Notes: generated by a model from the sequence alone, not told the origin. Shown: positions 1 through 23,966, counted from the stretch's first letter. The stretch: DNA of 23,966 nt from Nanopusillaceae archaeon (GCA_038735675.1 JAVYNJ010000008.1:1-23966), one strand, 5' to 3'. Program-made: numbers and translations.

Positions 1-1141
<1,141 letters not shown>

Positions 1142-1171
1142 TAATAATTTATTGCAACAAAAATTAATAAC

Positions 1172-1246
1172 TAGCGGGGCCGGGATTTGAACCCGGGACC
1201 TGGGGGTTATGAGCCCCCCGGGCACTCCTGGCTGCCCTACCCCGCT
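1172..1246 (-). tRNA. tRNA-Met, anticodon CAT, initiator type
   Basis: This is the only GC-rich island in the AT-rich flank. The minus strand reads AGCGGGG TA GGGC AGCCAGGAGT GCCC G GGGGG CTCATAA CCCCC AGGTC CCGGG TTCAAAT CCCGG CCCCGCT A, 75 nt. It forms a perfect 7-bp acceptor stem, 5-bp anticodon stem and 5-bp T stem. A1:U72 plus G:C pairs closing the anticodon loop are archaeal initiator hallmarks. No intron and no encoded CCA. Confidence 0.9.
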
Positions 1247-1269
1247 ATAAAAATATTAGAATATAAAAA

Positions 1270-1277
1270 TATATAAA
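1270..1277 (-). promoter_or_regulatory. Putative TATA box for the tRNA-Met gene
   Basis: The minus strand reads TTTATATA, ending 23 nt upstream of tRNA position 1, so the box spans -31 to -24. TATA-like strings are common by chance in this composition. Confidence 0.4.
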
Positions 1278-1280
1278 GAT

Positions 1281-1299
1281 TAAAAAAACAAGAAAAAAT
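1281..1299 (-). terminator. Putative oligo-T terminator after the Alba gene
   Basis: Immediately after the Alba stop the minus strand reads ATTTTTTCTTGTTTTTTTA, containing T6 and T7 runs. Archaeal termination typically uses oligo-T tracts. Confidence 0.35.
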
Positions 1300-1587
1300 T
1301 TACTTAATTCTAGCCAATACTATTTCTATTGTAGAAACTCTTCTCTTCTTATTTTCAGCTACATTTACTTCTTCTGAATCTATTTTTATATTTTTTATAT
1401 CTACTTGTCCATTCAAAAACTTTTTTCTTACTATTTCTGCTACATCTATTGCTCTAGATATAAATCTACCTCTTGCCTTTACAACAACTTCTTTGGCTCC
1501 TTGGCTTGTAAATTGCATTACTACCGCAGTTACATAATTCATAAATGGTTTATTTCCAATATATACAACACCTGCTTCAGCCATCAT
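1300..1587 (-). CDS. albA: Alba (Sso10b/Sac10b family) DNA/RNA-binding chromatin protein
   Basis: 95 aa. Contains [20 protein letters not shown]...[26 protein letters not shown]...RVSTIEIVL, the typical Alba fold signature and length. Its ATG overlaps the eS17 stop (ATGATGA). Confidence 0.93.
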
Positions 1588-1778
1588 GATTTCTGAGATT
1601 TTTTAATTTTTCTTGTTATATAGCCAGATAGCATATTTCTCAATCTTTTAGAGGGAATATCTGCAATTACTTCTAAAATTTTTCTATTTTTTTTATAATC
1701 TGTAGAAAAAAATTCATAGTATTTTGAAATTATTTGTTCTGCAATTCTTCTAAATTTACCATGAAGTATTCGACCCAT
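1584..1778 (-). CDS. rps17e: Ribosomal protein eS17 (S17e)
   Basis: 64 aa. The N-terminal MGRI...[52 protein letters not shown] matches the archaeal S17e pattern (R..A.el...Y...Ft.df..NK......t.v.SK.lRN.iAGYiTR). Confidence 0.85.
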
Positions 1779-1820
1779 TATATTTTAAAATTTTGAAGAA
1801 AAGATTTAAAAAATAATATT

Positions 1821-1876
1821 CGAAAGGATGATGCATTACGCTTCTGAAATATGATGAAAAAAATATTGCTGAAAAT
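1821..1876 (+). ncRNA. Candidate C/D box sRNA (2'-O-methylation guide)
   Basis: Lies in the eS17/aIF2-gamma divergent spacer. Layout: AGGATGA (1825-1831, C-like), 12 nt TGCATTACGCTT, CTGA (1844-1847, D'), 3 nt, ATGATGA (1851-1857, canonical C'), 11 nt, CTGA (1869-1872, D). Box order, roughly 12-nt guides and about 55-nt total length fit archaeal C/D sRNAs. The C box is non-canonical and no terminal stem is seen. Confidence 0.35.
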
Positions 1877-1907
1877 ATAAATATTATTCGTTAAAATATA
1901 TTTTAAA

Positions 1908-3089
1908 ATGAATAATATATATCCGGATCTCTCAATAGTAATTTTAGGCCATGTAGATCATGGAAAAACAACTTTAGCAAAAGTTTTAACTGATAAGTGG
2001 TTGGCAAAACATTCCGAAGAATTAAAAAGAGGATTAACTATAAAATTAGGATATTCCAATTTTTCAATATATAAATGTCCCGAACATGGATATTTTACAA
2101 AAAATAAATGCCCTATATGCGGTAAAGAAAACATTTTTGTCAGAAAGCTTTCCCTTTTAGATGCTCCAGGCCATGAAGCTTTATTGTCAGTAATGCTTTC
2201 AGGTGCTGCCATAGTAGACGCTGCAATTCTAGTAATAGCTGCTAATGAAGAAGTTCCACAACCACAAACTTTAGAGCATTTACTCGCATTTAAATCTTTA
2301 GGAAATAAACCTCTTTTAGTAGTACAAAATAAAATAGATTTGGTAAGCAAAGAAGATGCAATAAAAAATTACAATAAAATTTTAGAATTTTTAGAATCCT
2401 TAGGATTTAAAGAAAATATAAAAATTATTCCAATATCTGCAATAAATGATATAAATATAGAATACGTACTTGAATGGTTAGTAAACCTAAAAACCCCAAC
2501 TAGAGATTTAAAATCTGATCCATTATTTTTAATAACTAGATCTTTCGACGTTAATAAACCCGGAACTCTGATTAAAGATTTAAAAGGAGGTGTATTAGGA
2601 GGTTCTTTAATAAAAGGAAAGATAAAACTAGGCGATGAAATTGAAATAAAGCCGGGACTATTTATCGATGGAAAATGGAAACCAATAAGAACTAAAGTAA
2701 AAAATTTAATGCAAGGAGATTATAATGTTGAAGAAATAATACCTGGAGGTACTTCAAGTATAGAAACCTATTTAGATCCTTTTTTAACTAAAGATGATAC
2801 TTTAGCCGGTCAAATTGCAACATATACGGAAAAAGCATATAATATGGTTGAAAAAATTACTCTAAAATATGAAAAAATAAGAGACACTCAAAAAGATCTA
2901 AAAATTGATGAAGAAATATTTGTAGTTTCGTATAATATGTCCTCTATAGGAAAAATTATTGAAAAAAAAGAAAATGAAATAACTATAATTCTTAAAAGAC
3001 CTATCTTAGCTGATCCAGAAAATAAAATTGCAATATTAGCAAAAATAAACAATCGATGGTCTTTATATGGTATAGGATATGTTAGATGA
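1908..3089 (+). CDS. eif2g: Translation initiation factor aIF2 gamma subunit
   Basis: 393 aa. Carries GHVDHGKTTL (G1), DAPGHE (G3) and QNKIDL (G4), with a zinc-knuckle insert in the G domain and C-terminal beta-barrel domains. Its stop overlaps the next ATG (ATGA). Confidence 0.93.
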   Translation: MNNIYPDLSIVILGHVDHGKTTLAKVLTDKWLAKHSEELKRGLTIKLGYSNFSIYKCPEHGYFTKNKCPICGKENIFVRKLSLLDAPGHEALLSVMLSGAAIVDAAILVIAANEEVPQPQTLEHLLAFKSLGNKPLLVVQNKIDLVSKEDAIKNYNKILEFLESLGFKENIKIIPISAINDINIEYVLEWLVNLKTPTRDLKSDPLFLITRSFDVNKPGTLIKDLKGGVLGGSLIKGKIKLGDEIEIKPGLFIDGKWKPIRTKVKNLMQGDYNVEEIIPGGTSSIETYLDPFLTKDDTLAGQIATYTEKAYNMVEKITLKYEKIRDTQKDLKIDEEIFVVSYNMSSIGKIIEKKENEITIILKRPILADPENKIAILAKINNRWSLYGIGYVR

Positions 3090-3490
3090 AATATAAAATA
3101 TTAATAGATACTAACTTTTTCTTTATACCTTTCTATGAAAACTTTGATGTATTGGAAGAGTTAAAAAAATTTTTAATTGAAAAGAATATAGATTATGATA
3201 GTTTTTATACCTTAAAAAAAAATATTTATGAAATTAAAAATAAAATAAAAAGTACTAAAAGTATAAAAAAGAAAAGGTTATATACATTAGTAGAAAAATA
3301 TATAAATAAAAACCAAATCAATATAATTGATTCTCCAATTAACGAAAAAACTGATAGATTAATAATTAACACTGCTTTAAGTGGAAATTGGATTGTTTGC
3401 ACATTAGATAAACAATTAAAAAATATAATGAAAAAATTAAAAATTCCTTATATATCTTATAATAATAAAAGATTATACATAATATGGTAA
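3086..3490 (+). CDS. PIN-domain protein, Fcf1/Utp24-like
   Basis: 134 aa. The N-terminal ILIDTNFF carries the first PIN acidic residue, and ...TDRLIINTAL...IVCTLDKQLK follows later. A PIN gene directly downstream of aIF2-gamma is a conserved archaeal arrangement. Confidence 0.7.
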   Translation: MKYKILIDTNFFFIPFYENFDVLEELKKFLIEKNIDYDSFYTLKKNIYEIKNKIKSTKSIKKKRLYTLVEKYINKNQINIIDSPINEKTDRLIINTALSGNWIVCTLDKQLKNIMKKLKIPYISYNNKRLYIIW

Positions 3491-4332
3491 CCAATGCTTC
3501 ACCGGAATTCTTTGTAGCTAAAAAAAGATTTGAAGAAGCTAAAACACCAGAAGAAAAATTGGATGCTCTATATTTGATGTTAAAAGAAGCTCCAAAACAT
3601 AAAGGAGCTTCAAATTTATTACTTTGGATTAGAAAAGAAATATCCAAATATAAAAAATTGGTAGAAGAGAAAAATAAAAAATCTTCTGGAAAATTTAAAA
3701 TTATAGAAAAATCTGGAGATATTTTAATCAGTATAATTGGAGTAGAAAATTCTGGAAAAAGTTATTTCTTAAAGAAATTTACTAATGCAAATGTAGAGGA
3801 TTCCGAAATACCTTTTTCTACTATAAATCCTGCAGTTGGAACCTTATTTTATAAAGGAGTATATTATCAATTTATAGAAATTCCTTCAACATTCAAAAAA
3901 ATTTTTAGAAATATCTTAGCTATTTCGGATTTTTATATTATTATAATAGACACAAGAAAAGATATTAAAGAACAGCTTAATAGGATAAATAAATTTTCCG
4001 AAAGCATCATTCAATTTTCTGAAGAAGAAAAGAACAATTATATTATAGTTTATAATAAATTCGATCATTTCGAAAATTTAAAAATAGAACAAATATTAGA
4101 AAAAATATTAGAAAAGTTAGATTTAATAAGAGTATTTCCAATAAATTCGGAACATTGCGTTATTTTAAAGAAAAATTCTACAATAAAAGATTTTATAGAA
4201 AAATTAAATAAAAAATTTTTAAATTATTTTGAATATGCAAAAATATTTAGAAAAGATAAAATTATTCGAGGAGGTCTAAGCTTTAAATTAGAAGATGGAG
4301 ATTTAGTTGAATTAAAAATAAAACTTAGCTAG
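3484..4332 (+). CDS. DRG-family GTPase homologue with C-terminal TGS domain; short, with a degenerate G3 motif
   Basis: 282 aa. The N-terminal helical region (...APKHKGASNLLLWIRKEISKYKKL) resembles the DRG N-terminus. It has G1 GVENSGKS, G2-like PFST and G4 NKFD, and a C-terminal TGS-like region (IRGGLSFKLEDGDLVELKIK). The G3 DxxG is replaced by EIPS. Confidence 0.7.
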   Translation: MVTNASPEFFVAKKRFEEAKTPEEKLDALYLMLKEAPKHKGASNLLLWIRKEISKYKKLVEEKNKKSSGKFKIIEKSGDILISIIGVENSGKSYFLKKFTNANVEDSEIPFSTINPAVGTLFYKGVYYQFIEIPSTFKKIFRNILAISDFYIIIIDTRKDIKEQLNRINKFSESIIQFSEEEKNNYIIVYNKFDHFENLKIEQILEKILEKLDLIRVFPINSEHCVILKKNSTIKDFIEKLNKKFLNYFEYAKIFRKDKIIRGGLSFKLEDGDLVELKIKLS

Positions 4333-4561
4333 CCACAATAAGCGTTATTGTCCTTTCTACATAATCTAACTTTCTTAATTTATCAATTATTGCATTTCTA
4401 AGCTTATCAAAACTTTCAATTTTTACTTTAAGTATAGAATCATATTCACCATATACCAATGAAATATCTAGAAGCATAGAAGATAATTCTTTCTTTACAA
4501 ATTCTATAAATTCTTTTTCCTTTCCTGGCTTTAAATTTACTAAAACATAAGCTTCAATCAT
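4325..4561 (-). CDS. Stand-alone Lrp/AsnC-type ligand-binding (RAM) domain protein
   Basis: 78 aa. MIEAYVLVNLKPGKEKEF...VYGEYDSILKVKIESFDKLRNAIIDKLRKLDYVERTITLIV matches the AsnC_trans_reg pattern. There is no HTH. The start overlaps the upstream stop (TAATG). Confidence 0.65.
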   Translation of the reverse strand: MIEAYVLVNLKPGKEKEFIEFVKKELSSMLLDISLVYGEYDSILKVKIESFDKLRNAIIDKLRKLDYVERTITLIVAS

Positions 4562-4824
4562 TATTTTTTCTCTTTTTCTAATAATTTAATTAACTCTTTT
4601 ATATCTCTTCTAGTATATTCCAGTAATATCGCAACAATACCAATCCAAATGACATTAATCCATGCGTATATTGCTGCTAAGACTCCTGCTACCATTGATA
4701 ATCCTTCTAATGGAAATTCAATGGCTTTTACTAATAACAAAAATCCAAATAGTATTGTAAAGAAAAAGCCTATCAACAGTGCTATTTCTAATAAATTTGG
4801 CATTTTATAGTCAAAGCTTGCCAT
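4561..4824 (-). CDS. Small integral membrane protein, unknown function
   Basis: 87 aa with two to three hydrophobic spans and a charged C-terminal tail (KELIKLLEKEKK). Translationally coupled to the RAM-domain gene. Confidence 0.5.
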   Translation of the reverse strand: MASFDYKMPNLLEIALLIGFFFTILFGFLLLVKAIEFPLEGLSMVAGVLAAIYAWINVIWIGIVAILLEYTRRDIKELIKLLEKEKK

Positions 4825-4857
4825 AAAGTTTAATATAAAATAAATTTATTAAATTTT

Positions 4858-5331
4858 ATGAGATTGTTAAGCAATAAAGAAAAAAAAGAATTAATAAACG
4901 AACTTGAAAGAATAACAAAGACTGAATTAAAAATAAAGAAAGAAGATATATATTATTTGGAAAATGAAAATTTGTATCTTTTAAAAAATATTCCAATAGC
5001 TATAAAATACGAAAATAAGATAATTCCTACTATCTTTTTATTAATAAATTTAGAAGCTGATATTTCTTATGTTATAGTAGATGATGGAGCTAAAGATAAA
5101 ATTCTTAATGGGGCAGATATTTTTAGGCCAGGAATAATAGAATTTGATAAAAATATCAAAAAAGGAGATATAGTTATGATATTATCAGAAAAAAATGAAC
5201 TATTAGGAGTTGGTATTTCACTTTTTGATTCTGAAGAGATAGAAAAAATTCAAAAAGGAAAAATCGTAAAATTAATAAATTACTATGGAGATAAAATAAC
5301 CAATCTATACAAAGAATTAAATAAAAGATAA
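4858..5331 (+). CDS. PUA-domain RNA-binding protein (MCT-1/Tma20-like)
   Basis: 157 aa. The C-terminal half, AKDKILNGADIFRPGIIEFDKNIKKGDIVMILSEKNELLGVGISLFDSEEI...KGKIVK, is a typical PUA domain. Confidence 0.75.
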   Translation: MRLLSNKEKKELINELERITKTELKIKKEDIYYLENENLYLLKNIPIAIKYENKIIPTIFLLINLEADISYVIVDDGAKDKILNGADIFRPGIIEFDKNIKKGDIVMILSEKNELLGVGISLFDSEEIEKIQKGKIVKLINYYGDKITNLYKELNKR

Positions 5332-6462
5332 AATATTTTTTTGATTATATATTTTACTATACTTTAGAAGTTTATATACGTTTAAATTATACTTTGCTTG
5401 AATTTTAGAATTTAAAAAAGATATCAATTCTTTAATATTATCAAATCTTCCTATTTTATTCATAAACATCTTTTTTATGCCTTCTCTAACAACCCAAACG
5501 CCTAAGGGTATTCTATATTCGCTAGTAATTACTCTAATTACTAAAAGATTTCCTAAAATTTTAGTATCTTTTATATATTCTGCAAAAGATAATTTTAAAG
5601 AATAATATCCGCCCGATTCATCATCTCTTCCAACTATTAATTGGTTATTAATACTATAAACTGATCCAGGCAAAATTGCTTCAATAAGTTCGCTTTTTCC
5701 ATTTCCTGGCATTAAAATACCGTAGAAATCGTTTCCGTAAAATTTATAGTTAAATAAAAAGTACTCATTAATCTTTTTAGATCTGCTATAATATTCTTTT
5801 AATAATTTTCTTTCAATAATACTCTGAATTGCCGTTATAGACCACTTACTGGGCACTAATTTTCTATTTATCTTCAATCCAAATAATCCTAAAGAGAATA
5901 ATCTAGATAAGTAATAATCTGAAAATCCATTTTTATACAAATAATATACGGCGTCTTCTGCCCTAACATCATCAATTACTTTTTCCACCTTTTCAGGTAT
6001 TTTTGGGTTATCAACAATTTTGATATCGTGTAAGTTCCCAATAAATCCATAATATGAAGAAATTTTAGGTATAAATTTAGCTTCTAATATTTTCTTAAGT
6101 TTTACTTCTAAATTGACTGATTTTATAGAAAGAGCTGATTCAACTATTTTCTCATATAATTTATCATTCTTTTTAGATATATTTACCGAGACTTCTTTTT
6201 TAGCATTTATCAAACTACTACGATATCTAATGATTTTTTCCATACTAATTTCATTCATTGCCCAAAATACGGGATTATCATAATACTCTATATCTTCTAG
6301 TTCGGAAAATAAAATTCCCAAAGATACAATAGGATAATTTTTCTCTATAATTAAATTAGAGGGAGGTGTAAAACCATACAAGTTTTCTTTAAGTTGTATT
6401 GATTTACCATAAAGTATTTTCATTTTTTCGGCTAATCTTTTAGCAGTAACAGGATCAAGCAT
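5317..6462 (-). CDS. nreA: NreA-family DNA repair protein (archaeal Nre N+C domains) with C-terminal PIP box
   Basis: 381 aa. Nre-like motifs are FTPPSNLIIEKNYP (compare PPSVFVGRxGYP) and RKLVPSKWSITAIQ (compare LVPTRWSITAVD). The last 8 residues, QKNILSFI, fit the PCNA-interacting Qxx[ILM]xx[FY][FYLI] pattern. Confidence 0.7.
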   Translation of the reverse strand: MLDPVTAKRLAEKMKILYGKSIQLKENLYGFTPPSNLIIEKNYPIVSLGILFSELEDIEYYDNPVFWAMNEISMEKIIRYRSSLINAKKEVSVNISKKNDKLYEKIVESALSIKSVNLEVKLKKILEAKFIPKISSYYGFIGNLHDIKIVDNPKIPEKVEKVIDDVRAEDAVYYLYKNGFSDYYLSRLFSLGLFGLKINRKLVPSKWSITAIQSIIERKLLKEYYSRSKKINEYFLFNYKFYGNDFYGILMPGNGKSELIEAILPGSVYSINNQLIVGRDDESGGYYSLKLSFAEYIKDTKILGNLLVIRVITSEYRIPLGVWVVREGIKKMFMNKIGRFDNIKELISFLNSKIQAKYNLNVYKLLKYSKIYNQKNILSFI

Positions 6463-6496
6463 ATATTCTTATTTAGCTTTTTATAATATATTTCTT

Positions 6497-7156
6497 ATGG
6501 ATGTTATCTTTATTCCAGCTAAAATAAAAATTAATGAATTAAAGAATTTTGATAAATTGCTAAAAATTCTACCAAAAAAAATAGGAATTGTATGCTTATT
6601 GCAATATATAGATGTTACTAATAAAATAATCTTAGAATTAAAAAAACTAGGATATGAAACTCTTTATTCTAATTCTTTATTTATTTTAGGATGTAATGTC
6701 AAAAACGCCGATTTACCGGCAGATACAATTTTATTAATTGGAGACGGAAAATTTCATGCACTGGAAATTGTTAGAAGTTTAAAAAAGGATGTAATTATAT
6801 ACAATCCTATAAGTGGAGAGATAAATACTATCTCAAAAGAAAATTATAAAAAATATCACACAAATATTCTTTATCTAATAGAAAAATTAAAGAATTCTAA
6901 TAATATTGGAATAGCTATTTCTATTAAACCTGGACAATATGATCAAAATTCCTTAAAATGGATTTTAGAGAAACTAAAAGATAAAAATTTGTATTTATTT
7001 ATAGGAGATAATATCGAAATGGATAAATTAATTAATTTTCCATATATAGAATTTTGGATAATCATTGCTTGCCCTAGAATCATAGATGATATTTTAGAAA
7101 GAAAAATAAATGCAATAACTATAGATTTAATTAAAAAAGATATGAAAATTCTATAA
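6497..7156 (+). CDS. dph2: Diphthamide synthesis protein Dph2 (2-(3-amino-3-carboxypropyl)histidine synthase), N-terminally short
   Basis: 219 aa. Motifs LFILGCNV, LLIGDGKFHALE, IGIAISIKPGQ and WIIIACPRI match archaeal Dph2 domains 2 and 3, from memory of the P. horikoshii protein (about 340 aa). The roughly 100-aa first domain is absent. Confidence 0.78.
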   Translation: MDVIFIPAKIKINELKNFDKLLKILPKKIGIVCLLQYIDVTNKIILELKKLGYETLYSNSLFILGCNVKNADLPADTILLIGDGKFHALEIVRSLKKDVIIYNPISGEINTISKENYKKYHTNILYLIEKLKNSNNIGIAISIKPGQYDQNSLKWILEKLKDKNLYLFIGDNIEMDKLINFPYIEFWIIIACPRIIDDILERKINAITIDLIKKDMKIL

Positions 7157-9149
7157 AGAGCGGACTTACAAGATTCCACAAAATAATTGTAGATAATAAA
7201 GAAAATATTAGAAATAATAAACTAGATTTAAACATATAATCGTACATAATTTTGTATTTTTTTATTTTATCATCCTCATGTTCAACTATAGATAAAATAA
7301 AAACAGATAAATAGGTTATAATTATATTAAATATTCCAACAATAATGTATAATTTTTGTGGCGTTAAAAATCCAGAAACATTAAATAAACTAAAAACATC
7401 TATTATTGCATAGTTTATATACTCATTGAAACTGTATGGATTTTCCATTTGTAATTTTATATTTTTCATAATCACTCCAAGGCTATGCAATATATATAGA
7501 GAAAGAATTGAAACTGCAATAACTACTGCTAAAATAGCTGGTCCTACAAACCTAGATATTACTTTTATTTGAGAAATAGATTCCGCAGTAAGATCTAATA
7601 ATCTTCTCTTAACTTTTTCTATATATTTAAAATATTTAGCTATAAAAATCGCTGTTTTTCCACAGTTTTGCGGAGATACTGATGAACTTTCTATTAACAA
7701 TTCCATAACTGCTTCCAAATATGCTGAAGGATACTTTCTTAAAGCACCTATTCTTCTATCAAAAACTGCCGTTTTAAATGGAATACCCAATTTTAGATTT
7801 TTATGTATGTCTTTCAAAAAATTTTCAATTGGTTTACCTTTAAATCTATCTTTTATTCTTATAATCGCTTCTTCTATAGGAATATTGCTCATTAAAACAT
7901 TTCCTAATGTAAAAGAAAAAGATGATATGTCCTTTTCTATTTTACTTAAATCTATATCTAAATCTCTAAAAGCAAGATAGTAAATAAAATGATATGCTGC
8001 TATTCCTAATCCTATACTAAATACAAATATTCCTGCCAATATTATATTAAACAAACTATAATTAGCTAAGAAATTAAATAAAAATTGAAATATCAAATAG
8101 AGAGTAATGATTACAATTCCAATAGAGGCTACTAATGCTTTTAAATTAATTAATTCTTTTTCTTTTTCTTTCAAACTTAGATAATAATAAAAAGTTCCTT
8201 TAGAAAAGATATTGAAAAAACGATTTTCAATAAATATTTTTATAGAAACGAAAACAAAAATTGGAATAATTACATCTACTAAAACAAATAGTATAAATGG
8301 AGAAAATATTTCAGATAAAAAAACAGAAGCTAAAGGAAAAATTGTTAAAAGTAAAGTCGGAAAGGTAATTCCAAAAACCGATATAATATCTATAACTCCC
8401 TTTAATTCGCGCACATTAACTTCCATATAACTCAATAAAGAATCTAAGGATTCTTCTAATGCTTTATCAACTAATTTTTCTCTTTCCATTTGATTGGGTT
8501 CATAAATAGATGAAATCAAAAATTGCATACCTATAGAAAAAAATGGAGCTTCATCTTCCCAAGATTTTGAATATTTGTCTAAAGCTTCTGCAGCTGAAAA
8601 ATATACTTTATTTATGATATCTCGTATTAAATTTAATATATCTATTTTTATTGGAGGAGATAAATATCTAATTGTAAATAAAAGCGCTTTTTCTAAATTT
8701 GGATTTTCTCTCATTTTTAGAGCTAAAAAAAGTAAAAAAGATATTAACTGTGCTCTTTTTTTATTTCTAGTAGACCTATATAAAATAAAGGGATATTCAC
8801 CAATAAGATAAGATAATAAAATTGAAAAAACAATTAAAATAATTAAAATTAACATATCGAAAATTATAAAAAATATTAATAATGAAACAAACAACATTAA
8901 AATTAAAAAGAAAACTTGAAATGAATATACTTGATTATAAATTATTTTTAAACTCAAATCTTTTTTAATTAACTCAAATTTTTGAATTTTATTTTTATCA
9001 TTAGTTGAAAGTTTCAAAAAATTATATACTTTTGTACATAAAAATTCATAGATCTTCAAAAATTTTCCAAAATATACTTCCTTATATAATTCAAGTTCTC
9101 TTTCTATATCAACATTAGAATAACTCTCTAAAGCCGTTCTTTCAACCAT
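7131..9149 (-). CDS. Type IV filament platform membrane protein (FlaJ/TadC/PilC-like, T2SS-F repeats)
   Basis: 672 aa, polytopic. It has two cytoplasmic helical-bundle regions (for example ...NPNLEKALLFTIRYLSPPI...ALEESLDSLL and ...IEEAIIRIKDRFKGKPIENFLKDIHKNLKLGIPFKTAV...), each followed by clusters of transmembrane segments. Its start overlaps the upstream ATPase gene by 22 nt. Confidence 0.75.
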   Translation of the reverse strand: MVERTALESYSNVDIERELELYKEVYFGKFLKIYEFLCTKVYNFLKLSTNDKNKIQKFELIKKDLSLKIIYNQVYSFQVFFLILMLFVSLLIFFIIFDMLILIILIVFSILLSYLIGEYPFILYRSTRNKKRAQLISFLLFLALKMRENPNLEKALLFTIRYLSPPIKIDILNLIRDIINKVYFSAAEALDKYSKSWEDEAPFFSIGMQFLISSIYEPNQMEREKLVDKALEESLDSLLSYMEVNVRELKGVIDIISVFGITFPTLLLTIFPLASVFLSEIFSPFILFVLVDVIIPIFVFVSIKIFIENRFFNIFSKGTFYYYLSLKEKEKELINLKALVASIGIVIITLYLIFQFLFNFLANYSLFNIILAGIFVFSIGLGIAAYHFIYYLAFRDLDIDLSKIEKDISSFSFTLGNVLMSNIPIEEAIIRIKDRFKGKPIENFLKDIHKNLKLGIPFKTAVFDRRIGALRKYPSAYLEAVMELLIESSSVSPQNCGKTAIFIAKYFKYIEKVKRRLLDLTAESISQIKVISRFVGPAILAVVIAVSILSLYILHSLGVIMKNIKLQMENPYSFNEYINYAIIDVFSLFNVSGFLTPQKLYIIVGIFNIIITYLSVFILSIVEHEDDKIKKYKIMYDYMFKSSLLFLIFSLLSTIILWNLVSPLFIEFSYLF

Positions 9150-11353
9150 TTTTTATATTCATCAACTATATAAGCCATATCTATTTCTCCAAATTTATTT
9201 ATACTTTCATCAATCAGTGAATATGTTTTTTCATTAGAAAGTACAACAAAATCGGCTTCTAAAAGATTTAGCTTTCCAGAATTTAAAGAAAAATCTACCA
9301 AAATTTTTTTAATATTTGCTAACGTTTCAATCATATTCCAAAGTCTTTCCCAAGACTTAGACAAAAATTTTGTTCTAGATGCTATAGATTTTAATACATC
9401 TGAATCTCCATTTAGAAGATCTTTAGTTATTTGTAATTCATCTTTATCCGAATCGTATACCATTAAATCTACAAATCCTTTTTCTCTTATTGGATCTTCA
9501 TTCCAATGTTTTCTAACTTCTGTTAATCTTAGAACTCTCCTATACTTTTTTAATCCGGAAGGACTTTTAATTGGATTTACCATAACAATAATATCGGTTG
9601 CTTTAAATGACGTTTTAGGAGTTCCCAAATCATTAACTACTCTATCATAAACCCCATAAGGGCTTTCAGCATGAATAGTACCTAAAACTGCATTAGATAA
9701 AGCTCCAACTCTCATAGCTTCATATAAAACTTGAGCTTCTCTAGATCTAACCTCTCCCAAAACTATAGCAGAATCTCCTAATCTTAAAGATGCTCTCAAT
9801 CCACTTTCTGCATCTAATTCTGAAGACTGTAATGAAAAAGGACTTTTAACTTTTAAAGATAAAACATCATATCCTAATTTTTTTAAATATACAACTGGAA
9901 TTTCCAAAGTATCTTCTATAGTAATTATTCTCACTTTTCTAGGCAATTCTAATAATAAAGAAGTTAATAAAGAAGTTTTTCCACTTCCTCTAGTACCTGC
10001 GATTAAAATTGTTCTACCATTATAAACTAAAAAGGACAAAAGCGCAGCAGCTAAGGAGGAAATAGTTTTATTAAGAATAAAAAGGGGTAAGGTCCATGGT
10101 TTTTCTCTATGTCTTCTAAATACATAAGATAAACCATGAGAACTAAGCGGTTTATTTATTCCAGCTACTCTTAATCTAATGCCATCAAACTCTATCTCTG
10201 TATCAATTATGGGATTTGCCTCATCAAAAGGTCTTCCAGATAATAATCTTAGTTTTGTTGCCCAGGATTCCAATTCTCTCTTTGTAGGTATTACATTTGT
10301 AACACAAAGATCATAGTCTGCGTGTAATATAGTAATAGGAGTCATTCCAGCTGGAGGATTAACATATATATCTATTATTCTATCATCTAAAGCAATTTTT
10401 TCAATTATTCCAAAACCTATTGTATATCTAATTAATATATTTTTTAATATTTTTAATCTGTCTCTAGAGATTTCTTTATTTTTTAATAAACTTAGTAGAA
10501 TATTTTCAGCTATTTTTTCATAAATATCACGAAGTTTTTCGGGATATAGATAATCTGAAGCGCTAGGTTGATATTTTATTAGTATATCTCTTGCTTGATT
10601 TAAAATAGATATTTCATCAGAAGTTAGTTTATATTCTGTAGAATATATATAATACCTATAAAAGGCCTCGTTTTTATTTTTAAAGATCACTACTTCTGTA
10701 TCCTTATCCAAATTATAACTTTCTACTATTTCTGAGTCTGAATCAATTTTAAGTATCTGTTTCAAAAATACGAATTTTGGTTTTATATCAGAAACAAATA
10801 ATCTTTTATATATATCTCTTTGTCCTTTATACCCTATTAAAAAATCTTTAATTATCTTATAAACTTTAGAATTCTCAAATTGTGATATAAAAAAAGATAA
10901 AAGCTCTAATAATGGCTGAGAAAAAATAGAAATTTCTCTATTTTTTTCAGATAATATTTTTATTTTTCTAAATAATCTTTTAAGATCGACATAAACTTTA
11001 ATAGGGTGCTTAAGAAATTCTTTCTCAATTAAAGTAATAACTCTTTGGTATTCAAAATAAAAAGGAGTAGATTTAATAAGAAATTCATAATATTTTGGTG
11101 TTATATCTCTGAATTTTATATATAAATTTGAAAATTCTTTTAAATAATCAACAGAAAGACCGTAATATGATATTATTTCTTCTTGTTCTATTTCTATAGA
11201 TGTAATTCTTGGATCCTCTATAAGTTTTGAAATTACAAAACCCATTATTTCTGGATCTTCCTCAATAGTAGCTAAATAGGGATATCTTTGAGCATCAATT
11301 TTTAGAATTCTGTCATTTCCTTCTATTTCAATAGAATAGGGTAAAGTTTCCAT
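9128..11353 (-). CDS. Type II/IV secretion family ATPase (FlaI/PilB/VirB11-like) with long N- and C-terminal extensions
   Basis: 741 aa. Motifs are Walker A GTRGSGKTS (residues 453-461, nt 9971-9997), Asp box RIITIEDTLEI, Walker B-like DSAIVLGEVR and His box LGTIHAE. Upstream is GFGIIEKIALDDRIIDIYVNPP, typical of the N-terminal domain of these ATPases. Confidence 0.9.
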   Translation of the reverse strand: METLPYSIEIEGNDRILKIDAQRYPYLATIEEDPEIMGFVISKLIEDPRITSIEIEQEEIISYYGLSVDYLKEFSNLYIKFRDITPKYYEFLIKSTPFYFEYQRVITLIEKEFLKHPIKVYVDLKRLFRKIKILSEKNREISIFSQPLLELLSFFISQFENSKVYKIIKDFLIGYKGQRDIYKRLFVSDIKPKFVFLKQILKIDSDSEIVESYNLDKDTEVVIFKNKNEAFYRYYIYSTEYKLTSDEISILNQARDILIKYQPSASDYLYPEKLRDIYEKIAENILLSLLKNKEISRDRLKILKNILIRYTIGFGIIEKIALDDRIIDIYVNPPAGMTPITILHADYDLCVTNVIPTKRELESWATKLRLLSGRPFDEANPIIDTEIEFDGIRLRVAGINKPLSSHGLSYVFRRHREKPWTLPLFILNKTISSLAAALLSFLVYNGRTILIAGTRGSGKTSLLTSLLLELPRKVRIITIEDTLEIPVVYLKKLGYDVLSLKVKSPFSLQSSELDAESGLRASLRLGDSAIVLGEVRSREAQVLYEAMRVGALSNAVLGTIHAESPYGVYDRVVNDLGTPKTSFKATDIIVMVNPIKSPSGLKKYRRVLRLTEVRKHWNEDPIREKGFVDLMVYDSDKDELQITKDLLNGDSDVLKSIASRTKFLSKSWERLWNMIETLANIKKILVDFSLNSGKLNLLEADFVVLSNEKTYSLIDESINKFGEIDMAYIVDEYKKWLKERL

Positions 11354-11446
11354 AATATTACTTTATTAATACTTTCAGATATAAAAAATATACTTTTGCT
11401 AGCAATTATAAAAGATTTTTATTTACTAGAATTTTTAATATCTTTT

Positions 11447-11818
11447 ATGATAGATCCTAATATTGATAAAAAAATAAAAATTATCGAAAATCGTTTATCA
11501 ATAGTTGAAAATGTTTTAAGTTCAATAAAAAATACCAATGAAAATAGAATAAATGCTATTGAAAATAAAATAAACGAGATATCTGAAGAAATAGCAAATT
11601 TAAAAAATCAAATCGCAACTATAGATTTAAAAATAAGAGCTATAATTGATCAATTGCCTCTATTTGCTCCTATGGAGAGATTAAAAGCGATAGAAAAATA
11701 TATTGATATTATAGATCCATTTTCTTATTTAACTAAAAAAGAAGCTGAAAGATTAATAGAAAAAAAATTCAGAGAAATGATTAAAGAATTAAATATTATG
11801 AAAGATAAAGATATATAA
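11447..11818 (+). CDS. Coiled-coil protein, possibly FlaC/D/E-like
   Basis: The track ORF starts at a TTG (11396). The first ATG (11447) gives MIDPNIDKK..., with the same first codons (ATGATAGATC) as the next gene. The heptad-rich IIENRLSIVENVLSSIKNTNENRINAIENKINEISEEIANLKNQI resembles, from memory, the FlaC_arch coiled-coil pattern. Confidence 0.5.
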   Translation: MIDPNIDKKIKIIENRLSIVENVLSSIKNTNENRINAIENKINEISEEIANLKNQIATIDLKIRAIIDQLPLFAPMERLKAIEKYIDIIDPFSYLTKKEAERLIEKKFREMIKELNIMKDKDI

Positions 11819-11843
11819 ATTGTTAAAAATATAATAAATTGTT

Positions 11844-12461
11844 ATGATAGATCTGTTTAAATTCAAAAAAAAGGAAAGTAAAGACGAATCAGTAGAAAAT
11901 ATAGGACAATATGCTAGTTTAAATCAAAACATTCCTGTTAAAAATTTAGAATATAATCAACTTAGCCATAACTATTCTATGCAACAAAACAGACCATTTT
12001 ATCCGGAAGAAGACATAAGAACTCAATTTCAAAATATTTATGAAAATGTAAGAAGACCTATCGAAACTCGCGAAATTTATAATCAACCTGAGAAAATCGA
12101 TTATAGCTATGATTGGGAATCTTATATACAAGGAATAGTCGAAGATATTCTAAAAGATAAATTTTCAACCATAAATAACTTTTTTTCTGAGATAAAAGTT
12201 TGGAGAGAAAAATTAGAAATGGAAATTTCAAAAATAAACGAGAAGATAAGAGATATTGAAAATAGAATAAATGGAATGTATGAAATACTAGCTAAAAAGA
12301 TAGATGAATACGATAAAGGAATAAAAGAAGCTACCGTTGAAGTAGAAGCATTACACAGATTAATAAGAACTATGGTTCCTGCTATATCTGAATCCACTAA
12401 AGAGCTAAAAGAAACAATAGAAGAAATAAAACAACTAAGAGATCAATTAAAAAAGGTATAA
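11844..12461 (+). CDS. Coiled-coil protein with basic N-terminal motif and Q/N/Y-rich linker
   Basis: 205 aa. It has an MIDLFKFKKKESKD N-terminus and about 90 aa of low-complexity N/Q/Y/E-rich sequence. The C-terminal 100 aa are strongly heptad-patterned (EKLEMEISKINEKIRDIENRINGMYEILAKKIDEYDKGIKEATVEVEAL...KELKETIEEIKQLRDQLKK). Confidence 0.55.
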   Translation: MIDLFKFKKKESKDESVENIGQYASLNQNIPVKNLEYNQLSHNYSMQQNRPFYPEEDIRTQFQNIYENVRRPIETREIYNQPEKIDYSYDWESYIQGIVEDILKDKFSTINNFFSEIKVWREKLEMEISKINEKIRDIENRINGMYEILAKKIDEYDKGIKEATVEVEALHRLIRTMVPAISESTKELKETIEEIKQLRDQLKKV

Positions 12462-12475
12462 ATTTAATAAATTAA

Positions 12476-12817
12476 ATGGAGAAAAAATTAATTTTTTTGA
12501 TATTGTCTCTATCTATCTTTTCCTTAATTATTATCTTTCCTAGATTTTATGAAAAAGAAGAAAACAAAATTATAAACTCAAGAGAAATAATTGATGCCAG
12601 AAACCTATGTATTGCATTATGTGAGTATGTTAAAAGCAATATCACCGAGGAGAGTGTTTGCTTATCTGATAAAGATACTATAACTGGCGTCTATTGGAAA
12701 TACAAAGATATTTCATGTTTCGTTAGTGAAAAAGACAATCCTTGCATAGAAAAAGGAAAAATAGAAATTATTTTAGATTTAAATTGTAATTATAAAGAAT
12801 ACAGAGAAATAAAATAG
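12476..12817 (+). CDS. Small N-terminally anchored or secreted Cys-rich protein
   Basis: 113 aa. MEKK is followed by a 20-residue hydrophobic segment, then a soluble domain with six Cys and an N-I-T sequon. Confidence 0.5.
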   Translation: MEKKLIFLILSLSIFSLIIIFPRFYEKEENKIINSREIIDARNLCIALCEYVKSNITEESVCLSDKDTITGVYWKYKDISCFVSEKDNPCIEKGKIEIILDLNCNYKEYREIK

Positions 12818-12824
12818 CTAGATA

Positions 12825-13550
12825 ATGATTATAGTAGATTCTCACGTTCATCTATATGAATTTTCAGATTCTGAAATAAAATCGATCCTAAAAAACAATA
12901 AAATCGTCTTAATTTCTGTAGCAGAAGATTTTATAACTTCATTAAAAAACATTAAATTATCTATTATTTATGAAAATGTAATTCCAGCTATAGGAATACA
13001 TCCTTGGAAAGCGGGAGAAACTAAAAAAGAAGATTTAGAAGCTTTTAAAAATTTATTTAATAGAGAAAATATCAGAATTATTGGAGAAATAGGATTAGAT
13101 AAAAATTTTTATCCAAATACAATAGAAAAACAAAAAGAAATCTTTGAATTTTTTTTAAATTATGCTAAAGAGTATCAAATTCCCGTCAATTTGCATTCTT
13201 CGGGAGCTTGGAAAGAAGTATTTGATTATGTCTTAAAATATGATATTAAAAAAGCATATTTTCACTGGTATACTGGACCAAAAGAACTAATGGAAGAAAT
13301 AGTTAAAATTGGCTATTTTATTGGAATAAATGTTGCAGCGATTATTCAAGAAAAACAAAAAGAGATAATTAAAAATGTAAAAATTGAAAATTTATTAACA
13401 GAATCTGATGGATTGTATCGCTATAAATCTCTTATTTTACATCCAAATAAATTATTAGAACTTTATAATTACGTATCAAATTTAAAAAATATCAAAATTA
13501 CAGATCTTAGTAATCAAATAAGAAATAACCTATCCAGATATATTTATTAA
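12825..13550 (+). CDS. tatD: TatD-family metal-dependent hydrolase/DNase
   Basis: 241 aa. Motifs are IVDSHVHL (HxH), IGEIGLD, VNLHS, FHWYTG and TESDG, the TatD metal-ligand series. Confidence 0.85.
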   Translation: MIIVDSHVHLYEFSDSEIKSILKNNKIVLISVAEDFITSLKNIKLSIIYENVIPAIGIHPWKAGETKKEDLEAFKNLFNRENIRIIGEIGLDKNFYPNTIEKQKEIFEFFLNYAKEYQIPVNLHSSGAWKEVFDYVLKYDIKKAYFHWYTGPKELMEEIVKIGYFIGINVAAIIQEKQKEIIKNVKIENLLTESDGLYRYKSLILHPNKLLELYNYVSNLKNIKITDLSNQIRNNLSRYIY

Positions 13551-13558
13551 AATTTTAA

Positions 13559-13575
13559 TTTAACATTATGTTAAA
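13559..13575. promoter_or_regulatory. Perfect 17-bp palindrome TTTAACAT-T-ATGTTAAA upstream of tfe
   Basis: Read directly from the sequence. It lies 9 bp after the TatD stop, in the largest non-coding gap of the window (13551-13689). Confidence 0.3.
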
Positions 13576-13689
13576 CAGAGTTAATTCGACATTAATTTTT
13601 AAAATATTACTTTTAACGTTATATTACAGTTGTTTAATATTATGAAAAACAACAATGTTTAAAAATACCAGAAACTCTTATATATCATT

Positions 13690-14187
13690 ATGTCCTGGAT
13701 ACTGCAACCTGAGACAAAAACTATAATTGATATAATCGCTAATAGCGAAAATTTCTCTGAAAGAGCAATAAGAAAACAAACTAAAATTAAAGAAAATGAA
13801 ATAAGAAAACTACTCTATAAGCTTGAAGATTTAGGAATAGTAGTACCTTTAGGAACCATAACTTTAAAGGATGGAAAATACGATTTTAAGTGGAAAACAA
13901 AAATAAATGACGTTAAAAAAATATATAAAATATTAGTTGAAAATGAATTAAAAAACATAAATAAAGTTTTAGAGACTTTACCAGATAAAATATATTTTTG
14001 CACTGATTGTAGAAGTACTTATGATTTTGACACTGCTTTTGAGAATAATTTTCATTGTAAAGAATGTGGAGAATTATTAATAGAAAGAAGAAACCATAAA
14101 AAGGAGGAACTTGAAGATTTAAAAAATAAATTACTAGAATTGTTAGAAGAGACTAATAAAGTAAAGAAAATAAAGGCTAAACAATGA
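13690..14187 (+). CDS. tfe: Transcription factor E alpha subunit (TFE/TFIIE-alpha homologue)
   Basis: 165 aa. It has an N-terminal winged-helix region (...IRKLLYKLEDLGIV...) followed by the zinc ribbon CTDCRSTYDFDTAFENNFHCKECG and an acidic/basic tail. Confidence 0.8.
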   Translation: MSWILQPETKTIIDIIANSENFSERAIRKQTKIKENEIRKLLYKLEDLGIVVPLGTITLKDGKYDFKWKTKINDVKKIYKILVENELKNINKVLETLPDKIYFCTDCRSTYDFDTAFENNFHCKECGELLIERRNHKKEELEDLKNKLLELLEETNKVKKIKAKQ

Positions 14188-14579
14188 ATTCTTGTATTTT
14201 TTGTAAAATAATTAATAAGGAAATAAAATCTTATATTTTATATGAAGATTCTTATTCTATTGCTTTTTTAGACATAAATCCCATTTCAGAAGGACATGTT
14301 TTATTTGTACCAAAAAAACACTACACAAGGTTAACAGAAATTCCCGAAAAGGAAAGAGAAAGTTTTTTTAATAGTTTTATGACTTTCTTAAGTAAATTTG
14401 AAGAAAAAATTTCAAAGAATTACAATATTATAAATAATAGCGGTAAACTTGCTCAACAAGAAATCGAACATTTACATATACATATTATACCTAGATATGG
14501 AAAAGAAGGTGTTTTTTTATGGAATACTCACAAATTAACGGAAGAAGAAGCAAACAAAATTATTAAGAAATTCTTATAA
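14184..14579 (+). CDS. HIT-family (histidine triad) nucleotide hydrolase/transferase
   Basis: 131 aa. Motifs are CIFCKII, DINPISEGHVLFVPKKH and the histidine triad HLHIHIIPR. Its ATG overlaps the tfe stop (ATGA). Confidence 0.9.
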   Translation: MNSCIFCKIINKEIKSYILYEDSYSIAFLDINPISEGHVLFVPKKHYTRLTEIPEKERESFFNSFMTFLSKFEEKISKNYNIINNSGKLAQQEIEHLHIHIIPRYGKEGVFLWNTHKLTEEEANKIIKKFL

Positions 14580-15278
14580 TAATTCTTCCTCTTCATTTTG
14601 CTCAATAATACCATGTTCAACTATTTTAAATTTTATATATCTATTTTCAGGTAAATATCTATGTTTTTTTAATATAGCCATTCTAACACCATTTTGTAAA
14701 ATTTTAAGTTCTATGAGGCATTTTGACCAGTATTTTATCAGATCTCCCCCTACTATTTCTACCTTCTCTCTATCGTTAAAAGGAGAATATACCTGATTTG
14801 TTACTAAAATTGGAACATTATATTTTCTAGCTATTTCTGAAAGAATTTGCAATTGTCTTGCTAATTCTATATTTACTTCTTTTACCTCCTGATCTCCTCT
14901 CTCCAATCTATATAACATTGATATAGAATCTATAACAATTAAACCGACTTCAAAACTTCTATCCCTTACATATTTATAAACCTGAAAAATATCTCTTTTT
15001 TGCTCTTGAAAATTAATTGGTTTAAAAAAAATTATATTTCTTAATACAAATTCAAAATTATCTTTAGCTATTTGCCTAATTCTCTCAAAAGATACTCCGC
15101 CTTCCGTATCAATAAACACAACTTTTTTCCCAATTAATACAGAATTTATCGCCGTTATAAGCGCTATATTTGTTTTACCAGAAGAAGAAGGACCATATAT
15201 AGCAGTTATTATATCATCATCTAAACCACCATCTAATAATTTATCAATAGGTATTATTCCTGTAGATACTTTACTCAT
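14574..15278 (-). CDS. radB: RadB recombinase paralogue (RecA/RadA superfamily, no N-terminal HhH domain)
   Basis: 234 aa. Contains STGIIPIDKLLDGGLDDDIITAIYGPSSSGKTNIAL (Walker A), VVFIDTEGGVSFERIRQIA and LIVIDSI (Walker B). Confidence 0.85.
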   Translation of the reverse strand: MSKVSTGIIPIDKLLDGGLDDDIITAIYGPSSSGKTNIALITAINSVLIGKKVVFIDTEGGVSFERIRQIAKDNFEFVLRNIIFFKPINFQEQKRDIFQVYKYVRDRSFEVGLIVIDSISMLYRLERGDQEVKEVNIELARQLQILSEIARKYNVPILVTNQVYSPFNDREKVEIVGGDLIKYWSKCLIELKILQNGVRMAILKKHRYLPENRYIKFKIVEHGIIEQNEEEELL

Positions 15279-16538
15279 TTAATATATTTTGTAATAAATT
15301 TTATCTAGATTGCTCAAATAATTTTTTTCTATATCTCTTAATAAAAGATCTACGGAAGGATATTTTCTTTTTGTAATAACAGATATTCTCCCGTCCTCTT
15401 CTATAAAAAATTCTTCATTTTCATGTTTCTTAACAAATTCTTCAAAATTTTTATGGTCCCAAACATATGGACCTTTTTTTAATTCATATTCTGGTAATTC
15501 TTTTGGAAATATATAAAATATGGCAATAACTTGATTATTATTAAAAAATATTTTTTTACCTAAAATAGAAAAATTATTTTCTTTGAGCTTTTTAATTATG
15601 CTTTTTAATACTTTTAATGCTTTAGAATTTTTTATATCAATATTATTTCCTTTTCCCTCGATTTCTAGATACAATAGAGTATTTTTATAAGTTCTAGCCT
15701 TATTGATATATTCTTGTAATTTTATTTCTCCTTTTTTCAAAAAATATGATTCTAGATTATTATTTCTCCTTATATCATTCAAAAATAAGTTAGAATAATA
15801 TATAAATTCTGAAAACTTTTTCGTAGATAATGCTGAAGCTGCATTTCTTTTAAAATTAGTTGGATCTATCAAGATGAGAGGAGATTTTGTTTTATCTTTT
15901 CCTAAAATTCTAATAGCTTCCTCTAAATTTTTATAATAATTTTCTATATCTATGAAAACTTTAGGTTGCCACAATATTGCACTTTTAATTAAATTATAAA
16001 AGCTCTTATAATATATAATTAGTAGTTCACAAACATAACCTGAAAAACCTCTAATATAGGACTCAGCACCGTAAAGATCTCTAGATTTCATAAAAGATTT
16101 TAGCAATCTTATTTCATCGTTTAAATTTGTACCTTTTATCTTTTTTAAAATATAATCTACATGAAAAGGAGAAAGATCTGTTACATTTTTTGCTTCTTCC
16201 ACATTGTTTATTTTTAAAATTGGAACTAATTCAAAGTTAACGCCCTTATAAAATACTTTAAAATAATCTCTAGATCCATGAATTCTATTATAGTTAAATT
16301 TTCTTTTTACTAAAACATTTTCTATTAAATCTGACATATTTTGTTTTTCTTCACTAAATAAAACAAATATATCTACATCATAATCTCCAGATAACCAAGT
16401 ATCTTTAGCAAAAGACCCTCCTAAAAAGATTTCTAAGCCTTCGGATTCTAAAATTTGTATAAACTCGTTTATTATTGCATATACAGTTTCTTTTTCCTCT
16501 TTTTTAGGTTTTATTTTATCTAGTATCTCTTCAAACAT
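15279..16538 (-). CDS. cca: CCA-adding enzyme (archaeal class I tRNA nucleotidyltransferase)
   Basis: 419 aa. GGSFAKDTWLSGDYDVDIFVLF is the class I catalytic signature, and downstream are ...RGFSGYVCELLIIYY. Consistent with the tRNA in this window lacking an encoded CCA. Confidence 0.9.
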   Translation of the reverse strand: MFEEILDKIKPKKEEKETVYAIINEFIQILESEGLEIFLGGSFAKDTWLSGDYDVDIFVLFSEEKQNMSDLIENVLVKRKFNYNRIHGSRDYFKVFYKGVNFELVPILKINNVEEAKNVTDLSPFHVDYILKKIKGTNLNDEIRLLKSFMKSRDLYGAESYIRGFSGYVCELLIIYYKSFYNLIKSAILWQPKVFIDIENYYKNLEEAIRILGKDKTKSPLILIDPTNFKRNAASALSTKKFSEFIYYSNLFLNDIRRNNNLESYFLKKGEIKLQEYINKARTYKNTLLYLEIEGKGNNIDIKNSKALKVLKSIIKKLKENNFSILGKKIFFNNNQVIAIFYIFPKELPEYELKKGPYVWDHKNFEEFVKKHENEEFFIEEDGRISVITKRKYPSVDLLLRDIEKNYLSNLDKIYYKIY

Positions 16539-16539
16539 T

Positions 16540-17622
16540 TTAATAAATTGGAAATCTTAATAAAGCTGCTATTTTAAAGTTTGAAAATTGTTCACCTTCT
16601 GGATGATTTAAAGATATTATTTCGATTTCTGCATTAATTTTTTTAGCTAACTCCAAATATTCCGAAATTTTATCTTTAAACTTTTCAGATATTAATATTT
16701 TATCTACCGCACCAAATTCTATCGCTTTTTTAACATCTTCTTCGCCATAAACAACAGTATTAGTATCCTTACTTAATCTAGCAAAGAAATCTTTTACAAT
16801 ATTTATTTCTTTCATATACTCTGTTTTTTCTAATATTTCTTTTGCCTTTTCAACCATTTCTTTTAATCCATATTCGTTACTATAGCCTGTATCAATAACA
16901 GCCAATATTTTATCTTTAAAGTAATAAGGTATATACTCTCCTTGAACAAATTTTTCTTTTAAGGGACCTGGTCCCCCAATTAGAAAACCAACGAGATTAT
17001 TTTTATATTTATCGAAATGTTCCTTCATTTTTTCTCCAATATATTTTAACCACTCATGTACTTCCTGTTCTATAATTCTTTGAAATCTTAGAGCTGATTG
17101 GCCCCCATCTCTAAATTTTCCAGGAACCCAAGAATCTTTATTTTCTAAAACTATAATTCTGCTACCCTTTAACAATCCTATAGTTGCTTCTCCTCTATCT
17201 AAAACTACTAAACCGTATATTTGTTTTGGCTCTAAGTAGTCCTTTAAGGGATCTAAAATAAATTTAGAATCACATCTATATAATCTTATTTGAAAGGGTT
17301 CCGGTGGTTCTATAGCCCATAACTGTATGTTATTCTCACCATAATCGCCGATATTTCCACAAAATATAACTAAACCGTTGTCTGGTATTTTTTTTAATCC
17401 TTTTAAATAATTAATTATCTTGGCTAACGCATCACCTACATTTTTTCTAGTATGTTTATCCTTTATATTTTGAGAAGTTGCATATTCATAGTTTAAATGC
17501 TCTAAAACTTTACCTATATCATAACCTGCGGGAATATAGTATGATATTAGTTGGGTTCCTCTTCCTTCAATTTTTTCGAGAGATTCTATTAATATTTTTA
17601 ACTCTAATAATTTAGCATCCAT
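16540..17622 (-). CDS. prf1: Peptide chain release factor aRF1
   Basis: 360 aa. It has the GGQ motif (FRDGGQSALRFQRI), YxCxxxF (YRCDSKF) and a NIKS-region variant SQNIKDKHTRKNV. Confidence 0.93.
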   Translation of the reverse strand: MDAKLLELKILIESLEKIEGRGTQLISYYIPAGYDIGKVLEHLNYEYATSQNIKDKHTRKNVGDALAKIINYLKGLKKIPDNGLVIFCGNIGDYGENNIQLWAIEPPEPFQIRLYRCDSKFILDPLKDYLEPKQIYGLVVLDRGEATIGLLKGSRIIVLENKDSWVPGKFRDGGQSALRFQRIIEQEVHEWLKYIGEKMKEHFDKYKNNLVGFLIGGPGPLKEKFVQGEYIPYYFKDKILAVIDTGYSNEYGLKEMVEKAKEILEKTEYMKEINIVKDFFARLSKDTNTVVYGEEDVKKAIEFGAVDKILISEKFKDKISEYLELAKKINAEIEIISLNHPEGEQFSNFKIAALLRFPIY

Positions 17623-17637
17623 TAATTTAAAATTAAC

Positions 17638-18336
17638 TTAAAATATATTAAGAATTGTTTCTCTAATTAAATCAATATTTACATTTAAGCCTAATTTCTT
17701 ACCTATTAAATAAATATTCTTTATATCATTATTTAGCAATTCTGAAGCTGCAGGAGAGTTTATTGGAATAGATTGAGATACATCAATAATATATATTTTG
17801 TTTTTAAAATACATTATATTAAAACTCGAAAAATCTCCATGAATTAGTTTTGCCTTATGATAGATTTTCCAATATTCTTTAATTATATCATTAAAAAGCT
17901 CTTCTTTATTTTCAATTTTCCTTAATACATCATTTAAAATTGGTGCGGGACTTTTATCACCAATAAATTCCATAACTAAAATATTTTTTTTATAGACATA
18001 TGGAACTGGAACACTTACTAAACTTTTAAACATTCTTCTCAAATTTTTAAATTCTTTTTTTACCCAAGTATAAATAATTCCAACTCTAGTTCTTGGAAAA
18101 GACCTAATTCTAGGATCTGCTTGAAGATATTTTATTTGATTTCTGTAGCTAATATTTAAGACCTTATAAATTTTTATTGCTTTATTTCCAGATCTACATA
18201 CAATTGCTTCTTTTCCTTCAGATATAAGCTCTAAATCTTCCGATATAAAACCATCATTTTTAAGCTCTTCTAAAACTTCCAAAGTTGTAGCATCAAATAC
18301 TTTATTATAGACTTTCCAAATTTCTCTATATTTCAT
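17638..18336 (-). CDS. rio1: RIO-type serine protein kinase (Rio1-like, no N-terminal wHTH)
   Basis: 232 aa. Motifs are ISEGKEAIV...AIKIYK (ATP-binding lysine), VMEFIG, LIHGDFSSFNIMY (catalytic loop) and IYIIDVSQS (metal-binding loop). Confidence 0.85.
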   Translation of the reverse strand: MKYREIWKVYNKVFDATTLEVLEELKNDGFISEDLELISEGKEAIVCRSGNKAIKIYKVLNISYRNQIKYLQADPRIRSFPRTRVGIIYTWVKKEFKNLRRMFKSLVSVPVPYVYKKNILVMEFIGDKSPAPILNDVLRKIENKEELFNDIIKEYWKIYHKAKLIHGDFSSFNIMYFKNKIYIIDVSQSIPINSPAASELLNNDIKNIYLIGKKLGLNVNIDLIRETILNIF

Positions 18337-19081
18337 TTAAAATTACCAACAGAGAATTTCTCAAGCCCGCATTGTATCCTACATAGAAAAGCATCAAATA
18401 AAGAACCTCTTTTAATACTTCATCATAAATAAATTTTTTAATTACAAATATTGTTAAAAAAAGAATAGAAAACTTTAAAATAAGAAAAACTAAGATTCCG
18501 TATTCTAAAGCAAAATAATTAAGAATTAGCCGATGTAAAACATGTTTGGGAGCATAATTAAAAATATAAATACCCAAATTTCCAAAGAAACCATCTAAAC
18601 TTTGAGATAGTATAGGTAACAAATAAAATTTTTCTTTTTTTTCTTTATAAAATATTAGCATTACTGCAAATAATATTGGTATTAAGAAAAAAATAAAAAA
18701 GTTTGGAATTCTTCTCACAAAAAAAATTATTGTTATTAACAATAGAATCAAATAAAAATAAAAAAGATCTTTTCTTTTATTTCCATTTAATATATTAACA
18801 GAAAAAAGAGATAATACTAATATTTGCATATAAGGTGTATAAAAAAGAAACATTTCTTTTATCCAAGAAAAATCCATTGCAACCCTAATTAGAGTAATTA
18901 TAGTAAAAGATAAAGTTAGATTGATATTAAAATACTTATCTAAAAAAATTTTTTTATTTTTTATAAGAAAACCGAGAATTAAGAAAGATAAAATGTATAT
19001 AGTTGAGTACAAAAGGGTATTAAAAATTGTATAACTACCCGTTTTTGTCATAAAACTAAAAAAATTTTCTATATCAACCAT
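18326..19081 (-). CDS. Polytopic membrane protein, unknown function
   Basis: 251 aa with about 7 hydrophobic spans. Its 3' end overlaps the RIO kinase start by 11 nt. No motif I can assign with confidence; a vague resemblance to archaeal DUF63-type proteins is unverified. Confidence 0.5.
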   Translation of the reverse strand: MVDIENFFSFMTKTGSYTIFNTLLYSTIYILSFLILGFLIKNKKIFLDKYFNINLTLSFTIITLIRVAMDFSWIKEMFLFYTPYMQILVLSLFSVNILNGNKRKDLFYFYLILLLITIIFFVRRIPNFFIFFLIPILFAVMLIFYKEKKEKFYLLPILSQSLDGFFGNLGIYIFNYAPKHVLHRLILNYFALEYGILVFLILKFSILFLTIFVIKKFIYDEVLKEVLYLMLFYVGYNAGLRNSLLVILNEI

Positions 19082-19087
19082 AATATT

Positions 19088-19360
19088 TTATCTTCTGAAA
19101 ATTGAATTAATTAAATTCTCTAAATAATTAATTCTCATAATTAAATTATCAACTTTAGCCAACAAGGTGTCTATTTTGCTATTTAATATTTGAAGTTGAT
19201 ATATTAAATTTTCTTCAGTCTTATCAAAAGACCTAGATTCTCCAAAAATATCATATGGTTCTCTCTTAGGTAAGTTAGAAACATTATGTTGCTCTTCATC
19301 AAAGATCTCAGTCTTTTTATCCTTTTTATTACTTTTTATTTTCTTAAAAAAACTTATCAT
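19088..19360 (-). CDS. Small coiled-coil protein with basic N-terminus
   Basis: 90 aa. It has an MISFFKKIKSNKKDKK N-terminus, a short acidic linker and a C-terminal heptad region (LIYQLQILNSKIDTLLAKVDNLIMRINYLENLINSI). The architecture echoes ORF 11844-12461. Confidence 0.45.
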   Translation of the reverse strand: MISFFKKIKSNKKDKKTEIFDEEQHNVSNLPKREPYDIFGESRSFDKTEENLIYQLQILNSKIDTLLAKVDNLIMRINYLENLINSIFRR

Positions 19361-19394
19361 AAAATAAATTTTATATTTTTAAACTTATAAAACA

Positions 19395-20006
19395 TCATAC
19401 CTCTTCTTCTTCTATTTCTGTTTCTGCAAATGCTAGATAATTGACTCCTAAATCCCCCTTTCTCGGAATTAAACCCTTATTTCTCATATATTCTCTAGTA
19501 ATTAAATAATAAATTAAAGCTAGAGACTTTGCTCCTCTATTGTTACATGGAACAGCATAATCTATATACTTCAAAGTATTATTTGTATCTACCAAACCAA
19601 CTATAATCTTTCCAGTTTTAAAAGCATCTAATAATGCGTTCTTATCAAAAATAGGATCTGTTACAACTACCACCTCAACATCTTTAAAATTCTTTAGACT
19701 TATATTTGTCAACATTCCTGGAGGATACCTTCCCGGATAAGAAAGTATTTTTGTATATTTATTTAACATTATTAAAGGCTTTCTAGCAGTTTCTCTTCTT
19801 CCAACTACTAAAATTTCTTCTGGTTCGTATTTTGATAAAAATTTAGTTAAAATTCTTAATTTCTCATCTGTCTTGGTTATATCAATTATTGCTAATCCAT
19901 CACTTCTTATTCTAGCTACATATTTTTTCATATCTTTTGTTTTTATTTTTGTTCCTATATGGACCCCCGCTTTTATGTATTCCTCAAGAGAAATAAGCCA
20001 CTCCAT
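19395..20006 (-). CDS. rps2: Ribosomal protein uS2
   Basis: The conserved core starts at MEWLISLEEYIKAGVHIGTKIKTKDMKKYV...DGLAIIDI. I place the start at the ATG on 20004-20006. The track's 47-codon upstream extension overlaps the uL2 3' end and has no uS2-like sequence. Confidence 0.9.
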   Translation of the reverse strand: MEWLISLEEYIKAGVHIGTKIKTKDMKKYVARIRSDGLAIIDITKTDEKLRILTKFLSKYEPEEILVVGRRETARKPLIMLNKYTKILSYPGRYPPGMLTNISLKNFKDVEVVVVTDPIFDKNALLDAFKTGKIIVGLVDTNNTLKYIDYAVPCNNRGAKSLALIYYLITREYMRNKGLIPRKGDLGVNYLAFAETEIEEEEV

Positions 20007-20013
20007 TTTATTA

Positions 20014-20763
20014 TTACTTATTATTTTTTGTTGAACCTTTTTTGCCTCTGCCAGTTTTTCTAGATCCAAAGTGACCATACTTAATTGGATATCCATGTTT
20101 TGGAAGTGGAGTAATGCCACCCTTGTTTCTTCTATGTTTTCCTCCAAAAGGATGATCTGCTATATTTCTAGCAACTGCCGCAGAAACTGGCCAGTATCTA
20201 TGATGAGCTTTAACATAATAATATTTCGTTCCTGCTTTTGCAAATGGTTTATCATTTCTACCACCCCCTGCTACCACTCCTATTAAAGCTCTACAATTCA
20301 GACTTACTGATTTTGTTTTTCCAGAAGGTAATTTTATAATTGCTTCCTTTTCTGTTTTTTGAACTAATATTACTGAAGAACCAGAAGATCTAGCAATTTT
20401 ACCTCCATCTCCTGGATTTATCTCTACCATGCACATTTGAGTACCTTCCGGTATAGATTTTAAAGGTAATACATTGCCTATTTCTATTGGAGATTCAAAT
20501 CCACAATAAACTTCCTTTCCAACATATATACCTTCAACTGCAGGCAAATAAACAATAGATCCGTCTTCATATTTTACTATCATTATAGGAGCATAATGTA
20601 TCTTGTCTTTAATTATATCTACTACAGTTCCCTTTAATTTTTTGTTGATCTCTATTTCATCTAAATATCTAAATCTTAATTCATATTTAGTATAATGGTC
20701 TGGAATTTTATATGCAGAAGCCCCCTTTCCCCTTCTTTGCTGAAGTAAAGTATTTCCTCCCAT
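20014..20763 (-). CDS. rpl2: Ribosomal protein uL2
   Basis: 249 aa. Contains ...VEINPGDGGKIARSSGSSV..., GGGRNDKPFAKAGTKYY and ...WPVSAAVARNIADHPFGG. Confidence 0.95.
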   Translation of the reverse strand: MGGNTLLQQRRGKGASAYKIPDHYTKYELRFRYLDEIEINKKLKGTVVDIIKDKIHYAPIMIVKYEDGSIVYLPAVEGIYVGKEVYCGFESPIEIGNVLPLKSIPEGTQMCMVEINPGDGGKIARSSGSSVILVQKTEKEAIIKLPSGKTKSVSLNCRALIGVVAGGGRNDKPFAKAGTKYYYVKAHHRYWPVSAAVARNIADHPFGGKHRRNKGGITPLPKHGYPIKYGHFGSRKTGRGKKGSTKNNK

Positions 20764-20764
20764 T

Positions 20765-21019
20765 TTACATTAAACCGAGCTTTGAAAGTATTTCTGTAGC
20801 CTTGTAATCTTTTTGTAATTTAACATATGCTTTCTTTTCTCCATTTGGATTTATTATGGTATTAACTTTTTCAACTTTTACTTTGAAAACTTTTTCAACT
20901 TCTTCCTTTATTTGTTTTTTATTACTATTTCTATTAACTAAAAAAGTTATCTTATTTTCTTTTTCTGCTAGTCTTATCGTTTTTTCAGTAATTAAAGCTC
21001 TAATAATTACGTTTTCCAT
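20765..21019 (-). CDS. rpl23: Ribosomal protein uL23
   Basis: The core is [54 protein letters not shown]. The start is taken at the ATG on 21017-21019, which overlaps the uL4 stop (TAATG). The track's 15 extra codons overlap uL4. Confidence 0.9.
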
Positions 21020-21849
21020 TATAGATATAGATCTTTCAGTTCTTCTATAGCCTTTTCGCTCCATATTATAAATCTACCAGGAACTCCGCCAGGAGCTAGT
21101 TTTTCAACATCTAATCGATCTACATTAACTATTTCTAATCCATATAGTTTGTATTTCGATAAATTAGAATCTGAAGAAACAACAAGCAATAAACCTCTAT
21201 GTTTTTTTATTCTTCTTCCCCTCCTTTTTCCCTTTCCAGCTCTATTTCTTCTCGAATTATAAATATAATTAAGTGCTTTTTCTAGACCAAAATTTAAAAG
21301 CATTTTTCTCAAATCTTTTACTTTATTTATTTTTTCTACATCCGATATTATAAGAGGTAAACCATATGTTTTTATTGTTCCTTCAAGATATTCGTACAAC
21401 TTGCCATATCTTTTTTTAATTAATGTTTCTACAATAGTCGCAGCTATAGCTGATCTAATTGCTTTTCTTTTTTCCTTTTTATTTATTTTTACCTTCCAAT
21501 CTTTTTCTGACTTTGGAGGATGAGCTCTTCTTCCTTTAACTACATTTGGAACTAATCTAGCTATCCAAGCAAAAGCATAACCCCATCTTCCAGCTACTAT
21601 AGATCTGGGAACTCTAGAGATTCCAAAACCATAAGAAGTTCTATAATCTCTTCTTCTTTTACTTGTCCAAGCTGCAGATTCCATACCAGCATACTCGTAT
21701 GCTCCATATGGTTGCCTGCTGTTAGACCATATAGAATAAGTCACTTTTCTTAAAAGATCTAATCTTATCTCTTCCTCAAAATGTATAGGTAGATCTAGTT
21801 CTTTAATTTTGTTCCCTTCGATATCATAAATATGAGCTTTAATAGTCAT
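21019..21849 (-). CDS. rpl4: Ribosomal protein uL4
   Basis: Contains ...[28 protein letters not shown]...VPRS...[34 protein letters not shown]. The likely start is [12 protein letters not shown] (ATG at 21847-21849), 7 codons inside the track ORF. Confidence 0.9.
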
Positions 21850-21912
21850 GGATATTTGATATATAAACAAAATTATTAAAATTTTAATTTAGTAAAAACA
21901 TTCCTTGATAAT

Positions 21913-23565
21913 ATGCTAGAGTACCTTTCATATATAGCAAAAGACTCTTACAAACAGATACTAATATTATCGACCACTTTTGTACTCTTCTTAAGTATCA
22001 TTGTATATCTCTTCCCAAACATATCTACAGATTTTTTTGCAATTTTAGTTACGATATATGTAATAACAGCAATTCAAATAATTTTAGTAAGTTATTATAA
22101 AATAAAATATTCTTTAGATAAAGATTTGCAATATTTTTTGACATATATTTATTCTATTTCTTTTACTACAACAAATATAAAGCGATTTTTTCAAATATTA
22201 TCTGAATCGGAAGAGTATCCGGAAATATCAAAAGTAATAAAGAGAATAATTTATATATCCGAAAAATATAATTTTACTTTTCCAGAAGCCATAAGATATG
22301 TTTTGCCATATATCGTAAATTGTGAATTTAAAGGATTTCTGGAGAGATTATCAACAGCTCTAGAGACTGGGGAAGATCTCCCCTCTTTCTTAGAAAGAGA
22401 ACATAAAAAAGCTTTAGAAAATTTTGATGTTAGATATAGAAAAGGATTAGAAAATGTTAGAATATTACAGGAAATTGGAGTTTCTATAATGTCTTCTCTA
22501 GCCTTTGTTTTTGTTATTATCTTAATATTGCCAATAATAATGCAAATAAATATATTTACTATATTTATTTATTTTATAACAACCTTCATTTCAGCAAATG
22601 CAATAATATATTTTTTATCAAGATATTTCATACCGGAAGATCAACTTTGGATACCTTACAAAGAAAAACCAGACAATTATTTAAAATTAAAGAATTTATT
22701 TGTTCTATTATTATCTATTTCAATCTTAATATTTTCAATATCTTATAGAATATTCCAAAACACTTTAATATGTTTTTCAATATCAATTTTACCTCTTATG
22801 TATATTAGCTATAAGTTTGGTTTGTTAGAAAAACAAGTCAAAAAAAAAGAAGAAAAATTTTCTAGCTTTTATAATACTATAATTAGTCTATCTGGCGTTT
22901 TTGGAACAAATCAAGTTAAAATTTTAGAAAGTGCTAAAATTCATGATTTTGGAGAACTTAATAATGATATAAACAATCTTTATAACAGAATAATCATAAC
23001 CAGAAATTATAAATCTTCTTGGTATTATTTTATAATAGAAATAGGAAGTAATTTAATATCAAAAATAATAACACCTTTCTATAAAATGCTTGAACATGGT
23101 GGAGAAATAGAAGAAGCTAGTAAAAAACTCTATGATGTTTTATTAAAAGTTTTAGAACTTAGAAGCTTTAAAATACAGTTTATAGCTGGAGCAAGAGGAT
23201 TTTTATATGGTGGTTTTATTGCATTTTCGGCAGTTTTGTTTGTTACTACTTTTATAACAGCTATGATGAAAACTTTATTCGAAAGTTTATCAACATTAGT
23301 ATCTGCAGAGATTGGAGGAATGTTAGGAATTCCTTTATTCGAAATAAATATTGATATAAAAATTTTAGAAGAGATAATAAATTTATTAATAATATTTCAG
23401 GCATTTATGATTTCCATAACTTTAAGAAATATTGATGGTGGATCAAAATTTGGCATTTTTATAGATTTCGCATTATTAATTTGGATCGCAACAGGAATAT
23501 ATATAATAACTAATATGTTCTTTGGTCAAATATTACCTTCATTCATGCAAGTCCCATCTCCATAA
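21913..23565 (+). CDS. Second FlaJ/TadC-like type IV filament platform membrane protein
   Basis: 550 aa. A cytoplasmic helical region (FTFPEAIRYVLPYIVNCEFKGFLERLSTALETGEDLPSFLEREHKKALENFDVRYRKGLENVRILQEIGV) is followed by transmembrane clusters. A second, similar unit follows (...ILESAKIHDFGELNNDINNLYNRI...EEASKKLYDVLLKVLELRSFKIQ), again with transmembrane segments. Confidence 0.7.
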   Translation: MLEYLSYIAKDSYKQILILSTTFVLFLSIIVYLFPNISTDFFAILVTIYVITAIQIILVSYYKIKYSLDKDLQYFLTYIYSISFTTTNIKRFFQILSESEEYPEISKVIKRIIYISEKYNFTFPEAIRYVLPYIVNCEFKGFLERLSTALETGEDLPSFLEREHKKALENFDVRYRKGLENVRILQEIGVSIMSSLAFVFVIILILPIIMQINIFTIFIYFITTFISANAIIYFLSRYFIPEDQLWIPYKEKPDNYLKLKNLFVLLLSISILIFSISYRIFQNTLICFSISILPLMYISYKFGLLEKQVKKKEEKFSSFYNTIISLSGVFGTNQVKILESAKIHDFGELNNDINNLYNRIIITRNYKSSWYYFIIEIGSNLISKIITPFYKMLEHGGEIEEASKKLYDVLLKVLELRSFKIQFIAGARGFLYGGFIAFSAVLFVTTFITAMMKTLFESLSTLVSAEIGGMLGIPLFEINIDIKILEEIINLLIIFQAFMISITLRNIDGGSKFGIFIDFALLIWIATGIYIITNMFFGQILPSFMQVPSP

Positions 23566-23966
23566 ATTTTTCTTTCTTTAGGAACATAATCTTTTACTTC
23601 TTTATTCTTTACAAAGATAGTTCCCCCGAAATCATTTCCACATTTAAGTATATAAAATCCGTCGTTTACATCTACTTTATTTATTTTCATTTCATCAGAG
23701 AGATAAAATACTTTCTTTAAATCTAACTCTAAAATTTTTTTAGCTGCTAAGGGACCAAAAATTTGAGATCCTTCAATGCTAAATCTTATTTTATTTCCTT
23801 CAATTTTCATAATATATAATCCACAATTGCTAAAAGGAATTTTATCTATAAAATTTTTTAGATCTGCGTTAGCAATAAAAATTTTTCCTTCTTTATTTGA
23901 TAAAAAGATAAAATCTTCTAAATTTATATTTTCTATTCCATATTCCTTAAAAAGTTCCTTAAAAAT
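23526..23966 (-). CDS. NIP7-like ribosome-biogenesis/RNA-binding protein with PUA-type C-terminal domain; partial, N-terminus outside the window
   Basis: The track shows only the last 94 aa. Hand translation shows the frame stays open to the window edge: IFKELFKEYGIENINLEDFIFLSNKEGKIFIANADLKNFIDKIPFSNCGLYIMKIEGNKIRFSIEGSQIF.... The pattern G.y.gk....k.r.siEG... followed by a small beta-rich domain resembles archaeal NIP7 homologues. Confidence 0.55.
   Translation of the reverse strand: MFKELFKEYGIENINLEDFIFLSNKEGKIFIANADLKNFIDKIPFSNCGLYIMKIEGNKIRFSIEGSQIFGPLAAKKILELDLKKVFYLSDEMKINKVDVNDGFYILKCGNDFGGTIFVKNKEVKDYVPKERKIYGDGTCMNEGNI

Follow-up and report, generated by a model that had tools for sequence, protein, structure and literature searches.

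Two unannotated coiled-coil protein families linked to a secretion-superfamily ATPase and its probable platform subunit in Nanobdellales and "Woesearchaeota"

The archaellum motor joins the ATPase ArlI and the platform protein ArlJ to cytoplasmic coiled-coil accessories, either ArlX or ArlC/D/E. In the bacterial Tad motor (CpaF/TadA with TadB/TadC) the ATPase gene precedes the platform genes, and the system depends on a prepilin peptidase (TadV) and Flp pilins, to which diderms add a secretin. The ATPases of system 2 have extended N-termini, sometimes extended C-termini as well, and are accompanied by a single platform gene (preprint 10.64898/2026.04.22.720090). Clade 2 includes a few ATPases of nanoarchaea (PMC4858521), and system 2/clade 2 loci encode multiple pilins together with adhesins and, in many cases, MinD-like ATPases. 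In subclade 4F (Makarova, Koonin & Albers 2016), an ATPase/TadC pair occurs with an intracellular coiled-coil protein, arCOG07564, and a Cys-rich domain is frequent at the N-terminus of the ATPases. The two-component TFF-like loci of Thermoproteales, subclade 4D, never encode a pilin or secreted protein and have partners with four or five TM segments (PMC4858521). Nanoarchaeal secretion ATPases without identifiable pilins are also already known, having been reported by Makarova et al. (2016) (PMC4858521). Two T4P systems and, besides them, an archaellum are attributed to Nanoarchaeota (PMC6142677). Cultivated Nanobdellales bear archaella together with a second appendage and an elaborate attachment organelle, and the latter two structures have yet to be traced to genes (PMC11104419, PMC11420986).

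Here, we describe a locus from the genome of a Nanopusillaceae archaeon (Nanobdellales, DPANN), in which an accessory gene set, CC1 and CC2, is the new element on an already known kind of machine. The stretch of DNA analysed, referred to below as the window, is 23,966 nucleotides long. A first-pass annotation had proposed a five-gene type IV filament module in it, and all five genes are present as open reading frames with homologues in other genomes (5/5). On the minus strand, the gene for a 741-aa ATPase of the secretion superfamily (T2SSE/VirB11-type; 9128-11353) is followed by that for a 672-aa polytopic membrane protein (7131-9149), and the two overlap by 22 nt (9128-9149), as had been noted; in Nanobdella and Nanoclepta the overlap is 25 nt. 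The plus strand encodes CC1 (11447-11818), a soluble coiled-coil protein of 123 aa; CC2 (11844-12461), a soluble protein of 205 aa whose C-terminal helical domain contains heptads; and a Cys-rich protein (12476-12817) of 113 aa, anchored at its N-terminus, where it has its one hydrophobic segment, and containing six cysteines. The start codons of the ATPase and CC1 genes are separated, as read from the sequence, by the AT-rich divergent spacer of 93 bp already described (11354-11446), and the CC1 ATG at 11447 is backed by the N-termini of homologues. The spacer presumably acts as a promoter region for both directions; its equivalent measures 36-40 bp in five of seven Nanobdellales loci, with an overall range of 36-93 bp.

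The ATPase matches Pfam T2SSE (PF00437) at E = 6.8e-19 with 68.2 bits, above the curated cut-off of 24.9, which upholds its original assignment to the secretion superfamily. Among relatives of solved structure, it is closest to archaeal GspE (A. fulgidus afGspE, 2OAP), both by sequence profile and by fold: a profile search of the PDB returned afGspE at 5e-37, CpaF at 3e-28 and FlaI at 8e-21, and the AF2 model (pLDDT 85.7) was matched by Foldseek to 2OAP with E = 2e-27 and a TM-score of 0.79, and to FlaI with E = 1e-26 and 0.72 (both TM-scores normalised by target length). The protein has the two-domain NTD/CTD fold together with a Walker A motif (AGTRGSGKTS, residues 452-461), an Asp box (IEDTLE), a Walker B motif (GDSAIVLGEVR) and a His box (GTIHAES), and residues G453, K459, E480, D481, D527, E534 and H561 are invariant across 65 sequences. 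Judged by its motifs, it is predicted to be a catalytically intact member of the superfamily. Relative to afGspE, it is extended by ~210 aa at the N-terminus and ~100 aa at the C-terminus. Relatives with 42-60% identity over the full length are found in at least 554 species genomes, and the loci of the best 80 of these all come from Nanobdellales or "Woesearchaeota" MAGs.

The neighbouring membrane protein had been described as a FlaJ/TadC-like platform, a description that holds for its polytopic nature and its position, directly after the ATPase gene in 80 of 86 loci, and is less firm at the level of family models. Pfam T2SSF (PF00482), a domain normally present in two copies, matched a single stretch, residues 413-530, at E = 1.4e-3 and 19 bits, below the cut-off of 25.2, and there was no NCBIfam match. 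Three of nine family members matched T2SSF weakly; a Pfam scan of the family consensus gave no T2SSF match, and an internal-repeat comparison of the N-terminal with the C-terminal half of the protein was not significant (E = 0.25). The product of 7131-9149 is probably a highly diverged platform (T2SSF/TadC/FlaJ-like) subunit, and it would be expected to share the platform fold.

Both CC1 and CC2 are coiled-coil proteins, as originally labelled. Their heptad contrast is 0.85 in each case, a value reached by none of 200 shuffles (z = 3.8 for CC1), and the heptads span residues 5-70 of CC1 and 101-178 of CC2; the same test detected no such signal in TatD or the Cys-rich protein. CC1 ends in a conserved motif, K-Y-I-D-x-x-x-P-F-x-[FY]-[LV]-T-K-K-E. 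CC2 begins with a hydrophobic-basic motif (MIDLFKFKKKESK), continues through a low-complexity linker and ends in the helical domain, where E-Y-D-K ... A-L-H-R-L-I-R-T-M-x-P is conserved. Searches of Pfam, NCBIfam and the PDB with single sequences, family members, consensuses and profiles of both proteins returned sub-threshold generic coiled-coil matches only. A profile search with CC2 collected 693 proteins; the 120 matches listed are unnamed or carry generic automated labels, and the organisms named among them are all Woesearchaeota or Nanoarchaeota archaea. We do not claim that CC1 and CC2 are paralogues, since the hhalign score between them (E = 2.4e-4) is nearly equalled by a reversed-sequence control (6.9e-4) and could be explained by coiled-coil composition.

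The orthologue of the ATPase in N. aerobiophila is publicly labelled 'flagella-related ATPase FlaI', and if this name were right, the ATPase/platform pair would be ArlI/ArlJ and the CC proteins diverged ArlC/D/E. The FlaI model is indeed the top NCBIfam match of the ATPase, Pfam FlaC_arch matches CC1 faintly (E = 0.011), Nanobdellales are archaellated (PMC11104419) and ArlC/D/E proteins can diverge strongly (PMC4858521). However, the ATPase scores 130.5 bits against the ArlI/FlaI equivalog (NF058587), whose cut-off is 550, and both afGspE and CpaF are nearer to it in sequence than FlaI. The FlaC_arch match of CC1, at 16.6 bits, likewise falls short of its cut-off of 27.8, so an ArlC/D/E identity of CC1 and CC2 is not supported by the family models, and the 25 families most often hit, as listed for 30 CC1 and 28 CC2 members scanned, include neither FlaC_arch nor Arch_fla_DE. 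In addition, a genuine ArlJ/FlaJ gene lies elsewhere in the window, outside the module (21913-23565, plus strand, 550 aa; NCBIfam NF004704, E = 6.8e-83; Pfam T2SSF, E = 2.2e-8). Its product shows no detectable sequence similarity to the platform protein: hhalign of the platform profile against this ArlJ was not significant (probability 0.6%). This orphan, 10.6 kb from the pair, has no adjoining ATPase gene, and an exact look-up of its protein found no record; it had been overlooked by the first-pass annotation, and it bears on how far the window can be said to lack archaellum genes. No ArlB, ArlF, ArlG or ArlH gene adjoins the ATPase/platform pair, so the locus is not an arl/fla operon, and Nanoarchaeota reportedly possess an archaellum alongside two T4P systems (PMC6142677). 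We regard an archaellum motor as a highly improbable identity for the locus, and the 'FlaI' label as unsafe for ATPases of this family. The similarities to the archaellum motor are a shared ATPase superfamily and fold and the presence of a cytoplasmic coiled-coil accessory expected to encircle or regulate the motor, although CC1 and CC2 do not have the TM segment of ArlX.

The locus shares features with the other described systems too. The Tad motor contains the second-nearest solved relative of the ATPase, CpaF, and has the same order of ATPase and platform genes, but Flp pilins, TadV and a secretin were not found here, and the platform here is a single protein of ~670 aa. The pilins, adhesins and MinD-like ATPases of system 2/clade 2 loci are also missing from the locus, which has two coiled-coil proteins instead. 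The arrangement is similar to that of subclade 4F; the likenesses to clade 2 and to 4F are both judged independently of any ATPase phylogeny, and that of CC1 and CC2 to arCOG07564 by description only (PMC4858521). Unlike subclade 4F, the locus encodes two distinct coiled-coil proteins, and the ATPase does not have the N-terminal Cys-rich domain. Subclade 4D belongs to another lineage and has another membrane partner, with no coiled-coil pair described for it.

The conserved unit consists of four genes, CC2<-CC1<-|->ATPase->platform, rather than the five initially proposed. Of the 56 informative genome loci, which range from Nanobdellales to "Woesearchaeota" at 42-60% ATPase identity, 45 have both CC genes beside the ATPase gene and divergent from it. 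In the reciprocal direction, CC1 and the ATPase were present in 34 of 36 metagenome loci found from CC2, using a closer subset of its alignment. These two counts answer a check set beforehand, whether the neighbourhood is conserved beyond the ATPase/platform pair, in favour of the CC pair. Over all 86 loci, CC1 homologues adjoin the ATPase gene divergently in 62, and CC2 homologues occur in 53, each time next to CC1. N. aerobiophila carries the exact module. The CC pair is thus a genuine, specific and unannotated partner of the ATPase/platform pair.

A short hydrophobic-basic N-terminal motif, M-x-L-F-x-K-K, is borne by CC2 (24 of 50 proteins), by CC1 (12 of 57) or by the ATPase itself. On the ATPase it occurs in eight of the nine loci without nearby CC genes and in 14 of 48 loci with them (Fisher p = 0.0013, on raw locus counts uncorrected for phylogeny).

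Gene order alone could in principle have been inherited, with CC1 and CC2 being coiled-coil proteins of the cytoskeleton, of division or of regulation that adjoin the ATPase but have nothing to do with it. In Nanobdellales, the whole 18-kb region is collinear, housekeeping genes included, and the nine loci that have the ATPase and no CC genes nearby also fit such a reading. In "Woesearchaeota", however, different loci have different housekeeping genes on their flanks, yet the CC1, CC2, ATPase and platform genes remain together, and the linkage outlasts rearrangements and inversions (L028 and metagenome loci L126, L142 and L146). The return of the ATPase by the CC2-based search and the occurrence of the same N-terminal motif on CC proteins and ATPase argue in the same direction, and we consider mere adjacency very unlikely.

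The Cys-rich gene is a different matter, and of the novel partners originally suggested only the coiled-coil pair is established. The Cys-rich gene was found in eight loci only, all of them in Nanobdellales, and because the flanking housekeeping genes there are equally syntenic, it can be called no more than a possible member of the module. A word-index search gave four matches, and an exhaustive profile search among 1.84 billion representatives gave 11, about seven of them real small proteins. The four others, of 1760-5048 aa, might have indicated a repeat domain of giant surface proteins and were rejected as spurious: the two that were inspected are highly repetitive, with scores summed over many weak repeats, and the judgement was applied to all four. 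The protein was also considered as a possible type IV pilin, which would have an N-terminal hydrophobic helix running on into alpha-1 and packed on a beta-sheet, and a class III cleavage site. In its AF2 model (pLDDT 69), residues 3-24 form a TM helix and residues 35-55 a second helix, separated by a break of low confidence at 25-31 and followed by five strands, and this low-confidence model had no PDB match at E <= 0.001. The protein has no FlaFind-type [KR][GA] cleavage motif. We take it to be a surface protein particular to this lineage, with at most a possible link to the machine.

Pilins are lacking in cis. In line with the original claim, a FlaFind-type scan of the window, covering ORFs of at least 40 aa and every possible start, found no genuine class III signal peptide, and candidates occur in only seven of the 86 related loci, some of them spurious. 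Pfam records for the genes of the 24-kb window include no A24 prepilin peptidase (FlaK/PibD). The broader statement that pilin, peptidase and arl accessory genes are missing therefore stands for the surroundings of the pair and applies at window level, the genes of these genomes being scattered: N. aerobiophila has ArlB and archaellin-like/pilin-like genes at other genome sites (preprint 10.1101/2023.10.27.564410). Overall, the pair without pilin neighbours and its coiled-coil partners survive from the first-pass interpretation, whereas the five-gene unit, the strength of the FlaJ/TadC identity and any absence beyond 24 kb do not; nor is a pilin-less locus new in itself, the same lack having been reported for nanoarchaeal ATPases (PMC4858521).

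Since no pilin or peptidase is linked to the ATPase family in any locus examined, filament assembly is assumed here. A machine that works independently of pilins deserves consideration: the ATPase, the platform and the CC pair, joined outside Nanobdellales by three 5-TM paralogues, could form an ATP-driven membrane conduit in host contact. Instead of building a class III-pilin filament, such a translocase might transport macromolecules or lipids inwards or outwards, or push out the intercellular filaments that belong to the attachment organelle. The scarcity of class III candidates near the pair would fit, as would the great distance of the platform from FlaJ/T2SSF and the nature of the conserved partners, which are cytoplasmic coiled coils and polytopic proteins; the 5-TM paralogues cluster with the module in "Woesearchaeota" at 37 genome loci and 67 of 80 metagenome loci. 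Two nanoarchaea have secretion ATPases and lack a prepilin peptidase, pilin-less TFF-type loci are known from subclade 4D (PMC4858521), and the attachment organelles of Nanobdellales have filaments that pass through a portal (PMC11420986, PMC11104419). Yet archaeal pilin genes are often unlinked (PMC4858521), and several archaellin-like/pilin-like proteins are encoded elsewhere in Nanobdellales (preprint 10.1101/2023.10.27.564410). The locus itself has no identified cargo or channel feature. We also know of no member of this ATPase clade that works without a pilin-like substrate. We hold both the conduit and either of its proposed activities to be unlikely. Neither the 5-TM family nor an RHH gene found in "Woesearchaeota" was detected in the window or in Nanobdellales loci, which could mean that the machine is incomplete in Nanobdellales or functions differently there.

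Our preferred reading is that the locus probably encodes the motor core of a TFF-superfamily machine peculiar to the Nanoarchaeia/Nanobdellota lineage. In it, a GspE/TadA-like ATPase, hexameric and catalytically competent, would be made together with the large, diverged polytopic platform encoded by the overlapping gene, and this core would be divergently co-expressed with the two cytoplasmic proteins CC1 and CC2. These may contact each other and the motor as a coiled-coil scaffold or regulator at its cytoplasmic face, perhaps functionally analogous to ArlX and ArlC/D/E of archaella or to arCOG07564 of halobacterial subclade 4F. The hydrophobic-polybasic peptide at the N-terminus of CC2 might tether the scaffold to the membrane or to a shared docking site. 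Filament subunits and prepilin peptidase, which are not encoded in cis, would most likely be supplied from elsewhere in these scattered genomes, and the output would then be an assembled filament.

This motor core has two accessory protein families, one with ~700 members, that could be named as TFF accessory proteins. With its presence in N. aerobiophila, which has a second appendage of unknown identity as well as an attachment organelle (PMC11104419), its widespread ATPase family and its two conserved unannotated partner families, the module is a candidate for either structure. A more speculative proposal, which we think quite unlikely, is that the ATPase, platform, CC1 and CC2 (with the 5-TM proteins outside Nanobdellales) form a DPANN-specific, pilin-independent, TFF-derived machine powering a host-contact apparatus. 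Equally conjectural is that it would extrude or anchor attachment-organelle filaments, or move host material across the symbiont membrane, with M-x-L-F-x-K-K as a membrane or docking signal. Because the four-gene set is conserved across a large archaeal group, it may build uncharacterised cell-surface or host-contact structures.

The conserved unit in this window is a module of four genes, in which two coiled-coil proteins, CC1 and CC2, are encoded divergently from an ATPase whose gene is followed by that of a membrane protein, here called the platform. All five ORFs described in the first-pass annotation were found where it had placed them: the platform (7131-9149, minus strand, 672 aa), the ATPase (9128-11353, minus strand, 741 aa, overlapping the platform gene by 22 nt), CC1 (11447-11818, plus strand, 123 aa, its ATG start backed by aligned orthologue N-termini), CC2 (11844-12461, plus strand, 205 aa) and a Cys-rich protein (12476-12817, plus strand, 113 aa) with a single N-terminal hydrophobic segment and six Cys. 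Its observation is confirmed, and its interpretation is partly supported. The window has a G+C content of ~25% and densely packed archaeal housekeeping genes; its ATPase protein is identical to that of a gene on contig JAWAIE010000001.1 (GCA_038888635.1), from a MAG labelled 'Nanopusillaceae archaeon'.

Nanobdella aerobiophila, Nanoclepta and other Nanobdellales share the collinear arrangement of all five genes. Since TatD, Dph2, RadB, eRF1 and other housekeeping neighbours are equally collinear there, this synteny says little about function. Outside Nanobdellales the flanks vary and the divergent arrangement, with CC1 then CC2 on one side and the ATPase then the platform on the other, is kept. 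The neighbourhood extends past the ATPase/platform pair: among the 56 genome loci whose sequence extends at least 3 kb upstream from the ATPase, both CC genes lie beside it in 45, one in 2 and none in 9, and the linkage is kept through rearrangement at one locus (L028). A reciprocal search that took CC2 as its starting point, in an independent collection of metagenomes, gave 478 confirmed relatives. CC1 and the ATPase were present in 34 of the 36 best metagenome loci with sufficient sequence on the relevant side, including three (L126, L142 and L146) where gene order has changed and the linkage is kept. The proposed five-gene neighbourhood therefore holds beyond Nanobdellales for four genes but not for the Cys-rich gene, which is limited to Nanobdellales, so that the conserved module comprises four genes rather than five. 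The ATPase-CC1 spacer, 93 bp in the window and 36-40 bp in five of seven Nanobdellales genomes, is short and implies a putative promoter region shared by the two genes.

The ATPase passes the Pfam T2SSE model (68 bits against a cut-off of 24.9) and scores below the NCBIfam ArlI/FlaI equivalog model (130 bits against a cut-off of 550). Among solved structures, the family profile matched archaeal GspE (2OAP, 5e-37), CpaF (3e-28) and FlaI (8e-21), and Foldseek comparison of an AF2 model (pLDDT 85.7) gave E = 2e-27 for 2OAP and E = 1e-26 for FlaI. Because the family fits GspE/CpaF better and the window protein fails the FlaI equivalog, the Nanobdella orthologue's public name, 'FlaI', is, judging from sequence, a loose label. 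Compared with afGspE, the protein has ~210 additional N-terminal residues, which form a small alpha/beta unit and a helical bundle, and ~100 additional helical residues at the C-terminus; across 65 sequences, invariant residues occur in both extensions and in the nucleotide-binding motifs. Members of the family are 710-785 aa long with full-length identity of 42-60%, extend from Nanopusillaceae, Nanoclepta and Nanobdella to 'Woesearchaeota'/Nanoarchaeia MAGs, and number at least 554 in one-genome-per-species contigs. One homologue (P0025) reaches 917 aa and contains an intein domain (PF14890). Many MAGs with this Nanoarchaeia-type ATPase (at loci L016, L018, L020, L025 and others) are titled 'uncultured Methanosarcinales archaeon', a taxonomic label that seems generic or wrong. 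Nanoarchaeal ATPases were placed in clade 2 and subclade 4F by Makarova, Koonin and Albers (PMC4858521). A 2026 preprint that treats DPANN only briefly (10.64898/2026.04.22.720090) describes system 2 ATPases as having one platform gene and extensions at both the N- and the C-terminus.

A polytopic protein of 590-800 aa is encoded directly after the ATPase in 80 of the 86 loci. The earlier description of this platform as FlaJ/TadC-like agrees with its position, coupling and topology, but the sequence evidence is weak. The window protein has one sub-threshold stretch against Pfam T2SSF (E = 1.4e-3) and no NCBIfam match; three of nine family members match T2SSF, and a Pfam scan of the family consensus gave no such match. 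Profile comparison with the window's ArlJ showed no similarity, and an internal repeat was not significant. From position, gene coupling and topology, the platform is probably a highly diverged T2SSF/TadC/FlaJ-like subunit. Its 3' end is overlapped convergently, by 26 nt, by a Dph2-like gene (6497-7156, plus strand) that is short (219 aa, spanning Pfam positions 64-270 of 302) and may be truncated or split.

Coiled-coil character in CC1 and CC2 was borne out by a heptad-periodicity test, in which the contrast observed for CC1 residues 5-70 and CC2 residues 101-178 was reached by none of 200 shuffles; TatD and the Cys-rich protein gave no heptad signal in the same test. Searches of Pfam, NCBIfam and solved structures returned no family for either protein beyond generic coiled-coil noise. 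A CC2 profile search retrieved 693 proteins; none of the 120 listed has a name other than a generic automated label, and the organisms named among them are all Woesearchaeota or Nanoarchaeota archaea. Paralogy of CC1 and CC2 was considered and set aside, their similarity not being separable from compositional similarity.

An N-terminal M-x-L-F-x-K-K peptide recurs in these proteins, for example as MIDLFKFKKK in the window CC2 and MALFGKKKK in the 'Woesearchaeota' CC2 consensus, and is present on 24 of 50 CC2 and 12 of 57 CC1 proteins. At some loci the same peptide stands at the extreme N-terminus of the ATPase. ATPases starting M[AV]LF were found at eight of nine loci without CC genes versus 14 of 48 with them (Fisher p = 0.0013, phylogeny ignored), and the loci without CC genes seem to be two related subclades. 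N-terminal amphipathic-polybasic peptides can target proteins to membranes, and we infer that this one is a membrane or docking signal required somewhere in the complex. A 90-aa protein (19088-19360, minus strand), conserved in Nanoclepta (L004 10-282), has an N-terminal MISFFKKIKSNKKDKK, a motif resembling that on CC2 and many family ATPases, and a C-terminal heptad region; it has no detectable homology to CC1 or CC2.

'Woesearchaeota'-type loci carry, beyond CC2, three tandem paralogous 5-TM proteins of ~190 aa each (L005 3936-5876; also L012, L014, L015, L019 and L025, adjoining CC2). The triplet occurs at 37 genome loci, always on the ATPase strand, and at 67 of 80 metagenome loci from the CC2 search (L086-L165). 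The paralogues share a conserved N-terminal G-hydrophobic-hydrophobic-[D/E] followed by LPFLLVFTIVFAILEKT, have no Pfam family match, and are probably a membrane part of the same machine. At 22 genome loci (L013, L046, L056, L064, L076 and others) a 47-aa ribbon-helix-helix gene is the immediate upstream neighbour of the ATPase, in the same orientation and ~140-200 bp away; its product, CopG-like with a weak Pfam RHH_1 match, is a candidate dedicated regulator. Neither the 5-TM family nor this gene is detectable in the window or other Nanobdellales loci. A TatD-family nuclease gene (12825-13550 in the window) directly follows the Cys-rich gene in Nanobdellales and is also present in five distant 'Woesearchaeota' loci (L014, L058, L074, L078 and L085), where it is on the opposite strand ~3.8-4.0 kb upstream from the ATPase, either by coincidence or through old linkage.

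The Cys-rich protein is found at only eight genome loci, all Nanobdellales. A word-index search gave four relatives, and an exhaustive profile search, run against 1.84 billion representatives, gave 11 matches, of which ~7 are real small proteins; giant proteins among the candidates were rejected as artefacts of scores summed over repeats. Its AF2 model (pLDDT 69) has a TM helix that is followed, after a break, by a second helix and five strands, with no PDB match at E <= 0.001, and the protein has no class III cleavage motif. Elsewhere in the window, an 87-aa membrane protein of no known family (4561-4824, minus strand), with about three hydrophobic segments by eye, is conserved in position in Nanobdella (L002 14559-14813) and Nanoclepta (L004 14543-14803).

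The window had been described as lacking both pilin-type signal peptides and archaellum accessory genes. A FlaFind-type scan of every possible window ORF of at least 40 aa bore out the former, with no genuine class III signal peptide; the description omitted an orphan second platform gene, a strong ArlJ/FlaJ, at 21913-23565 (plus strand, NCBIfam E = 6.8e-83). This gene adjoins a ribosomal-protein block, has neither ArlI nor ArlH next to it and shares 40 nt at its 3' end with a convergent ORF of 94 aa (23526-23810); the archaellum genes of this genome seem to be dispersed. In N. aerobiophila, ArlBHIJ and more archaellin-like genes are present elsewhere (preprint 10.1101/2023.10.27.564410), and Jarett et al. 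summarized Nanoarchaeota as having two T4P systems and an archaellum, with four FlaJ/TadC homologues (PMC6142677).

Class III candidates are also sparse near the module across the wider set, at only seven of 86 loci, a pattern that would suit a pilin-independent machine for host contact. We consider this main rival rather unlikely; pilin absence from the window is weak evidence alone and was known before for nanoarchaea. The best explanation, which we favour with some reserve, is a lineage-specific variant of the type IV filament motor. The GspE/TadA-like ATPase and diverged platform would form the motor, the dedicated CC1/CC2 pair would probably scaffold or regulate it at the membrane, and filament subunits and peptidase would be supplied in trans. 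Cryo-ET of N. aerobiophila has revealed an attachment organelle and, besides archaella, a second appendage of 15 nm whose identity is unknown (PMC11104419), and a related strain has filaments that traverse a cone portal (PMC11420986). The CC pair, the N-terminal motif and the 5-TM triplet have no description in the literature that could be searched, and it is this conserved accessory set, not pilin absence, that is new here.
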